From Nanobdellota archaeon (GTDB taxonomy: Archaea > Nanobdellota > Nanobdellia > Pacearchaeales > GW2011-AR1), in contig JAKADZ010000002.1 in the NCBI GenBank assembly GCA_021818475.1, positions 536 to 64,535 of the forward strand: 64,000 nucleotides of DNA, given 5' to 3'. A program made the position numbers and the translations under genes. The notes beneath the pieces were generated by a model. The model saw only the letters and a list, made by a program, of their open reading frames with translations, searched no databases and was not told the origin of the DNA. Below are positions 1 through 64,000 of the stretch, in pieces. Each line of letters opens with the position of its first letter. Position 1 is the stretch's first letter.

Positions 1-23
1 GGAAAGAAATTTCAAAATCTCAA

Positions 24-1142
24 ATGGGGAAAATAAACAGAATTGAATATGAAAATCCAGGAGTACTGACTCCTTATTTTAAATCTCATCCAGCTTATTT
101 TTCTGATTTTGTGGCTTTCCAGCATATGGAATTATGGTTAGACGGTTTATCATTAAAGGATGGAATTTTCTCATTTACAGAATCCAGAATACCTTTAATA
201 ATCAGCTGCAGGCTTGCAGGAAATCGCCAGAAGTTGGGGCCAATCCCTTTTTATCTCGGAAACATCACTTACAATATTTCAGACTTTAATACTTCAGAAA
301 GAATTTCATCAGAAGAAACAGTCATCAAGCCATTTATGACAAAAGGACTGCTGAAACTTTTTGCAGATGAAGGAATAAATTATGGAAATCAAAATTCTCT
401 GTCAATATCAATGCAAAATTCAGATAAAGGAAAATCATTTGAAGTAAGAATTGCAGATGATGAAAAAAAGGTTTATGGAAGATTATTGTTTAAAGCAAGA
501 AATAATTATGAAAATGGCTATGCTGAATCATTAAACTCCGGGGAAGAAAAAGCATTAAGAGAATTTACAAGTAAAAGATGGTTTGAGTTTAATAGAGAAG
601 AAAGTTTTTTGGGGTATGATGGAAATGCAATTGACTTTTCCAAAATTGATGCAACTTCTTTTATTGACGAGGCAAACGGATTCTCTCCAAAAAGAAAAAA
701 TTGGGACTGGATGATTTTTAGTAACAATAGTTTTGGTAATGATATCAGGTTAATCCTTGGAAAAAAATGCAGAAGGGCAGGATTTGATCAGGAAGAATAT
801 GGGCTAGCCAGTTTTTTTATAGACGGAAAATTATACAGAATAAAAGGAAGAGTTAACTTTAATTACGATGTGAATGACTTATCAAAACCATTGGAAGTTT
901 ATATAGATGGTGGAAAAGGCAATCAGGCGGAAATAAAAACAATTTCAGTTGCACCGTTTGTAGAAAAATCCACGCTTGATAAAAAAATAAGTTCAGTAAA
1001 AGTAAACCTGGACCTCCAAAGAGTAATAGCACGAACAATGATTAAAGGAGAAATAAACGGAAGAGAAATAAGCACAATGGGTATAGCTTCTTTTGAAAGC
1101 AATAAGGGAATGGAACGGGGAACAAAATATTTTAATGATTAA
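24..1142 (+). CDS. hypothetical protein (372 aa)
   Basis: Long ORF with only a short antisense competitor; no family motif recognised by eye. Confidence 0.5.
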   Translation: MGKINRIEYENPGVLTPYFKSHPAYFSDFVAFQHMELWLDGLSLKDGIFSFTESRIPLIISCRLAGNRQKLGPIPFYLGNITYNISDFNTSERISSEETVIKPFMTKGLLKLFADEGINYGNQNSLSISMQNSDKGKSFEVRIADDEKKVYGRLLFKARNNYENGYAESLNSGEEKALREFTSKRWFEFNREESFLGYDGNAIDFSKIDATSFIDEANGFSPKRKNWDWMIFSNNSFGNDIRLILGKKCRRAGFDQEEYGLASFFIDGKLYRIKGRVNFNYDVNDLSKPLEVYIDGGKGNQAEIKTISVAPFVEKSTLDKKISSVKVNLDLQRVIARTMIKGEINGREISTMGIASFESNKGMERGTKYFND

Positions 1143-1197
1143 TTCTTAAAATATAAAAACTCAATTTAACTTATTATTTTATGATAATTGAGGTGAA

Positions 1198-1345
1198 CAA
1201 TTTTGTGAATAGAAATTTTTCTCTTTTTAATAAGGGGAAGTTTTCACGAGTACAAAAAAATTTTCCGCTTGGGATGGGAGGGCGGGAATGACGAGTGAAA
1301 ACTTGAGCATGGAAAAGATAAATAAACGAAATTGTAAATTATTAT
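1198..1345 (+). repeat. mosaic intergenic repeat copy (gaatagaaa box, ttttcacgag box, G-rich core gggatgggagggcggg at 1271-1286)
   Basis: Same boxes recur in about 20 spacers of this window. Confidence 0.7.
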
Positions 1346-1349
1346 TGCA

Positions 1350-2036
1350 ATGAAAAAGGTGATTGTTATGAGTCTTGGCGGAAGCCTGATAATTCCGGAC
1401 AATGTCAATGTTAAATTCCTGAAAAATTTCAGAAAAACTATTTTGAAGAATACAGATAAATACAAATTTATAATTGTGTGCGGGGGAGGGAATATTGCAA
1501 GAAAATATATTTCTGCACTTAAAGAAATAAATGCAGATGAAAATCTTCAGAGTTTCGCAGGAATTTCGGCTACGAGGATGAATGCAAGATTTATGTCTTA
1601 CTTTTTCAATCAGGATCAGGAAGTAGGGATACCTCACAAAATGAAAGAACTGAAAAAATATGTAAGGAAATATAATTTTGTTTTTTGCGGGGCGCTTGAA
1701 TATAAACCGCATCAGACTTCAGATTCCACTGCAGCAGAAATTGCAAAAGCATTCAGATGCAATTTTATAAATTTAACCGATGTTTCAGGACTGCATGATA
1801 AAAATCCCAAAGAATTCAAAGATGCAAAATTTATTCCAAAAATTTCATGGAAAGATTTTAACAAAATGGCGAATAAAATAAAATTCAAGCCAGGGCAGCA
1901 TTTTGTCCTCGATCAGCATGCATCTAAAATGATAATGGAAAACAAAATAACTACTTACATTCTAGGAAAAAATATGAACTATTTAGATAACCTCCTGAAA
2001 GGAAAAAAGTTCAAAGGAACAATTATTGCTGAATAG
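1350..2036 (+). CDS. pyrH: UMP kinase, archaeal type (amino-acid-kinase fold)
   Basis: VMSLGGSLI start and IIVCGGGNIARKYI glycine-rich motif; about 226 aa, as in archaeal PyrH. Confidence 0.7.
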   Translation: MKKVIVMSLGGSLIIPDNVNVKFLKNFRKTILKNTDKYKFIIVCGGGNIARKYISALKEINADENLQSFAGISATRMNARFMSYFFNQDQEVGIPHKMKELKKYVRKYNFVFCGALEYKPHQTSDSTAAEIAKAFRCNFINLTDVSGLHDKNPKEFKDAKFIPKISWKDFNKMANKIKFKPGQHFVLDQHASKMIMENKITTYILGKNMNYLDNLLKGKKFKGTIIAE

Positions 2037-2532
2037 GGCTTGTATTTGATACTGCTTGTTTAGGTTTATTCCTGTTTTTTATTAGGAGATAAACAATTAA
2101 TGCAATAACAATAAAAATAATTATTCCGATAATTATCTGAAATGTTGTGCTGACAAAAAAGACTTCTTTATTTGAAGCAGTCTGAGAGGGAGAAGAGAAG
2201 TTATTCTGCTGAGTGGAAATATTATTAGAAGGAGTGGGGGAAGAGAAGTTATTCTGTATTTCAGAAGACGGAATGTTTTCCTGAGTAGGCGGAACAGACT
2301 GATTAGAAATATTTGAAGGAGAATTTAATGGAGGTGAAGGAATTGTTGTTGTAGGGTTAGAACAATCCTGCGGACAGGTTGATGCAGTTTCCCCTGGCTC
2401 ACAAATACCGTCGCCGCACATATTTTGAGTAGTCTGATTAAATGAACCCGCATCAAGACTTGATACTAATGGAGTTATAATTAAGAATATTAAAATTATT
2501 AATTCAATTGGGATTATTTTTATTTTTTTCAT
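2023..2532 (-). CDS. secreted S/T/P-rich protein with C-terminal membrane anchor
   Basis: N-terminal signal peptide, CGDGICEPGETASTCPQDC motif, low-complexity PSPT region, terminal TM helix; its start overlaps the stop of the upstream pilin-like gene. Confidence 0.6.
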   Translation of the reverse strand: MKKIKIIPIELIILIFLIITPLVSSLDAGSFNQTTQNMCGDGICEPGETASTCPQDCSNPTTTIPSPPLNSPSNISNQSVPPTQENIPSSEIQNNFSSPTPSNNISTQQNNFSSPSQTASNKEVFFVSTTFQIIIGIIIFIVIALIVYLLIKNRNKPKQAVSNTSPIQQ

Positions 2533-3689
2533 CTTATATATAAAATAACATTTGCTCTTTCATCATAAGTTTGACATGCACAACAGTGAGATGAAGACGG
2601 ACCTGCTTCACACCAACTATACCAAGCCCCATAAGACCCGCATGATTCACCGTGGCCATAATAGTTCTGATTAGACCACCCCCCATCTGGAGAAGAACAT
2701 CCTGAAGAACCCGTTGTTAAAATAGACCCCCATCCATCATTATAATTATACTTAACATAAAAAGTTTTTCCTGCATTAACATTATCATTCCCCCACTGAT
2801 TTGGATCCGATAAAAGATTATAAATATAAACATCAACAGGGTTTAGAGAATTATACCTGTATTGCTGTGTCCAGTGTCCTCTTGTTATTTTATCTCCGGA
2901 ATTTAAAATTGATTTTATAATTGAATCAGATAATTTAACTGTCGTTGCAGAGTTTGGGTCCAATACCGTTCCCACAGCATTAACATTCCAGCAATTGGAA
3001 GATGGAACTGCACCATTAAAAGAAGGATAATTTGGATTGTTTTCGGGACGGCATACTGCAGCTAAAGTCCATCCGCCCCCATCAGTAGTCATATCACAAT
3101 AAACCTGCATCAGATTATTTCCGTCAGGATTAATCCAGTAAATACCGTCTCCGCGTGAAGCACTCAAAAAACTTTTACAGGAAGTTCCGGGACTTGATTG
3201 GCTGTTAAGAGCATCAGAATTAGCTTTATAAAGGTCATAAGAATCAACTACATTTCCTGTTGTCTCCTGACCGTTTGAGGTAGCAATAGGAGCAATTGAA
3301 ATAGTTTTTATTCCAAATGGACCAAGGTCAGAATAAGGGATTGTAAATGTCTGAGTTCCGAGTTCCTGCAGCGAGGAGGGTTCTTTTATTACCTTGGAAT
3401 TTGTCCCGTCAGAAACAATAAAATTAATTGAGGTTAAATCTCCCTGCCCGGAATTTCGTTGAACTGTAACAGCAACATCCCCGTTAGGTTCAAGATTAAC
3501 ATTCTGCAATTTAAGACTGATGAACATTTGCCCAAATGAAGAACTTGCCTGCTGAGTTCCTGATTTTAGAATATTTGAAACAACAACCCAGACAACTCCG
3601 ATAGCGACGAGAGAAAGAACAATTATTATCAATGTAACAACAATGTCAGAAAGACCTTTTTTATTTCTCAGTTCTCCCCTTTTTTTCAT
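2529..3689 (-). CDS. pilin-like (class III signal peptide) surface protein with fibrinogen-related-like C-terminal domain
   Basis: KKGLSDIVVTLIIIVLSLVAIGVVWVV prepilin-type N-terminus; GIYWINPDG...VYCDMTTDGGGWT matches the fibrinogen C-domain hallmark. Confidence 0.7.
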   Translation of the reverse strand: MKKRGELRNKKGLSDIVVTLIIIVLSLVAIGVVWVVVSNILKSGTQQASSSFGQMFISLKLQNVNLEPNGDVAVTVQRNSGQGDLTSINFIVSDGTNSKVIKEPSSLQELGTQTFTIPYSDLGPFGIKTISIAPIATSNGQETTGNVVDSYDLYKANSDALNSQSSPGTSCKSFLSASRGDGIYWINPDGNNLMQVYCDMTTDGGGWTLAAVCRPENNPNYPSFNGAVPSSNCWNVNAVGTVLDPNSATTVKLSDSIIKSILNSGDKITRGHWTQQYRYNSLNPVDVYIYNLLSDPNQWGNDNVNAGKTFYVKYNYNDGWGSILTTGSSGCSSPDGGWSNQNYYGHGESCGSYGAWYSWCEAGPSSSHCCACQTYDERANVILYIR

Positions 3690-3731
3690 TCTATCAGATA
3701 GTTTTTAATATTTAAAAATTCTATTATAAAA

Positions 3732-4196
3732 ATGAATCAGATAATAATTGAAGAAAATAATTTTGACAGGGCAAGAAAATTAATTAATGAAAATAAAGAA
3801 AAGAAAATAATCTTTTCTTCTGACGATGATGAGATTAACAGAAAAATTCTTGAAAAAGAAAAGATAAATATGCTTTTGTTAAATCAATCAGGAAGAAAAG
3901 ATTTTCAGAAACAAAGAAATTCAGGATTCAATCAGGTTCTTGCAAAACTTGCGAAAAAGAATGAAGTCCTGATCGGAATCAACTTTGATGAAATAATAAA
4001 ATCAGAGGAGAGAGAAAAAGCCAAAATTTTAGCGAGAGTAATGCAGAATATTGAAATTTGCAAAAAAAATAAAGTAAAAATGAAATTTATCACAAAAAAT
4101 CAAAAGAGGAATATTCATGACTTAAAATCATTAGGTTTAGTCTTGGGTATGCCAACATGGATGACGAGCGATTTCGCAATGCCGGAAAAAATTTAG
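3732..4196 (+). CDS. RNase P protein component 3 (Rpp30-like), short form
   Basis: GFNQVLAKLAKKNEVLIGINF...LKSLGLVLGM aligns by eye with archaeal Rpp30 (GIDHVLAKL...LISLGVVIGM); the last about 10 codons are encoded by a repeat element. Confidence 0.65.
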   Translation: MNQIIIEENNFDRARKLINENKEKKIIFSSDDDEINRKILEKEKINMLLLNQSGRKDFQKQRNSGFNQVLAKLAKKNEVLIGINFDEIIKSEEREKAKILARVMQNIEICKKNKVKMKFITKNQKRNIHDLKSLGLVLGMPTWMTSDFAMPEKI

Positions 4197-4277
4197 TTGC
4201 ATTTGCGGGGTCGGGAGCAGAGCGATTTCACGAATGCTTGAAAATTTTTAAATGCAATGAGTGGAGTCGGGAGCAGA
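4166..4277 (+). repeat. two tandem copies of repeat module (gatttcRcgaatgc...aaatttaRntgca...gtcgggagcag)
   Basis: Copy a 4166-4220 and copy b 4220-4277; related to 13150-13210, 18490-18560 and 37430-37490. Confidence 0.7.
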
Positions 4278-4326
4278 AGCAACCTGTAAAAGGAACCTTT
4301 TAATATCCCTTTTCTTTAGAATTAAT

Positions 4327-5841
4327 ATGGCTGTTGCTGAAAAAATAATAGAATCTTTAAGTGCAAATGAGAGGAAAATATTACCTTACCTAAATGAAAA
4401 TATCGAAGAAATCTCGAAGAAATCTCATCTGGACAGGACTTCAGTTTTAAGAGCGTTGGAATATTTAGAAAACAAAGGAATTGTGACATTAAACCATGAA
4501 AAAAAGAAATTTGTGGAATTAGGAGTTAATGGTGCTTTATACAAAAACAAAGGTTTGCCGGAAAGAAGATTATTAAGTTTATTAAACGAAAAAACAATTT
4601 TGAAGCTCGAGGATGCACAAAAACAGAGTCAGCTTTCTGATGATGAATTCAAAGTTTCTCTAGGAGTTCTAAAGAAAAAAGCTCTTGTTGGAATAAGCAA
4701 TGGGAAAATATCACTTTCTGCACGCGGTGATGAAATTTCAAAAAAAAGTCTGGAAGAATTATTTCTGGAATCGCTTCCGATGGAATACAGACTATTAAAA
4801 CCGGAACAATTATTCGCATTAAAATCTCTTGAAAACAGAAGAGACATAATAAGGATAAAGGAAGAAGAATCAGTGGGAGTTAATGTAACAAAAGTAGGAG
4901 AAGAAATAGTAAAATCAGAAAAAAAAGTAGGAGAATTAATTGAAGCAGTTACCCCGCAAATGCTTGAAAAAGAATCGCTATGGAAAGGAAAAAAATTCAG
5001 AAGATATGATGTTACTTCACAATTGCCTTCAATAAATGGTGGCAAAAGGCATTTTGTAAATCAAGCTATTGATTATGCGAGAAAAGTCTGGACAGAGATG
5101 GGATTTCAGGAAATGAACGGGAATATGCTTCAAAGTTCGTTCTGGAATTTCGATGCTTTATTCACTGCACAAGATCACCCAGTAAGAGAAATGCAGGATA
5201 CTTTCTTTGTAAATAAAAAAGCTGAATTGCCGGATAAGAAATTAGTGAAAGCAGTAAAAGACAGTCATGAAAAAGGAGTTGACGGAAGCAAAGGATGGGA
5301 ATATGAATGGAATGAAGAAGAAGCCAAAAAAGTAGTTTTGAGGACACATACGACATGCTTATCCGCAAATACTCTTGGAAAGATGGATAAAAAAAATATT
5401 CCTGTAAAATTTTTCGCAATTGGAAAATGTTTCAGAAATGAAACTGTTGACTGGAGCCATGGGTTTGAATTCAATCAGTCAGAAGGGATAGTCGTCGGAA
5501 AAAATTTAAGTTTCAGAAATCTTCTGGGCTATTTGCAGGAATTTTTCAAAAAAATGGGATTTGAAAAAATTAGATTCCGCCCATCTTATTTCCCTTACAC
5601 AGAGCCAAGTGTAGAGATAGATGTATGGCATCCGGAGAAAAAAATATGGTTTGAACTGGGAGGAGCAGGAATTTTCCGTCCTGAAGTCACAATTCCATTA
5701 TTAGGAGAAAAAATGACAGTCCTTGCATGGGGCCCGGGTTTTGACAGAATGATTATGGATTATTACAACATAAAAGATTTGAGAGGACTTTACAAAAATG
5801 ATTTAAGTAAATTAAGAAAGATGAAATTTTGGATGAAATGA
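4327..5841 (+). CDS. pheS: phenylalanyl-tRNA synthetase alpha subunit
   Basis: Class II motifs FRNE (motif 2) and GPGFDRMIM (motif 3). Start set at ATG 4327 (MAVAEKI) because the upstream GTG extension lies in a repeat. Confidence 0.9.
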   Translation: MAVAEKIIESLSANERKILPYLNENIEEISKKSHLDRTSVLRALEYLENKGIVTLNHEKKKFVELGVNGALYKNKGLPERRLLSLLNEKTILKLEDAQKQSQLSDDEFKVSLGVLKKKALVGISNGKISLSARGDEISKKSLEELFLESLPMEYRLLKPEQLFALKSLENRRDIIRIKEEESVGVNVTKVGEEIVKSEKKVGELIEAVTPQMLEKESLWKGKKFRRYDVTSQLPSINGGKRHFVNQAIDYARKVWTEMGFQEMNGNMLQSSFWNFDALFTAQDHPVREMQDTFFVNKKAELPDKKLVKAVKDSHEKGVDGSKGWEYEWNEEEAKKVVLRTHTTCLSANTLGKMDKKNIPVKFFAIGKCFRNETVDWSHGFEFNQSEGIVVGKNLSFRNLLGYLQEFFKKMGFEKIRFRPSYFPYTEPSVEIDVWHPEKKIWFELGGAGIFRPEVTIPLLGEKMTVLAWGPGFDRMIMDYYNIKDLRGLYKNDLSKLRKMKFWMK

Positions 5842-6239
5842 AAAAACAAACAAACAATGATTGTATATTCTGCAAAATAATTGCAGGAGAAATTCCCGCG
5901 GCAAAACTTTGGGAAGATGAAAAATTTTTTATTTTTTTAGACCAGTCTCCGATAAATCCAGGACACACTTTAGTCATACCAAAGAAACATGCAGATTATC
6001 TTTTCGATTTAAATGAAAAAGAATATGCCGAATTAATGTTAAAGGCAAAAGAAGTTGCAAAAGTTTTGAAAAAGAAAATGGACTGCAAAAGAGTAGGCAT
6101 GGCGGTTGAAGGATTTTTTGTTCCGCATGTTCATGTTCATTTAGTTCCGGAAAATAAAGGGAATGAATTAAATCCTGAGAGGGCAAAACCAATGACTCCC
6201 GAGGAATTAAATAAAATAAAAGAAAGGATTTTGAAATAA
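5838..6239 (+). CDS. HIT-family nucleotide hydrolase
   Basis: CIFCKI start and histidine triad HVHVHLVP; ATGA start/stop overlap with pheS (the ORF track starts at 5829). Confidence 0.85.
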   Translation: MKKQTNNDCIFCKIIAGEIPAAKLWEDEKFFIFLDQSPINPGHTLVIPKKHADYLFDLNEKEYAELMLKAKEVAKVLKKKMDCKRVGMAVEGFFVPHVHVHLVPENKGNELNPERAKPMTPEELNKIKERILK

Positions 6240-6277
6240 AATGATAAAAAATAAAATTTCACAAATTAAAAAAACTT

Positions 6278-6341
6278 TGATTTCCCGAATAGAAAACCTT
6301 TCCCCATGGGTGGGCGGGTGGGAACTAGGAGGTGTCGTCGC
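6278..6341 (+). repeat. mosaic repeat copy with G4 core gggtgggcgggtggg (6308-6322) and junction motif ggaggtgtcgtcgc abutting the pheT ATG
   Basis: cgaatagaaaa...tttcccc...GGGTGGGCGGGTGGG consensus shared with other spacers. Confidence 0.75.
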
Positions 6342-8000
6342 ATGGCTAATGTAACATTTCCGACAAAACAATTTGAAAAAGAAATAGGGAAACTAGATGA
6401 GAAAATGCAAAACAAGATTGCAATGTTCGGAACTCCCTTGGAAAAATTTGATGATAATGAAATAGAAATCGAAGTTTTCCCGAATCGTCCTGACCTGCTT
6501 TCATATCACGGATTCAAGAGAAGTTTCCTTGCATTCTTAGAGAAAAAAACAGGATTAAAAGAGTACAAACTTAACAAACCGGAAAAGGATTTTGTGGTTA
6601 ATATAGACTCATCGGTAAAAGAGGTTCGTCCGTATACAGTTTGTGCAATTGTTAAAGGATTAAAATTTGACGATGATAAAATAAAAGAGTTAATAGACAT
6701 TCAGGAAAAACTGCATTTCACAATCGGAAGGAGAAGAAAAAAATTAGCTATAGGAATTTATCCTCTTGAAAAAATAAAACTTCCAATAACTTTCAAAGCG
6801 CTTGAACCAGATAAAATTAAATTTATCCCGCTTGAGATGGATCGGGAAATGACAGGGTTGCAAATTTTGCAAAAACATCCTACAGGGAGGGAATATGCGC
6901 ATCTTCTTGCAGGAAAAGCAAGATTTCCTATATTTATTGATGCAGAAGAAAAAATACTGAGTATGCCTCCAATCATTAATTCACATTTAACAGGAAAAGT
7001 AACAAATGACACAAAAGAAGTTTTCATCGAATGTTCGGGTTTTGATTTAAATGCGTTAAATAAATGTCTTAATATCATAACCACAAATCTTTCCGAAATG
7101 GGAGGGGAAATTTTCCAGATGGAAATTCGGGAGCATAAAAATAAAAAGATTACCCCTAATTTCACTCCGGATAAAATGAAGATTAGTATTGAAAATGCAA
7201 ATTCTCTTTTGGGGGTAAATCTGAAAGAGAAAGATATCGAAAAATTTTTGACCAAAATGGGATACAACTACAAAAAAGGGGTTGTTGAAGTTGCACCTTG
7301 GAGAACAGATGTCCTTCACGAAGTAGATTTAATAGAAGACATTGCAATTGCATATGGCTATGAAAATTTTATTCCTGAAATTCCCAAGATAACCTCAATA
7401 GGAAAAGAAGACAAAGAATGGATAGTAAAAAGAAAAATTGCGGAGATATTGACAGGATTAAACATTCTGGAAGTTTCAAATTATCATCTAACTTCAAAAA
7501 ATGACCAGTTTAAAAAAATGTCTTTACCGGAAGAAAAATTTATTGAAGTTGAAGAATCAAAAACAGATTATACTATTTTAAGGAAAGACCTAACTCATTA
7601 TTTGCTGAAAATTTTATCAGAGAATGTTGATTCAGAATATCCTCAGAGAATTTTTGAATCCGGAAAAATTTTCAGAGGGTTGGGCAGGCAGGACGAGATA
7701 GGCTCTGACTTGGCTGAAACAGAGAATCTCGCTCTTGCAATTGCTCCTGCAAATTTCACAGAAGTCAGGCAAATATTAGAATATCTTTTCAGAATGCTGA
7801 ATTTGGAAATAAAAATTTCAGAGCCGGAAAAAGCTCCTGGATACCTTATAGAAGGAAGAGTTGCAGAAGTTAAATTAGATGGTAAGCCAATTGGATTTTT
7901 GGGAGAAGTTCATCCAAGAATTTTGAGAAACTGGAAAATAAAAATGCCTGTATCAATCTTTGAAATCAACTTAGAAAATATATTTGAAAAACTAAGTTGA
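6342..8000 (+). CDS. pheT: phenylalanyl-tRNA synthetase beta subunit (archaeal type)
   Basis: Length and MANVTFPTKQF...FPNRPDLLS N-terminus typical of archaeal PheT; follows pheS; the upstream 12 codons of the ORF are repeat-encoded. Confidence 0.9.
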   Translation: MANVTFPTKQFEKEIGKLDEKMQNKIAMFGTPLEKFDDNEIEIEVFPNRPDLLSYHGFKRSFLAFLEKKTGLKEYKLNKPEKDFVVNIDSSVKEVRPYTVCAIVKGLKFDDDKIKELIDIQEKLHFTIGRRRKKLAIGIYPLEKIKLPITFKALEPDKIKFIPLEMDREMTGLQILQKHPTGREYAHLLAGKARFPIFIDAEEKILSMPPIINSHLTGKVTNDTKEVFIECSGFDLNALNKCLNIITTNLSEMGGEIFQMEIREHKNKKITPNFTPDKMKISIENANSLLGVNLKEKDIEKFLTKMGYNYKKGVVEVAPWRTDVLHEVDLIEDIAIAYGYENFIPEIPKITSIGKEDKEWIVKRKIAEILTGLNILEVSNYHLTSKNDQFKKMSLPEEKFIEVEESKTDYTILRKDLTHYLLKILSENVDSEYPQRIFESGKIFRGLGRQDEIGSDLAETENLALAIAPANFTEVRQILEYLFRMLNLEIKISEPEKAPGYLIEGRVAEVKLDGKPIGFLGEVHPRILRNWKIKMPVSIFEINLENIFEKLS

Positions 8001-8029
8001 TTTAAGAAACTTTGATTCAACTTTTTCCT

Positions 8030-8117
8030 GAAGTTGGGTTGCAGGATTTGTGAAAAACCCGCTGGAGGGTTCCATTTCGAAATTAATCTTGAAGAAATTT
8101 TTAAAAAGCTGGAGTAA
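8030..8117 (+). pseudogene. degenerate duplicate of the last about 31 codons of pheT
   Basis: Encodes EVGLQDL-stop, then after a frameshift FEINLEEIFKKLE-stop; the true C-terminus is EVHPRIL...IFEINLENIFEKLS. Confidence 0.7.
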
Positions 8118-8174
8118 TTTTAAAGTGATAACAATATAGAAAGATTTAAATAGATTTATTTTAAATTTATAAAT

Positions 8175-8594
8175 ATGAGTTCATTATTCAGTATAGATTA
8201 TACAGAAAAGACTTTACAGTTAGCAATACGAAATTTTGGAGAAGATAAAGGGAGAGGATTAGTTTATAACCCTAGACAGATTTATTCAAAACTAAATGAA
8301 CTTTCGGAACATTTTTATGAGGAATTTTTTCAACCTGGAGATTTTTCTATTGTTTCTATTAGGACAAGACAAGGACCTGGAGAGTTAGCAAAAATTTTAG
8401 AAAGAGAGTTTGGAGTAGAAAGTAATTTTGGAATTGGGGGAATTCTTGCCCAAATTAATTCAACTTATGAACAAGCAAAAAAGATACTTGATGATTTAAT
8501 TGCAAATCCAAAAAAATATTACGAGTCAGAAGAAGAAAAATTGTTTTTTGGAAAACCAAAAAAGATAAGTCCAATAAGGAAACTTTTGAAATAA
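8175..8594 (+). CDS. hypothetical protein (139 aa)
   Basis: Clean ORF, no motif recognised. Confidence 0.45.
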   Translation: MSSLFSIDYTEKTLQLAIRNFGEDKGRGLVYNPRQIYSKLNELSEHFYEEFFQPGDFSIVSIRTRQGPGELAKILEREFGVESNFGIGGILAQINSTYEQAKKILDDLIANPKKYYESEEEKLFFGKPKKISPIRKLLK

Positions 8595-8629
8595 ATCAGA
8601 TTTTTATATCCCTTTTTCTTTTATTAATT

Positions 8630-9076
8630 ATGAAACAAAAGAAAAAACTTTCTTCCCTAGATTATCTTCTAATTCCGACTGGTTGGGGAAGACAAAGAAA
8701 AAAACGAGCTCTCGAGGAAATTAATTCAGGCAGAAAAGTAAAAAATATGATCATTCTTAATGGAAACGATAGCGAAGAAGATATTTTGTATTTAGGAAAA
8801 ATTCTGAAAAGAAAAGAAAAGATAGGAATCGTGACTTTTCCGTTGCATTTTCAGGAATATAAAGAGATAATAAAGAAAGCACAAAAAGAAAAAAAATTCC
8901 CTAAAGAAATAAGAGTAGAAAATATTGCGACCCAACAAACAATAAAACAATTTATCTACGGTCTTCTTGGACTTGCAGAAGAAAGATTTGACAAAAGGGT
9001 GAATTATGCAAAAAACGAACATGAAAGTCATTTTAAGAAAAAATTAAAAAAATTTCTTAAAAAAATTCTGAAATAA
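8630..9076 (+). CDS. hypothetical protein (148 aa), lysine-rich C-terminus
   Basis: Clean ORF; only a weak DUF218-like impression. Confidence 0.45.
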   Translation: MKQKKKLSSLDYLLIPTGWGRQRKKRALEEINSGRKVKNMIILNGNDSEEDILYLGKILKRKEKIGIVTFPLHFQEYKEIIKKAQKEKKFPKEIRVENIATQQTIKQFIYGLLGLAEERFDKRVNYAKNEHESHFKKKLKKFLKKILK

Positions 9077-9114
9077 TTATTTCCCTGAAAAATAGCAGAA
9101 ATGAAAAATAAAAA

Positions 9115-9639
9115 TTAAGAAATTATTGTTTGGTCTACAAATACTTTTGAATTTTCAAGAAATGATGCATTTTTTTCGTTTTTAACCGTGGTAAAAATTG
9201 CAGTAACATTTCTGCTTCTCAGGTTATTTATTATGTAATGTAAAAATTTAAGTACAGTGTCTTCAGGATGATAAATAAGCAAAGTTGAAAGTGAATCGAA
9301 GATTACACAGTCTATTTTATATTTCAGCAGTGCATTGCATATAACCAGACTCATTTGGGTTAGATTTTCTGCAGAAAAAACAAAACTCACCTGCTTCTCC
9401 TTTATAGAAACTGCTTCATTTGCACTCGAGACAGCATCTATAAAAAAAAATTTCTTCTTGTCAATTTTATTTTTTTCCATCCCTTTAATCAGCTGGAGAT
9501 AGCCTTTATTCAGGCTTACATAACCTATTCTGTTAAATTTTTTTGGCAGTTGTTTGACTAACTTAATCATAGAATCATTATATTTTTCACTTTCAAAAAT
9601 AACCAGTGCAATATCATTTTTATTAAATCCTTTTAACAT
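9115..9639 (-). CDS. KaiC/RecA-fold-like protein with no visible Walker A
   Basis: hhhhDSLSTLL Walker-B-like strand and KaiC-like layout, but no GxxGxGK[ST]; 1 nt downstream of the receiver gene. Confidence 0.5.
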   Translation of the reverse strand: MLKGFNKNDIALVIFESEKYNDSMIKLVKQLPKKFNRIGYVSLNKGYLQLIKGMEKNKIDKKKFFFIDAVSSANEAVSIKEKQVSFVFSAENLTQMSLVICNALLKYKIDCVIFDSLSTLLIYHPEDTVLKFLHYIINNLRSRNVTAIFTTVKNEKNASFLENSKVFVDQTIIS

Positions 9640-9640
9640 T

Positions 9641-10009
9641 TTATTTTAATATTTTTTTAATCCTCTTTTCAAAATCTTCCAGTTCTATCGGTTTAAGAAT
9701 GTAATCTGCAGGCTTTAATTTGTTCATCTCTTCTTTCCCGGATTCAACAACTTGTGCTACTGTAAGAAATACAATTTTTTGGTTTTTTGTTTTTGGATTT
9801 TTTCTTATTTCTTTTACACAATCTATTCCTGACATCCCGGGCATGAATATATCCATAATAACAAGGTCAAATTTTTCATTTTTAAGTAATCTTATTGCTT
9901 CTCTCCCGTCCCTTGCGAGAGCAGATTCAAAGCCCATTCTTTTTATTAAATAACTTATAGAATTACGAATATCTTCCTCATCATCAACAATCAGCACTCT
10001 TTTTTTCAT
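9641..10009 (-). CDS. single-domain response regulator (CheY-like receiver)
   Basis: VLIVDDEED, LVIMDIFMPGMSG (phospho-Asp) and ILKP conserved Lys. Confidence 0.85.
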   Translation of the reverse strand: MKKRVLIVDDEEDIRNSISYLIKRMGFESALARDGREAIRLLKNEKFDLVIMDIFMPGMSGIDCVKEIRKNPKTKNQKIVFLTVAQVVESGKEEMNKLKPADYILKPIELEDFEKRIKKILK

Positions 10010-10050
10010 TTCTGTTAATAGTTGGATTTTTTATAATTTAAATGTTGTGT

Positions 10051-12357
10051 TTATTGAATGGGAAGGGTAAAATAAAAAGTAGTATTTCCCTTAAATTTAC
10101 TCTCTGCCCAAATTTTTCCCCCATGCATCTCAATTATTGTTTTCGAAATATTCAGGCCTAATCCTGTCCCTTTCTTTTTTGTCTCAACTTCTCCAATCTG
10201 CGAAAAGGGTTTGAACAATTTTTCCATATCTTTCTTTTTAATTCCTATTCCATTGTCAGTTACCCGGACAAGAATATTTTTACCTTCTGCTTTTGTACTA
10301 ACTGTCACCCATGGATTATTTGAATTATTAAATTTGATGGCATTATCAATGAGATTGATTAAAACCTGATTAATTTTTTCTGCATCCATTTTTAATTTCG
10401 GCACTTTTCTCAAATTTAATTTTATGTCTACCTTATTTCCCTCCGCTAATGGCTTCATTACTTCGACGCTGTCCCGAATGATTTTATTAATATCTTCCTC
10501 CCGTTTAATTAAAGCCATATTCTGTTTCATCCTGCTCAGATTTAAAATTTGTTCAAGAAGTTGGTTTAATCTTTTTATATTTCTTGAAATAATCCCCAAA
10601 CTTTCCACTTGTCTTTGATTAAGTTTCCCGAGATCTCCCCGCTGAAGACTGTCTGCCTGTATTAAAATTGGAGTGATAGGGGTCTTAATCTCATGAGCAG
10701 TGAGATTTATGAAATCAGATTTCATTTTGTCGAGAGTCTCTAATTGCTTGTAAGAAAATTTAAGCTTCTTTACACTTTCTTCAAGTTCAGATTTGTTGTG
10801 CATTAATTCTTCAGTTCTTATTTTAACTTTTTCTTCTAGCTGCTCCTGATACATCTTCTTTTCGGTTATATCGTGGATTATTATCAAATCTGCATATTTT
10901 CCGCTGTAATTTATTTTTCTCGCATTTAATTCCGCAAATATTTTTTTATTCCCCCTGCCAACAAGGATAGTTTCATATTTTGACGGAACATTCTCTCCCC
11001 TCAATCTTTTTCTATAATTTAAAATTAATTCGGGAATTTTCTCTGGAGAGACAAACTGCATAAAAGATTTACCAATAATTTTTTTCAAATCTAACCCGCT
11101 CATTTTTTCAATTGCATGATTTGCATATTTGATTCTGGTATCCTGGACGATAATAATCCCGTCATTCGCTTTTTCTGAAACAGTCTTGTATTTTTCCTCA
11201 CTTTCTTTTAATTTGTCCTCTGCTCTTTTTCTTCTGTTTATATCTTCCGTATGAACCACAAAATATGCTACCTTTCCGTTTAGGTCTTTCACCACCGCGA
11301 TGCTTAATGCAACCCAGATTATTTCTCCATTTTTATGGATATATCTTTTTTCCAAATATCCATAATCTTTTTTTCCAGAAAGTAAATCCATTGTAAGATT
11401 TTTTGTCTTTTCAACATCCTCGGGATATGTTATCTGAAGGTATGCTTTTGTAAGCAGTTCTTCCTCAGAATACCCGGTAATCCTGCACAATGCTTTATTT
11501 ACCTGAAGCCATTTTCCATCAAGTGCAACCAAAGAAGTTCCTATACCGGAAAATTCGAAAATTTTTCTGAATCTCTCCTCGCTTTCTCTTAATCTGTCTT
11601 CTGTTTCTTTTCTTTTATTTATATTTTCAATGCGGAATAAAAAGTATTTGGGTTTATTATTCGAATCCTTTATCATTGCAATGTTTAGTGCAACCCATAT
11701 TACTCTTCTGTCCTTTGAAACAAATTTCTCTTCAAATGATTCATAATCTTCTTTCCCGGATAAAATTTTTAGAATTGCCTTTTTTGTTTGTTCAGTCTCT
11801 TCTGGAAAGATTAACTGATTGTATGTCTTTTTCAGAAGTTCTTTTTCTGAATATCCCATCATCCTGCACAGGGCTTTATTTACCTGCAAAAATTTTCCGT
11901 CCATTTTTACTATGGCAATTCCCAAAACTGAATGTTCGAAAATTTTTCTGAATCTCTCCTCGCTTTCTCTTAATTTTTCTTCTGCTTCTCTGTCTGCAGT
12001 GATATTTCTAATTCTGCACTGGACTAATTTTTTATAATCTACAGAGTAAACATTTCCTGTCAATTCTACTTCAATTTTCTCCCCGCTTTTTGTCTTTGCA
12101 GATAAACTTTTATAATGAACTTCTTTTTTGGCTTTTAGTTCTCTGAATATTTTTTCGCATCTTTCTTTTTCCCCAAAAAATTTTACATCCCACGGTTTTC
12201 TGCCAATCAAACCCTCCTTTTTATAACCTAAAATTTTAGTTACTGCAGGATTAACATTTTCTATCACACCGGTTTCATAATTTAATAAAAGAATTCCATC
12301 TTGAAAAGTTTCAAACAGTTTTTCAAATCTTAATTTATACTCCTCTTTTTCTTCCAC
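10051..12357 (-). CDS. cytoplasmic sensor histidine kinase with four PAS domains
   Basis: Four PAS-like repeats, H-box LTAHEIKTP, N-box NLIDNAIKF, G1 DNGIGI, G2 GTGLGL; no TM segment. Confidence 0.9.
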   Translation of the reverse strand: MEEKEEYKLRFEKLFETFQDGILLLNYETGVIENVNPAVTKILGYKKEGLIGRKPWDVKFFGEKERCEKIFRELKAKKEVHYKSLSAKTKSGEKIEVELTGNVYSVDYKKLVQCRIRNITADREAEEKLRESEERFRKIFEHSVLGIAIVKMDGKFLQVNKALCRMMGYSEKELLKKTYNQLIFPEETEQTKKAILKILSGKEDYESFEEKFVSKDRRVIWVALNIAMIKDSNNKPKYFLFRIENINKRKETEDRLRESEERFRKIFEFSGIGTSLVALDGKWLQVNKALCRITGYSEEELLTKAYLQITYPEDVEKTKNLTMDLLSGKKDYGYLEKRYIHKNGEIIWVALSIAVVKDLNGKVAYFVVHTEDINRRKRAEDKLKESEEKYKTVSEKANDGIIIVQDTRIKYANHAIEKMSGLDLKKIIGKSFMQFVSPEKIPELILNYRKRLRGENVPSKYETILVGRGNKKIFAELNARKINYSGKYADLIIIHDITEKKMYQEQLEEKVKIRTEELMHNKSELEESVKKLKFSYKQLETLDKMKSDFINLTAHEIKTPITPILIQADSLQRGDLGKLNQRQVESLGIISRNIKRLNQLLEQILNLSRMKQNMALIKREEDINKIIRDSVEVMKPLAEGNKVDIKLNLRKVPKLKMDAEKINQVLINLIDNAIKFNNSNNPWVTVSTKAEGKNILVRVTDNGIGIKKKDMEKLFKPFSQIGEVETKKKGTGLGLNISKTIIEMHGGKIWAESKFKGNTTFYFTLPIQ

Positions 12358-12394
12358 CTTTAATTAATAATAGAACTAACAATTTAAATTTTTC

Positions 12395-12423
12395 TTAAGC
12401 CTGTGCTGAGGATTGGGCCTCAC
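12395..12423 (-). pseudogene. displaced partial copy of the tRNA-Thr 3' end (T-arm-like hairpin plus acceptor strand)
   Basis: ttaagcctgtgctgaggattg is identical to 12486-12506, 91 bp away. Confidence 0.7.
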
Positions 12424-12488
12424 GTTTGCTCGACCTCATTCGTCTAAAAGCCAAATGAAACCACGTTCAATGTTCAATCCTTAATTTT

Positions 12489-12596
12489 AAGCCTGTGCTG
12501 AGGATTGAACTCAGGACCCCCACATTTTTGTATGATTTAAGCAGTAATATAAATTCAATACCAATGTGGTACTCTAACCAACTGAGCTACACAGGC
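12489..12596 (-). tRNA. tRNA-Thr(GGU) with 34-nt intron at 37/38
   Basis: Hand-folded: acceptor GCCTGTG/CACAGGC, D arm GCTC/GAGT, anticodon stem CCACA/TGTGG, loop TTGGTAA, T arm CTGAG-TTCAATC-CTCAG; intron 12525-12558. Confidence 0.75.
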
Positions 12597-12968
12597 GTAT
12601 TTATCAAATGTAGCGAAGGTATTTTAGTTTTTCTACCATTATAGTTTCTCTTTTCTAAAAAGAAACCTATGAGCTACACAGGTGTATTTATTAAAATGTA
12701 GCGAAGGTATTTTAGTTTTTCTACCATTATAGTTTCTCTTTTCTAAAAAGAAACCTATGAGCTACACAGGTGTATTTATCAAATGTAGCGAAGGTATTTT
12801 AGTTTTTCTACCATTATAGTTTCTCTTTTCTAAAAAGAAACCTATGAGCTACACAGGTGTATTTATTAAAATGTAGCGAAGGTATTTTAGTTTTTCTACC
12901 ATTATAGTTTCTCTTTTCTAAAAAGAAACCTATGAGCTACACAGGTGTATTTATTAAAATGTAGCGAA
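12584..12968. repeat. tandem array, 4.4 copies of 87/88 bp: tRNA-Thr nt 1-14 plus about 73 nt of its upstream region
   Basis: Units start at 12584, 12671, 12759, 12846 and 12934. The 87/88-bp variants alternate (tatttatcaaatg vs tatttattaaaatg), giving a 175-bp higher-order period. Confidence 0.95.
12620..12633 (-). promoter_or_regulatory. candidate BRE/TATA (GAAAAAC TAAAATA) at -37 to -24 of tRNA-Thr
   Basis: A/T-rich box at the distance expected for archaeal promoters; repeated in every unit of the upstream array. Confidence 0.35.
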
Positions 12969-13006
12969 TAAATACATTTTAAGCATTTCTACTCTTCTTT
13001 TTTCTA

Positions 13007-13250
13007 AGAAACCAGCTGTTCAAAGAACACAACTTCAATCTTTCTTTTCCCTGTTTCTACCACTGTAGGTTCTTTTTTCAAAGAACCCCATTTTCTACCA
13101 TTATAGTTTCTTTCATTTGGCTCTAACGAATGAAAGTGAACGCGAGAGTTTTCACGAGTGCCGGAAAAAAATTTAACAGCAACAAGTGAGGGCTCGAGGA
13201 AAGTGAACTTTTGTTAAAAGAAACCAGCTGTTCAAAGAACACAACTTCAA
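13007..13250. repeat. perfect 32-nt direct repeat pair (13007-13038 and 13219-13250)
   Basis: agaaaccagctgttcaaagaacacaacttcaa occurs twice, 212 bp apart, flanking hairpin-box and mosaic-repeat modules. Confidence 0.9.
13096..13210 (+). repeat. mosaic repeat copy (tttcatttggctctaacgaatgaaagtgaac + gagagttttcacgagtgccggaaaaaaatttaa)
   Basis: Near-identical to 37428-37470; its left part is an inverted match to 12428-12462. Confidence 0.7.
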
Positions 13251-13287
13251 GTTTTCTACCATTATAGTTTCTTTTGTTAAAAGAAAC

Positions 13288-13569
13288 CTATTTCTTAACT
13301 TTTTTTAAAATCCATAGAACAAGAAGTGCAATTAAAAGAGCAATCGCAACAAATCCGAATGCTATTGTCATAATATAAAAAGTGTTGCTTAAAATGCCGA
13401 GATTAGGCAAAAATCTATACAAAACCAGAAACACCAAAGATAAAGCTACAAAAAGTAATAAATTCTTTACAACCAAAGATGTTTTATTTTTTAAACCATT
13501 AGATTGTGGAGCAGTTCTTCTTGCTCTTCTTACTTTTCTAACTTGTTTCGTCCTCTTTTTTTTTGCCAT
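13288..13569 (-). CDS. small membrane protein with K/R-rich N-terminus (93 aa)
   Basis: Basic N-terminus followed by two hydrophobic helices. Confidence 0.5.
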   Translation of the reverse strand: MAKKKRTKQVRKVRRARRTAPQSNGLKNKTSLVVKNLLLFVALSLVFLVLYRFLPNLGILSNTFYIMTIAFGFVAIALLIALLVLWILKKVKK

Positions 13570-13604
13570 TTATATTATATATTATAAAATATAGTTTATA
13601 AAGA

Positions 13605-13904
13605 TTATCCTGTCTGATTACCTTTCCAGTTCATATGAATTGCATTTGTAGTCAAAATTTTCATATTGTTGAATACAAATCCCAACCAGTTAAAATATAT
13701 TTTAGCTACATTCTCAACATCAGAAATTGAATTTATCGTTATATCCTTCCCCTTGAAAACTTCATTAAAGCTGAAAAAACCAAAGAGAAGAAGTGCAATC
13801 AGGAAAAGGGAAAAAAATTTATGTTTTACTCTTTTTATCTCAAAGATAAAATAAATTGCAATAACTAAAACAATTATTATAAGAAGGGTAATCCCAATAG
13901 CCAT
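13605..13904 (-). CDS. small membrane protein (99 aa)
   Basis: Two predicted TM helices; in the same orientation as the neighbouring gene. Confidence 0.5.
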   Translation of the reverse strand: MAIGITLLIIIVLVIAIYFIFEIKRVKHKFFSLFLIALLLFGFFSFNEVFKGKDITINSISDVENVAKIYFNWLGFVFNNMKILTTNAIHMNWKGNQTG

Positions 13905-13996
13905 GAATAATTAAACAAAAAGATATATAAAAATATTTCTGATGCCCAAGATGATTTTAATCATCGCGCGTCTGACGGTTTCTACAGAGATTTGTT

Positions 13997-14100
13997 TGCA
14001 AATTAAGATGCCCCTCTGCCGAACTCGGGTCGCCACTCATTACAATTATATTTTTTCCGGCACTCGTGAAAACTCTCGGATTTGAATCGGGTTCCCCTCG
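13997..14100 (-). pseudogene. degenerate fragments of the tRNA-Glu 3' half, interleaved with an inverted mosaic-repeat module
   Basis: 14008-14037 and 14078-14097 resemble 14111-14145; 14055-14078 is the reverse complement of cgagagttttcacgagtgccggaa. Confidence 0.55.
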
Positions 14101-14111
14101 TTCAAATAATA

Positions 14112-14305
14112 TGCCCCTGCCGAGATTTGAACTCGGGTCGCCACCGTACTCTAACGAGAGATTGCATTGAGATGCATAGATCTCTCACTCTCATCGAGCT
14201 TAGATCACCTCTCATTAATCGTTTTGAGATCGGATTTTAAATCCTCACTCAATCCACTTTCGCGTTTTGAGAGGGTGGTATCCTTGGCCTCTAGACTACA
14301 GGGGC
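14112..14305 (-). tRNA. tRNA-Glu(CUC) with 121-nt intron at 37/38
   Basis: Exon 1 GCCCCTGTAGTCTAGAGGCCAAGGATACCACCCTCTCA (D arm like the E. coli tRNA-Glu I recall); exon 2 C-GGTGG-CGAC-CCGAG-TTCAAAT-CTCGG-CAGGGGC-A; intron 14147-14267. Confidence 0.7.
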
Positions 14306-14465
14306 ATTTTCTATGCCAATGGAGTATTCAGCAAAATCTTCCTGATTTTAGCCTAGACTATAAAGGCATTTCTTATATCGATATAATTTTATAGACTCTT
14401 AATTTAAAAGAGTTTGCTTCAGCATTCGTAAACTTTTAAAAGTGCAGCAATCCTCTATTTTACAT

Positions 14466-14582
14466 AGCCCCATAGTACAGCGGTCAAGTATATCGGCCTC
14501 TGGAGCTCACGAGAGAGTCGTTCACTCTCTCCGTATAGAACAGAGAGAGCCGGTGACCCAGGTTCGAATCCTGGTGGGGCTA
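14466..14582 (+). tRNA. tRNA-Gln(CUG) with 44-nt intron at 37/38
   Basis: AGCCCCA acceptor, D arm GTAC/GTAT, anticodon stem TCGGC/GCCGG, T arm CCAGG-TTCGAAT-CCTGG; intron 14504-14547. Confidence 0.75.
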
Positions 14583-14651
14583 TGAATAAAAAAGGATGAG
14601 AACCATTGGGTTTTGTTCGGAAAATTTACGAACAAGAAGGAACGAAGTGAA

Positions 14652-14669
14652 CTCCGAATCTGGGGGCTA
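14652..14669 (+). pseudogene. displaced degenerate copy of the tRNA-Gln 3' end
   Basis: ctccgaatctgggggcta resembles ttcgaatcctggtggggcta, which ends 87 bp upstream. Confidence 0.55.
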
Positions 14670-14677
14670 TATATTTA

Positions 14678-15190
14678 ATGGAAAATGAATCAACCATGAG
14701 CACAAATTCAGTAGGAAGATCAAGCGAACGAAACCGGGGGTGTCGTCGCATATCTAAAGAGACTATAGATTTTAATAAGGAACTGTTATTTGGAGAAATA
14801 GGAGCTTTAATAGGAATTCAGTTTGTTGATTTTATCTCCTTATTTTTCTCAATTTCAATAAGTTTAATTCCTCATTTGATAATTCTAGGGGCAATAATCG
14901 GAGGCTCATTATTCTGGATTTCTGCAAGAATTTATTACAAGTCAAAAGAAGGAAATTACTCGGAAAAAAAACTTATAACAGATGTTGAATATTTCGCCCC
15001 TGCTTCAGCAATTTTAACTTTTACTTTTTATTATCCCGCATTATTTTTTTCAACAAAATATTTTCTGATTCATCACAGGCATCTGGAATTCTCCAGCATA
15101 GTTTCGCAGACAATTGCCTTTCTTTTATTTGTGATAGCAATCAACATTTACAGATACGTGCTGTTCAAAGTATTCAGAAAAAAAATATGA
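14678..15190 (+). CDS. membrane protein (170 aa as tracked; true start uncertain)
   Basis: Four hydrophobic helices. The first about 27 codons run through repeat sequence ending in gtgtcgtcgcATA. Confidence 0.5.
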   Translation: MENESTMSTNSVGRSSERNRGCRRISKETIDFNKELLFGEIGALIGIQFVDFISLFFSISISLIPHLIILGAIIGGSLFWISARIYYKSKEGNYSEKKLITDVEYFAPASAILTFTFYYPALFFSTKYFLIHHRHLEFSSIVSQTIAFLLFVIAINIYRYVLFKVFRKKI

Positions 15191-15240
15191 TTTTATTTAT
15201 CCTACGCTAATTATATAAAGCCAATCCTAAAGAGAAAGCT

Positions 15241-15705
15241 ATGACCAGAATAAACTTTATAGACAGTATTCTTTGCGCAACACGGGGTTTGTTCAGGGGG
15301 ATTTCCAGTGAAAGAAATCTAAAAATACAGTTGTTAATAAGTGTGGTGATAATTATTATTTCTCTCCTGGTGGGGATTTCCAAAGTTTATTTGATTACAA
15401 TAATAATAGTTTGTTTTCTGGTGATGATACTTGAATTATTCAACAGAGGTTTTGAGAAACTGATTGATTTGATTTCTCCCGAATATAACAGGGAGTTTGG
15501 GAAAGTAAAAGATGCCATGGCAGGGGTTGTTTTATTGACATTTAGTATGGCAATGATAGTCAGTTTTTTAATTTTATACAACCCGGTAATGAAATTATTA
15601 GAAGAAGCCTCAAAGTTCAGTTGGTTTATCCCTGCGATGGGGGGAAATATAGTTCTGATTTTAGGAATCCTGTCGGCAGTTTATTTAAAAAAACACCAAA
15701 CTTAA
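15241..15705 (+). CDS. dgkA: prokaryotic diacylglycerol/undecaprenol kinase family protein
   Basis: Three-TM layout and the ELFNRGFEKLIDLISPE...KVKDAMAGVVLL motif pattern of DgkA. Confidence 0.7.
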   Translation: MTRINFIDSILCATRGLFRGISSERNLKIQLLISVVIIIISLLVGISKVYLITIIIVCFLVMILELFNRGFEKLIDLISPEYNREFGKVKDAMAGVVLLTFSMAMIVSFLILYNPVMKLLEEASKFSWFIPAMGGNIVLILGILSAVYLKKHQT

Positions 15706-15729
15706 AAAGAATATTCTTCTTTATAATTT

Positions 15730-16782
15730 ATGAATAAAAAGAGGATTCTGCTTCTTAATGTTGGAAGTTCAACTGTCAAATACAGCCTTTTTGAAAATTC
15801 AATTCTGGTAGTATCTGGAACTTATGAAAAACTTGTAACAAAAAATGATTATGAAAATTCTATAAAAAAAATTTTTGAGGAGATAAAAGAAATAGATATA
15901 ATTGCACACAGAATAGTTCACGGCGGAGAATTAAATTATACAGTAAAAATAAATAATGAAGTAAAGGGAAAAATAAAAAAATCTTCAGAGCTCGCTCCTC
16001 TTCATAATCCTCTTGAATTAATGGTAGTGGAATTTTGTGAAAAATACAAAAAACCACAGTATGCCGTTTTTGATACAATGTTTTTTTCTGAAATTCCGGA
16101 AGTAGCAAAGATTTATCCTCTGCCCAAAGAGATAACCAAAAAATATCATATAAGAAGATACGGATTTCACGGATTGTCTCATAAATATGTTTCAAGAAAT
16201 TTAAAAGGAAAAACAATAACCTGCCACCTTGGTTCAGGTTCAAGTATTTCGGCAATTGTAAACGGAAAACCAATTGATACAAGCATGGGATTTACGCCGT
16301 TGGAAGGAATTATGATGGGAACCCGCTCAGGAACAATCGACCCGGGAATAATTTTCTTCCTTGAAAAAAAAGGATACAATATAAGTGAAATATTAACCAA
16401 CAAATCAGGATTAAAAGGAATATCCGGATACAATGATTTCCGGGACATATTATCAAATATGAATAAAGACAAAAATTGCAGACTTGCTTATGAAATATTT
16501 GCATATGAAATAATCAAGACAATAGGTTCTTACGTCGCAGCCATGAACGGGTTAGACAATCTTATTTTCACCGGAGCAATAGGGGAAAATGTTCCAAAAC
16601 TAAGAGAAGATGTTTGTAATAACTTTTCTCATTTAAGGATGAAATTAGACCAAGAAAGAAATAAAAAAAATTCAGAATTAATCTCTGCGAAGAATTCTGC
16701 AGTAAAAGTTTTTGTCAGAAAGACAAATGAAGAAGAAATAATGATTGAAGAAGTTTTAAAAATTTTAAAATACAATAAATAA
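15730..16782 (+). CDS. ackA: acetate/propionate kinase (compact, 350 aa)
   Basis: LLLNVGSSTVKYSLF, HRIVHGG, LAPLHNP, RRYGFHGLSH, MGTRSGTIDPG. Confidence 0.8.
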   Translation: MNKKRILLLNVGSSTVKYSLFENSILVVSGTYEKLVTKNDYENSIKKIFEEIKEIDIIAHRIVHGGELNYTVKINNEVKGKIKKSSELAPLHNPLELMVVEFCEKYKKPQYAVFDTMFFSEIPEVAKIYPLPKEITKKYHIRRYGFHGLSHKYVSRNLKGKTITCHLGSGSSISAIVNGKPIDTSMGFTPLEGIMMGTRSGTIDPGIIFFLEKKGYNISEILTNKSGLKGISGYNDFRDILSNMNKDKNCRLAYEIFAYEIIKTIGSYVAAMNGLDNLIFTGAIGENVPKLREDVCNNFSHLRMKLDQERNKKNSELISAKNSAVKVFVRKTNEEEIMIEEVLKILKYNK

Positions 16783-16835
16783 CATGAAAAAAGTCTCAAT
16801 CAAATATTCCATGAATACAAATTTTTTCCATTCGG

Positions 16836-16925
16836 AGAAGCGAGAGTTTTCACGATTAGAAAATAATTCCCCTTTGGGTGGGAGGGCGGGAATAACGAGG
16901 AAAACTCGAGGCGGGGATAAATAAT
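16836..16925 (+). repeat. mosaic repeat copy with G4 core gggtgggagggcggg (16876-16890), ending at the pduL ATG
   Basis: gagagttttcacgattagaaaa...cccctttGGGTGGGAGGGCGGGaataacgag. Confidence 0.75.
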
Positions 16926-17489
16926 ATGAAAATTTTAACAGAAGTTTCAGCGAGGCATATTCATTTATCAGAAAAAGATTTTGAAAAACTTTTTGGTAAA
17001 GAAAAATTAAATCCCCTGAAGCAGCTTTCTCAACCTGGAGAATTCGCTTCTGATAAAACAGTGGAGCTGATTAATGGAAATAAAAAAATAATGAATGCGA
17101 GGATTCTTGGTCCATTTAGGGAAAATTCACAGGCAGAAATTGCACTGACTGATGCTTATTTATTAAAGCTAAAACCATTGCCAAAAATAAAAGTTTCTGG
17201 AGATTTAGCAGACACAACAAAAATTGAAGTAAGAAGCAAAAAAGCAAAAATAAAAATTCCGTGCATAATCGCACAGAGGCATATTCACATTTCAAAAGAA
17301 GAAGCAAAAAAAATGAAATTAAAAAACAATCAGAGAGTTTCAGTTAAAGTCAAAGGGTTAAGAGAAATTACATTTCATAATATAGTTGTAAGAGTTGATG
17401 AACATTATCGGCTTTCCCTGCATTTAGATACAGACGAGGGAAATGCAGCAGGAATTTTTGGAAAGACATTTGGAGAGTTAGTTAAATAA
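16926..17489 (+). CDS. pduL: PduL-type phosphate acyltransferase
   Basis: Two PduL repeats: SARHIHLSEKDFEKLFG...QPGEFA...ILGPFR and AQRHIHISKEEA. Confidence 0.8.
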   Translation: MKILTEVSARHIHLSEKDFEKLFGKEKLNPLKQLSQPGEFASDKTVELINGNKKIMNARILGPFRENSQAEIALTDAYLLKLKPLPKIKVSGDLADTTKIEVRSKKAKIKIPCIIAQRHIHISKEEAKKMKLKNNQRVSVKVKGLREITFHNIVVRVDEHYRLSLHLDTDEGNAAGIFGKTFGELVK

Positions 17490-17540
17490 AGATTTTTCTA
17501 ATATATTTTTCTCTTTAAAAAAATATTTTCCCAAATAAAA

Positions 17541-17665
17541 AATCTTCCTCTAGGGGGGAGGGACTAGAGGGTAACAATTTCGCGAATAGAAAACTTTCCC
17601 CTTTGGGCGGGCGGGAATAAGTGAAAGAAATTGCGAATTATGAAAATCGAGGCGGAAGGAGTTAA
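17541..17665 (+). repeat. mosaic repeat copy (ggggggagggactagaggg; atttcgcgaatagaaaa...gggcgggcggg)
   Basis: Shared boxes with the other copies. Confidence 0.7.
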
Positions 17666-17710
17666 GCAAAATCACAAATTTAAAAATAGATAATTCTTTG
17701 TAAAAATAAG

Positions 17711-18364
17711 ATGCAACAAAAAAATATAGTGCAAATTATGGAAACCCTTAAACAAGTTTATCCAACTCACACAAAAACAACATTGAATCGAATGAGAGAC
17801 AAACCTGATGCATTCAGAATTTTAATTTCTTGTCTTCTCTCTTTAAGAACGCAGGATAAAAATACAGAAATTGCTTCAAATAATTTATTTGCAGTTGCAG
17901 ATACTCCTGAAGAAATTTTAAAACTTCCTGTGAAAAAATTGGAAAAACTAATTTTCTCATCGGGGCATTATAAAAAAAAGGCGAGAACATTAAAACATGT
18001 TTCTGAAATTATCTTAAAAGATTATAATGGAAAAGTTCCCGACAGAAGAGAAGAACTTGAAAGCATTAAGGGAATCGGCCCGAAAACTGCAAATATAGTT
18101 TTGGCTTTTGCATTCGGGAAAAATGTTCTGCCGATAGACACTCATTGCCATAGAATTCCAAATCGGCTGGGATGGGTAAAAACCAAAACTCCTGTCCAGA
18201 CAGAAATTGAATTGGGAAAAATCCTTCCTGAAAAATACTGGGCAGACTTTAATGCAATTTTCGTCCAGTTTGGAAAAACAATCTGCGTTCCGATTTCTCC
18301 AAAATGTTCTGAATGTCCGATAAGTCAATATTGCCCAAAAATCGGCGTAACAAGAAGAAGATAA
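17711..18364 (+). CDS. nth: endonuclease III
   Basis: HhH-GPD motif IKGIGPKTANIVL and the C-terminal 4Fe-4S Cys cluster CVPISPKCSECPISQYC. Confidence 0.9.
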   Translation: MQQKNIVQIMETLKQVYPTHTKTTLNRMRDKPDAFRILISCLLSLRTQDKNTEIASNNLFAVADTPEEILKLPVKKLEKLIFSSGHYKKKARTLKHVSEIILKDYNGKVPDRREELESIKGIGPKTANIVLAFAFGKNVLPIDTHCHRIPNRLGWVKTKTPVQTEIELGKILPEKYWADFNAIFVQFGKTICVPISPKCSECPISQYCPKIGVTRRR

Positions 18365-18424
18365 AAAAATCAAAAATTCTTTAATAACTTTTATCCCATC
18401 TTTTTTCAAGATTATATCTATCAA

Positions 18425-18625
18425 TAAAAATATGTGAACAAACGAGTGAAATTTTTCCCCATTAACTTTTTTCCTTGGCGAAGAAATCTGGCAGAGCCCG
18501 AGCATTTGCACGAATGCGAGAAAAAATTAAATGCAATGAGTGCGGGTGCGAGTTATTTCGGAGCAATTCATCTCAAAATTTTCTCTGAAAATTTTGCACT
18601 TTTTCCTCTTGAAGAGAAAAATTAA
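18425..18625 (+). repeat. mosaic repeat copy (gtgaaatttttccccattaac module, aaattaaatgcaatgag module, A/T hairpin 18574-18596)
   Basis: Collinear with 27530-27660 apart from an about 60-nt insert. Confidence 0.7.
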
Positions 18626-18706
18626 AACTGGAGAGAAGATAATTCTGAATAACTTAATAGTAGTTACAACCATAAACTATTTAAATTAAAATATTCAGCT
18701 AATTCT

Positions 18707-19405
18707 ATGAATCTGGAAGAAGAAATTAAAGGATTAGAAAGTTTACAAGTTGGAAATGTAGAGAAAGCGATAAGACAAATTGAGGATAGTGAACATGAAA
18801 TTGCAGAGGTATCTTCTGAAGCCGAAACAGGAATTGAAGCAGAAATAAAACTTTACAAAGAGGATATCCGGATAAAACTGCCAAGAATAATTGGAAATAT
18901 TATTTCATTGGGAGATAAGATATGCCGGATAGAAGATGGACATTACTTCTCTACTGAAGGAGATTGGAGTAAATATGATTATCCGACTCTGCATATAAAA
19001 CAAAAAGGAGAATTTGTGCAGGAAGGAAAATGGAGAAAAAGAAATATCTGGGTTGAAAAAAGTATTTCTCTTTTAACAATTGAGTCAATCAAAATAGGGG
19101 GTATAAAATTTGAATTTAATCTATCTGATTGTTCATTAAGAAATATTTCCTTAGGAAGTTATCCTTCAGTTCAAAATTCCTTAGACTTTACGAATGAATA
19201 TTTAAAAATTGTAGAAAAAGGCTTCAGACAAGGAGGAGATTCTGCGTTTAAATATGTACCTCACATATTAAATCTTGTTCCTGAAGGGATTGCAGGGTTA
19301 TATCTTAAAAAAAATGAAGAACAGGCAAAAAAATTAGAGGAAATAAGTCAAGGAGTTAGATTAAGAAACCAAGAAAGAGAAAGTTTAAACATTTCAGATT
19401 TCTAA
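18707..19405 (+). CDS. hypothetical protein (232 aa)
   Basis: Clean ORF, no motif recognised. Confidence 0.5.
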   Translation: MNLEEEIKGLESLQVGNVEKAIRQIEDSEHEIAEVSSEAETGIEAEIKLYKEDIRIKLPRIIGNIISLGDKICRIEDGHYFSTEGDWSKYDYPTLHIKQKGEFVQEGKWRKRNIWVEKSISLLTIESIKIGGIKFEFNLSDCSLRNISLGSYPSVQNSLDFTNEYLKIVEKGFRQGGDSAFKYVPHILNLVPEGIAGLYLKKNEEQAKKLEEISQGVRLRNQERESLNISDF

Positions 19406-19408
19406 ACA

Positions 19409-19891
19409 ATGCAAGACCTAGGAATTTTATTAATAGACATGCAGGAAAAATTCATTTTTGGATTTAATCCTTTCGTCGATGAAAAAGAAAAATCAAGATT
19501 AGTCGAAGCTCAGATTAGATTTTTAGAAGTTACAAAAAAGAAACAAATTCCGGTAGTTGTATTGGAATATAAAAACAGAGGAAAAACAATTCAAAGGATA
19601 CAGGATGCATTAGAAGGAACTGAAAATTATTCTCTGGAAAAATCAAGTCCAAATGGATTTGTTAATCCTGAATTAGATTCATTACTAAAAGAAAAAGGAA
19701 TCAGGAGATTAATTTTGACCGGGATATATTCAGATGATTGTGTTTTGAGAACTGCAGAAGGAGCAAAAAAAGATTTTGAGATATTTACCTGCAAGGAACT
19801 GATGAATCTGCCTTATGAAAGCAGTGTTCGCTGGTATCAGACAAATACAAATTATTCAAAAACAATAGGGGAATTGTTCACAAAAATCTAA
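19409..19891 (+). CDS. isochorismatase/cysteine-hydrolase family protein
   Basis: LLIDMQEKF start and LILTGIYSDDCVLRTA with the catalytic Cys context. Confidence 0.65.
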   Translation: MQDLGILLIDMQEKFIFGFNPFVDEKEKSRLVEAQIRFLEVTKKKQIPVVVLEYKNRGKTIQRIQDALEGTENYSLEKSSPNGFVNPELDSLLKEKGIRRLILTGIYSDDCVLRTAEGAKKDFEIFTCKELMNLPYESSVRWYQTNTNYSKTIGELFTKI

Positions 19892-19981
19892 TTAAAATCT
19901 TTAAAGGCCTCATGTTCACTCGGCCTAAAAGTCTTTTTAAAAAACCGAAGAGCTTTTAAACCAAATTTTTCTATTCCTTTT

Positions 19982-20098
19982 ATGAAAAGAAGCTCACGAA
20001 GATGGAAAAAGAAACGCCAGATGAGATGGAAATGGCAGAGAAAAAGACTTAGAAAGGAAAAGCACAAGAGAAAACTAAGAAGAGAAAAAGCTAAGTAA
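19982..20098 (+). CDS. rpl41e: ribosomal protein L41e-like (38 aa, below the ORF-track cutoff)
   Basis: MKRSSRRWKKKRQMRWKWQRKRLRKEKHKRKLRREKAK is an extreme Arg/Lys peptide resembling L41e. Confidence 0.5.
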   Translation: MKRSSRRWKKKRQMRWKWQRKRLRKEKHKRKLRREKAK

Positions 20099-20224
20099 AT
20101 AGAGTTCTAAAATGATAAAATTAACTGACAGTGCAAGGTATGAAAGCATAAAGTTAAGAGCAGAATTGACAGCAGAAGAGATAAAAAAGATTACAGCCGG
20201 AAAATTCTTAGAGATTCAAGAGGA

Positions 20225-20509
20225 ATGATTGAATATTGTTATGATACTTTAAATCCTCAATCAATTGATTTTACCAGAGCAGCAGAAATATATCATGAGT
20301 TAATGCTCGGAGATTTGGCAGAATTGATGAGAAAAGAAGAAGGATTGAAAACATATAAAAAAAGAGTTAATGATATCAAAGTTTCAAAATCAGTTTTGGA
20401 AAAAATAATAAAACAGGAAGAAATTTCTGAAGAGGAAGCTAAAACATTATCTGATTTTTTCAGTGATTTATCGAAGAGGTGTAAAGAGATTCTTGACGGA
20501 AAGCAATAA
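20225..20509 (+). CDS. hypothetical protein (94 aa)
   Basis: Clean ORF upstream of rfcS. Confidence 0.45.
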   Translation: MIEYCYDTLNPQSIDFTRAAEIYHELMLGDLAELMRKEEGLKTYKKRVNDIKVSKSVLEKIIKQEEISEEEAKTLSDFFSDLSKRCKEILDGKQ

Positions 20510-20560
20510 AACCTTTTTTATCACAATAATATTTATAAGTTAAAATTTAATTCTCTTAAT

Positions 20561-21523
20561 ATGAGCAGCGGAATATGGACAGAGAGGTACCGCCCAATAA
20601 AATTCTCGGAAATTGTCGGGCAGGATAATTCGGTAAAAAGAGTTGAAGCGTTAACAAATTCTATGAATATACCCCATATGCTTTTTGCAGGGCCAGCAGG
20701 AACAGGAAAATCAACTCTTGCATTGATAGTTGTAAAAGAATTATATGGAGAAAATTGGAAGGAGAATTATCTGGAATTAAATGCTTCTGATGAAAGAGGA
20801 ATAAATGTAGTGAGGGAAAAAGTAAAAAATTTCGCAAGAACAAAATCTCTCGGCAACATTCCGTTCAAAATAATATTTCTCGATGAAGCTGATGCGTTAA
20901 CTCCCGAGGCTCAGCAGGCACTAAGAAGAACTATGGAAAATTATTCAACAACCTGCAGATTTATCTTATCATGCAACTATTCAAGCAAAATTATTGACCC
21001 CATTCAGTCACGTTGCGCAATTTTCAAATTTAAATTGCTTGAAAAAAAAGATATTGAAAAAGTAATTGCGAAAATTGCTGAGAAAGAAAATCTCGTGGTA
21101 AAACCCGAAGCAGTCGAAGTTTTATATGAAGGATGCGAGGGAGATTGCAGAAAATGCATAAATATAATGCAGTCAACAGCGTCGATTTCTCCTCTTATAA
21201 CTTCCGAATTAGTTGCAACAATAATCTCAAATACCAAACCAAGGGACATAAAAATTGTTTTGGATTATGCACTTTCAGGAGATTTCCAGAAATCAAAAGA
21301 AAAACTTCTCGATATAATGTTAAGGGAAAGTATTTCAGGTCAGGATGTAATCAAAGCAATTCAGAAAGAAATCTGGAATCTTCCCGTAGAACCTACAATA
21401 AAAGTAAAATTAACAGAAAAAACCGGCGAGATTGAATTCAGGATAATTGAAGGAAGCGATCCTTTTATTCAGCTTCAGTCATTGCTGGCAAGTTTTGTTC
21501 TTGCAGGATTAGGAAGAGAATAA
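20561..21523 (+). CDS. rfcS: replication factor C small subunit
   Basis: WTERYRP, Walker A GPAGTGKST, Walker B FLDEADAL, SRC motif QSRCAIF. Confidence 0.9.
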   Translation: MSSGIWTERYRPIKFSEIVGQDNSVKRVEALTNSMNIPHMLFAGPAGTGKSTLALIVVKELYGENWKENYLELNASDERGINVVREKVKNFARTKSLGNIPFKIIFLDEADALTPEAQQALRRTMENYSTTCRFILSCNYSSKIIDPIQSRCAIFKFKLLEKKDIEKVIAKIAEKENLVVKPEAVEVLYEGCEGDCRKCINIMQSTASISPLITSELVATIISNTKPRDIKIVLDYALSGDFQKSKEKLLDIMLRESISGQDVIKAIQKEIWNLPVEPTIKVKLTEKTGEIEFRIIEGSDPFIQLQSLLASFVLAGLGRE

Positions 21524-21702
21524 TGGAAAAAACATGTTTAAGCAGACTTTTTGGAAGATGTAAAAATTGCCAGAGAGATTATGAGCCAATAACTCCTGCA
21601 CATCCGGTTAATAATTACAGTTGCAGAGACTATTATGAGGTTCATTTTGGGAAATGTGAAGTAATTGATGAATCTCAAAAATATGAAATAAAAAAAGATT
21701 AA
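21523..21702 (+). CDS. small Cys-containing protein (59 aa, below the ORF-track cutoff)
   Basis: taATG overlap with the rfcS stop; CxxC (CKNC) plus two further Cys. Confidence 0.3.
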   Translation: MEKTCLSRLFGRCKNCQRDYEPITPAHPVNNYSCRDYYEVHFGKCEVIDESQKYEIKKD

Positions 21703-21764
21703 AAGAGGAATAAAAAATGATAATTATCCTTGAAGAAAATTTTATTGAGAATATAAAACAAAAA

Positions 21765-21935
21765 ATTTCACGAATAGAATTATTTTTCCCCTTGGGTAGG
21801 CGAGCGATTTCGCAAGGACAAATTTCGGTGGTGGAGGGGTGGATGGCGGAGGATAAAAAATCGAGCGAAGTCGCTAGTTGGGCAGGAATAGATGAGCGAA
21901 ATTTTTTAGGAAAAGGAGATTCAATTTAAAATGAT
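21765..21935 (+). repeat. mosaic repeat copy (atttcacgaatagaa...ccccttgggtaggcgagcgatttcgc...G-rich run)
   Basis: Shared boxes; the 70-aa ORF across it is judged spurious. Confidence 0.7.
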
Positions 21936-21978
21936 AATCAGCCTTGAGCACTATTTTAGTGGGAAATTCAAAACATAC

Positions 21979-22019
21979 ATCGGAGGTATTAGGAACCTTT
22001 GGTTCTTAGTGTAGTCGCA
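21979..22019 (+). repeat. 41-nt hairpin-containing junction element ending in gtgtagtcgca, directly abutting the rfcL ATG
   Basis: Reverse complement of 60249-60289 with 1 mismatch. Confidence 0.85.
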
Positions 22020-23189
22020 ATGATGTGGGTTGAGAAATATCGTCCTAAAAATATAAATGAAATAAAGGGGCAGGATGAAGCAGTTTCTAAGGTAAAGGAA
22101 TTTATAAAAAATTTTGGAAAGGGTAAAAATGCAATAATTTTATATGGTACCCCTGGAACAGGAAAAACAAGTCTGGCATATGCAATAGCAAACGAAGTTG
22201 ATTCAGAAATTTTTGAATTAAATGCTTCAGATTTAAGGAATAAAGAAAGATTAAAAGAAGTATTAAAACCGGCAATAGAGCAAAAGTCTTTGAAGAAAGA
22301 GAATAAAATAGTTTTAGTTGATGAAGTAGACGGAATTTCCGATGAAGATTATGGGGGGCTTCCGCAACTTTTGGAAATAATTGACTCTTCTCCGACGCCG
22401 ATGATAATCACAGCAAATGATATATGGGGAAAGAAGTTTAATACTTTAAGAAAAAAATGCGAAGTTGTTCAGTTAAAGGAAATTAATTATAACAATATAA
22501 AACTAATCCTGCAGAATATCTCTGAAAAAGAAGGAATGAATCTGGATGGCGATTTGTTGACAGAGATTGCAATTAAAGCCAAAGGAGATTTGAGAGCAGC
22601 TATAAATGATTTGCAGACATTATATCAGATGAAAAGTTTTGTCCCGATAATTATAGATGAAAGAAATAAAGAAACAGATATTTTTAACTCATTAAGGAGA
22701 ATATTCAAGGAAAAACCCTCTGAAGAATTGCTGAACATTTTTGATTCAGTAAATATGCCGATAGATGAAATTTTTCTCTGGATGGAAGAAAACATTCCTG
22801 CGGAGTATAAAGGAGAAGAGCTTGCAAGAGCATATGAATTATTGGCAAGAGCGGATATATTCAAGGGAAGAATTTACAAGCAGCAATACTGGAGATTTTT
22901 AGTTTATGAAAACATTTTTCTCAGTTATGGAATTGCCTCGTCAAAAAAAAATCCAAAAGTAGGGTTTACAAGTTATAAAAAACCTGAAAGAATTTTGCAG
23001 ATATGGCTGAATAATCAAAAAACTGCACACAAAAAAACAATCTGCGAGAAATATGCCCAATATGTTCATATAAGCCAGAAACGCGCAATGACAGAATTTC
23101 CCGTGATAAAACAGATTCTGAAATCAAATTTTCAAATTCAAAAAGAATTAAAATTAAATGAAGATGAAATAGGCTATCTGAAAAGATGA
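22020..23189 (+). CDS. rfcL: replication factor C large subunit
   Basis: MMWVEKYRP, Walker A GTPGTGKTS, Walker B LVDEVDG; start set at 22020, after the repeat element. Confidence 0.85.
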   Translation: MMWVEKYRPKNINEIKGQDEAVSKVKEFIKNFGKGKNAIILYGTPGTGKTSLAYAIANEVDSEIFELNASDLRNKERLKEVLKPAIEQKSLKKENKIVLVDEVDGISDEDYGGLPQLLEIIDSSPTPMIITANDIWGKKFNTLRKKCEVVQLKEINYNNIKLILQNISEKEGMNLDGDLLTEIAIKAKGDLRAAINDLQTLYQMKSFVPIIIDERNKETDIFNSLRRIFKEKPSEELLNIFDSVNMPIDEIFLWMEENIPAEYKGEELARAYELLARADIFKGRIYKQQYWRFLVYENIFLSYGIASSKKNPKVGFTSYKKPERILQIWLNNQKTAHKKTICEKYAQYVHISQKRAMTEFPVIKQILKSNFQIQKELKLNEDEIGYLKR

Positions 23190-23214
23190 AATTTATTTGT
23201 AGGGAATTAATTTT

Positions 23215-23330
23215 TTATAGTTTGTGAATAGAATTTTCTATAATTTATTTATGAAATAATTCAATTACTTATTTTTAAAAAAGAGGGGATAACTTTGCCC
23301 TTGGGTGGGCGGGTGGAACAGGGTTAAAAA
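23215..23330 (+). repeat. mosaic repeat copy with core gggtgggcgggtgg (23303-23316)
   Basis: tttgtgaatagaa...ctttgcccttGGGTGGGCGGGTGG, lying between convergent genes. Confidence 0.7.
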
Positions 23331-23333
23331 AAT

Positions 23334-24566
23334 TTAAATCAAACTTCCTTGTCCGTACATTGTCTTTGCATAATCTCTTAATTCTTCTGCTTTGTCAGTT
23401 TTTTCCCAGGTAAAATATTCTAATCCATCTTTTTCATAAGGTTTTCTGCCAAAATGCCCATATGCTGAAGTCGGAAAGAATATAGGATTTTTCAATTTCA
23501 AATATTCAATTGCTAATCCAGGTCTTAAAGGAAAATTTTCTCTTACTAAATTTTCTAAATCTTCGTCAGCAATCTTTCCTGTCCCGTAACTGTCAACCAT
23601 TAGATTATTTGGTTCAGCAACTCCAATAGTATATGCTAATTGAACTAAACATCTGTCAGCTAATCCTGATGCAACAATATTTTTTGCAATATGTCTTGCC
23701 ATATAAGCTCCGCTTCTATCAACTTTAGAAGGATCTTTTCCTGAAAATGCACCTCCACCGTGATTCCCCTCGACAAATCCGCCATAACTGTCAACAATTA
23801 TTTTTCTTCCTGTCAATCCAGTATCTCCATGAGGTCCGCCGATTACAAATCTCCCTGTTCCATTTAATAAAAATTGAGTTGGGTCATTAAGGTTTAGTGT
23901 GGCTAAATATTTTTGTGGAATTGCTTTTTTAACAACTTCTTCAATAATTCCCTCCCTTAATCTTTCATCAGAAACATCTTCATCATGTTGAGCAGCGAGG
24001 GTGAAATTTTTCAAAGCAACAGGTTGATGGTCTCTGTAAACCACAGTAACCTGAGATTTTCCATCAGGACGTAAAAACTCCAAGGCTCCTGACTTTCTTA
24101 CTTCTGCAAGTTTTTCTGCTAATCTATGCGCAAGATAAATCGGCATAGGCATTAATTCAGGAGTATCCCTGTTTGCATAACCATACATCATTCCCTGATC
24201 TCCTGCTCCCTGATCTTTAGCATCTCTTTGTGAAACTCCCTGAGAAATATCTGGGGATTGAGAATGAACAACGTTCAGCACTGCCATTGATTCAAAATCT
24301 AATCCGTAATTAGGGTTTGTGTATCCTATTCCTTTTGCAACTCCTCTTGCAAGCTCTTGAAAATCAGTGTAACCTTTCGTGGTAATTTCTCCTCCAACCA
24401 AAATCATTCCTGTTGTAGCATAACATTCACATGCAACTCGGCTGTCTCTATCTTGTCTTAAAACATCATCAAGCACAGCATCAGAAAGTCTGTCACAAAG
24501 CTTGTCTGGATGTCCTTCAGTTACTGATTCTGCAGAAATGGTATAATCACTTCTCATAATTAACAA
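23334..24566 (-). CDS. metK: S-adenosylmethionine synthetase, bacterial/eukaryotic type
   Basis: GHPDKLCD, GEITT, GAGDQGMMYGYA, GGGAFSGKDPSKVDRS. Confidence 0.9.
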   Translation of the reverse strand: MLIMRSDYTISAESVTEGHPDKLCDRLSDAVLDDVLRQDRDSRVACECYATTGMILVGGEITTKGYTDFQELARGVAKGIGYTNPNYGLDFESMAVLNVVHSQSPDISQGVSQRDAKDQGAGDQGMMYGYANRDTPELMPMPIYLAHRLAEKLAEVRKSGALEFLRPDGKSQVTVVYRDHQPVALKNFTLAAQHDEDVSDERLREGIIEEVVKKAIPQKYLATLNLNDPTQFLLNGTGRFVIGGPHGDTGLTGRKIIVDSYGGFVEGNHGGGAFSGKDPSKVDRSGAYMARHIAKNIVASGLADRCLVQLAYTIGVAEPNNLMVDSYGTGKIADEDLENLVRENFPLRPGLAIEYLKLKNPIFFPTSAYGHFGRKPYEKDGLEYFTWEKTDKAEELRDYAKTMYGQGSLI

Positions 24567-24622
24567 AAAAATAATTAGTTTATAAATTAAATGTAGGATT
24601 AAAATATATTTTTAAAAAGATA

Positions 24623-25072
24623 TTATAAAATTTCAAAATCAACTCTCATAGAATGTTCATGAAGATGAAATCCGAATTTTTTATAAAAACCGAGGTTGTT
24701 ATCATTGCAATCAAGAATTAATTTGTAGCATTTTTCTTTTTTTGCACGGAAGATAATTTCATTTATTATTTTAGTTGCAATTCCGTTTCCTTCATATCCT
24801 TTTCTAACTGCAACATCCTCAAGATGCCCGACTTTTCCTCCCCCATGAGTAAATTTTTGTTCAATTAGCAATTTTGCTGTCCCAATTATTTTCCCGTCAG
24901 ATGTTTTAGCGATATAAACAATCACTCCATGAGATTTAATAATGCCAAAAATATTTTTCAGTTCATCAAGATTCAAATTTTTTACTTCGCTTAAATTTGT
25001 AAGAGTTTCAAGAAAACCATTTTTATCTTTTTCTAAATCCTCTTTTGTCAGCTCTTTAATTTCATAATCCAC
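24623..25072 (-). CDS. GNAT-family N-acetyltransferase
   Basis: VAVRKGYEGNGIATKII acetyl-CoA-binding motif; 149 aa. Confidence 0.8.
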   Translation of the reverse strand: MDYEIKELTKEDLEKDKNGFLETLTNLSEVKNLNLDELKNIFGIIKSHGVIVYIAKTSDGKIIGTAKLLIEQKFTHGGGKVGHLEDVAVRKGYEGNGIATKIINEIIFRAKKEKCYKLILDCNDNNLGFYKKFGFHLHEHSMRVDFEIL

Positions 25073-25134
25073 AAAATTAAGCTAAAAAATAAATTTAAAT
25101 AATTTATTAAGGATCAGTCTTGAATAGTATTTTA

Positions 25135-25222
25135 AAGGGAAACTCGAGCGCGAGCGATTTCACGAATAGAAAATTTTTTCCATTCGGGCGGGGGGGCGGG
25201 AGTAGATTAGCGAAATTGCAAG
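25135..25222 (+). repeat. mosaic repeat copy with G4 core gggcgggggggcggg (25186-25200)
   Basis: gcgatttcacgaatagaaaa...cattcGGGCGGGGGGGCGGG; lies between two minus-strand genes. Confidence 0.75.
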
Positions 25223-25999
25223 TTATAATATCTGAAAATCAACTCTTAGTCTTATCTTACTGGGAGATAATTCACCTGCGCGTTTTACCTCAAGGAGTTT
25301 AATGCTTTTTTTTGCTTTTTTCGCCTCGCTCCAGATTTTTTCTTTCACGTCATCAATTTCATCTTCCTTGCAGAAATCGTAATAATAAATTCTCGTTCCT
25401 TTTTTGCATAATTTAAATGCTTCACTCAAAAAAGTTTCTTTCAGCTGCGGACGCGGCATAACAATAACATCAAACTTCTGTTTTAACTTAGTGGAAATTT
25501 TCTTGGCGTCTCCTGAAACTAATTCAACTTTATCTTTAAGTTTATTTAATTTAATATTAAGCTCGGCATATTTATTCGCTTCGCGATTTATCTCATTTGA
25601 ATAAACTTTTTTTGCGGGGGAATTTTTTGCAATAACAATTGAGAACGGCGCAACTCCAGCGAACATTACTAAAACAGTTTCATCTTTTTTTATCATAGAA
25701 GCTATTTCTTTTCTCTCATTGCTCAATCGCGGGGAAAAATAAGTTTTGTCTATATTAAACCTGAAAACACATCCATTTTCCTTATACAAAACCTCTTTAG
25801 TGTTCTCTCCTGCAATAAATTTTGTGGATATTTTTCTAAGTCTTCCTTTTATTTTTCCAATTTTCTCAAGAACGGTCCTTATCCCTTTTTGCTCTTTCAA
25901 AATTTTCTCTGCAAATTTTTTCTTGTCTTTCTGCTTAAAATCTTCAGGAAATTTCACAAGCGCAATATTCCCAAGTAAATCATATGAATGAATTGCCAT
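25223..25999 (-). CDS. trm5: tRNA (guanine37-N1)-methyltransferase Trm5 / Met-10+ family
   Basis: YDLLGNIALVKF, FSPRLSNER, VLVMFAGVAPFSI, DVIVMPRP. Confidence 0.75.
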   Translation of the reverse strand: MAIHSYDLLGNIALVKFPEDFKQKDKKKFAEKILKEQKGIRTVLEKIGKIKGRLRKISTKFIAGENTKEVLYKENGCVFRFNIDKTYFSPRLSNERKEIASMIKKDETVLVMFAGVAPFSIVIAKNSPAKKVYSNEINREANKYAELNIKLNKLKDKVELVSGDAKKISTKLKQKFDVIVMPRPQLKETFLSEAFKLCKKGTRIYYYDFCKEDEIDDVKEKIWSEAKKAKKSIKLLEVKRAGELSPSKIRLRVDFQIL

Positions 26000-26037
26000 A
26001 AAAGAAATAAAGAAATTGAATTATTAAATTATTCTAA

Positions 26038-26865
26038 TTATCTCGATTCTTCAACACTTCTTGCAGTTCTCATCGCTTCTTCAGCTTCAACCCTCGCAGC
26101 TTCAGCCTGAGCTCTTCTTATATCATTGCCTATTCTCCACATCCAATTTCTGAACTTACTGTTGAAAATAACAATTAATAACACCACCAAGAAAACTACA
26201 AGCATTATTATAATTGGTAAGGTTAATCCTAATTGAATCTGACCGCTAGCTAGTCCAGATATTAATTTGTAAATTAAGACTACAAGAAAAAACAACCACA
26301 AAAAGACTTCGAGCATAATTTTAGGAACACTCATTTGTCTGACTTTTTCATTGGATAAAAGCATTGCTGAAACAAACAGCATAATCATGAAAGGGATGAT
26401 AAAAGTAAGGGTAATTCCTAATGCGTCATAACTTGTTAAAATTGTAAAAACTTCAGAAGGAGTGATATATGCAGTAGCCAAAAAACTAACCGGAATTGCA
26501 ATTAAAGCTTGGAATACTCCTGAAGGAGGAAACTTAGCAAAACTTAATGCTCCCCAAATCAAACCGGTAAGCATAATCCAGAATAAATATTTAGCAATGT
26601 TAATATCTAGTTGTCCTGCACTCCATTGGGTAAATAAATCAGAAACAAAACTTGTTCCTGCACCCAGCGTCGGACTTGAAGAAGAACCAGAAAATGCATC
26701 AGCATTTCCCGAAATAACTTCACCGGTATGAGTAGCAAAACTTACTACAGTGATAAAAGCGATAACTGCAATTAATAAAAGAAGAGGAAAAAATTTACGA
26801 AGATAGGATGAAAAACTTTTTGATTTAACCGAATGAATCTGCCTCTTTTTACTTACTTTCTTCAT
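26038..26865 (-). CDS. polytopic membrane protein (275 aa)
   Basis: About 6 hydrophobic helices and a charged helical C-terminus. Confidence 0.5.
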   Translation of the reverse strand: MKKVSKKRQIHSVKSKSFSSYLRKFFPLLLLIAVIAFITVVSFATHTGEVISGNADAFSGSSSSPTLGAGTSFVSDLFTQWSAGQLDINIAKYLFWIMLTGLIWGALSFAKFPPSGVFQALIAIPVSFLATAYITPSEVFTILTSYDALGITLTFIIPFMIMLFVSAMLLSNEKVRQMSVPKIMLEVFLWLFFLVVLIYKLISGLASGQIQLGLTLPIIIMLVVFLVVLLIVIFNSKFRNWMWRIGNDIRRAQAEAARVEAEEAMRTARSVEESR

Positions 26866-26947
26866 AATAGGAAAATAACCCTTCCTAATTTATAAATGTT
26901 TTTATAATTTAGAATAAACAAAAATTTAAATAAACAGTTTCTTTATT

Positions 26948-27484
26948 TTGGATATGAAAAAAGAGCTGACAGGAATATTAATTTTTTTCCTTGCAATTAG
27001 TTTTGTAAGCGCAGCAACATTAAGCGATTTGTTAAATCAAATAGATGAATCAACTTTGGTATTATATGCAATTTTTATTGTGTCTTTTGTATTGTTATTT
27101 TTCTCATTAAATAAATTCTTCAAGGAAAACAGAACAACCTCAGGAATTATTGCCGCAGCAATTTCTCTGCTGTTAGTTTATTTTGTAAATAAAAACGGAA
27201 TTGATGTATCAGGATTTCTTTATGATTTAGGGGTTTCTTCAGATGCCCTTATGACAATCCTTCCATTAGTTATTCTTGGCGGGATAGTTATTGCGATAAT
27301 TAAACTAGCAAAAAATTCACTTTTAGTCATCGGAGGAGCTTTAATATTTGCAAGTTTCTTTGTGTATGCGGAAACTCTTTTGTTGGTCGTAGGAATAACC
27401 TTAGTAATAATAAGATTTTTGATTCCCAAAGGAAAATGGGAAATGAAAAAAGATAAGAACAAAGATAAGGGCGCAGGAATTTAA
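26948..27484 (+). CDS. membrane protein (178 aa)
   Basis: Signal/anchor plus about 4 TM helices; divergent from the previous gene. Confidence 0.5.
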   Translation: MDMKKELTGILIFFLAISFVSAATLSDLLNQIDESTLVLYAIFIVSFVLLFFSLNKFFKENRTTSGIIAAAISLLLVYFVNKNGIDVSGFLYDLGVSSDALMTILPLVILGGIVIAIIKLAKNSLLVIGGALIFASFFVYAETLLLVVGITLVIIRFLIPKGKWEMKKDKNKDKGAGI

Positions 27485-27529
27485 TAAAAATTTCATTAAT
27501 TCTTTTTGTAAATTATATGTATCAGCAAA

Positions 27530-27673
27530 GACTATATGAACAAATGTGTTAAAATTTTTCCTCATTAATTTATTTTTTAAGTGAAGAAATCTGCCGAATG
27601 GCGATTTCGGAGCAATTCATCTCAAAAATTTCTGAAAGAAATTTTTGCAATTTTCCCAAGGGATGGTCGGGAG
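27530..27673 (+). repeat. mosaic repeat copy (ttaaaatttttcctcattaat module, atttcggagcaattcatctc, A/T hairpin 27623-27647)
   Basis: Collinear with 18425-18625. Confidence 0.7.
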
Positions 27674-27824
27674 TTAAGAAACCGATTAGGTGTTCGTCAT
27701 CAGCCATGAGCAGTCTCTCAAAGGGAAAAGCTATTAAGAAGAACCGTTTAGGTGTTCGTCATCAGCCATGAGCAGTATCTTAAAGGGAGAAGCTATTAAG
27801 AAGAACCGATTAGGTTCGTCTTAG
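27674..27824. repeat. 2.5 tandem copies of a 60-62-nt unit running into the fen1 stop codon
   Basis: Units start at 27674, 27734 and 27796 (ttaagaaRaaccgWttaggtgttcgtcatcagccatgagcagt...aaaggga); related to 58611-58719. Confidence 0.9.
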
Positions 27825-28861
27825 AACCAGCTATCCAGCCCCATTTGTTTGTTTCTCTCTGTAATTTCTCTTAATCGTTCAAGCTGCTTCTGAACTCTGT
27901 CATCTGAAAAGTCATGTTCCTCAACTAAAATTTCCCTTATCTTTTTCTCATTAACTTTTGTAAATTTAAAAAGAGAATTTGAAACATCGGGCTTGTGAAA
28001 TAATTCAAAAATAACTCTCCAGTCAAATTTATCCTCTTCAGAAAGATTATTCATCTGTTCTTTAACGCTGTCAAAAATTAAAATCGGCTGCTTAAATCGT
28101 TTAACAATTTGCAGTGCTTTTTTCTGCCCTATTCCGGGAATTCCTTTTGGATTATAATCAGTTCCGACTAAAATTCCAAGGCAAATCAGCTGGTCAAGAT
28201 TTATTTCAAGATAATTCAAAACTTTTTCAAGTTCAATAATTTCTGGCTTGACTTCCATCCAGCCGCTTATTGTTTTTCTTTTTTTTGCAAGAGTTAAATT
28301 TCGAATTAGTCTTGGAGCTCCGAATAGCAAACTGTCATAATCCTGGCTTGCTGCTGCAAAAATTCCCTCGCGTATCCTCGCCAAATGTGCTGCCTGTGCT
28401 TCGCCTTCTCCGGGAGCCTGAACAACTGCAATCCCCATAGCTTCCAGAAGCTCCTTGCTCTCTCTGATTATTTCATCGTTAATTCTTACTAACTGACTGC
28501 TGTATCTTTTCATTCCTTCAATGTCTTCCTCACCCTTCGCTTCTTCATATCTTCCCTTGGCAATTTCTCTGACTCCTTCTCTCTCCCTGAATGTTTTGTA
28601 TTTCATCTCCGGTGGTTTTCCGTCAAAGACGTAAACTAATTTTATTCCATGTTCGAGCAGAGTTATATTCCTGTAAAAAATTCCTGAAAGGTGGCTTGTA
28701 ATTCTTTGTTTCTTATCCATCAGCGGAGTCCCGTCAATCTGCCTTATGCTTGAAAGAAATTGATAAATTGTGTTAAACGCATCAACGCAGATTACTTTGC
28801 CTTTTAATTCAGAAATCTCAATTTCTCTTCGCGGAATTATCTCTCTGATGCTTAGCCCCAT
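27821..28861 (-). CDS. fen1: flap endonuclease 1
   Basis: MGLSIREIIP...VCVDAFNTIYQFL N-domain, GEGEAQAA I-domain, helix-3-turn-helix region. Confidence 0.9.
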   Translation of the reverse strand: MGLSIREIIPRREIEISELKGKVICVDAFNTIYQFLSSIRQIDGTPLMDKKQRITSHLSGIFYRNITLLEHGIKLVYVFDGKPPEMKYKTFREREGVREIAKGRYEEAKGEEDIEGMKRYSSQLVRINDEIIRESKELLEAMGIAVVQAPGEGEAQAAHLARIREGIFAAASQDYDSLLFGAPRLIRNLTLAKKRKTISGWMEVKPEIIELEKVLNYLEINLDQLICLGILVGTDYNPKGIPGIGQKKALQIVKRFKQPILIFDSVKEQMNNLSEEDKFDWRVIFELFHKPDVSNSLFKFTKVNEKKIREILVEEHDFSDDRVQKQLERLREITERNKQMGLDSWF

Positions 28862-28892
28862 ATAAAATTAATGTATAAGAAATATAAATATC

Positions 28893-29126
28893 TTATTGAT
28901 TTTCCTCTTTCTCTCTTCTTATCTTATAATACATCTTGTGGATTCTTGTCCATTCTTCAAGGGAAAGATTTTCTATTCTTGCCCGGTAAATCGCCCGGTC
29001 AACTAATTCCATCCCTATTCCCCCGCTTGAATCCTGATCAGGGTCATAACCAAAAAATTCATTTTCAAAGTCAACATCCTCTGAGATTGGAAGTTTCCTT
29101 TCTGAGATAGGCAATGAATACTCCAT
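28893..29126 (-). CDS. hypothetical acidic protein (77 aa)
   Basis: Co-directional with fen1; preferred over the overlapping plus-strand ORF on composition. Confidence 0.4.
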   Translation of the reverse strand: MEYSLPISERKLPISEDVDFENEFFGYDPDQDSSGGIGMELVDRAIYRARIENLSLEEWTRIHKMYYKIRREKEENQ

Positions 29127-29197
29127 CGAAAAATGACTAAAAAAGACTATATAAATTATCTCTTAAGCTTTAAATAATTCGGATACTATTTATTATC

Positions 29198-31639
29198 ATG
29201 AAAATAGAGTTCATCCCGATAAGTTATGATTATTTTGATTTTGAAGGAAGAAATTATGCACAAATAATCGGACGGGACAAAAACGGCAAAAGAGTATGCC
29301 TGATAGATTCGTGTGATGTTTATTTCTGGGCAATTTTAGAGGAGGGAGTAAAAGAAAAAGAAATTGAAAAATTAAGGGAAAAAATAGAAAAAATAAAACT
29401 GGACGAGAAAGGAAGAAAAACTAAAGTTGAAAAGACAGAAGTTCATGAAAAAAATTTCCTTGGGAAAAAAGTAAAGGCAATAAAAATATTTGCGACAAAT
29501 TACAAGGATTTGCACGGAATCGCAGATAAGATGGGCATGCCTGAAATTGAAAAACGAAGAGGATATGACCTTGGGTTTATAACTCATTACATTATTGAAA
29601 AAAAATTAAATCCTCTTTTGTGGTATGAAATTTCCGGGGAAACTTTAGAAGCGATGGAATTTGGAGGAATAGAAAATGCACTTGATGTGGACTTATGTTT
29701 AAAGGTAAAAACAATAAATCCCTTAAAAAAAGATGAGTTTCAGAAAAAAGTTCTTGCATTTGATATTGAAGCAGATGAATTAAAAATTGGCGATGGAGAA
29801 ATTCTTATGGTTTCTCTCGTCGGAGACAATTTCAAAAAAGTTATAACATGGAAGAAAAATATTCCTCTTCCTTATGTTGAATATGTCAAGGATGAAGCAG
29901 AGCTGATAGAAAAATTTGTGGAAACAGTAAAAAAAATTTCACCGGATTTTTTAGTCGGATATTTTTCAGACGGATTTGATATGCCTTATCTGAAAGCGAG
30001 AGCCGAAAAATACAGGATTAAATTAAGTCTTGGACTTGATGGAAGCCAGCCGAAGTTCTCAAGAGGAGTAATGACCACTGCAAAAATTGAAGGAATTGCC
30101 CACATCGATTTGCTGAGATTTATTGAAACTGCTTATTCACAGTATATGTCATCTGAAACTTTGTCTTTAAATGAAGTTGCCCATGAATTTTTAGGGGAAT
30201 CGAAAAAAGATTTTGAATTCAGGCATTCATCGAAGATAAAAGAAAATGAATGGGAAAAATATTTTGAGTATAATCTTCATGACTCAGTTTTAACTTACAA
30301 AATTTTCGAAAAAATTTGGCCTGACCTTTTGGAATTTACAAGGATTATGCACGAGCCGGTTTTTGATGTTTCCAGAAATGGCATGTCAACAAATGTTGAG
30401 GATTATGTAATCCATAATCTTGACAAGTTTAACGAAATTCCTGAAAAAAGGCCGACTTACGACGAGATTGGCGAGAGGCAGAAGAGAGGAAAATATGAAG
30501 GAGCGTTCGTATTCCAGCCTGAGCCCGGGCTTTACGAAGACATTGCAATTTTTGATTTCACGAGCAGTTACGGAAGTGTAATTGTCACATACAATCTGTC
30601 AAAATCTACATTTTTAGAAAAACCCGAAAAAGAAAGCTACAGCATAGAAATAGAAAATAAAAAAGTTTATTTCAGCAAAAAAAGCGGGTTTTTCCCGGAG
30701 ATGCTAAAAGAAATTATAGAAAAAAGAAGGCAATACAAGGAAGAATTAAAAATCAAGCCTGATGCAATAAAAAAAGCGAGGAGCAACGCATTCAAACTTT
30801 TAGCAAATGCTTCTTATGGTTACCTTGGATTTTTTGGGGCAAGATATTATTGCGAAGAAGCAGCCGCAGCAACAGCAGCATTTGCACGCGAAGCAATAAA
30901 AAACATCATTGACAAAATTGACAAGGAAGGATACAAAACGATTTATTCTGACACAGATTCAATTGCATTTCTTCTTGGAAAAAGAACAAAAGAAGACGCG
31001 AAAAAATTCCTAAAAAAATTAAACTCAGAACTTCCAGGAATAATGGAACTGGAACTTGAAGATTTTTACAAAAGGGGAATTTGGGTTACAAAAAGAACAG
31101 GAGAATTTGGAGCAAAGAAAAAATATGCGCTGATAAATTATGAAGACAAATTGAAAATCCGCGGCTTTGAAACTGTGCGAAGAGACTGGTGCAATCTTGC
31201 AAGAGAAACACAGAATAAAGTTTTGAGATTAATTCTTGGAGAAGGAAATGAAAAGAAAGCATTTGATTACATAAAAAAGATAGTTAAGGAAGTAAAAGAA
31301 AGAAAAGTTGAGCTGAAAGAAATGACAATAAAAACACAGCTGAAAAAACCAATCAGCGAATACAAAGCCATCTCCCCCCACGTCATTGCTGCCAAAAAAA
31401 TGATTGATAAAGAGATGCCTGTTGATATGGGAAGCCTTATTGAATATTACATTGCTGAAACAAAAGAAAAAACAAAATTAATCCGCGAGAAAGTAAAACT
31501 TCCTGATGAAAAAGGAGAATACAACATTGAATATTATCTGAAGCATCAGATTCTTCCTGCAGTTGAAAATATAATGCAGGTTTTCAACGTGGATGTAAAT
31601 ACAATTTTAGAAAGCAAAAAGCAAAAAACTTTGTTTTAA
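29198..31639 (+). CDS. polB: family B DNA polymerase
   Basis: Exo I FDIEAD, motif A region, SxYGYLGF, motif C YSDTDS, KKKYA. Confidence 0.9.
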   Translation: MKIEFIPISYDYFDFEGRNYAQIIGRDKNGKRVCLIDSCDVYFWAILEEGVKEKEIEKLREKIEKIKLDEKGRKTKVEKTEVHEKNFLGKKVKAIKIFATNYKDLHGIADKMGMPEIEKRRGYDLGFITHYIIEKKLNPLLWYEISGETLEAMEFGGIENALDVDLCLKVKTINPLKKDEFQKKVLAFDIEADELKIGDGEILMVSLVGDNFKKVITWKKNIPLPYVEYVKDEAELIEKFVETVKKISPDFLVGYFSDGFDMPYLKARAEKYRIKLSLGLDGSQPKFSRGVMTTAKIEGIAHIDLLRFIETAYSQYMSSETLSLNEVAHEFLGESKKDFEFRHSSKIKENEWEKYFEYNLHDSVLTYKIFEKIWPDLLEFTRIMHEPVFDVSRNGMSTNVEDYVIHNLDKFNEIPEKRPTYDEIGERQKRGKYEGAFVFQPEPGLYEDIAIFDFTSSYGSVIVTYNLSKSTFLEKPEKESYSIEIENKKVYFSKKSGFFPEMLKEIIEKRRQYKEELKIKPDAIKKARSNAFKLLANASYGYLGFFGARYYCEEAAAATAAFAREAIKNIIDKIDKEGYKTIYSDTDSIAFLLGKRTKEDAKKFLKKLNSELPGIMELELEDFYKRGIWVTKRTGEFGAKKKYALINYEDKLKIRGFETVRRDWCNLARETQNKVLRLILGEGNEKKAFDYIKKIVKEVKERKVELKEMTIKTQLKKPISEYKAISPHVIAAKKMIDKEMPVDMGSLIEYYIAETKEKTKLIREKVKLPDEKGEYNIEYYLKHQILPAVENIMQVFNVDVNTILESKKQKTLF

Positions 31640-32151
31640 ACTGCTTCTTCTGCCAAAGAAATAAATTCTTCAGTAACCTTAAGAGAACTGGCTAATTTTT
31701 TAAGATAGTCTATTTTTTCTGGGCTTAATGAACCCATTTTTTCTCTCAATTTTTTCTCATTCTCTGCCCAATGTTTATTAAGGTAATCATTCATTTTAAA
31801 ATCAATAATTTGATCTCTTGACTTCATCTCCAAATCAGTTACTCTCTGAACAATGTCTCTTTTTGCTCGGTTAAGCAAATCAACACGGTTGTTCCCTCCG
31901 ATATTTTTTGGAATTTGTCTTGTTACCTGAAAAGTTCCGTTTGGCAGATATTGTCTTGTGTATATATTAAGCTGGTTTCCTGAAGCATCCAAAACAATTT
32001 CCCCTTTTTCAAAAATAATTCTCTGAACCAAAGGAGAATCGTAAATTATCTTTTTTATGCTTCGTACCTGTGAGTATAATGGACTTTCTCTAGGCAATGT
32101 TCTGTTTGCATAAACTAATGTTTCCATGTTTTCCATAGCATTTTTCTTCAA
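31636..32151 (-). CDS. hypothetical protein (171 aa)
   Basis: Clean ORF convergent with polB. Confidence 0.45.
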   Translation of the reverse strand: MKKNAMENMETLVYANRTLPRESPLYSQVRSIKKIIYDSPLVQRIIFEKGEIVLDASGNQLNIYTRQYLPNGTFQVTRQIPKNIGGNNRVDLLNRAKRDIVQRVTDLEMKSRDQIIDFKMNDYLNKHWAENEKKLREKMGSLSPEKIDYLKKLASSLKVTEEFISLAEEAV

Positions 32152-32236
32152 TCATACTATATAAATGTTATGTTATTTGCCATTCTTTAGGGGTTACAAA
32201 GATAAGGTTTAAAAATAATGAATTTATCAAAGGAAT

Positions 32237-32848
32237 ATGAATCACAACTATCAAAGTGTTAAAGAAACATTAGCAGAACAAGTAGTAGGAATTGACGAAA
32301 GTTATATTGGGAAAGCGTTAAGGGAATACGGATTGGAAGAGTTTCCAGAAGCAGGATTAAGTGATATTGGATTAAGCAAGTTAGTAAAAACTGCAACAGA
32401 TATTTATCACAGTGAGATAGATTTAACTCCAAGGAAACCAGTAAAAGGAAATTTGCCTGTTCCTAAAGTTAAAAAAGAAAAAGAGAGGAGTTTAGAAGCT
32501 CAAATTCTTAAGAAAGAGACTCCAAAAGTTGCGAGAGGAATTTTAAAAACAATAACTTATCCAACTATTGGAATTACTTTTTTATTTCCCACCATGTACA
32601 AAAAAGTATTGTCTACCGCTAAAGACACCGAAGCCTTTGAAAACTTAACTACCTTTGGAGCAGTAGTGGAAACTATTGGAATGTATTTTATTTTAGCCAA
32701 TACAAACCCCAAATTAATTCCATATGCAATTGCAACTCAGCTATTTACAAATATTGTAAGTGGAGGTTATGAAATTGTTAAGTCTATTTCTGGTTATTTA
32801 AAAAAAAATAAATGTAATGAATATTCAGAACCCCATATTATAGATTAA
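32237..32848 (+). CDS. membrane protein, paralog A (203 aa)
   Basis: Soluble N-terminal part, then TM helices; NPKLIPYAIATQLFTNIVSGGYEIVKS is shared with the next gene. Confidence 0.5.
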   Translation: MNHNYQSVKETLAEQVVGIDESYIGKALREYGLEEFPEAGLSDIGLSKLVKTATDIYHSEIDLTPRKPVKGNLPVPKVKKEKERSLEAQILKKETPKVARGILKTITYPTIGITFLFPTMYKKVLSTAKDTEAFENLTTFGAVVETIGMYFILANTNPKLIPYAIATQLFTNIVSGGYEIVKSISGYLKKNKCNEYSEPHIID

Positions 32849-32864
32849 AAATATCAAAATTAAA

Positions 32865-33800
32865 ATGAATCAAGAATTAACAGCAAGATTAGAATATAGC
32901 GAACAGGATGCAAATGCAATATTTAGCAGAATGCTTGGAAGAAAATATGAAATGCCGAAAGGATTTGTCGATGTAAAATATGCAAAACCAGACGTTGTTG
33001 CAGGATTGCAATATCTTTGCGGAGATGAAGAACTTGCCCAGATAAGTGTTGAATGCTATGATGCAGAAAAAAGAGCAGGATTTGTTGAAGAAGCAGCTGC
33101 AAAAGTTAAGGAGATAACTCAATCTCAAAGTTTAGAAACAAAAGTAAGAAAATCAAAAATAGGAGGAATTAAATCATTTTGTTATGGATTAACAAGCCAG
33201 TTTATAATCCCTACCCTTTTTTATAAAGCTGGAGATGTTAAAGGATGGCCGTTACTTATTGGAACAGTAATTGGAGTCTCTGGGAGTATTATTGGATACA
33301 AATCCCTAATCTACACAAATTCAAAATTAATTCCATATGTTTTAGGAACTCAAATAATTACAAATATCGCAAGTGGAATTTACGAAACTGTTAGAGCGAA
33401 AAGAAAAAGAAAAGAGGAAGAAGATAAAGAAAAAGAGCAAATAAGAATGAGTCAAATGAATGAAGAAGAAGAAAGAAAATTTATCTCTGAAAAAATTGAT
33501 GAGTGGGCAGAAGAGTTTAGAAATGGAGTAGATAGAAAAATTCCAAAAAATGTTAGGGGGCTTAGAGAATTATGTTATAAGACAAATTCATGTCAAGAAT
33601 GCGAATTTTCATTATGTGAATATTTTAGGGGAAATTCAGATAAGAAATATGAACTAACCGAAGAAGAATTAGAAAATATGAATGAAAAAATAAAAAGGGG
33701 GGAAATATCTCATGCCGAGAGAGCTCATTTAATGTATGTTGCTGCACGAAATCTCTCAATTTTTAAAAAAATTGAAAAACCCCGAAAAACAAAAACCTAA
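32865..33800 (+). CDS. membrane protein, paralog B, with charged and Cys-rich C-terminal extension (311 aa)
   Basis: NSKLIPYVLGTQIITNIASGIYETVRA matches paralog A; C-terminal CYKTNSCQECEFSLC. Confidence 0.5.
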   Translation: MNQELTARLEYSEQDANAIFSRMLGRKYEMPKGFVDVKYAKPDVVAGLQYLCGDEELAQISVECYDAEKRAGFVEEAAAKVKEITQSQSLETKVRKSKIGGIKSFCYGLTSQFIIPTLFYKAGDVKGWPLLIGTVIGVSGSIIGYKSLIYTNSKLIPYVLGTQIITNIASGIYETVRAKRKRKEEEDKEKEQIRMSQMNEEEERKFISEKIDEWAEEFRNGVDRKIPKNVRGLRELCYKTNSCQECEFSLCEYFRGNSDKKYELTEEELENMNEKIKRGEISHAERAHLMYVAARNLSIFKKIEKPRKTKT

Positions 33801-33920
33801 TTTTCTCGGAGAAGAGGGAACTAGGAAAAAATGTTATCATGATTGCAATGTATGCAGTAAGAGTTATTGTTCTTTTTCGAAAAGGTAATCTCTCATAAAT
33901 ATCTAACCAAAAAATAGTAT

Positions 33921-34145
33921 AGACCTTGCTCGCTGACGCTCGCTTTTTCAATCCTCTTTTTCAACCGAACAAAACTTTTTTATTAGTTAAAATCCGCGTT
34001 AAAATTCTCTTCCGACATTAACAATTTTTCATCGGAAATTTCATCTTGTCCGAAGGCAGATGAAATTTCAATCAATCTCAAAAAATTCTTTCAGAATTTT
34101 TTGCAATTTTTCCTACGGAAGCAAATTTCGAACTAATCCAAACTC
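33921..34145 (+). repeat. composite about 225-nt mosaic element (ttgctcgctgacgctc box, hairpin 34035-34069, A/T hairpin 34079-34103)
   Basis: Collinear with 40570-40840 and 43561-43860. Confidence 0.8.
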
Positions 34146-34173
34146 ATAAAAACTAAGATTTTCTCTTTTTATT

Positions 34174-35199
34174 ATGCCTAAAAAAACTTACGAGCCAAAG
34201 CCTTTATTCCTTGAAAGAATGAAAGAACTTCTTGGGAAAGATTTTGATGCTTATATGGAAATTCTGAAGCACGAGCCTGTTCGTTCGTTTAGATGCAATA
34301 CTCTTAAAATTTCCCCGGAAAATCTAAAAAAAAGATTAGAGGAAAAAGGATGGAAAATAAAAATTCCTTTTGAAAAATATCCTGAGATTATGATTGTCGA
34401 AGGTAAATATGATAATAAAATTCCGTCGGGGGCGGGCGGGCGGGATGAGAAGAATAATAAATCCAAATTAATTGACTTAGAGCCGGGAGAATTAGGGCGC
34501 TCAATTGAACATTTGCTTGGATATTATTACATTCAGGAAATTGCAAGCATGCTGCCTGTTTTAGTTTTAGAGCCAAAACCAGAAGAAAGAGTTCTTGATT
34601 TATGCGCTTCCCCTGGAAGCAAGACGACACAAATCGCTGCACGAATGCAAAACTCAGGATTGCTGATTGCAAATGAAGTTAAATTCGGAAGAATAAAAAT
34701 TCTCGCGGCAAATCTTGAAAGATGCGGGGTTATGAATACAATAATCACAAGAAAAGACGGAATTGCTTTATGCAAAAGATTCAAGGATGAAAATTTCTTA
34801 TTCGACAAAATACTTTTAGATGCCCCATGCTCAGGAGAGGGAACAATAAGAAGCACTCCGCGAACTCTTGAAATGTGGAATATAAATACGATTAAACAAC
34901 TTTCAAATCTGCAGAAATCTTTAATTTCATCAGCAATTGAAATTCTAAAACCAAACGGAACATTAATTTATTCTACATGCACGCATGCACCTGAAGAGGA
35001 TGAAGAAATTGTTGATTTCGCTCTGAAAAATTTTAATGTTGAAGTAGAAAAAATAGAACTGCCTCTTAAAACAAGTCCTGGAATTGTTAGGTGGGAAGAG
35101 AAAGAATACGCCGAAGATGTAAAATATTCCTGCAGGGTTTATCCTCAGTTGGCTGATACTGAGGGATTTTTCATTGCAAAGATAAGGAAATTAAAATGA
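34174..35199 (+). CDS. NOL1/NOP2/Sun-family RNA m5C methyltransferase
   Basis: DLCASPGSKTT (SAM), DAPCSGEGT and YSTCT catalytic Cys motifs; contains an in-frame G-rich repeat core at 34428-34444. Confidence 0.85.
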   Translation: MPKKTYEPKPLFLERMKELLGKDFDAYMEILKHEPVRSFRCNTLKISPENLKKRLEEKGWKIKIPFEKYPEIMIVEGKYDNKIPSGAGGRDEKNNKSKLIDLEPGELGRSIEHLLGYYYIQEIASMLPVLVLEPKPEERVLDLCASPGSKTTQIAARMQNSGLLIANEVKFGRIKILAANLERCGVMNTIITRKDGIALCKRFKDENFLFDKILLDAPCSGEGTIRSTPRTLEMWNINTIKQLSNLQKSLISSAIEILKPNGTLIYSTCTHAPEEDEEIVDFALKNFNVEVEKIELPLKTSPGIVRWEEKEYAEDVKYSCRVYPQLADTEGFFIAKIRKLK

Positions 35200-35681
35200 T
35201 ACCGATAAAAGTATTAAATAAAAACGAGAAAGAAAAATTCATTAAGCAGCTTAATGAGCAGTTTGGAATAAAAGAAGTAAAAGATAATATTGCTAAATTT
35301 GGCAAGGAAAGAATTATTTTGTTTTCTGCAGGAATTTCAGAAAAAGAAATCCAGACCTTGGATAGATTCGGAAGAGTTGAGGGGGTCGGTGTTTATTTTG
35401 CAAAAATTGACGAAAAAACCAATGATTTAAGATTAAGCATCGAAGGAACCCAATTACTAAAAAATCAGATAACGAAAAATATTTTCGAGCTTGATGAAAA
35501 ACAGGCAGAGCAGTGGATGATGGGGCAGGACCTGAATATTACAACAGGAAAAAAAGGTTTCTTTGTAATAAAGTTTAAAGGAGATTTCCTCGGAACAGGG
35601 AAAATTTCGGAAAACAAAATTTCAAATTTCATCCCTAAAAGCCGAAGGCTGAGATATAAAGAATCAGTTAAATTATCTTAA
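35196..35681 (+). CDS. Nip7-like / PUA-domain RNA-binding protein
   Basis: ATGA overlap with the methylase; pattern GVYFAKI...EQWMMGQDL...FFVIKFKGDFLGTGK. Confidence 0.45.
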   Translation: MIPIKVLNKNEKEKFIKQLNEQFGIKEVKDNIAKFGKERIILFSAGISEKEIQTLDRFGRVEGVGVYFAKIDEKTNDLRLSIEGTQLLKNQITKNIFELDEKQAEQWMMGQDLNITTGKKGFFVIKFKGDFLGTGKISENKISNFIPKSRRLRYKESVKLS

Positions 35682-35728
35682 CTAAAGAGTAGTGAAAGAT
35701 TTATAAAGATTAGAGCATACATATTTTT

Positions 35729-36364
35729 ATGAGTTTAATAAAAGAAACTAAATCAATAAGAAAGTTGCATCCGGTGGAATTTTCAGATTCAAAAATCGGA
35801 GAAGCAGAAATATTAAGTGATTTCGATAAAACAGAAATTAGTGAAGAAAGTGCGTATAGTGAAGTTTTTGCTTATCTGCGAAATAGACCGGATATTTCTT
35901 TATTAAAGAACATAATCTCCACATATGTTCGTTATAAAAGAACAGGTGATGTTAAAGATTTCTATTCCTTATTTCATGGTTGTCCGGTAGAAGTTCTTGA
36001 TCAGATAGCCCTAAAGCTTCATCAAAGGCAGGAATGGGAAGAATTAATGCAGAAAGAAAGAATAAAGAAAGTCGGAATTGTCAGCAGGAATAACAAAAGA
36101 ATAATCCAAAAATTTATAGAGAACCCAAAACATCCGGGATTGGAATTAAGTATAGTTGCTGCAAATATTCCTGAAATAAAAGATGGAATTTATACGGGAA
36201 AAGTTGAAGTGATAGTTAATAATGAAAATTTATCCACATTTATTTCAGACAAAGGGTACATTTGCAGAAATGAAGAAAGAAGGATAGTGGAAAAAGATGA
36301 AGGCATACGGTCTGAATCAAAAAGAAATGGATTTTATATATGTTGGAGAAAAAAAATTTTTTAA
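35729..36364 (+). CDS. hypothetical protein (211 aa)
   Basis: Clean ORF, no motif recognised. Confidence 0.45.
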   Translation: MSLIKETKSIRKLHPVEFSDSKIGEAEILSDFDKTEISEESAYSEVFAYLRNRPDISLLKNIISTYVRYKRTGDVKDFYSLFHGCPVEVLDQIALKLHQRQEWEELMQKERIKKVGIVSRNNKRIIQKFIENPKHPGLELSIVAANIPEIKDGIYTGKVEVIVNNENLSTFISDKGYICRNEERRIVEKDEGIRSESKRNGFYICWRKKIF

Positions 36365-36416
36365 ATTAAAAGGGGGAAATACAAATATTTTAAATCTCAG
36401 GAATTTTTAAAATAAG

Positions 36417-37310
36417 ATGAATCTCTCACAAAAACAAAAAATTCTGAAAGCAGGGGAAATAGCGAAAACTGTCAGGGAATATGCTCGGACAATTGTAAAA
36501 AAGGACGTTCCTCTTTTGGAGATTGCAGAAAAAATAGAAGCAAAAATAATTGAGCTTGGTGGCAAGCCTGCCTTTCCAACTAACCTTTCAATAAATGAAA
36601 TTGCCGCACATTATACTCCTGCTTATAATGATGAAACTAAAGCGGAAGGTCTGATAAAAGTGGATATGGGAGTTCACATTGACGGATGGATTGCAGATTT
36701 CACTTTTTCATTAGATTTGGAAAATAATCCGGAAAATAAAAAATTAATTGAAGCGTCGGAAAAAGCATTGCAAAATGCAATCGAGAAGGCAAAACAAAAA
36801 AGTTCTCTCGGAGAAATAGGGAAAGCAATTCAGGAAACCATTGAATCTTACGGGGCTTCGCCGATAATAAATCTCACAGGACATGAAATGGATGAATATG
36901 ACCTTCATGCAGGACTTGCAATTCTTAATATTACGAATAAAAATTCAGAAAAACTGCCAGAAGGATTGTACGCAATCGAACCTTTCACAACAAAAGGCAG
37001 CGGGAAAATTCATGAGGGAAAACCCTCCGGAATTTATCAATTAACAAATGATAAAAATGTAAGAAATCCTGAGGCAAGAAAAGTTTTGAATTTTATAATT
37101 GAAGAATACAAAACTTTACCGTTCTGTTCAAGATGGCTCGTAAAAAAATTAGGCGTTAAGGCTTTATTTTCTTTAAGACAGCTGGAAGAAAATGGAAATT
37201 TATATCAATATCCCCAGTTAGTGGAAATTTCAAAAAGCAAAGTTGCTCAGGCAGAAGACACCATTCTCGTAGAGAACAATGAAGTAATTGTTACAAGTGG
37301 GGTTCTTTGA
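36417..37310 (+). CDS. map: methionine aminopeptidase, type 2 (archaeal)
   Basis: AAHYTP, VDMGVHIDGWIADFTF, GHEM and the pita-bread metal ligand pattern. Confidence 0.85.
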   Translation: MNLSQKQKILKAGEIAKTVREYARTIVKKDVPLLEIAEKIEAKIIELGGKPAFPTNLSINEIAAHYTPAYNDETKAEGLIKVDMGVHIDGWIADFTFSLDLENNPENKKLIEASEKALQNAIEKAKQKSSLGEIGKAIQETIESYGASPIINLTGHEMDEYDLHAGLAILNITNKNSEKLPEGLYAIEPFTTKGSGKIHEGKPSGIYQLTNDKNVRNPEARKVLNFIIEEYKTLPFCSRWLVKKLGVKALFSLRQLEENGNLYQYPQLVEISKSKVAQAEDTILVENNEVIVTSGVL

Positions 37311-37394
37311 GGAAGAAAGAGTCTACAATGGTAGAAATAAGAAAAATAATTTATAATTTTTTCTCTTCTTTTTAAAAGATAACTTCCTTCAAAA

Positions 37395-37505
37395 ATTTCG
37401 CAAATAAAAAAACTTTTCCTTCGGGGAGGCGAGAGTTTTCACGAGTGCCGGAAAAAAATTTAAATGCAACGAGGGGGGCTCGAGTTGGGCGGGAATGATG
37501 GAATA
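37395..37505 (+). repeat. mosaic repeat copy (gagagttttcacgagtgccggaaaaaaatttaaatgcaacgag...gttgggcggg)
   Basis: Near-identical stretch to 13140-13185. Confidence 0.75.
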
Positions 37506-37544
37506 AAATTATAAATTTTTAAACCAAAATTAATAATAATTTGA

Positions 37545-37772
37545 ATGGCAAGAGAGTCAAAATTAATTAAAATACTTAAAGGAATTTCATCAGCGGTAAT
37601 TGGTTCAGTTGCAGGAGGATTCCTGGCTTACAATCTTTATACACCTGGAACATTAAATATTAGTCAAGAAAAATATACCCTTGTGGGTTTTATAGCGGGG
37701 GGAATGATGGGAGCATATCTCTACTATGAAAGTTTAGAAAAGAAAAAATCCAATTCAGAAAAGATGGAATGA
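37545..37772 (+). CDS. small membrane protein (75 aa)
   Basis: Two Gly-rich hydrophobic helices. Confidence 0.4.
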   Translation: MARESKLIKILKGISSAVIGSVAGGFLAYNLYTPGTLNISQEKYTLVGFIAGGMMGAYLYYESLEKKKSNSEKME

Positions 37773-37839
37773 TTAAGATAAACTAACTGTAATCCTTTTA
37801 TTACTAATACTCATAATTAGCGTTAAATTTTCTCTATTA

Positions 37840-37875
37840 ACATTTTTCCCTCGGGGGTGGGCGGGAATTTTAATG
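37840..37875 (+). repeat. short mosaic repeat core (tttttccctcGGGGGTGGGCGGGaatttt)
   Basis: Same core as the other copies; lies between convergent genes. Confidence 0.65.
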
Positions 37876-37895
37876 ATTAAAAACAAAAAAATAAT

Positions 37896-38111
37896 TTATT
37901 TTTTAGATAAACCTTTAGCTATATAACGAAAAGCCAATCTTGCTAATCCTCGGTCAATCTTTAAAGATTCCTCTTCTGAAAATTCTTTTGGATTATCTAA
38001 ATAATAATCTAAATTCCAAATTGCTTTAGCAACATTTTCTGGTTTATTCCCTTGGAGATAGTTCTCAAAAGTCGTTATTGCTTCCAAAGTCTTCTCATAT
38101 TGTTCGCTCAT
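37896..38111 (-). CDS. hypothetical protein (71 aa)
   Basis: Only ORF in this spacer. Confidence 0.4.
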   Translation of the reverse strand: MSEQYEKTLEAITTFENYLQGNKPENVAKAIWNLDYYLDNPKEFSEEESLKIDRGLARLAFRYIAKGLSKK

Positions 38112-38412
38112 ATTTTTTAACTATTAATTTCCTTTATAATAATTTATATTATCAAATGAATAGATTTTATTTTCCTCTAAATAAATTAACCACTCTTTAA
38201 GAATTATAATTATTTAAAAATAAAAAGAGCCTCATTTCTTTAATATTAATTTAAACGTCAAATAGATTAAATTAATATTTCGCCGATGAGGCTTTTTCTA
38301 GTTAATTAGTCGGAAGTGTATCAAATATTTAAACATTTCGTTGAAAAAAGATACATTTCCAATTTGCTTAGCAAATAAATTATACAAGATACAAAGGAGG
38401 AAAAAACAAAAG

Positions 38413-39507
38413 ATGGTATTAGATTTTGCAAAAGAAGCAATAGATAACGCAAGCACACACAGTATCAACTTCGATGAATTGAAAGCTGGAAAAGCTAACA
38501 TAAAAGTAGTTGGTGCTGGAGGAATGGGTTGTAATGCAATCACCTGGCTTTTCAACAAAGGAATCAGCGGAGCAACTGTTTATGCAGTTAACACTGATGC
38601 TCTTCACCTTAGCGTTTCAAAATCTGACGAGAAAATTCTTATAGGGAAAGAATTGACAAGAGGATTGGGATGCGGTGGTATGCCACAAAAAGGAAGAGAA
38701 GCAGCAAAAGAAGCTTTAGCTGAACTTAAGAAAGCTGTTGGCGGTGCAGATATGGTTTTCGTCGTTGCAGGAATGGGCGGCGGAACAGGAACAGGCTCTT
38801 CTCCGGTAATTGCTCAAATTGCCAAAGAATCAGGAGCAGTTGTTATAGGGGTTGTCACAATGCCTTTCGAATCTGAAAGAGCAAGAATTGACAAAGCTGA
38901 ATTCGGATTGCAGGAGTTAAGAGATGTTACAGATACAACAATCGTTCTTGACAATAACAGACTTGTTGACATTGCAGGACAATTGCCAATTGAACAGGCA
39001 TTTGCTGTTGCTAATGAATTAATAAGTACAATGGTCAAGGGAATTGTTGAGACAATCACATTACCAAGCTTGATTAATCTAGATTATGCAGATGTTTCAG
39101 CCATAATGAAAGATGGCGGAGTTGCAGTTATCGGAATCGGAGAAGCAGACACACAGAACAAAGTTATGGAAGCTGTTCAGCAGGCTCTTACACATCCTCT
39201 ACTTGACGTGGATTACAAAGGGGCTACTGGTGCTTTGATACATGTAACATGCGGACCGGATTTGAAATTGGAAGAATTCGACTTAATCGGAAGAATTGTT
39301 TCTGAAAACTTGAACCCGGAAGCAAATGTAATTATTGGGGCAAGAATCAGCAAAGACTTCAACGGAAAAGTCAGAGTCATAACAATAATGACTGGTGTTA
39401 AATCTCCATACGTCCTTGGTAAAGATTTAGATGAATTCTCATCTTCATCACAGGGCAGAGCTCCAACAAAAGAAATGTCTGACTTAGGAATCGAAGTTTG
39501 GAGATAA
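38413..39507 (+). CDS. ftsZ: cell division protein FtsZ
   Basis: Tubulin signature GGGTGTG (AGMGGGTGTGSSPV). Start set at ATG 38413, downstream of the ggagg at 38396-38400; the ORF track begins at 38341. Confidence 0.9.
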   Translation: MVLDFAKEAIDNASTHSINFDELKAGKANIKVVGAGGMGCNAITWLFNKGISGATVYAVNTDALHLSVSKSDEKILIGKELTRGLGCGGMPQKGREAAKEALAELKKAVGGADMVFVVAGMGGGTGTGSSPVIAQIAKESGAVVIGVVTMPFESERARIDKAEFGLQELRDVTDTTIVLDNNRLVDIAGQLPIEQAFAVANELISTMVKGIVETITLPSLINLDYADVSAIMKDGGVAVIGIGEADTQNKVMEAVQQALTHPLLDVDYKGATGALIHVTCGPDLKLEEFDLIGRIVSENLNPEANVIIGARISKDFNGKVRVITIMTGVKSPYVLGKDLDEFSSSSQGRAPTKEMSDLGIEVWR

Positions 39508-39566
39508 ATAGGGTATTATTTTATTTTTATTTTCCCTTTTATTTTTTATAAACTAATTTTGAATTT

Positions 39567-39953
39567 TTATAGAACTCTTTTAAGCCACCTTAATTTTTTT
39601 TCATTTTCTTTTATATTTTTTATTTCTTCCTGCTCAGCTTGTTCAGCAAATCTTCTTCTTAAATTAAAATAAGTTTCCATTAAAAGAGGGGAATAATCCT
39701 GATTAAGACTGTTAAAATAATCAGTAGAATATCCATCCGGAGCATTAAGAGAAAGTTCACAAATTTCATGGTGATTACTCAACTGTTTAGAATAACTCAA
39801 TCTCAGGGTAAAATCCTTGATTTTCAAAGAATAACTGGTTAACTCAAAAAGCGCATTATGTTCTGACAAAGTTTCAATTCTGTCGAGATTGGTTTTCCTG
39901 AACCTTTGCACAGCTCTTTTCAGAACATCATTTTCAAGTTGTTTATTTATCAT
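39567..39953 (-). CDS. hypothetical protein (128 aa)
   Basis: Clean ORF. Confidence 0.45.
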   Translation of the reverse strand: MINKQLENDVLKRAVQRFRKTNLDRIETLSEHNALFELTSYSLKIKDFTLRLSYSKQLSNHHEICELSLNAPDGYSTDYFNSLNQDYSPLLMETYFNLRRRFAEQAEQEEIKNIKENEKKLRWLKRVL

Positions 39954-39982
39954 AAAAAGGAAGAAATCAATTGATTTATAAA

Positions 39983-40540
39983 TTATTCTGTTGAATGAAT
40001 TTTTTTCATTTTTACATTGCCGTAAGAATTGAAATATAAAATTCTGTTAAGATCAATTTTAGCTACTCTTGTTCTTAGCGTTTCCGCATTATAACCTATA
40101 GGGAATATTGCTTCAATATTAACATTTTCAGGAATGCCTAATACTTTTTTTACCTGTTCTTCAACAAATTTCCCTACCCAGCAGGTAGATAATCCCGATT
40201 CAGTTATTTTAAGAAGAAAATTTTCTATTGCCGCCCCTGCCTGTTGTCTTGAATAAACCTTTCCAGCCTCCCCGAACAAATTAACAGTCCTTGAAGGGTC
40301 AGAACATGCAACAACAACGTATTTTGATTCAGACACAAAATTTTGATGACATGATTCAGTTATTTCTTTTATCTTTTCTTCATCATCAATAAGAATAAAT
40401 TTTAAGGTATAATTATTTCCTGCCATTGGCGCAAAACGCGCAGAATCGATGCACTCAATAATAGTTCTCCAGTCAGGTTTTTTTTTCAGATTAAATTTCC
40501 TGACGCTTTTTCTCTTTTGAATTGCTGAATCTAATTCCAT
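39983..40540 (-). CDS. nitroreductase-family protein
   Basis: IQKRKSVRKF...APMAGNNYTLKFILI N-terminal motif; about 185 aa. Confidence 0.75.
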   Translation of the reverse strand: MELDSAIQKRKSVRKFNLKKKPDWRTIIECIDSARFAPMAGNNYTLKFILIDDEEKIKEITESCHQNFVSESKYVVVACSDPSRTVNLFGEAGKVYSRQQAGAAIENFLLKITESGLSTCWVGKFVEEQVKKVLGIPENVNIEAIFPIGYNAETLRTRVAKIDLNRILYFNSYGNVKMKKIHSTE

Positions 40541-40569
40541 AAATTATCAATGAAAAGGAATTATAAAAA

Positions 40570-40840
40570 TGTTTTGGACATTTATTACTCGCTGATGCTC
40601 GCTTTTATTATCACCTCTTTTTCGATAGCATTTGTAAATTTTCTAATCTTCATGGATTTTTACGGCAATAACAAATTCTCATTGGAAATTTTTTCTTCAC
40701 GCGAACGAAGTGAGTGTGCGACGGAAAATTCCTGTTTCCAGTCTTCGAAGACAGGAAAAATTTCATTTATCTCAAAAAATTTTGAAAGAATTTTTTGCAA
40801 ATTCTTCCTCGGGGGGTTGGGATGAGTTGTATCAAGAATC
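40570..40840 (+). repeat. composite mosaic element (ttactcgctgatgctc box, hairpin 40724-40764, A/T hairpin 40773-40797, ggggggttggg)
   Basis: Collinear with 33921-34145 and 43561-43860; the 91-aa ORF across it is judged spurious. Confidence 0.8.
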
Positions 40841-40845
40841 AATAA

Positions 40846-41874
40846 TTAAATTTTCTCACACAAAATAGCTTCATTATTTTTTTCATTCATAAATAAATTA
40901 ATTTCTTTTTTCCCCTCAAGCTGTTTCTCATAGAAATTTCTTATTTTCCAATAATCTTTTGGGTCAACAGTATATCGCAAAATTGCTTTCCCTGCGCCGA
41001 TTTTTTTTAATTCAGAAAGAATTTCTTTTTCATTGTTTCTGCAAATTTTTATGATTCTATAAGGGGAGATAAAATAAGATTTCTTCTCATTATCTGAAAA
41101 TAGAAGAGGCTTGTTTAATTCTAAAACAGAAGCATTTAATTTAGATGCAAGTTCATCAATAAGCCCTGAAAGAATAATCGTCGGATCAATAGAATAAAGA
41201 TATTTGAAATTTTTTGCAGAATTAATTTTTTGGGAGTTTATTTTCTTATCAGATTGAATAATTTTCTCTTTTGAAGGAAGAGCAATAGCAGATTTTTCGC
41301 AGGTTTTCAATTCATAAAAATATAATGTAAGCCTGTTTAATTGCTCTTTTAATGAGATAAATTCCTCTTCAAAATCAAATTTTTTTCTCAATTCTTCAAG
41401 CCCTTTTGTATAAGGAGGAATTTCGATTGCAATTTTTTTTGCCATGGGAAGATAAAATTTTAAAATTTCCACAACAGGTGGTTTAATTTTATCCAAAGTT
41501 CTTTCAGACTCTTCTGGTCTTTCAGTGTCAAAGAAGATTATATCAGGAGATTCCTTTGATATTTTTTGTATTACACTTTTATTTAGCGCGTCTCCGTTTA
41601 TGACTTCAACATTATTTATCCTCAATTTTTTTATGTTGTCACTTAATATTTTTGCCCTGCTTTTGTCAAGCTCAACTGCAATTACTTTTTTGCATTTTCT
41701 TGAAAAAGCAATTGTCTGTGCTCCGATTCCTGCTCCGAGCTCAACTAATAAATTGCATTTTAATTTTTCAGCGCGGTAATTTGCAACATCTCGCGGCGTC
41801 GCGAATTTCAAAAATTCCTTTGGAATTTTCAGTTTCTCCTGAAAAATAAGCGGCTGTTTTTTTAGTCTTGGCAT
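40846..41874 (-). CDS. class I SAM-dependent methyltransferase (342 aa)
   Basis: LVELGAGIGAQTIAF motif I, VIAVELD motif II, INGDAL; substrate unknown. Confidence 0.6.
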   Translation of the reverse strand: MPRLKKQPLIFQEKLKIPKEFLKFATPRDVANYRAEKLKCNLLVELGAGIGAQTIAFSRKCKKVIAVELDKSRAKILSDNIKKLRINNVEVINGDALNKSVIQKISKESPDIIFFDTERPEESERTLDKIKPPVVEILKFYLPMAKKIAIEIPPYTKGLEELRKKFDFEEEFISLKEQLNRLTLYFYELKTCEKSAIALPSKEKIIQSDKKINSQKINSAKNFKYLYSIDPTIILSGLIDELASKLNASVLELNKPLLFSDNEKKSYFISPYRIIKICRNNEKEILSELKKIGAGKAILRYTVDPKDYWKIRNFYEKQLEGKKEINLFMNEKNNEAILCEKI

Positions 41875-41924
41875 GATTATTTTAGTTGGATTAAATTTAT
41901 AAATTAAACTTTTCTTAATTCGTT

Positions 41925-42086
41925 ATGGCAACATATCCACCAGATCCAAGAAAAAGGAAACTTGATTATAACATAGCACAAAATATCTATGACGACTTTG
42001 TGAAAGCTTGCAGTAGAAAGGGATTTGCACCACAGGTTATCATAGAAAAAATGATGGCTAAGTTCAATGAAACAGGACAGGTTTAA
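41925..42086 (+). CDS. small protein (53 aa, below the ORF-track cutoff)
   Basis: MATYPPDPRKRKLDYNIAQNIYDDFVKACSRKGF...; a ribbon-helix-helix-like impression only. Confidence 0.3.
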   Translation: MATYPPDPRKRKLDYNIAQNIYDDFVKACSRKGFAPQVIIEKMMAKFNETGQV

Positions 42087-42349
42087 TTATTAATTTCTTG
42101 GGCATCTAATTTTGATTTTACTATTAACGCTTGTTCTCTTGACAAGTAATAAATTTCTCCAGAAACAATTTTATTGGAAGTAAATGCTTTTAGTGCAATA
42201 GCATATTCAACACAACGAGGATGATAAAATTCGTTATCTCCCATCCAAGCTACTTTTCCTATCCTTATAGGTCTTTTACATTCGGGATTAGCACAGACTA
42301 ATTCCAATTCTTTCTCTTTTCTTTTTTTCATCAAATCAATCAGTCTCAT
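42083..42349 (-). CDS. hypothetical protein with CxxC...C motif (88 aa)
   Basis: ORF starts 5 nt from the tRNA-Asn 3' end. Confidence 0.4.
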   Translation of the reverse strand: MRLIDLMKKRKEKELELVCANPECKRPIRIGKVAWMGDNEFYHPRCVEYAIALKAFTSNKIVSGEIYYLSREQALIVKSKLDAQEINN

Positions 42350-42353
42350 AAAG

Positions 42354-42426
42354 CGTCTCGTATAGGACTCGAACCTATGACCCCCTGATTAACAGTCAGG
42401 TGCTCTACCAACTGAGCTAACGAGAC
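42354..42426 (-). tRNA. tRNA-Asn(GUU), no intron
   Basis: GTCTCGT-TA-GCTC-AGTTGGTA-GAGC-A-CCTGA-CTGTTAA-TCAGG-GGGTC-ATAGG-TTCGAGT-CCTAT-ACGAGAC-G. Confidence 0.9.
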
Positions 42427-42515
42427 ATTATGACCTAGTTAGCGAATGAATGCATTAAGCATTTCTACCATTGTAGTTTCTTTCTTCTCAAAGAAACCCA
42501 GTGAGCTAACGAGAC
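42427..42515 (-). repeat. hairpin-box element plus duplicated tRNA-Asn 5' fragment
   Basis: gagctaacgagac is repeated at 42503-42515, 89 bp from 42414-42426. Between them (minus strand) lies GGTTTCTTTGAGAAGAAAGAAAC-TACAATGGTAGAAA. Confidence 0.85.
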
Positions 42516-42548
42516 ACAATTAGAAAAATTTTTTCGATTATTTAAAGG

Positions 42549-43085
42549 TTATTCTTTAACTTTTTTAGTGGATTTTTTCTTTTTTTGTTCTTTTAATCCC
42601 AAGTCTAAAATAGGCTGAGCTTTGTGCTTTTCAAGGAAAGCGTAAACATTCGCCTGTTTGCTTCCCTGAATTATTGAAACAACCGCATCATGGGCATTTT
42701 TAATAAGTTCGGGAGAGCCGATTATCCCGACTTCATTATTTTTTATCTGGAAAAAACATTCAGTCAATTCGCTTAAAGTCCTGAAAGTTCTTCCGCTGCT
42801 GCCGATTATCCTCGCACGGATTCGGTCTAAATCTTTCCTGTGAGTGTAATTTTTTATGCTCAAAGTTTCAAACATAAAATCTTCAGTCTTTATTAAGAAT
42901 GCAGACGAAAGAGGAAATCCAAAATTCAAAGCATCAATAATCATCTCCCCGATGTATTCATCTTCAGCATTTCCCTCTATGATGATTTCATTTCCTTTCG
43001 GAATAATTTTTAGGTTTAGCATTTTTTCCAGTTTGGTTTTGTTCTCAGTAATTTTAGAAGAGTTATCAACAATTATAGTTTTCAT
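42549..43085 (-). CDS. KH-domain RNA-binding protein (Dim2/Pno1-like)
   Basis: Two KH-like modules; IIGSSGRTFRTLSELT has the GxxG-type loop. Confidence 0.65.
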   Translation of the reverse strand: MKTIIVDNSSKITENKTKLEKMLNLKIIPKGNEIIIEGNAEDEYIGEMIIDALNFGFPLSSAFLIKTEDFMFETLSIKNYTHRKDLDRIRARIIGSSGRTFRTLSELTECFFQIKNNEVGIIGSPELIKNAHDAVVSIIQGSKQANVYAFLEKHKAQPILDLGLKEQKKKKSTKKVKE

Positions 43086-43118
43086 GATTTTATTAAAGAG
43101 TTTTAAGATTTTAAATTT

Positions 43119-43472
43119 TTAGAATTCAGAATTTTCAGTTTTTAAATAGCCGTTTCTCTTAAGCCATTCAATTTGATTCGGTTTGTATTTCAAAATTATA
43201 TCTCCTTTATTTTTGTCTAATTCCCACAATTCAACAAGAACAACATCTTTTGGACGAAGCCATAATGCCCTTTTTAATCTCCCGGGAACACGGCAGTTTC
43301 GTATTTTGCCGTCGAGGCAATTAACCATCATTTTATTCCCCCCGAATCTTTGTTCAATAATTCCAATTACCTGTCTGTCTCCTCTCGGTAATGGAGCCCG
43401 TGTAACAGGCTGATTTTCATTGCCTTCATTATTTCCATCTTCATTAAAATCTTCAAATTCTTCGTCTGTCAT
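43119..43472 (-). CDS. eif1a: translation initiation factor 1A
   Basis: S1-like OB: CLDGKIRNCRVPGRLKRALWLRPKDVVLVELW. Confidence 0.85.
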   Translation of the reverse strand: MTDEEFEDFNEDGNNEGNENQPVTRAPLPRGDRQVIGIIEQRFGGNKMMVNCLDGKIRNCRVPGRLKRALWLRPKDVVLVELWELDKNKGDIILKYKPNQIEWLKRNGYLKTENSEF

Positions 43473-43560
43473 ACTTATTCTCGGTAAAATGTGTTTATAA
43501 AACTAAGGATTTTCTGATTTTCAAAAAATTATTAAAATAATTTCAAGAATACAAATTTGT

Positions 43561-43860
43561 TTAACATTTTATATTGCTCGCTGACGCTCACTTTATTATC
43601 CCCTCTTTTTTAGTAGAATAAGCCGTTTTAACAATTGAACTCTGCATTAATCTCTTTCGACATTAACAATTTTCATAGGAAATTTTTCCTTGTTAGAAGA
43701 CAGAAAAAATTTCAATTAATTTGCAAGCGATTCTGAAGCGAGCACAGATTATTTTCTTCAAAAAGAGAATTTTCACGAATAGAAATTAATTCCTCTTAGG
43801 GCGGGAATAAATGAACGAGGTCGCGAGCTGGACAGGGAACAGATGCAAATAAGAAGTAAA
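43561..43860 (+). repeat. composite mosaic element (ttgctcgctgacgctc box, hairpin 43679-43713, ttttcacgaatagaaa...agggcggg)
   Basis: Collinear with 33921-34145 and 40570-40840. Confidence 0.8.
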
Positions 43861-43873
43861 TAATAAACTAAAA

Positions 43874-44173
43874 TCACAATAGAACTAAAACAACAGGAAT
43901 TCCCTGGATTCTCACTATTCCTTCTTCAATTATTATGCCCGCTTCCAAGGAAAGTCTGACCGAATTTTCCCCGACAATATAAAATGTCGCATCTTCCTTA
44001 GACATTTTTTTAATTATATCAACCGCTTTTTTATCATCAACATCTTCACCAAGAAAAAAATTCTCCCTGACATCAAGCTGCAATTTTCCCTCTTCAAATT
44101 TTTTTCCGATCAAATCATTATCGCAAACAGAAACCATATCTCTCTGCGACTTCATTATCTTAATAAATACCAT
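43874..44173 (-). CDS. DUF424-like conserved archaeal protein (99 aa)
   Basis: VSVCDNDLIGKKFEEGKLQLDV...FYIVGENSV pattern. Confidence 0.5.
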   Translation of the reverse strand: MVFIKIMKSQRDMVSVCDNDLIGKKFEEGKLQLDVRENFFLGEDVDDKKAVDIIKKMSKEDATFYIVGENSVRLSLEAGIIIEEGIVRIQGIPVVLVLL

Positions 44174-44203
44174 AAAAAAATAAAAATAAAAGAATTAATA
44201 AAT

Positions 44204-44350
44204 TTATTTCTTACCCATCATTCTGCAGACAGTTGTTCCGCATACGGGGCATTTTCCTTTCATCATTGTTGTCCCTCTTGCAGTTTTGCTTTCTTTTCCG
44301 TCTTTCATCTGCACTGTTTTCTTGCACTTAACGCAATAAGCTTCTACCAT
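44204..44350 (-). CDS. small zinc-ribbon protein (48 aa, below the ORF-track cutoff)
   Basis: MVEAYCVKCKKTVQM...GKCPVCGTTVCRMMGKK has two CxxC pairs. Confidence 0.45.
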   Translation of the reverse strand: MVEAYCVKCKKTVQMKDGKESKTARGTTMMKGKCPVCGTTVCRMMGKK

Positions 44351-44495
44351 TTTTACCTCCAAGTTTTAATTATCCAAATTCTATGAATCTGTTAATCAAT
44401 AAAGATTAATATCACTTTTAAAGGTTACGACGATTATATTTTACTTCTAACAGAATGTTTTGCTCTAATCTACTTCTGGAGATTATTGAAAAACA

Positions 44496-44903
44496 TTAAA
44501 TCTTGCTACGGACAGAATGTTTTGCTCCGCACGCCATGCATTTTACAAAAGACAATCTGTCTTCTTTTACAAGCTCGGTATCAGGTTTTCCGCATTGCTG
44601 GCACAGAACAAATTCTTTTACATACTGTTCAATTTTCTGATTTATCTTCGAACTTGGAACAGTCATATTCAGAACAAGTCTGTCGCCTTCTTTCTGTCCT
44701 GAAACTGCAAGCTCTCTAAGTAAAAATTTCTGAAAATGCTCGGGATTTCTTCTCAAAAAAGATGCAACCTGATAGAAATTAGTAAGAATAGTTTTCTTTC
44801 CTTCAAAATGCCCTTCTATTTTCGGAATTTCAAATCTTTCCCCGGAATTCTCTGTTTTTTTTACTTTTCCGTAAGCTTCATTTAATAATTGTTCATAATC
44901 CAT
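44496..44903 (-). CDS. eif2b: translation initiation factor 2 beta subunit
   Basis: C-terminal zinc ribbon CQQCGKPDT...CMACGA. Start taken at MDYEQLL; the ORF track starts 5 codons earlier, at 44918. Confidence 0.85.
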   Translation of the reverse strand: MDYEQLLNEAYGKVKKTENSGERFEIPKIEGHFEGKKTILTNFYQVASFLRRNPEHFQKFLLRELAVSGQKEGDRLVLNMTVPSSKINQKIEQYVKEFVLCQQCGKPDTELVKEDRLSFVKCMACGAKHSVRSKI

Positions 44904-44953
44904 ATTTAAAAAGAACAAGATAGCTTTATAAAATTATTTGACGATTATATTAT

Positions 44954-45532
44954 ATGCAAAAGAGGACAAAAAAAGAAAAAATATCCGGAAGAAAATTAGC
45001 ATTGACGATTATCCTCGGAGTTTTTATATCAATCATGCTTATCACTTTGTTTAATTTAATCGTTACCTATTTTTATGAAGAGCCAAAATATAATGATTTC
45101 TGCGGAGCAATGGCAAATTCTTATCCGGTAAAACTGGGGGCAAATCAATGTTTAAACTGCACTATTTCTCCTGAACTGCAGGAAGAAGTAAACAATTGCA
45201 CAAGAGAAAATGGAATTCCAATTTACAATTATAATGACCAAGGATGTTCAGTCTCATTAAAAGAATGTAATCAATGCAATAGCCAATTCGAAAATGCAAA
45301 TCAGGTTTATAACAGAAATACTTTTTTCATTTATGCAGCAATAGGTTTTGTTTTAATTGTAATCGGATTATTTGTCTCGGAATTATTAATTCAGATAATA
45401 ACTCTGCCTGCAGGAGCATTTTTAGTGATTGAATCAGCAGTAAAAAATTTTGATAATAAATTGTATATAATAATTACTTTCACGATGCTGATAATCGCAG
45501 CAGTTTATTTGGCGTTAAAAAAGCTGAGATAA
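44954..45532 (+). CDS. membrane protein with Cys-rich extracytoplasmic loop (192 aa)
   Basis: N-terminal TM, about 8 Cys in the middle, two C-terminal TM helices. Confidence 0.5.
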   Translation: MQKRTKKEKISGRKLALTIILGVFISIMLITLFNLIVTYFYEEPKYNDFCGAMANSYPVKLGANQCLNCTISPELQEEVNNCTRENGIPIYNYNDQGCSVSLKECNQCNSQFENANQVYNRNTFFIYAAIGFVLIVIGLFVSELLIQIITLPAGAFLVIESAVKNFDNKLYIIITFTMLIIAAVYLALKKLR

Positions 45533-45540
45533 AAATTAAA

Positions 45541-45650
45541 TTTTTTTCTCATTAACTTATCTTCTAGCGAAGCCAAGCGATTTCGCGAATAGAAATTAAT
45601 TCCTCTTTGGGTGGGCGGGAGGGGAAATGAGCGAAATCGTAGAAAGATAA
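45541..45650 (+). repeat. mosaic repeat copy with G4 core gggtgggcgggagggg (45609-45624)
   Basis: ttttttctcattaactt...gcgatttcgcgaatagaaa...tctttGGGTGGGCGGGAGGGG...gagcgaaatcg. Confidence 0.75.
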
Positions 45651-45673
45651 AATTTTAATTTATATCAGAAATT

Positions 45674-46300
45674 TCATCCCAGCCACCTAATCTTTCCGGG
45701 TCTTGGTTCAAAGATTATTCCCTCTTCCAATAATCTTTTTATTTCAGAATTTATTATGTCAGGTGAAACTTCTCTCAAATCCATTATTATCTTATCCATT
45801 TCAATCCCCCCATCTTTCTCTGATTCTTTTATTATATCCAGTATTTTATCTTTAAGTGCGACAATCTGCTCCTTTGCTAAAGGTTTCATATTCCTGCTGT
45901 TTTCTTTTTCAATTTCAAGTTTTCTTATGAGCAAATATTTTGCATCCTGGGGTTTTATTATTTCAGGGGAAATGTAAGTTTCATTGTTAAAATTTCTCAA
46001 AACACCAATTACCAGGACAGTCTGACCCTGGGTAATTTCTCTGAATTTTCCTGCATCGTCTCCAAAGCATTTTAACTTAATCTGCCCGCTTCCGTCGTCT
46101 AATGTAAAAAAAATGTATTTTCTTTCACCGTCACTTTCATACTTATCAATTATGTTTCCGATGATATTAACTCTTACAACTTTTTTGTCTCTTAGCTCAA
46201 GAAAAGAAAATTTTTCCGCATCAAGAATAGGTTTACCTAGAAGAAGTTCCCCAATTCTTAATTTGTATGCAACATTTCGTTTGTATTGTTCATCGACCAT
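45674..46300 (-). CDS. RPA32/Stn1-like OB-fold protein with C-terminal winged helix
   Basis: OB pattern VVRVNIIGNII...FFTLDDGSGQIKLKCF...VLVIGVLRNF and a C-terminal wH-like segment; adjacent to mcm. Confidence 0.55.
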   Translation of the reverse strand: MVDEQYKRNVAYKLRIGELLLGKPILDAEKFSFLELRDKKVVRVNIIGNIIDKYESDGERKYIFFTLDDGSGQIKLKCFGDDAGKFREITQGQTVLVIGVLRNFNNETYISPEIIKPQDAKYLLIRKLEIEKENSRNMKPLAKEQIVALKDKILDIIKESEKDGGIEMDKIIMDLREVSPDIINSEIKRLLEEGIIFEPRPGKIRWLG

Positions 46301-46352
46301 TTTCTCTTTTAATAATTGAAAAAAATAAAAAGAGTTTTTAAAGATTTATGAA

Positions 46353-48542
46353 TTAATTTGTTCTCTGAACATAACCTCTCTTCGGGCTGAAAATTTCCCC
46401 CTGTGAACTGAGTCTGTTAATCGATTCTTCAATTTCCAATGAATCCATTTTCCCTTCAAGCTCTTTTTCAATTTCTTCTATTGGAATCATTTTGCCTATC
46501 CGATTTTCTAATTCAAGAATTATGTCTCTGACGCCGAGAATTTTTCCTCTTTGTGATGCAGAAAATTTGCCTGAAATTCTGTCGATATCAAAAGTTTTTG
46601 ATTCATAATCATAACCAACCTGCATCAGATAATATTTCATGAGTTCGATTGCTTTTCGGGCATCTTCTCCGGTTACTTTTTTGCTCAGTCTCATTTTAGC
46701 GCATGCTTCGGACATTCTGATTAATGCCTGCAGCTGTCTGGCGGAAATAGGAATAGGACGCAGTCCTCCTTCGGATGCAATAGGCTTGTTTCTGAGTTCA
46801 ACATAAAATTCTTTTATTTCTTTTATTGCTTCATCAGATAATTCAGGTCTTATTCTCTGTTTTGCATAAGCAACATATTTTCTGAATAATTCTCGCGGGA
46901 TAAGCATGCCTTCACCTTCCTGTCGGTGTTCATGCAGAACATGTTCTGCAATCTGTTCGTCCTTCATTCTGTCAGGGATATCCCTTAAAGTAAATATTAT
47001 ATCAAATCTGTTAATCAACGTTGGGGGCAAATCAATTTGCTGTGCAATAGGCTGTGAAGGATCGAAACGTCCGAATTTAGGATTTGCTGCAGCAAGAACA
47101 CTAGTTTCTGCTTTCAGGCTCGCCTGTACATTAGCTTTTGAAATTGTTACTGTCTGCTGTTCCATCGCTTCGTGCATCGCGCTTCTGTCATTAGGATCCA
47201 TTTTTTCAAGTTCATCAACGCAGACTAACCCTTTGTGCGCCAATACCATCGCTCCGGCCTCAAGACTCCATCCTTTAAGATATTCATCTCTTACAACAGT
47301 GGCAGTAAGTCCTGCGCCTGATGCAGATTTTCCGACGACATACCTTCCTTTGGGAGAAATATTAGCCATAAATCCTAAAGTAACCGACTTCGCTACTCCG
47401 GGATCTCCTATAAGAAGAATGTGAATGTCTCCTCTGTTTTTCTGTCCGTCTTTATGTGTTTTTTGAACACCGCTGAATAATTGCAGGACTAAAGATTTTT
47501 TTATTTCTTCATATCCCCAGATACTTGGTGTTACGCTTCTCGCCAGATTTTCAAAAAGCATAGGGTCCTGGGAAAGTTCCATAATTTGCCTTTCATCTTC
47601 GTCAGTAATATCAAGTTCTTCAAAAGTTTCTTCCATAGGAATAACATTATTTGCTTCAACAGCCAATTCGAACCTCGTTGACAAACCTCCTGTCTGAAGT
47701 GGGATGGGAACTTCTTTCAAAACCCCGATAACTTTTATTCTGCTTCCGGGAGTCGTTTTCTCTTCCATCTTCGGTTCAACTAAATCTTCTTTTACAAAAA
47801 CATTCATCCTCTTAGGCTGTTCTCCTCCTGTTAAAGATTCAGGTGCTTCTTCGACAACTAATCTCTGAGTATCAACCATTTCTTTGCTTAATAATTTAAA
47901 TCCTGCTCTTCTTCCGCATGAGCATCTTGAAGGTTCCCTGAATTTTTTTTCGATTTGCAGGACAGACATTACTGTTCCGCACGAAGGGCATTCAAATTTG
48001 GCATTTACAACCTGAGGACGTACGTCAGAAGCCTGTCTTATTATTCCCTCAATTACAATCATCTCGTTTAAGTTTCTGGAACGAATGTTTCTCACTTTCA
48101 TCTCAAGCGACTTAGGAACATTAACTAATCTGACTCTCGCATTATGTATCATTCCTGTCTCTTCAACAGCTAATTCAATAAGCTCCAGAGTTTCCTCAGG
48201 ATTTGATATTATTTCCTCAGAAAGTCTGTTTGAAAATTCTGTGAGGTTAATAAAATCCAAACTAACAACATTAGAACCCTTTCTGACTGATTTCCCCATT
48301 TCTTTTTTGTAGAAATCGAAAAATTTTTTTGCTTCAATTAATAATTCTTCTCTCTTTGAAGATTCCCCTTTATTTTTATTATAATCAGAAGAATAATTCT
48401 GTTTTGAAACAGGTTCAGAACTTTCAACTCTCCCAGTTCCAGACTCCGCTTGCATATCACTGTCCTCACCTCCGCGAAATCGCTCATCCTCGCCGATTTC
48501 TGAAGCAAAATTATCAAACTCTCTATCTTCCCCGAATCCCAT
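46353..48542 (-). CDS. mcm: MCM replicative helicase
   Basis: Zn motif CPSCG...CSCG, Walker A GDPGVAKS, Walker B CVDELEKM, Arg finger NRFDIIF; no intein. Confidence 0.9.
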   Translation of the reverse strand: MGFGEDREFDNFASEIGEDERFRGGEDSDMQAESGTGRVESSEPVSKQNYSSDYNKNKGESSKREELLIEAKKFFDFYKKEMGKSVRKGSNVVSLDFINLTEFSNRLSEEIISNPEETLELIELAVEETGMIHNARVRLVNVPKSLEMKVRNIRSRNLNEMIVIEGIIRQASDVRPQVVNAKFECPSCGTVMSVLQIEKKFREPSRCSCGRRAGFKLLSKEMVDTQRLVVEEAPESLTGGEQPKRMNVFVKEDLVEPKMEEKTTPGSRIKVIGVLKEVPIPLQTGGLSTRFELAVEANNVIPMEETFEELDITDEDERQIMELSQDPMLFENLARSVTPSIWGYEEIKKSLVLQLFSGVQKTHKDGQKNRGDIHILLIGDPGVAKSVTLGFMANISPKGRYVVGKSASGAGLTATVVRDEYLKGWSLEAGAMVLAHKGLVCVDELEKMDPNDRSAMHEAMEQQTVTISKANVQASLKAETSVLAAANPKFGRFDPSQPIAQQIDLPPTLINRFDIIFTLRDIPDRMKDEQIAEHVLHEHRQEGEGMLIPRELFRKYVAYAKQRIRPELSDEAIKEIKEFYVELRNKPIASEGGLRPIPISARQLQALIRMSEACAKMRLSKKVTGEDARKAIELMKYYLMQVGYDYESKTFDIDRISGKFSASQRGKILGVRDIILELENRIGKMIPIEEIEKELEGKMDSLEIEESINRLSSQGEIFSPKRGYVQRTN

Positions 48543-48623
48543 ATTTAAAAAAATAACAACCTGTTTATATTGATTTCTATAATATTAAAGAAAGATAAAA
48601 GAGATTATAAAAATAAAAAAAAT

Positions 48624-48863
48624 TTAATCTCTTTTTAAAACTCTGATAAATAACAAAACTGCTACCAAAGCAGTTGCTAATCCCATTATAACATCAACAA
48701 CTCTTGCAACAGCCACATCATTGAAAAGCTGTGTAAAACTAGCCAAAAATATTCCGACAGTCATTCCTGTAACTCCCCAAATAAAAGCAAAAGCTATCAT
48801 AAGGATTAATACAACTTTTACGAATGCATTTGGAATAAATTCAGCTTCACCTTTTTGATTCAT
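48624..48863 (-). CDS. small two-TM membrane protein (79 aa)
   Basis: Last gene of the co-directional surface cluster. Confidence 0.45.
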   Translation of the reverse strand: MNQKGEAEFIPNAFVKVVLILMIAFAFIWGVTGMTVGIFLASFTQLFNDVAVARVVDVIMGLATALVAVLLFIRVLKRD

Positions 48864-48885
48864 TTTTTACCTCCTTTTTGATAGT

Positions 48886-50874
48886 TTATAATTTATTATG
48901 CACTAAAATATTATCTGCATAATAATAATGATAATTATCTATTTCCAGATTATAAGTAATTTGGGGGTCATAAACTTTTTTAATACTTGTAATGATAACC
49001 TTTTCTCCAGAAGAATTGATTAAATAATCACCAACTTTAGCATTTCCGATTTCAGTAAGATGACCATTAACAATTATTGGATGATTAGGAGTTACTTCCA
49101 AATATCCATTAATTAATAGATAGTAATTTCCCATTTCATAAGGATTATGTTCAAATGTCTTTGAAACCCTTGAAATTACTTGTTTCTTAGTTAATTCATT
49201 ATAACTTACAACTTTATCCCCTACTTTTACATCTTCAATATTTTTCAAACTGCCATCTGCCATTAATACTTTAGTTCCAGCTAAGAAACAAGCTTGCACT
49301 CCAACAACATAAGCTTGACTATATTGAATTCCCCCGTTTCCTTTCTTTCCAGTACCAACACTTACCGTAGGATCAGGTGTGGTTGGGGTAGTAGTAGCAG
49401 AAGAGATTAAATTGGATTCGTAACTAGTTGGAACAGTGATAGCTGGAAGGACAACCCCCCCTAATGAAGCACCAGCCTGACTATTTAAAGAAGCATATGT
49501 AGTTGCATCAACTGAAGTATATTGTATGGTTCCATCAGGATTAGTACCTGTTGCTACCAGATATAGAGGGGATGAAACTGTAGTAGGACTTGTAGTAGTC
49601 GTGGTAGTCGTGGTAGTCGTGGTAGTCGTAGTAGTTGATGGAGTGGTGGAAGTTGCTGGAGTTGATGAAATACCTGTAGAACCTGGTGCAGCATTACATC
49701 CTGGTCCAGAAGTACAACCTTGATTAACTATTGGAGTATAGACAGTAACTACTTGTGGCGGGGTGTAGGATGGAATAACCAAAGGAGTTAGGGCGATAGT
49801 TGGTGTAGCAGAAGGTAGAATAGGGTCAATTAAGCCGACAGAGGGTAATTCAGAAATTGGAGTCGGAATAAATCCTGGTGTAGGCTGACCCCCGTAAGGA
49901 TTTACATAACCATAACTAGGGGTAGTAGTACTAACAGCAGGAAGGATAGCTCCATGAGGGGAATTTGTTCCTCCAGTTTGTGAAGAAGAGGGATTGTAGC
50001 AACCAGCTCCCAAATAACATGCTTTAACTGTTCCGGGAGTTGGGTCTCCAAAAAAATTATTATTACATGGAGCAGAAGGAGAAGTAGCAACTATTGTATT
50101 AAAATTATTATTCGCGCCGTATGAAACAAACCATGTTCCTGAAGGAATATTACAGGTTCCCCCCTCATCTGCGCATTTTGTGCATCCTGAAACCTGAATA
50201 TCACAAGGTGAATGAGACACATTCGGAGCAAATGTTATAGCAGCAAGAAATTCTCCTGAACTCCCAAGAGGAATAAAATAATCATTGTTAGGGTTAGAAT
50301 TATGCAGTTGGTAACAAACAGAATTCATCATAATTTTATTAGAATAATCCTGTGGTTTGAGTTCATAACAAAGCCCTCGAATTCCTGCTTTTTGACATTG
50401 AGCTTCAGTTCTAAAACCAGAACCGTGAATTGGGAGATGCACATCAGAATTGGGAGTAACAACTATTGAAGAAGTTACATCATTAAAATTATTATTGACA
50501 AAACAATCATCATTGGAAGATAAAGTCAGGAGATTTCCCTGAAAATTATCATCCGAATATAACTCAACAGTATAACCTGAACTAACTTTAATTGAAGATA
50601 AATCATTATCTTTTATTCCCAAAGCCTGCAACTGACTGAGAGAATAAGCTCCCGGATATAATCCAACCGAATATCCCCCATAACTACAGTCCTGATAAAC
50701 TGTTACAGGAGCTAATATAGATGTAACTGAAGTTGTAGTAGTTGAAGTTGAAGTTGACTTATCAACATTAGACCCAGGAGTAACTCCAGCAGCAGGAGAT
50801 ATAGCCAAAGGAACTAAAAAAAATAAGAATACAAAGCTGATAACTAAAACAGGCAGTATTTTTTGATTGTTCAT
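48886..50874 (-). CDS. secreted protein: signal peptide, beta-gamma-crystallin-like domain, Cys-rich region, S/T/P linker with Thr15 run, C-terminal Hint (intein-like) domain
   Basis: Hint at 48889-49290: CFLAGTKVLMADG (block A), TPNHP (block B), terminal ILVHN followed only by KL. Crystallin-like region: YQDCSYGGYS...DLSSIKV...LYSDDNFQG...VTSSIVV. Confidence 0.75.
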   Translation of the reverse strand: MNNQKILPVLVISFVFLFFLVPLAISPAAGVTPGSNVDKSTSTSTTTTSVTSILAPVTVYQDCSYGGYSVGLYPGAYSLSQLQALGIKDNDLSSIKVSSGYTVELYSDDNFQGNLLTLSSNDDCFVNNNFNDVTSSIVVTPNSDVHLPIHGSGFRTEAQCQKAGIRGLCYELKPQDYSNKIMMNSVCYQLHNSNPNNDYFIPLGSSGEFLAAITFAPNVSHSPCDIQVSGCTKCADEGGTCNIPSGTWFVSYGANNNFNTIVATSPSAPCNNNFFGDPTPGTVKACYLGAGCYNPSSSQTGGTNSPHGAILPAVSTTTPSYGYVNPYGGQPTPGFIPTPISELPSVGLIDPILPSATPTIALTPLVIPSYTPPQVVTVYTPIVNQGCTSGPGCNAAPGSTGISSTPATSTTPSTTTTTTTTTTTTTTTSPTTVSSPLYLVATGTNPDGTIQYTSVDATTYASLNSQAGASLGGVVLPAITVPTSYESNLISSATTTPTTPDPTVSVGTGKKGNGGIQYSQAYVVGVQACFLAGTKVLMADGSLKNIEDVKVGDKVVSYNELTKKQVISRVSKTFEHNPYEMGNYYLLINGYLEVTPNHPIIVNGHLTEIGNAKVGDYLINSSGEKVIITSIKKVYDPQITYNLEIDNYHYYYADNILVHNKL

Positions 50875-50875
50875 T

Positions 50876-51565
50876 TTATCCGCATTTAACCTTTAAATCA
50901 TCAATTTCTTTTTGTTGCTCTTTTATAGCTTCAACCAAAACTCCGACGAGATTTCCATATTCAACAGATTTTAATCCGGTAACTTCATTGGTTGAAACTA
51001 ATTGAGGATAAACTTTTTCAACATCTTGAGCAATTAAACCCACATCTGCTCTTCCGTCGGATTTCCAGTTAAATGAAACTCCCTGAAGTTGCTCTACTTT
51101 AGATAATGCATCCTGAAGTTCACTGATGTTAGTTTTTAATGATCTGTCTGAAGTATAAAGAAAAGCAGTGCCTGATATGTAATTAGCAGAAAGATTTCCG
51201 CCTATTGCAACATTTCCATTTATACTGGTAAGCAAATTCTTGCTCCAGTCAGTAGGTGCAATCAAAAGTTGTGTTCCTGTTTTAGGTTCAATATAAATTT
51301 GACCAGTTGGATTGTATAAACCCCACATTTCTAATTTTGTCTGTCCATAAGTTGAAGAGGAACCTGGGCAGGTTGAAGCGTCACATGTAGAAAATAATTC
51401 CTGATTAACACCTGCACTAAAATCAATTTGAGCCGCAGAATGTCCCGGATTTGGAACAGCTGCATAAACTCCTGCTGCAACTAATGCAATAATTCCCAAA
51501 GTAATTAAAAAGTAAATAGCTTTATTAGACAAACTAGTCTTTTTTAACCCCTTTTTATTCACCAT
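50876..51565 (-). CDS. signal-anchored protein with C-terminal peptidase-S74 (intramolecular chaperone) domain
   Basis: YTSDRSLKTNI (Ser-Lys dyad context), GVSFNWK, VGLIAQDVEKVYPQLV, VEYGNLVGVLVEAIKEQQKEIDDL. Confidence 0.7.
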   Translation of the reverse strand: MVNKKGLKKTSLSNKAIYFLITLGIIALVAAGVYAAVPNPGHSAAQIDFSAGVNQELFSTCDASTCPGSSSTYGQTKLEMWGLYNPTGQIYIEPKTGTQLLIAPTDWSKNLLTSINGNVAIGGNLSANYISGTAFLYTSDRSLKTNISELQDALSKVEQLQGVSFNWKSDGRADVGLIAQDVEKVYPQLVSTNEVTGLKSVEYGNLVGVLVEAIKEQQKEIDDLKVKCG

Positions 51566-51616
51566 ATCGAATATAAGAATGAAGGGTTTTTAAATATTTT
51601 TATTATTTTAAGAAAA

Positions 51617-52147
51617 TTAATTGAATTCTGTTTTCTTTTTCAGTTTTCTGAGGAGAAAAATTAAAATTACAATTAATAACAATGGAAGGAAATAAAAAAT
51701 TTTTCCGTATGAAATTTCGTCTGTTGTTTTTCCTGTTAAAGATAAAAATTTTTCTCCGTTGACATTCAGTTCAATCCATGCTCCAATTCCATATGAAGAA
51801 TTATTTAATTTGTACATCAAAGCACCATAATAATTCCCGCTGTTTTTTGAAGAAATGCAGATGGGATAAGTTCCTGATTTTATTTCTGAAGGAATCTGCG
51901 GATAAATCCCAAGGCTGTCCGAGGAAATTTTATAATCAATCAAATTTTTGCTGTTTTCATTGCTCCATTTTATTTCCCCGTTGAAAATGCGGTAATCATC
52001 TCCCAAAAGGGTAAAATTCCTGCAGACGATTTCATTTGTTTTTTCAGAAATTTTTATTGTTCCTGGGGAAATACCAAGAGTTAATGCAGAAAAAAAGTGA
52101 AGGAAAAAAATTATTAAAATAAAAGCGAAGAAAAATATTTTTTTCAT
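51617..52147 (-). CDS. secreted protein with C-terminal TM anchor (176 aa)
   Basis: Signal peptide, beta-rich body, terminal hydrophobic helix plus KKK. Confidence 0.5.
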   Translation of the reverse strand: MKKIFFFAFILIIFFLHFFSALTLGISPGTIKISEKTNEIVCRNFTLLGDDYRIFNGEIKWSNENSKNLIDYKISSDSLGIYPQIPSEIKSGTYPICISSKNSGNYYGALMYKLNNSSYGIGAWIELNVNGEKFLSLTGKTTDEISYGKIFYFLPLLLIVILIFLLRKLKKKTEFN

Positions 52148-52185
52148 CTAATCAGTTTTTTGAATTAATATTTAAAAATTTAGAT

Positions 52186-52692
52186 TCATGCAGGCATGAC
52201 CCAGAGAATTAAGTTTGTTGAAAGGTTTAATCCACTGGTTATTGTATCAGGGTAATCCGTCAAATCAAGTTTAATGCAGGAATTATATTGATCACCATCT
52301 CCTCCCCTGTAAGTGGTTGGGGGATTTAAAGTCGAAGAAGTCAAATTATGACTGCGATAATAAGTAACATTATGCCAGGTAGAACAATCATCATCTGTAG
52401 CAAATTCGAGATAATCAAAGATTTTATCTGCATTTTCTTCTAAAATCGGGCTCAGTTTTAAGTCTAAATCCCCGACATTTTTAATAGTGATATTTTTTGA
52501 AATAGTTTCGTAACCTGCAGTTGTTTCCCCAAGATTAATATTATTCGGAAAAATTTCTATCATCGCAGTTGGCTGGGAAATATTAACTGAAACTGTTAAA
52601 CTTGAATTGGTATATGTATCAGCGCTTCCGGATGAGCAAAAGTAAGTCATAGAGAAGAGTAAGAAAAAAATCACAACCCCTTTTTTATTCAT
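52186..52692 (-). CDS. secreted protein (168 aa)
   Basis: Signal peptide; ITIKNVGDLDLKL beta-sandwich-like pattern. Confidence 0.5.
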   Translation of the reverse strand: MNKKGVVIFFLLFSMTYFCSSGSADTYTNSSLTVSVNISQPTAMIEIFPNNINLGETTAGYETISKNITIKNVGDLDLKLSPILEENADKIFDYLEFATDDDCSTWHNVTYYRSHNLTSSTLNPPTTYRGGDGDQYNSCIKLDLTDYPDTITSGLNLSTNLILWVMPA

Positions 52693-52745
52693 TAAAAAAA
52701 ATTAGTAATAATTATTTTTAAATTTTATTGCAGAAAAAAATAGAC

Positions 52746-53306
52746 TTATTGCTGGTAATTTTTCAAAGCTTCCTTAACATTTTTCAGAAGCTGAGTCATG
52801 CTGTTTTCAAGCTGTTCCTTATTTTTTGTTCCTGTGCAGACAAGTTTCCCGTTGCTGAAAAGAAGGAATGTTGCATTTGGTTCAATTAATTTGTAAACTA
52901 AACCGGGGAATTGTTCAGGTTCATATTCTGTATTTTGCATTTCTAAAGCCAAAAAATTAAGGTTCAATTTTAAATTGATTGTCCCTGAAGCCACAATATT
53001 CTGAACAGTTATTTTTGGTTTAGTGGTAATTTTAACATTTATTTTTTTCAGTTGTTTTATAACCGCATCAATAACCTGTCTTACCTGAAGGATTGATTTC
53101 GTCCCTGTGCAGACTAAATTTCCCGAAGAGAAAACAAGAACAGCTGACTTTGGTTCTTTAATTCTCAAAACTAAGCCTGGAAAAGTTTCAGGATTATATT
53201 CAGTATTCGGCTGTGTTCTTGCCAATTTAGTCAGTGGAACAGGTTTCCCAAGAGAAGCAGTAGCGACGATATTTTGAATTTTGTAATTGCTTGCTGAAGT
53301 AGCCAT
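52746..53306 (-). CDS. tbp: TATA-box binding protein
   Basis: Two direct repeats (IQNIVATASL... and VQNIVASGTI...), each with FPGLV...LVF/LLFSxGKLVCTG. Confidence 0.9.
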   Translation of the reverse strand: MATSASNYKIQNIVATASLGKPVPLTKLARTQPNTEYNPETFPGLVLRIKEPKSAVLVFSSGNLVCTGTKSILQVRQVIDAVIKQLKKINVKITTKPKITVQNIVASGTINLKLNLNFLALEMQNTEYEPEQFPGLVYKLIEPNATFLLFSNGKLVCTGTKNKEQLENSMTQLLKNVKEALKNYQQ

Positions 53307-53349
53307 GAATATAATTAGAAAAATTCCTTTATAAAGCTATTTAAAAGCC

Positions 53350-55053
53350 TTATCCGTACTGCCAGTTTCGTTTTTGGTTCTCAAAATCCTTTTCAACTTC
53401 TTTCAGCGACGTTATTTCAGACAATGGCTTGTCAGGGCGAAGTGCGGTAAATCTCGGAAATCTCAATGCAAAACCTGAAGAATAGGTCGGAGATTTCTGA
53501 ATTTCCTGATATGTAACTGCAACAACAATCTTCGGTTTTATTTTCACTTCTTTCCCTTTCTCCTCGGTAATTAAAGGTTTTATTTTCTCAGTTAATTCCT
53601 CAAAAGAAACACCTTCATCCTTTTTTTCCTTAAACCCGGTTCCCACTTTTCCTATCTCTAAAAATTTATCTCCGCTTCTGCAGGAAAGAATAAAACTTGA
53701 AATCCATCCCGAACGTTTTCCGGTCCCATATTCTCCTCCGGTAATTACCAAATCAAAATCTCTTTCTTCGGGCTTTATTTTAATCATATTGCCGACTCTC
53801 TTTCCGGGATCATAAGGAGCATCAAGATTTTTCATCATTACTCCTTCCTGATTATCTTTCAGCGCCTGTTTGTAAAATGCTTCGGCCTTCTTTTCATCGT
53901 CGGTAATTATTTGTTTGGAGGAAATTATTTTGTAAGGCTGATTTTTTACTATTTCTCTGACAAGTTTGCTTCTCTTCGCAAATGATTCTTCCAATAAAGA
54001 TTTTCCGTTATAAAAAAGGATATCGAAAATATTTAATTCAACAGGAAGTTCGTTCTGAATTTTTTCAATGTCATATTTTCTTTTTATTCGCTGGCTGATG
54101 CTTTGAAAGGGCTTGTATTCTTTTGTCTTGCTGTCAAAACCAACTGCTTCAGAATCAAGAATAAAAGAATCTCCCTTGACATATTTTTTTATATAATCAA
54201 CAACTTCAGGAAATTGTTTTGTTACATTCTCAAGTCTCCTCGTGAACAACGCAACATCATTTCCTTTTTTATGAATTAACAATCTGAATCCGTCATATTT
54301 ATATTCTAAAGCCGCAGGTTTACCGACGATTTCAAATCCTTCTTTTATAGTCTTTGCTTTTTGTGCAAGCATTACTTTAATCGGTTTGCCGATTTCAACT
54401 TTCAGTTTGCTTAACTCTCCAATTTTTCTTTTCTTAACGATATCAAAAACTTCAGCCAAATCATTTGTTTTATTGATTGCATCCTGAATTTTTTCAGCGA
54501 ATTCTTTTCTGCCTTCGAAAAAAGCGTTTAACATCGCATCTCGTATTGTGCTTTCCTTGATTCCTATTCTCAAATCCCCAATTAATGTTCTGACTATGTA
54601 AAGAGATTCCACAGGTGAAGCAGAAGTAAGCAGTTCAGTTATCAGAGAAATTTTTTTGTCGACTGTCCCTTTCCCTTCAAGTTCAGGAAGTTTTCGCATA
54701 TTTTCCAAAACTTTTTCAGTTGTTAATATATGGCTTTGCAAAGTTATCTGTTTTTTATTTTTTGTAAGTTTTTCAGCAACTTTGCCCAAATCTCCGATAG
54801 ATTTCCATTCAGAAACAACTTTATCACTATTGACTCCGGTGGCTTTTGAAATTGCTTTAATCACAAGCTGATTGCTTATTCCAATTTTTTTCTCATTATA
54901 TTCTGGATAAATATCTCCCAGCAGTAAATACAAAACATCACGGTCAGATTCAGAAAGTTCTTTCAAAAATTTAGAAAGAATATCAGTTTTCTCCAGGCGT
55001 TTTGTTGTTGAAGAAAGAGATTCATAAAGTTCTGCTAATTTCAAATACCTCAT
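53350..55053 (-). CDS. lig: ATP-dependent DNA ligase
   Basis: Motif I EYKYDGFR, LDSEAV, MMKNL, and EGVMMK / KIKP motif V-VI context. Confidence 0.9.
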   Translation of the reverse strand: MRYLKLAELYESLSSTTKRLEKTDILSKFLKELSESDRDVLYLLLGDIYPEYNEKKIGISNQLVIKAISKATGVNSDKVVSEWKSIGDLGKVAEKLTKNKKQITLQSHILTTEKVLENMRKLPELEGKGTVDKKISLITELLTSASPVESLYIVRTLIGDLRIGIKESTIRDAMLNAFFEGRKEFAEKIQDAINKTNDLAEVFDIVKKRKIGELSKLKVEIGKPIKVMLAQKAKTIKEGFEIVGKPAALEYKYDGFRLLIHKKGNDVALFTRRLENVTKQFPEVVDYIKKYVKGDSFILDSEAVGFDSKTKEYKPFQSISQRIKRKYDIEKIQNELPVELNIFDILFYNGKSLLEESFAKRSKLVREIVKNQPYKIISSKQIITDDEKKAEAFYKQALKDNQEGVMMKNLDAPYDPGKRVGNMIKIKPEERDFDLVITGGEYGTGKRSGWISSFILSCRSGDKFLEIGKVGTGFKEKKDEGVSFEELTEKIKPLITEEKGKEVKIKPKIVVAVTYQEIQKSPTYSSGFALRFPRFTALRPDKPLSEITSLKEVEKDFENQKRNWQYG

Positions 55054-55104
55054 GCCAAAAATATTCCTCTTATTAATTCTTTTTTAATAAATAAATTTAT
55101 AGAT

Positions 55105-55150
55105 AAAAAAATTTTCCTCTGGGGCAGGCGGGCGGGGACGAAAGGAGGAT
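55105..55150 (+). repeat. short mosaic repeat core (attttcctctGGGGCAGGCGGGCGGGG)
   Basis: Same core; lies between two minus-strand genes. Confidence 0.65.
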
Positions 55151-55211
55151 TTGATATTCCCTCTTGGTAAAGATAATTCATAAAAATAATTAAGAAAAAT
55201 AACTTTTTAAT

Positions 55212-55589
55212 TTATTTGCTTTTCCAAAGTCCGTGAATATTGCAATACCCTCTTGATTTAACCTTTTTATTTTTTAGAGGGAATGAAATTTCAGGAGACT
55301 CACCAGGTTTCAAAAATTTTCTTGATTCTCCTTTTTCAGTGGAGATTTCAATCCATTCAATATGATGTTCTTCGGTCATGGGATGAGGAACAGAGCCAAC
55401 TTTCACATTTACTCCTTCTTTATTTTCTTCAATAACAGGAACATGTTTTTCACTTCCGACGTCTTTATTTTTTTCTTCCATTAATTTCATAGGCTGTCCG
55501 CAGCATACCAAAGTCCCGACTCCGTCGTGGATAACTTCAATTATGTTTCCGCAAACTTCACATTTGTAAATTTCTCTTTTTTTTGTCAT
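55212..55589 (-). CDS. dfx: desulfoferrodoxin (2Fe superoxide reductase)
   Basis: Desulforedoxin CEVCGN...CCG; SOR centre HVP...EEHHIEWIE...CNIHGLW. Confidence 0.85.
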   Translation of the reverse strand: MTKKREIYKCEVCGNIIEVIHDGVGTLVCCGQPMKLMEEKNKDVGSEKHVPVIEENKEGVNVKVGSVPHPMTEEHHIEWIEISTEKGESRKFLKPGESPEISFPLKNKKVKSRGYCNIHGLWKSK

Positions 55590-56167
55590 TAGTATGTCTC
55601 CTCAAATAATTCATAATAAGCCTGAGGATGCTTGCATGCAGGGCAACTCTTGGGAGCTTCTTTTCCCTCGTGAATATATCCGCAGTTTCTGCACTTCCAT
55701 CTTACAATCTTTTCTCTCTTAAAAACTTTTCCTGATTTAAGATTCTCCAATAATTTTCTGTATCTCTTCTCATGTTTCTCCTCAACTTCTGCAATTTCTC
55801 TGAAAGAATCTGCAATTTCCTTAAATCCTTCCTGTCTCGCAATTTTTTCAAATTCAGGATAAAGTTTTCCCCACTCTAATTTTTCCCCCTCGGCAGCTGC
55901 AAAAAGATTTTCTTTTGTTGTTCCTATTTTTCCTGCAGGATATTCGGCAGTAATCCCCAAAAGCTCGCCGCCTAATTTTTCTAAGTATTCAAAAAAAATC
56001 TGTGCATGCTCTTTTTCATTATCAGCAGTTTCCTGGAATATTCCTGAAATTTGTTCAAAACCTTCTTTCTTGGCAACAGAAGCAAAATAGGTATAACGAT
56101 TTCTCGCCTGACTTTCGCCGGCAAATGCCTTCAATAAATTTTTAGCAGTTTCACTCCCCTTTAGCAT
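55589..56167 (-). CDS. rbr: rubrerythrin
   Basis: FAGESQARNRY, EKEHA, C-terminal rubredoxin WKCRNCG...CPACKHP. Start trimmed to MLKGSETAKNL; the ORF track extends to 56254. Confidence 0.85.
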   Translation of the reverse strand: MLKGSETAKNLLKAFAGESQARNRYTYFASVAKKEGFEQISGIFQETADNEKEHAQIFFEYLEKLGGELLGITAEYPAGKIGTTKENLFAAAEGEKLEWGKLYPEFEKIARQEGFKEIADSFREIAEVEEKHEKRYRKLLENLKSGKVFKREKIVRWKCRNCGYIHEGKEAPKSCPACKHPQAYYELFEETY

Positions 56168-56242
56168 AATATATAATAAAAAAACAAGTTTAAATAATTT
56201 TAGATGAGGTAAATTTAAATAATCAGATTTTATCAAAAAACC

Positions 56243-56638
56243 ATGAATAAACACAAATTAACCCCCGAAAGTAATGCAATGAGAAAATTTAATTCTCATT
56301 ATGTTAGTGAAGTCCAGACGCCCATTGGGCACATTCTTTCAGTGATTGTAGAAGAATTAAAAGTTGAAAAACCAAACTTAAAAAAAATAGTTGATGAGAT
56401 AAATAACTATATTTTTCAGAGTGGGAATGGTCATGCAAAAATTAGATCTATCAATGATAAAATATGTGAAGGAGACAAAGTTCACTGGGGAATCGGCCAT
56501 TATTTAACTGGCCTTAATTTAGAGTATGAAGAAGAAACTAGAATTCAAGAAAGAGTGCAGGAAGAACTAAGAGGAATAATCCCTGAAGACAGAATATTCG
56601 AAAAAGATGGAACTTTTGCAAGGTATCATTCAAATTAA
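56243..56638 (+). CDS. hypothetical protein (131 aa)
   Basis: Clean ORF. Confidence 0.4.
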   Translation: MNKHKLTPESNAMRKFNSHYVSEVQTPIGHILSVIVEELKVEKPNLKKIVDEINNYIFQSGNGHAKIRSINDKICEGDKVHWGIGHYLTGLNLEYEEETRIQERVQEELRGIIPEDRIFEKDGTFARYHSN

Positions 56639-56829
56639 TCGTAACCATTCTTTATATCTTCGTCTTCTTCATAGGCCCCATTAGTTTCCTGAATATTCTC
56701 CAAATAAGTAGGATAAACTTCTCTTCTCAAAAATTGGATAATTGATTTATTATTGGTCTCTAAGCCTTTCTTCAATATTCGTTCCAACTTGCTTACTTCC
56801 ATCAATGCCAATTCCGAGGAAAAACTCAT
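56635..56829 (-). CDS. hypothetical protein (64 aa)
   Basis: Short ORF, co-directional with the next genes. Confidence 0.35.
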   Translation of the reverse strand: MSFSSELALMEVSKLERILKKGLETNNKSIIQFLRREVYPTYLENIQETNGAYEEDEDIKNGYD

Positions 56830-56875
56830 ATAAAATAGAAGAGAATAGAAAATATAAAGTTATGTTATACTCTAA

Positions 56876-57160
56876 TTATCTCGCTAAAATTTCATCAATC
56901 TCTTTTTGATTAAGAATATCATATTTCCCATCCCAGCCTTTTATTTCTCCCTCGCCAGATTCATTATTTCCTATTGCAAGAATATAGGATTTTTTTATTA
57001 ATTTTGCCAAACTTTTTAACCCATAAAGAAAATGAACTAAAACTTCATCTTTGTAAACTTCGGTTATGTTATCAATAACTATTTCATTCGGCTCTCCGCC
57101 ATTATAATTAAATCCAAATGCGATGTAATCTCCTTTTGTTAAAGAATCAACTGTTCTCAT
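56876..57160 (-). CDS. hypothetical protein (94 aa)
   Basis: Its start overlaps the rpl15e stop by 1 nt. Confidence 0.4.
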   Translation of the reverse strand: MRTVDSLTKGDYIAFGFNYNGGEPNEIVIDNITEVYKDEVLVHFLYGLKSLAKLIKKSYILAIGNNESGEGEIKGWDGKYDILNQKEIDEILAR

Positions 57161-57675
57161 TAACTTCTTAATCCTCTTGATTTCTTCGCAGCAGAAGTCA
57201 ATCCTCTCAATGCTCTTTTTTTATTTTCAGGTCTGCAAACCCAATTAACAGTCTTGTCGTTTTGAATCTCTGGTCTTTGAGGGTCAACAAGAATAACTTC
57301 ATAAAAATAATTTATTCCGTCTTTTCCGATTTGATAAGAGTTTAAAACTTCAAGATTTGTAAATTTCTTTGCGGCTCTTTGTTCTGCAATCCATTTGTAA
57401 TTCATCTTCAAATTTTTGTTAGTATGCATTCTTACGCTTCTTCTTCCAGCATTGGGTCTTGGTCTTTTGTGCCCCCCTCTCTTTATTCTTACTCTAACTA
57501 CAATAAATCCTGTTTTATCTTTATATCCAAGTGCCCTGGCCCTGTCTAATCTCAAAGGTTTTTCAACTTTAGTAAAAACTTCTCCATGTCTCCATTCAAT
57601 CATTCTTTTCCTAAGAGTTTCTACATCTGGTTTTTTCCAGGCTTCTCTTATAAAGTGATATAACCCATTAGCCAT
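57160..57675 (-). CDS. rpl15e: ribosomal protein L15e
   Basis: YHFIREAWKKP...MIEWRHGEVFTKVEKPLRLDRARALGYK. Confidence 0.9.
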   Translation of the reverse strand: MANGLYHFIREAWKKPDVETLRKRMIEWRHGEVFTKVEKPLRLDRARALGYKDKTGFIVVRVRIKRGGHKRPRPNAGRRSVRMHTNKNLKMNYKWIAEQRAAKKFTNLEVLNSYQIGKDGINYFYEVILVDPQRPEIQNDKTVNWVCRPENKKRALRGLTSAAKKSRGLRS

Positions 57676-57715
57676 GATTTATTTAGAAAAAGTCTATTTT
57701 TAAAGGTTGGGGTTA

Positions 57716-58093
57716 TCAATAATGGGGGTTATGGAAAAAACCAGCATGAGGTGGAACTTTTCTGTATTTCTTTTTTATCAGGAATCTCCAGATTATACTT
57801 ACTAAAGAACCTACGCCAATAACAGTAAGCATTATAGTCACCTGATTAATCTGATTAAGACGGTCAAAGGACAATAGAATTGCAAGAATAACTAAGAAAA
57901 TATACCAGAAAACAGTAAGGAAATACCAGTCAAGAATCTCGATAAGTTCAAATTTCCATTTCTTCTGTTTATGTCTATAAAGCCAGTTTTGAACATAAAA
58001 ATGAATTGGGTCCATCGGAGTAGGAAGGAAAGAACCCATAATTGCTCCGAGTAAATATTTCCATACATCACCTGCAAAAAAAGCATTAACCAT
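57716..58093 (-). CDS. membrane protein (125 aa)
   Basis: Three or four hydrophobic helices. Confidence 0.45.
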   Translation of the reverse strand: MVNAFFAGDVWKYLLGAIMGSFLPTPMDPIHFYVQNWLYRHKQKKWKFELIEILDWYFLTVFWYIFLVILAILLSFDRLNQINQVTIMLTVIGVGSLVSIIWRFLIKKKYRKVPPHAGFFHNPHY

Positions 58094-58157
58094 GAATTAA
58101 AATAAAGATGATAACTTTTAAATAACTTCCTTTCATCAATTTTTGATAAGCAATGAG

Positions 58158-58275
58158 GAGGCTGTAGCTCAGCCAGGTTAGAGCACTGCTCTGATAGACT
58201 CAAACAAGTTTGGTTTGCCGAGTTCGTTTGACTTCAGCAAGGCAGGGGTCCACAGTTCAAATCTGTGCAGCCTCA
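58158..58275 (+). tRNA. tRNA-Ile(GAU) with 43-nt intron at 37/38
   Basis: GAGGCTG/CAGCCTC acceptor, anticodon stem CTGCT/GGCAG, loop CTGATAA, T arm CACAG-TTCAAAT-CTGTG; intron 58197-58239. Confidence 0.75.
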
Positions 58276-58284
58276 TCTTCCAAT

Positions 58285-58610
58285 CGAAGATTGGATTTAT
58301 TTCTAGATTTGAACAGCGATCTCGCGAGTGTCGGAAATTTAGTTTTCTTTTACACGTTAGTTTTTCTTTCTGCATTTCTGTGCAGAATGGGCGGGATTCC
58401 ACTCGCACTTTTTCTAAAAGAAAAACCACACAACAAGAGAGGTCGGGAGGCGTCGTTCATTTATCACCTCTTTTTTAAAATGCACTACAAACATAACACC
58501 CCCTAAATTTTTCTCCAATAATTAATTTCCAGCGAAGTGCCTTAACAAAGTTGGCGCGGAGCAATCAATCAAAAAAATTCATAGAATTTTTTTGCAAATT
58601 TTTTAAAAAA
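58285..58610 (+). repeat. mosaic repeat region (gcgatctcgcgagtgtcggaaattta, aatgggcggg, gcggagcaatcaatc, A/T hairpin 58570-58594)
   Basis: Same modules as the other spacers; all ORFs across it are judged spurious. Confidence 0.7.
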
Positions 58611-58719
58611 TTATTAGGCTTAACCCTCTCTCAAGGGAGATGTTGATAAGAAGACCGATTATTGTTATTAGGCTTAACCCTCTCTCAAAGGAAAGTTTGA
58701 TAAAGAAAACGATTAGTTG
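58611..58719. repeat. two tandem copies of a 54-55-nt unit ending 3 nt from the uppS stop
   Basis: ttattaggcttaaccctctctcaaRgga...gataaRaaRaMcgatta, twice; related to 27674-27824. Confidence 0.9.
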
Positions 58720-58722
58720 TCT

Positions 58723-59385
58723 TTATTTACCAAATCTTCTTTCTCTATTTTCAAACTCTTCAATTGCATTTTTCAAATCTTCTTTTGTAAACTCAGGCCA
58801 CATTTTATCAAAGAAAATCCATTCACTATAAACAGATTGCCATGGAAGGAAATTGCTTGTCCTTCTCTCTCCGCCAGTCCTTATTATTAAGTCAACATCA
58901 TCTTCAAGCCATAAACTTTTTTTGAAATTCTCCTCGTTAATTTGTTTTCTTTCTCTTAAAAGTTTTTTAACTGCAGCAAGAATTTCCTGTCTTCCCCCAT
59001 ATGCAACTGCAAAATTTATCTGGTAATTATCATAATCTTTTGTTTTTTCTTCGAGCTCTTTCATTATTTCCTGAAGTTTTTTATTCAGCAATTTTCTTTC
59101 GCCTATAAATTTTATTTTTATTTTATTTTCTTTTATTCTCCTATCTTTTCCAAGTCTTGAAAATTCTTTCTCAAATAATTTCATAAGAAAATTAACTTCT
59201 TCCTTTGAACGTTTGAAATTTTCAACTGAAAAGGCATAAAGGGTAATCTCTTTTATATCAAGCTCCTTGCACCAATTAAGAAGAGCCTCAACATTTTTTG
59301 CGCCTTCTTCATGCCCTTTCCATGGCTGTTGTTTATTTTTCTTTGCAAACCTTCTGTTTCCGTCGAGAATTATTCCTATATGCAT
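58723..59385 (-). CDS. uppS: cis-prenyltransferase (undecaprenyl-diphosphate synthase family)
   Basis: HIGIILDGNRRFA, TLYAFSVENFKR, IRTGGERRTSNFLPWQ. Confidence 0.85.
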   Translation of the reverse strand: MHIGIILDGNRRFAKKNKQQPWKGHEEGAKNVEALLNWCKELDIKEITLYAFSVENFKRSKEEVNFLMKLFEKEFSRLGKDRRIKENKIKIKFIGERKLLNKKLQEIMKELEEKTKDYDNYQINFAVAYGGRQEILAAVKKLLRERKQINEENFKKSLWLEDDVDLIIRTGGERRTSNFLPWQSVYSEWIFFDKMWPEFTKEDLKNAIEEFENRERRFGK

Positions 59386-59433
59386 TTAAAATAAAACCTC
59401 CATTTTTTTAAAAGTTTAGAGGCAGAATTCATT

Positions 59434-60102
59434 TTAATTTTTGATACCTAATTCGAGAACTAATTTTCCGTCAGAAAGACCATAATTTTTTATTGGGAGA
59501 TTTATCGGGATAACCTTAGTATAAGCTTTCTCTTTCCCTATTGCTTTTATCTCTATGCTGCTTTCAAGTTTAGTGATAGAAATATCTTCAATGGATTTAA
59601 CACCGGGCATTTCAATTTCATAAACTAATTTATTTGACAGCCGTCTTATGCTTGTCTTTGGTTCCTCTCTTTTCAGTTCTGAAAATTTTTTAATTTTCTC
59701 TTTGGTAAATGCTTTTTTCGCTGCTTTTTCAGACTCTTTTTCAGGTTTTATATTAGAATTTCCCATCGGTGCGACTTTTATTTTAGGGGCGCCATTTCCA
59801 AAAGTAGAAATGCTTATGCTTATTCCGTCACGTTTTACTTTTTTCTCCTTTCCCTGTGAAAGCTCTTGTTTCATCTGGTCTTCAAATTCTTTGCTGAGAT
59901 TTTTTACAAGGGAATTAAAGAGAGCATTAAATCCAAAAGGGAGTTTCATCTCATTTGCCAAGGGTATAAAATCATTTTTACCTAACATGCCAAAATCCGC
60001 TTCATTTTCAGAATCTTTTCTGTCTCCGCAATACGGGCAAAAGCTATATTTTTCATCGATTTTATTTCCGCATTTTTCGCATTTTTTCTTTTTGATAAAC
60101 AT
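59434..60102 (-). CDS. zinc-ribbon plus Hsp20/alpha-crystallin-like protein
   Basis: N-terminal CEKCG...CPYCG; C-terminal YEIEMPGVKSIEDISI...DGKLVLEL beta-sandwich pattern. Confidence 0.5.
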   Translation of the reverse strand: MFIKKKKCEKCGNKIDEKYSFCPYCGDRKDSENEADFGMLGKNDFIPLANEMKLPFGFNALFNSLVKNLSKEFEDQMKQELSQGKEKKVKRDGISISISTFGNGAPKIKVAPMGNSNIKPEKESEKAAKKAFTKEKIKKFSELKREEPKTSIRRLSNKLVYEIEMPGVKSIEDISITKLESSIEIKAIGKEKAYTKVIPINLPIKNYGLSDGKLVLELGIKN

Positions 60103-60176
60103 TTTAAATTGTATAAAACCCTAATAAATTAAGATTAAATCCATTTAAATAATTTTGGTAGGGAATATCCATAAAA

Positions 60177-60247
60177 TGCGCGATCCGGGAATTGAACCCG
60201 GCCCACAAGATTGGGAATCTTATATTCTGCCGATAAACTAACCGCGC
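60177..60247 (-). tRNA. tRNA-Gly(CCC), no intron
   Basis: GCGCGGT/ATCGCGC acceptor, anticodon arm TAAGA-TTCCCAA-TCTTG, T arm CCGGG-TTCAATT-CCCGG. Confidence 0.85.
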
Positions 60248-60248
60248 A

Positions 60249-60289
60249 TGCGACGACACTAAGAACCAAAGGTTCCTAATACCTCCGAT
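60249..60289 (-). repeat. 41-nt junction element (reverse complement of 21979-22019) ending 1 nt from tRNA-Gly +1
   Basis: 40/41 identity with the copy abutting the rfcL ATG. Confidence 0.85.
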
Positions 60290-60386
60290 TTATTTTCGCT
60301 CGAATTTCCCTTTAAATTAGGATCAAGCCTGATTTTAAAAATATCTATTTATAAAAATATAAAAACTTTATTGGGGTGGTATTCTA

Positions 60387-61979
60387 ATGAAAAAATTTTA
60401 CATCACGACACCAATTTATTATCCCAATGATATCCCCCATATAGGACATGCATATACAACTGTAGCTGCAGATGTGATTGCAAGATGGCATAAATTATCC
60501 GGGGAAAAAGTAAGATTTCTCACTGGGACAGATGAACATGGAAAAAAAATTCAGGATACAGCAGAAAAGAAAGGAAAAACTCCAAAAGAGTTCGTGGATG
60601 AATTAATCCCAAAATTTAAAGATGCCTGGAAAAAATTAGGAATAAATTATGACCGGTTTATAAGAACGACAGATAAAGATCATGAAAAAGTAGTGCAGGA
60701 AATTTTACAGAAAGTTTATGATAAAAAAGAGATTTACCTCGGAGAGTATGAAGGTTATTATTGCACCGGATGTGAAGCATATTACACTGAAAAAGACTTA
60801 GAAGAGGGATGCTGCCCGATACATAAAACAAAAATCGAAAAATTAAAAGAACCTAGTTATTTTTTCAGATTAAGTAAATACCAAAAAAAACTTCTTGAAT
60901 TTTATAAAAAAAATCCTGATTTTATTTCTCCAGATTTCAGGAAGAAAGAAATAATAAACAGGGTAAAAGAAGGTTTGGAAGATTTAAGCATTTCAAGAAC
61001 AAGTTTTGATTGGGGAATTCAGCTTCCATTCGACAAGAAACATGTTTGTTATGTCTGGTTTGATGCATTGTTAAATTATTATTCCGGGGCAGATGGATTC
61101 TGGCCTGCCGATGTTCATCTTGTCGGAAAAGATATTTTGTGGTTCCATTCTGTAATCTGGCCTGCGATGCTATTGTCTGCAGAAATTGAACTTCCAAAGA
61201 AAGTTTTCGCACATGGCTGGTGGACTTTCAACAACGAAAAAATTTCAAAATCACGGGGGAAAGTAATAAACGTCGACGAATTAATTTCAATAGCCGGAGT
61301 TGATGCAGTGAGATATTTTTTATTCAGGGAAACTCCTTTCGGGGAAGACGGGGATTTTTCAGAGAAAGCATTAATTGAAAGATACAATAATGAACTTGCA
61401 GACAAATTAGGAAATTTAGTTTCAAGAGTTGCAGCCCTTATAGAAAAATATGGTTTGGAAAAAACAGAATTAAAAAAATTACCTAATGAGATTATTACGG
61501 ATTTAAAAAAAGAAAAAGGTTTTTTGACAAGAGGTATAATAATTAATACCAAAGCGATTGATATCTCTGAAAAAATATATAATTGGGGAATTATTTACCC
61601 TCATACCAATAAAAAAGATTATCATCCCAATAGTCTAAATGAATTACTTAATGCTTTACTAATAGAGATTGAAAAAAATTTCAATGAATTGAAAATAGAT
61701 AAGGCACTGAATGAAATTTTTTCTTTTATTGATTCCTGCAATGAATATATTCAGGCAAAAAAACCGTGGGAAACTCATGATAAAAAAGTTCTTTATGAAC
61801 TTGCAGATTCCATAAAAGCAATCGCAATTTTAATTTCCCCGTTCATTCCCGAATCAGCTGAAAAAATTGCAAAGCAATTTGGATTTGAGATAAAATATGA
61901 AAATATAAATAAGCCCTTAAATGACAAAGTAAAAATTAAAAAAGAAGAAGTTCTATTCAAAAAAATAGAAGTTAAATAA
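60387..61979 (+). CDS. metG: methionyl-tRNA synthetase (catalytic plus anticodon-binding core)
   Basis: HIGH-type PHIGHAY, KISKS (KMSKS), CxxC knuckle CTGCEAYY...CCPIH. Confidence 0.9.
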   Translation: MKKFYITTPIYYPNDIPHIGHAYTTVAADVIARWHKLSGEKVRFLTGTDEHGKKIQDTAEKKGKTPKEFVDELIPKFKDAWKKLGINYDRFIRTTDKDHEKVVQEILQKVYDKKEIYLGEYEGYYCTGCEAYYTEKDLEEGCCPIHKTKIEKLKEPSYFFRLSKYQKKLLEFYKKNPDFISPDFRKKEIINRVKEGLEDLSISRTSFDWGIQLPFDKKHVCYVWFDALLNYYSGADGFWPADVHLVGKDILWFHSVIWPAMLLSAEIELPKKVFAHGWWTFNNEKISKSRGKVINVDELISIAGVDAVRYFLFRETPFGEDGDFSEKALIERYNNELADKLGNLVSRVAALIEKYGLEKTELKKLPNEIITDLKKEKGFLTRGIIINTKAIDISEKIYNWGIIYPHTNKKDYHPNSLNELLNALLIEIEKNFNELKIDKALNEIFSFIDSCNEYIQAKKPWETHDKKVLYELADSIKAIAILISPFIPESAEKIAKQFGFEIKYENINKPLNDKVKIKKEEVLFKKIEVK

Positions 61980-61980
61980 A

Positions 61981-62328
61981 ATGGAAGGAATACAAAACAT
62001 TGCGGAATTTTCAGACTGGGAAAAAATTGATTTGCGGGTTGCAGAAATTATTAATGTTGAAGAAATTGAAAATGCAGACAAATTATGGAAATTAAAAATT
62101 GACGTCGGGGAATTGGGCGGGAGAACAATCTGCGCGGGAATAAAAGCATTTTATACAAAAAAAGAATTGATGAATAAAAAAATAATTTATTTCTCAAATT
62201 TGAAACCCAGGAAATTAAAAGGAGTTGAAAGCCAAGGTATGCTTTTAGCCGCATCAAATGAAGACCATTCAAAAGTTGTTTTAATTGCTCCCGAAAAAGA
62301 AATTGAAAATGGGTCTAAGATTGGATAA
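61981..62328 (+). CDS. free-standing tRNA-binding domain (Trbp111/MetRS C-terminal-like)
   Basis: IDLRVAEIINVEEIENADKLWKLKIDVG...LKPRKLKGVESQGMLLAAS. Confidence 0.8.
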   Translation: MEGIQNIAEFSDWEKIDLRVAEIINVEEIENADKLWKLKIDVGELGGRTICAGIKAFYTKKELMNKKIIYFSNLKPRKLKGVESQGMLLAASNEDHSKVVLIAPEKEIENGSKIG

Positions 62329-62358
62329 AATTTTAAACCCACAAAGATTATTAAAATT

Positions 62359-63465
62359 ATGAATAATAAAAAGAGGATAAACAAAAAAGGTTTGTCAGAT
62401 ATTGTCGTCACATTAATAATAATTGTTCTCTCTCTTGTTGCCATCGGCGTTGTTTGGGTTGTTGTTTCTAATATTTTGAAATCGGGAACCCAACAGGCAA
62501 GTTTTCAGTTCGGAACTTTATTTTTAGATTTAAAAATTGATAAGGTTTTAGTTGACTCAAGCGGGAATTATCAGGTGACAGTCTCAAGGGGCGCCGGGCA
62601 GGGAGAGTTGACAGGAGTAGATTTTGTTTTTTCCGACGGAACAAATAGCCAGGTAGTAAAAGAAAGCACTTCAATTCAGGAATTAGGAAGCCAGACATTT
62701 ACTTTCTCTCCTTCCGATTTAGGGCAGGTTTCAATTGTTAAAGAAATTGACATTGCTCCTGTTTTAAATTCCGGGGGAACAGACCAGATTGGCAGCAAAG
62801 TTGATTCAAAGATATTTTTAGCTAAAGACATAATTCAAAATCTTGGGGGAGTTTCATGGTGGAGATTGAATGGAGATGCAAGTGATGAATTTGGAAATAA
62901 TCCAGGAACAATAGTAGGAAGTTTAAGTTTTGTTCAGGGAAGAGCAGGACAGGCAGCAAGTTTTGACGGAACCTACAAATATATTCGTGCAAGTTCAGTT
63001 AACAATTTGCCTTTAGGAAATTCTCCCAGAACGATGTTGGTTTGGATTAAACCTGCAGGTTACCCGGACCCTTCTTATAATGGAATAATAGCTTATGGAA
63101 CAATGGGATGCTATGGGGAAGGTTCAATGTTGTCTATTCAAAATAGTGGCAGACTTTCAATGGCATTTTGGTGTAATGATGCGTACCAAGCAGGAACTCC
63201 TGCCAACATTAATCAATGGAATCAGGTTGCATTTACTTATGACGGAGGAACAACAGTCAAATTTTATATGAATGGGGCATTTGCAGACACAGAATCAATT
63301 AGTTATGGACAACCGGCAGCAACGCTAAACGGTCCGTTGAGAATAGGCTGCACAGATGACCCCGGAAGATGTTTCAATGGGCAGATAGAAGATGCAATGA
63401 TTTTCAACAGAGCATTAACTGCAGGTCAGATACAAGCATTGTATAATTTAGATTTAAGCCAATAA
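62359..63465 (+). CDS. pilin-like (class III signal peptide) surface protein with LamG/concanavalin-like lectin domain
   Basis: N-terminus identical to that of 2529-3689; WWRLNGDASDEFGNN...WNQVAFTYDGGTTVKFYMNG...FNGQIEDAMIFNRALTAGQIQALY. Confidence 0.75.
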   Translation: MNNKKRINKKGLSDIVVTLIIIVLSLVAIGVVWVVVSNILKSGTQQASFQFGTLFLDLKIDKVLVDSSGNYQVTVSRGAGQGELTGVDFVFSDGTNSQVVKESTSIQELGSQTFTFSPSDLGQVSIVKEIDIAPVLNSGGTDQIGSKVDSKIFLAKDIIQNLGGVSWWRLNGDASDEFGNNPGTIVGSLSFVQGRAGQAASFDGTYKYIRASSVNNLPLGNSPRTMLVWIKPAGYPDPSYNGIIAYGTMGCYGEGSMLSIQNSGRLSMAFWCNDAYQAGTPANINQWNQVAFTYDGGTTVKFYMNGAFADTESISYGQPAATLNGPLRIGCTDDPGRCFNGQIEDAMIFNRALTAGQIQALYNLDLSQ

Positions 63466-63720
63466 AGAATATTTTTCTTCCAAATCTTGTGAAGAAATAG
63501 AAAGAGTTTTCATCTCACTTGAATCTTCATTTCTGTCATTTATTATAAAATAAAGTTGTTTAGTATGCCTGTCGTTATAAAGCCTAATTTCTCTCCGGAA
63601 TACACTGGGGAGAAGAGGCGGAACTTGGTCTAATCGCCTTAAATGTTCTTCTTTAAGCAAAAAAGTATCTAAATCCTTGCGGAGAAGAGAATCCATCGGC
63701 AGGAGATAAAGAGTTTCCAT
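63454..63720 (-). CDS. hypothetical protein (88 aa from METLYLL)
   Basis: Start trimmed to remove the 74-nt overlap with the upstream MinD-like gene. Confidence 0.35.
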   Translation of the reverse strand: METLYLLPMDSLLRKDLDTFLLKEEHLRRLDQVPPLLPSVFRREIRLYNDRHTKQLYFIINDRNEDSSEMKTLSISSQDLEEKYSLLA

Positions 63721-63721
63721 T

Positions 63722-64000
63722 TTATTTCTTTTTTCTCTTCCTGAAAACTTTTTCCCAAAGATGTTCCTTGTCTTTTTTAGAATTGTATTGAACATTCAGC
63801 AATTTAGCTGCAATTTCTTTGTAAGCCCTTGATGCATTGCTTTTGGGGTGAGTATGAACAACGGCATCTTTCAGGCTCAATGATTCCTGCACAGAAATAT
63901 CTTCTGGAACCATGCCCAAAATTGGAGCTTCAAGCATCTCCTTTACAGTTTCTGGCTGCATTTCGATATCATTCTTTTTTACTCTTGTAACAATCACACC
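63722..64000 (-). CDS. MinD/ParA-family ATPase, C-terminal part (truncated by the window edge)
   Basis: IVTRV...LGMVPEDISVQESLSLKDAVVHTHPKSNASRAYKEIAAKL. Confidence 0.6.
   Translation of the reverse strand, partial: GVIVTRVKKNDIEMQPETVKEMLEAPILGMVPEDISVQESLSLKDAVVHTHPKSNASRAYKEIAAKLLNVQYNSKKDKEHLWEKVFRKRKKK

Follow-up and report, generated by a model that had tools for sequence, protein, structure and literature searches.

Type IV pilins with divergent or enlarged C-termini have been described in both archaea and bacteria. In Haloferax volcanii, the H-domain of the pilins PilA1-PilA6 is essential for assembly (Esquivel et al. 2013; PMC4371748). In bacteria, modular type IV pilins are exemplified by Streptococcus sanguinis PilB and PilC, which carry a vWA domain and a ConA-like lectin domain, respectively (PMC8179133; PMC9934059), and PF13385/ConA-like lectin heads are among the commonest on such proteins (Raynaud et al. 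2021, PMC8179133), in a survey described for bacteria only. Here, we analyzed a window, meaning a whole stretch of 64,000 nucleotides of archaeal DNA, in which two genes encode proteins of comparable layout, gene A (62359..63465, + strand) and gene B (2529..3689, - strand). We reasoned that these genes of a Woese-/Pacearchaeota-type (DPANN) archaeon probably encode "modular pilins" resembling archaeal type IV pilins. The design principle is a known one, found here in a new lineage and in a family that is unannotated.

Gene A is an ORF for a 368-aa modular pilin-like protein, in which a class III-type signal is followed by a helix, an Ig-like stalk, a linker, and a LamG head, as defined by its match to Pfam Laminin_G_3 and by an AlphaFold2 model (pLDDT 84). 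The sequence opens with the basic n-region MNNKKRINKKG (62359..62391, +), and prepilin-peptidase cleavage is predicted after G11, within KG/LS (the slash marks the predicted cleavage point). The hydrophobic alpha-1 helix lies in a 41-aa segment that is identical in gene B (N8-S48 of A; 62380..62502, +), and it was predicted to comprise residues 14-43 in the full model and 12-55 in a model of the stalk, at pLDDT 80-94. As judged from the model and from alignment, the stalk is an Ig-like beta-sandwich of aa 56-152 (62524..62814, +; predicted strands within aa 58-152), which represents the pilin globular module and is of the "A-type" (FQFGTLF...); a short helix of aa 155-161 in the AlphaFold2 model connects it to the head. 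For the head (aa 164-368; 62848..63462, +), a LamG/concanavalin A-like jelly roll, Laminin_G_3 (PF13385) was matched over model positions 1-151 of 151 (aa 203-359; E = 4e-25; 89.1 bits against a cut-off of 27.6), with the LamG region spanning aa 164-349 in the model, and Foldseek retrieved the carbohydrate-binding domain 4 of AbnA (5hon_A; TM 0.76) in addition to clostridial neurotoxin Hc and trans-sialidase lectin domains. By these matches of sequence and model, the head was assigned to the LamG/ConA-like lectin-glucanase superfamily, with sugar binding as a putative property. Membership in TafC, suggested by an NCBIfam match at aa 278-363, was rejected since the match scored 32.5, far short of the 410 required, and covers the LamG region only.

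Gene B, delineated from its ORF and its NCBIfam and Pfam matches, encodes a 386-aa modular pilin-like protein that combines the helix of gene A with a "B-type" stalk and a fibrinogen/intelectin-like head. Its N-terminus reads MKKRGELRNKKG followed by LSD, with predicted cleavage after G12, and its copy of the identical segment covers N9-S49 (3543..3665, -). The stalk, located by alignment (aa 50-152; 3234..3542, -; SSFGQMF...), precedes a head of aa 163-386 (2532..3203, -), which matched the NCBIfam fibrinogen-like model NF040941 GGGWT_bact (E = 1e-15; 57.5 against a cut-off of 30) and, in part, Pfam Fibrinogen_C (E = 7e-6; 26.4 bits against a cut-off of 22; model positions 13-45 of 221). When the head was compared with the PDB by phmmer, intelectins/XEEL, FIBCD1, and tenascin FReD were found at E = 3.5e-6 to 5e-4; the FReD match is confined to the N-terminal subdomain, aa 170-218, which holds the fibrinogen-related YCDMTTDGGGWT motif (3036-3182, -). 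The stop codon of gene B is overlapped by 4 nt by an ORF of 169 aa (2023..2532, -) showing a signal peptide, a Cys-rich CGDGICEPGE motif, an S/T/P/N-rich linker, and a C-terminal TM anchor. This ORF has no significant Pfam family and is missing from the syntenic position in a relative; it is possibly cotranscribed with gene B, and its connection to the pilin is putative.

Genes A and B belong to a large family that is restricted to Woese-/Pacearchaeota and is brought to notice here: it has no Pfam or NCBIfam model and exceeds 2,000 sequence clusters, with 4,532 counted at a threshold of E <= 1e-3 and 2,085 at the stricter E <= 1e-10. Most members are headless pilins of ~150 aa, and the stalk aligned over its whole length with hundreds of headless proteins of 145-170 aa having the same N-terminus. 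The genome of the window is absent from the GTDB representatives, among which the best match was 68% identical. Heads were present on 27 members among 75 GTDB ORFs and were of at least six types, with LamG, fibrinogen-like, DUF4215/Cys-rich, CBM, and other domains carried on the same pilin module. This family-wide variety strengthened the cassette architecture of one assembly module and exchangeable heads that had been proposed in the preliminary description, in which both ORFs were correctly delineated.

That the two genes are pilin-like, as also proposed there, was borne out by their signal, their helix, and the homology of their stalk with headless pilins. G(-1) and S(+2) of the KG/LS signal were invariant in alignments of 13, 30, and 36 members. 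Both A and B show the [KR]-[GAS] pattern of a class III signal, with a basic n-region and the site ahead of the hydrophobic domain, and in the model a hydrophobic helix of at least 20 residues directly follows the site. An ordinary Sec signal or TM anchor as the N-terminus was disfavored by the invariant KG/LS ahead of the helix and by the headless homologs. In a Foldseek search with the stalk model, the sole whole-length match was a Sulfolobus solfataricus pilus subunit, 6w8x (rank 2; E = 5e-3; 150 columns), a weak match with a TM of ~0.3, and the remaining matches were generic FN3/Ig domains. A search of PDB sequences with the stalk profile yielded no solved pilin, only chance matches; Pfam PF07790 (Pilin_N) was absent from A, B, and the paralogs P0024 and P0001 (see below); the best NCBIfam pilin model was UpsA, at E = 0.1 only; and neighboring small genes at one family locus, L014, matched Pilin_N at E ~0.01, below the cut-off. 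The Pfam N_methyl signature (IPR012902) was likewise absent from A and B, the signal being of the archaeal type. Both proteins display the layout of modular pilins sensu Raynaud et al. 2021, i.e., a pilin module, a short linker, and a C-terminal domain that is not pilin specific. With a signal of the archaeal type, they would therefore work like modular pilins, yet outside the bacterial signature that defines that set.

Only genes A and B carry this N-terminus within the window. Their identical stretch (NKKGLSD...QQAS), NKKGLSDIVVTLIIIVLSLVAIGVVWVVVSNILKSGTQQAS, was previously given as 39 aa with about 17 synonymous codon differences; it extends to 41 aa, and exactly 17 codons (19 bases) differ in the 39-aa core and 18 codons (20 bases) in the full segment, all of them synonymous. 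Random draws from the codon usage of the window yielded 24.1 +/- 3.0 differing codons of 41 as the expectation at full saturation, and the observed 18 amount to ~75% of that value. By the Nei-Gojobori method, pS was 0.60, dS ~1.2, and dN ~0 for the N-terminus, with an omega of ~0, versus 50% amino acid identity, a dS of ~1.1, and an omega of ~0.44 for the next 102 aligned codons, which are homologous but diverged, as had been noted (stalk identity, 49-50%). Nonsynonymous and synonymous counts were 0/19 for the N-terminus and 83/41 for the stalk (Fisher p = 1e-8). The two lectin-type heads, LamG/ConA-like in A and fibrinogen/intelectin-like in B, did not resemble one another when compared by BLASTP (E = 0.48), in agreement with their earlier description as unrelated.

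Further paralogs with the same N-terminus lie outside the window. Paralog X has its start codon ~135 bp outside the left end of the window and extends away from it; within the window, only the right edge of its promoter region is present (1..23, -). Contigs L007 and L008 are identical to window positions 1-3689, then continue into X (L007:13825-14238) and end inside it; an attempt to join X with contig L089 was negative, there being no end overlap. Besides X, which is physically linked to A and B, we found P0056 (FBG head), P0078 (new head), P0001 (Cys-rich head), and P0024, a headless, major-pilin-like protein of ~160 aa with a strong ribosome-binding site. The latter four come from the same ENA samples, have 33-34% GC, and are located beside nonoverlapping housekeeping genes; they probably belong to the same genome as A and B. 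Among A, B, X, P0056, P0078, P0001, and P0024, all in housekeeping contexts, 35-39 of the 39 helix residues are identical. DNA homology between the paralogs begins at the ATG, and no shared promoter was found, the upstream regions being unrelated except for individual TATA-like boxes.

Paralog X is a conversion mosaic, composed of the helix DNA of gene B and a gene A-type stalk, with a sharp breakpoint right after ...QQAS. In the 117 nt encoding the helix, X, P0056, and P0078 differ from gene B at 4, 8, and 8 positions, versus 107, 103, and 79 positions in the next 240 nt (p = 5e-18 to 2e-8). Assembly chimeras are an unlikely source of these patterns because the X junction is identical in two independent assemblies (L007 and L008). 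Another metagenome-assembled genome (MAG), JAPLXZ, contains several copies with the same DNA sequence, at which contigs are broken. Since the repeated helix segment breaks metagenome assemblies, such repertoires are undercounted in MAGs.

The helix also behaves differently from the rest of the protein across species. A and B share 39 of 39 helix residues with each other and 27-28 of 39 with the proteins of species C; the variant is species specific, and every paralog within a species carries the same one. In contrast, the stalk of B is 72% identical to that of P0052 of species C, and its identity with the B-type stalks found in other species is 64-76%, versus 49% with the stalk of A; both stalk types predate the species split. 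A species-specific helix common to paralogs whose stalks separated earlier than the species amounts to concerted evolution. Headed and headless members of one genome had a median of 32 of 36 N-terminal residues in common, compared with a mean of 21.3 for pairs between genomes, only 0.7% of which reached 30. As for the heads, the LamG head of A shares 80% identity with its counterpart in P0052, where the stalk is of the B-type, and the head of B is 76% identical to that of P0080; furthermore, the gene syntenic to B in a relative, P0077, combines this location with a stalk of the A-type. Several species thus have stalk and head types in common, and these are swapped between them. These genes offer a clean natural example of three-module evolution, with the helix concerted within a genome and the stalks and heads shuffled.

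We searched for an assembly machinery by scanning the window, the attributed contigs, and ~160 family loci for the Walker A motif of T2SSE and the GxGD motif of A24 peptidases. The window and ~90 kb of attributed contigs (~150 kb in total) yielded neither a peptidase nor an ATPase or platform gene, and the flanks of the ~160 loci held no assembly genes except for one peptidase, at L142. T2SSE motif matches in L090/L091 proved to be ABC transporters, and GxGD matches in L092/L094 fell within pilin stalks. At L142, 1.3 kb separate the peptidase gene (Peptidase_A24; Pfam E = 1.2e-10) from one for a LamG-headed member. This peptidase had no copy, by tblastn, in the contigs attributed to the organism of the window, but retrieved 1,932 matches at E <= 0.001; among the best 120 of these, the few with a source name were labelled as a Pacearchaeota A24 family peptidase or an uncultured-archaeon preflagellin peptidase. 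As a point against the pilin reading, DPANN genomes were described in a published preprint as lacking type IV pilus components. Contig JBFOMY010000054.1 of a relative (GCA_040961665.1) unites in one locus a T2SSE ATPase, a 720-aa polytopic membrane protein that is probably the platform protein, seven small class III-like genes, and an A24 peptidase; the small pilin-like genes of this locus have N-termini unlike those of the family studied here. The locus shares its contig with the positional ortholog of gene B, which is found on the same 326,912-bp contig as the A24 peptidase P0196. A LamG-headed member in MAG JBDRGM lies within a run of six class III-like genes. The search for a peptidase and an ATPase elsewhere, as advised in the preliminary description, was therefore positive for relatives and negative for the window and its attributed contigs.

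How the helix came to be identical in A and B can be read in several ways, and synonymous sites make selection and gene conversion distinguishable. That the identity reflects only a recent duplication or neutral homogenization, free of functional constraint, is in line with newly homogenized pairs such as B and X (4/117 nt) and with the identical copies in MAG JAPLXZ. Yet 18 of 41 codons differ between A and B with no amino acid change, A and the headless P0024 differ at 37 of 117 nt but at only 4 of 39 residues, and omega drops from 0.44 in the stalk to ~0 in the helix, which leaves this reading with next to no credibility. Purifying selection alone, acting on old duplicates whose helix never changed and with no part played by gene conversion, would fit the near-saturated synonymous divergence of A and B at zero amino acid change. 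It is nonetheless very unlikely, as 11-12 of the 39 helix residues differ from species C while paralogs are uniform within a species, and as X, P0056, and P0078 diverge from B by 3-8% in helix DNA and by 33-45% immediately beyond a sharp breakpoint. The preliminary description was thus right in attributing the A/B identity to strong purifying selection rather than recent duplication, but the X mosaic and the species-specific helix speak against its exclusion of gene conversion; the identity is therefore attributed to gene conversion in episodes, with purifying selection in the intervals.

The more serious challenge concerns the filament itself, since A and B could be surface lectins held in the membrane, with the helix serving as a signal-anchor or as a cleaved class III signal retained there, as in the sugar-binding proteins of the Sulfolobus bindosome, the stalk and head projecting from the cell, and the helix conserved for a common membrane partner or processing enzyme. 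The ~160 family loci lacking adjoining assembly genes, apart from the single peptidase, and the failure of curated pilin models to match are in line with this, as are a faint NCBIfam BasC match (E = 0.98), the class III signals documented on non-pilus binding proteins (PMC3047682), and the Haloferax membrane-associated pilins reported to aid adhesion (PMC4371748). But most family members are headless proteins of ~150 aa, of classic pilin size and shape, which would have no function as mere anchors; a helix that is identical between paralogs at a dS of ~1.2, species specific, and homogenized is constrained beyond the needs of a generic TM anchor; and relatives possess a full ATPase/platform/peptidase locus. 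We therefore regard membrane-anchored lectins as unlikely and favor the modular pilins.

As modular pilins, A and B would operate as follows. On each protein, the class III-type signal, made up of a basic n-region and KG/LS, would be cut after the glycine by an A24 prepilin peptidase, exposing a hydrophobic alpha-helix of ~30 residues as the assembly element that packs in the core of type IV filaments. Since all paralogs, including the headless major-pilin-like protein of ~160 aa, have this helix in common, one machinery and one filament core could accept any of them upon polymerization. The Ig-like stalk and short linker would then display a lectin-type head at the C-terminus, which is LamG in A and fibrinogen/intelectin-like in B, with other heads elsewhere; the ligands of these heads may be glycans or proteins on the surface of a host or substrate. 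The repertoire would evolve as three modules: a helix homogenized within the genome by episodic gene conversion and thereafter kept unchanged under very strong purifying selection, stalks of the older types A and B, and heads exchanged between stalks by recombination.

Woese-/Pacearchaeota are abundant, uncultured archaea with tiny genomes and are thought to live attached to hosts. A repertoire of lectin-headed paralogs in each genome provides concrete candidates for attachment and host specificity. A bolder idea, possible but speculative, is that these genes form a combinatorial host- or substrate-recognition system of Woese-/Pacearchaeota, in which a single filament scaffold bears a species-specific helix "barcode" kept uniform by gene conversion and selection, and lectin heads are exchanged between stalks and species by recombination, as in phage receptor-binding proteins. 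If so, genes of the A/B type would be what these uncultured episymbionts use for attachment, determinants that have long been sought, and the helix variant would decide which subunits coassemble.

Compared with known systems, the A/B paralog set is, by the described architecture, reminiscent of Haloferax PilA1-6, a group of dispersed paralogs away from pilB/pilC with a nearly fully conserved hydrophobic H-domain and divergent C-termini; here, too, multiple dispersed paralogs with an identical or near-identical H-domain lie apart from biosynthesis genes. Unlike PilA1-6, they carry large, recognizable additional domains (LamG, fibrinogen-like, and others) downstream of a complete pilin module, come from a DPANN lineage (Woese-/Pacearchaeota), and offer codon-level evidence of selection and gene conversion together with species-specific helix variants. 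Haloarchaeal Tat-fimbriae also include a filament-associated archaeal protein with a LamG-like region, TafC (PMC11821415), but this is Tat exported rather than a class III pilin, and its resemblance to gene A is limited to the LamG fold. The Sulfolobus bindosome proteins (PMC3047682) are similar in being binding proteins that carry a pilin-type signal, undergo processing by PibD, and are exposed on the cell surface; they differ as solute-binding proteins of ABC transporters with a dedicated Bas system, whereas A and B combine lectin-type heads with a stalk of pilin size that has homologs among headless pilins. Among bacterial modular pilins, N_methyl+LamG_3 proteins (P0129 and P0137) were found among the LamG matches. 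In contrast to these, A and B have an archaeal class III signal without the IPR012902 N-methylation motif, an Ig-like sandwich in place of the alpha-beta roll as the pilin module, and, in each genome, many paralogs among which the helix is identical and the heads are shuffled.

Both open reading frames were found as first described, A at 62359-63465 (plus strand; 368 amino acids [aa]) and B at 2529-3689 (minus strand; 386 aa), in a window of 33% G+C that also carries genes for MCM, RFC, family B DNA polymerase, FEN1, TBP, ATP-dependent DNA ligase, FtsZ, and archaeal ribosomal proteins. The two pilin-like products have 41 consecutive identical residues in common (NKKGLSDIVVTLIIIVLSLVAIGVVWVVVSNILKSGTQQAS), and no further ORF of the window carries this N-terminus. 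In the 39-residue core, for which about 17 differing codons had been claimed, all synonymous, exact counting gave 17 codons and 19 bases; over 41 residues, 18 codons and 20 bases differ, every one synonymously. Nei-Gojobori estimates for the helix segment were pS = 0.60, dS ~1.2, and dN ~0, the lone "nonsynonymous" count being a path-averaging artefact of TTG/CTT, versus 50% identity, dS ~1.1, and omega ~0.44 for the next 102 aligned codons. Nonsynonymous/synonymous differences were 0/19 in the helix and 83/41 downstream (Fisher p = 1e-8). Random draws from the window codon usage yielded 24.1 +/- 3.0 differing codons per 41 at full saturation, and the observed 18 represent about three-quarters of this expectation.

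Further paralogs were then compared. Contigs L007 and L008 match window positions 1-3689 without a single difference and extend further left, where they carry paralog X on the minus strand (L007:13825-14238; start codon ~135 bp before window nt 1). Both end inside X, and all contigs seen covering it terminate within the gene, short of the head. The n-region of X contains an 18-nt tandem duplication (KVNEVR twice). Four more proteins with the same N-terminus came from the same ENA samples: P0056 (364 aa, fibrinogen-like head), P0078 (319 aa, a head without assigned domain), P0001 (249 aa, Cys-rich head), and P0024 (160 aa, headless); their contigs have 33-34% G+C and nonoverlapping housekeeping genes. 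A, B, and X are proven to derive from one genome, and the other four probably belong to it as well. When upstream regions were compared, a strong GGAGG Shine-Dalgarno (AAAGGAGGTAAG; L006:9985-10000) was found directly before the ATG of P0024, and none before the headed genes A, B, X, P0001, P0056, and P0078. All of these genes, P0024 included, have their own copy of a TATA-like TTTAAA box, the upstream regions being otherwise unrelated. Just upstream of P0001 (L005, ~9851-9950) are two copies of a ~41-bp direct repeat (TTCCTTTGAGAGAGGTTCAAGACTGATTACGACACCTAATC), 17 nt apart.

Differences within the 117 helix-coding nt were compared with those in the following 240 nt. The pairs B-X, B-P0056, and B-P0078 showed 4, 8, and 8 helix differences versus 107, 103, and 79 downstream (Fisher p = 5e-18 to 2e-8), while the values were 19 and 95 for A-B and 16 and 61 for A-X; A-P0024 differ at 37 helix nt, their next 240 nt not being comparable. 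X is thus a mosaic, with helix DNA close to that of B and a downstream part far from it. The switch point falls exactly after ...QQAS, with B-like helix DNA before and an A-type stalk after, and two independent assemblies (L007 and L008) agree on the junction. The pattern in X, P0056, and P0078 is that left by gene conversion or recombination limited to the helix segment. The preliminary description had attributed the helix identity to purifying selection and not to gene conversion: dN ~0 at dS ~1.2 bears out the former, but the mosaic structure of X contradicts the latter.

Proteins of other populations form groups, each with its own helix variant. Paralogs of one species have identical or nearly identical helices (36-39/39), and the window helix differs at 11-12 of 39 positions from that of species C (represented by L009_0 and L026_0, both of one MAG, and by P0052 and P0066). 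Stalks, however, cluster by type irrespective of species. The stalk of B is 72% identical to that of P0052 and 64% to that of L026_0 (both species C), 70% to that of P0080, and only 49% to that of A, so the split between A- and B-type stalks is older than the species. The helix nevertheless tracks the species. Headed and headless proteins of one genome have a median of 32/36 N-terminal residues in common at ~25% stalk identity, versus a mean of 21.3/36 for between-genome pairs, 0.7% of which reach 30 (Mann-Whitney p = 5e-5); many identical residues of the within-genome pairs use different codons (15-21 per pair).

Heads were found to move between stalks. P0052, P0051, and P0048 have LamG heads 80-81% identical to that of A, and in P0052 the head sits on a B-type stalk, which agrees with the proposed cassette of one assembly module with exchangeable heads. 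In species C, L009_0 and P0066 carry a fibrinogen-like head on an A-type stalk, the opposite of the window arrangement. The same combination occurs in P0077, encoded at the position syntenic to B in the relative GCA_040961665.1, between RNase P p30 and an amino-acid kinase and adjoining PheRS. L015_0 and L019_0, from one MAG, are 95% identical in the stalk and differ in the head.

Both A and B start with an archaeal class III signal pattern, a basic n-region with K-G at -2/-1 followed directly by the hydrophobic domain. Throughout the family alignments, G(-1) and S(+2) do not vary. In the full AlphaFold2 model of A (36-row alignment, mean pLDDT 84), a disordered basic n-region precedes an alpha-helix (residues 14-43), a beta-sandwich stalk (58-152), a short linker helix (155-161), and a jelly-roll head (164-349). 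A separate stalk model (pLDDT 84) gave an Ig-like sandwich plus a long helix, whose sole whole-length PDB match was the Saccharolobus solfataricus pilus subunit 6w8x (rank 2, E = 5e-3, TM ~0.3), the remaining matches being generic FN3/Ig domains. Head A is Pfam Laminin_G_3 (E = 4e-25), and its model matched carbohydrate-binding or lectin-type jelly rolls (AbnA domain 4, TM 0.76; further, clostridial neurotoxin Hc and trans-sialidase lectin domains). Head B matches the GGGWT domain, which is fibrinogen-like (E = 1e-15 in NCBIfam), and, in part, Pfam Fibrinogen_C (E = 7e-6), its sequence match to intelectins/XEEL, FIBCD1, and tenascin FReDs being confined to residues 170-218. The heads have no similarity to one another, as had been stated.

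Other loci of the window were also noted. A 169-aa ORF (2023-2532, minus strand) overlaps the stop codon of B by 4 nt. Its product carries a Cys-rich motif (CGDGICEPGE...C) and a long S/T/P/N-rich linker between its signal peptide and its C-terminal TM anchor; at the syntenic position of GCA_040961665.1 the ORF is missing. A few kb from B (9115-12357, minus strand) are genes for a 768-aa histidine kinase rich in PAS domains, a response regulator, and a protein with a KaiC-like ATPase domain. At 48886-52692 (minus strand), a run of genes encodes four secreted or membrane proteins. One, of 662 aa, combines a Thr-rich linker with a PT-HINT domain at its C-terminus (E = 3e-13); another, of 229 aa, has a hydrophobic N-terminal segment and an intramolecular chaperone domain, Peptidase_S74 (E = 9e-18); the other two are small signal-peptide proteins without families. 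The S74 domain is typical of phage tail fibres and is also a head on bacterial modular pilins; L005 encodes a protein of >1,600 aa with this domain.

The stalk query returned mostly proteins of 145-170 aa that have the same N-terminus, a CSQTxxF C-terminus, and 2-4 cysteines; in size and shape they correspond to ordinary pilins of archaea. A and B are such a pilin module with a grafted head, the same design as bacterial modular pilins, among whose most frequent heads are PF13385 lectins (PMC8179133). When 1.84 billion cluster representatives were searched with a profile, 4,532 clusters scored E <= 1e-3 and 2,085 reached E <= 1e-10, and no Pfam or NCBIfam model matched the pilin module. The MAGs that encode relatives of A and B bear the labels Woesearchaeota, Pacearchaeota, or Nanoarchaeota, the best match among the GTDB representatives searched being 68% identical. 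Together with the archaeal genes of the window, this places the source organism among DPANN archaea, in the Woese-/Pacearchaeota group. Of 75 ORFs taken from 80 GTDB loci, 27 are headed (270-890 aa), with LamG_3, Fibrinogen_C, DUF4215/Cys-rich, CBM_4_9, and unassigned domains among the heads; the others are mostly headless (~145-180 aa), with a few fragments truncated at contig ends. Contigs L034, L036, L063, L064, L071 (MAG JAPLXZ01), and L007/L008 stop within or just past the helix-coding segment, and several copies in MAG JAPLXZ are DNA-identical. Short-read assemblies evidently break at this repeat, and MAGs therefore underestimate the number of paralogs.

No assembly machinery genes were found in the window or in other contigs attributed to the source organism, and family loci generally lie away from such genes, as do those of Haloferax PilA1-6. 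Relatives in the lineage do have such genes. JGI contig L142 carries a Peptidase_A24 gene (E = 1.2e-10) at a distance of 1.3 kb from the gene of a LamG-headed member of 629 aa. The peptidase had 1,932 matches, the best 120 of which are ~280 aa long and at least 58% identical; the few of these 120 with a named source are "A24 family peptidase [Candidatus Pacearchaeota archaeon]" or "Preflagellin peptidase [uncultured archaeon]". A filament locus of a relative (L172:3-10846; NCBI JBFOMY010000054.1), ~148 kb from the positional ortholog of B on the same contig, encodes a T2SSE-family ATPase whose Walker A motif is deviant (AGTRSSGKSS), a polytopic membrane protein of 720 aa without Pfam match, an A24 peptidase, and seven small class III-like proteins with N-termini unlike those of the A/B family. 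A small gene homologous to the latter (MLNKRGQGLQ...) also precedes the L142 peptidase gene. In MAG JBDRGM, a LamG-headed member lies within a run of six class III-like genes. Recent surveys have reported type IV filament systems for some DPANN, and one preprint assumed them missing.

The best-supported reading is a modular repertoire of type IV pilin-like adhesins that all use a single, species-specific helix for assembly. Adhesins and a headless major-type pilin would have this helix in common. Its identity is kept by episodic gene conversion plus near-absolute purifying selection between events, and stalks and heads recombine. For the A/B-type proteins we infer cleavage, polymerisation, filament position, and ligand binding. 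The main rival reading, which we consider unlikely, is that these proteins are membrane-anchored lectins that are never polymerised. Both design principles are already known, an identical H-domain among dispersed pilin paralogs from Haloferax and modular pilins with lectin heads from bacteria. New here are, first, the lineage and how large its unannotated family is; second, the joining of a common helix with lectin-headed modular pilins; and third, the codon-level demonstration of a helix evolving in concert while stalk and head are shuffled.
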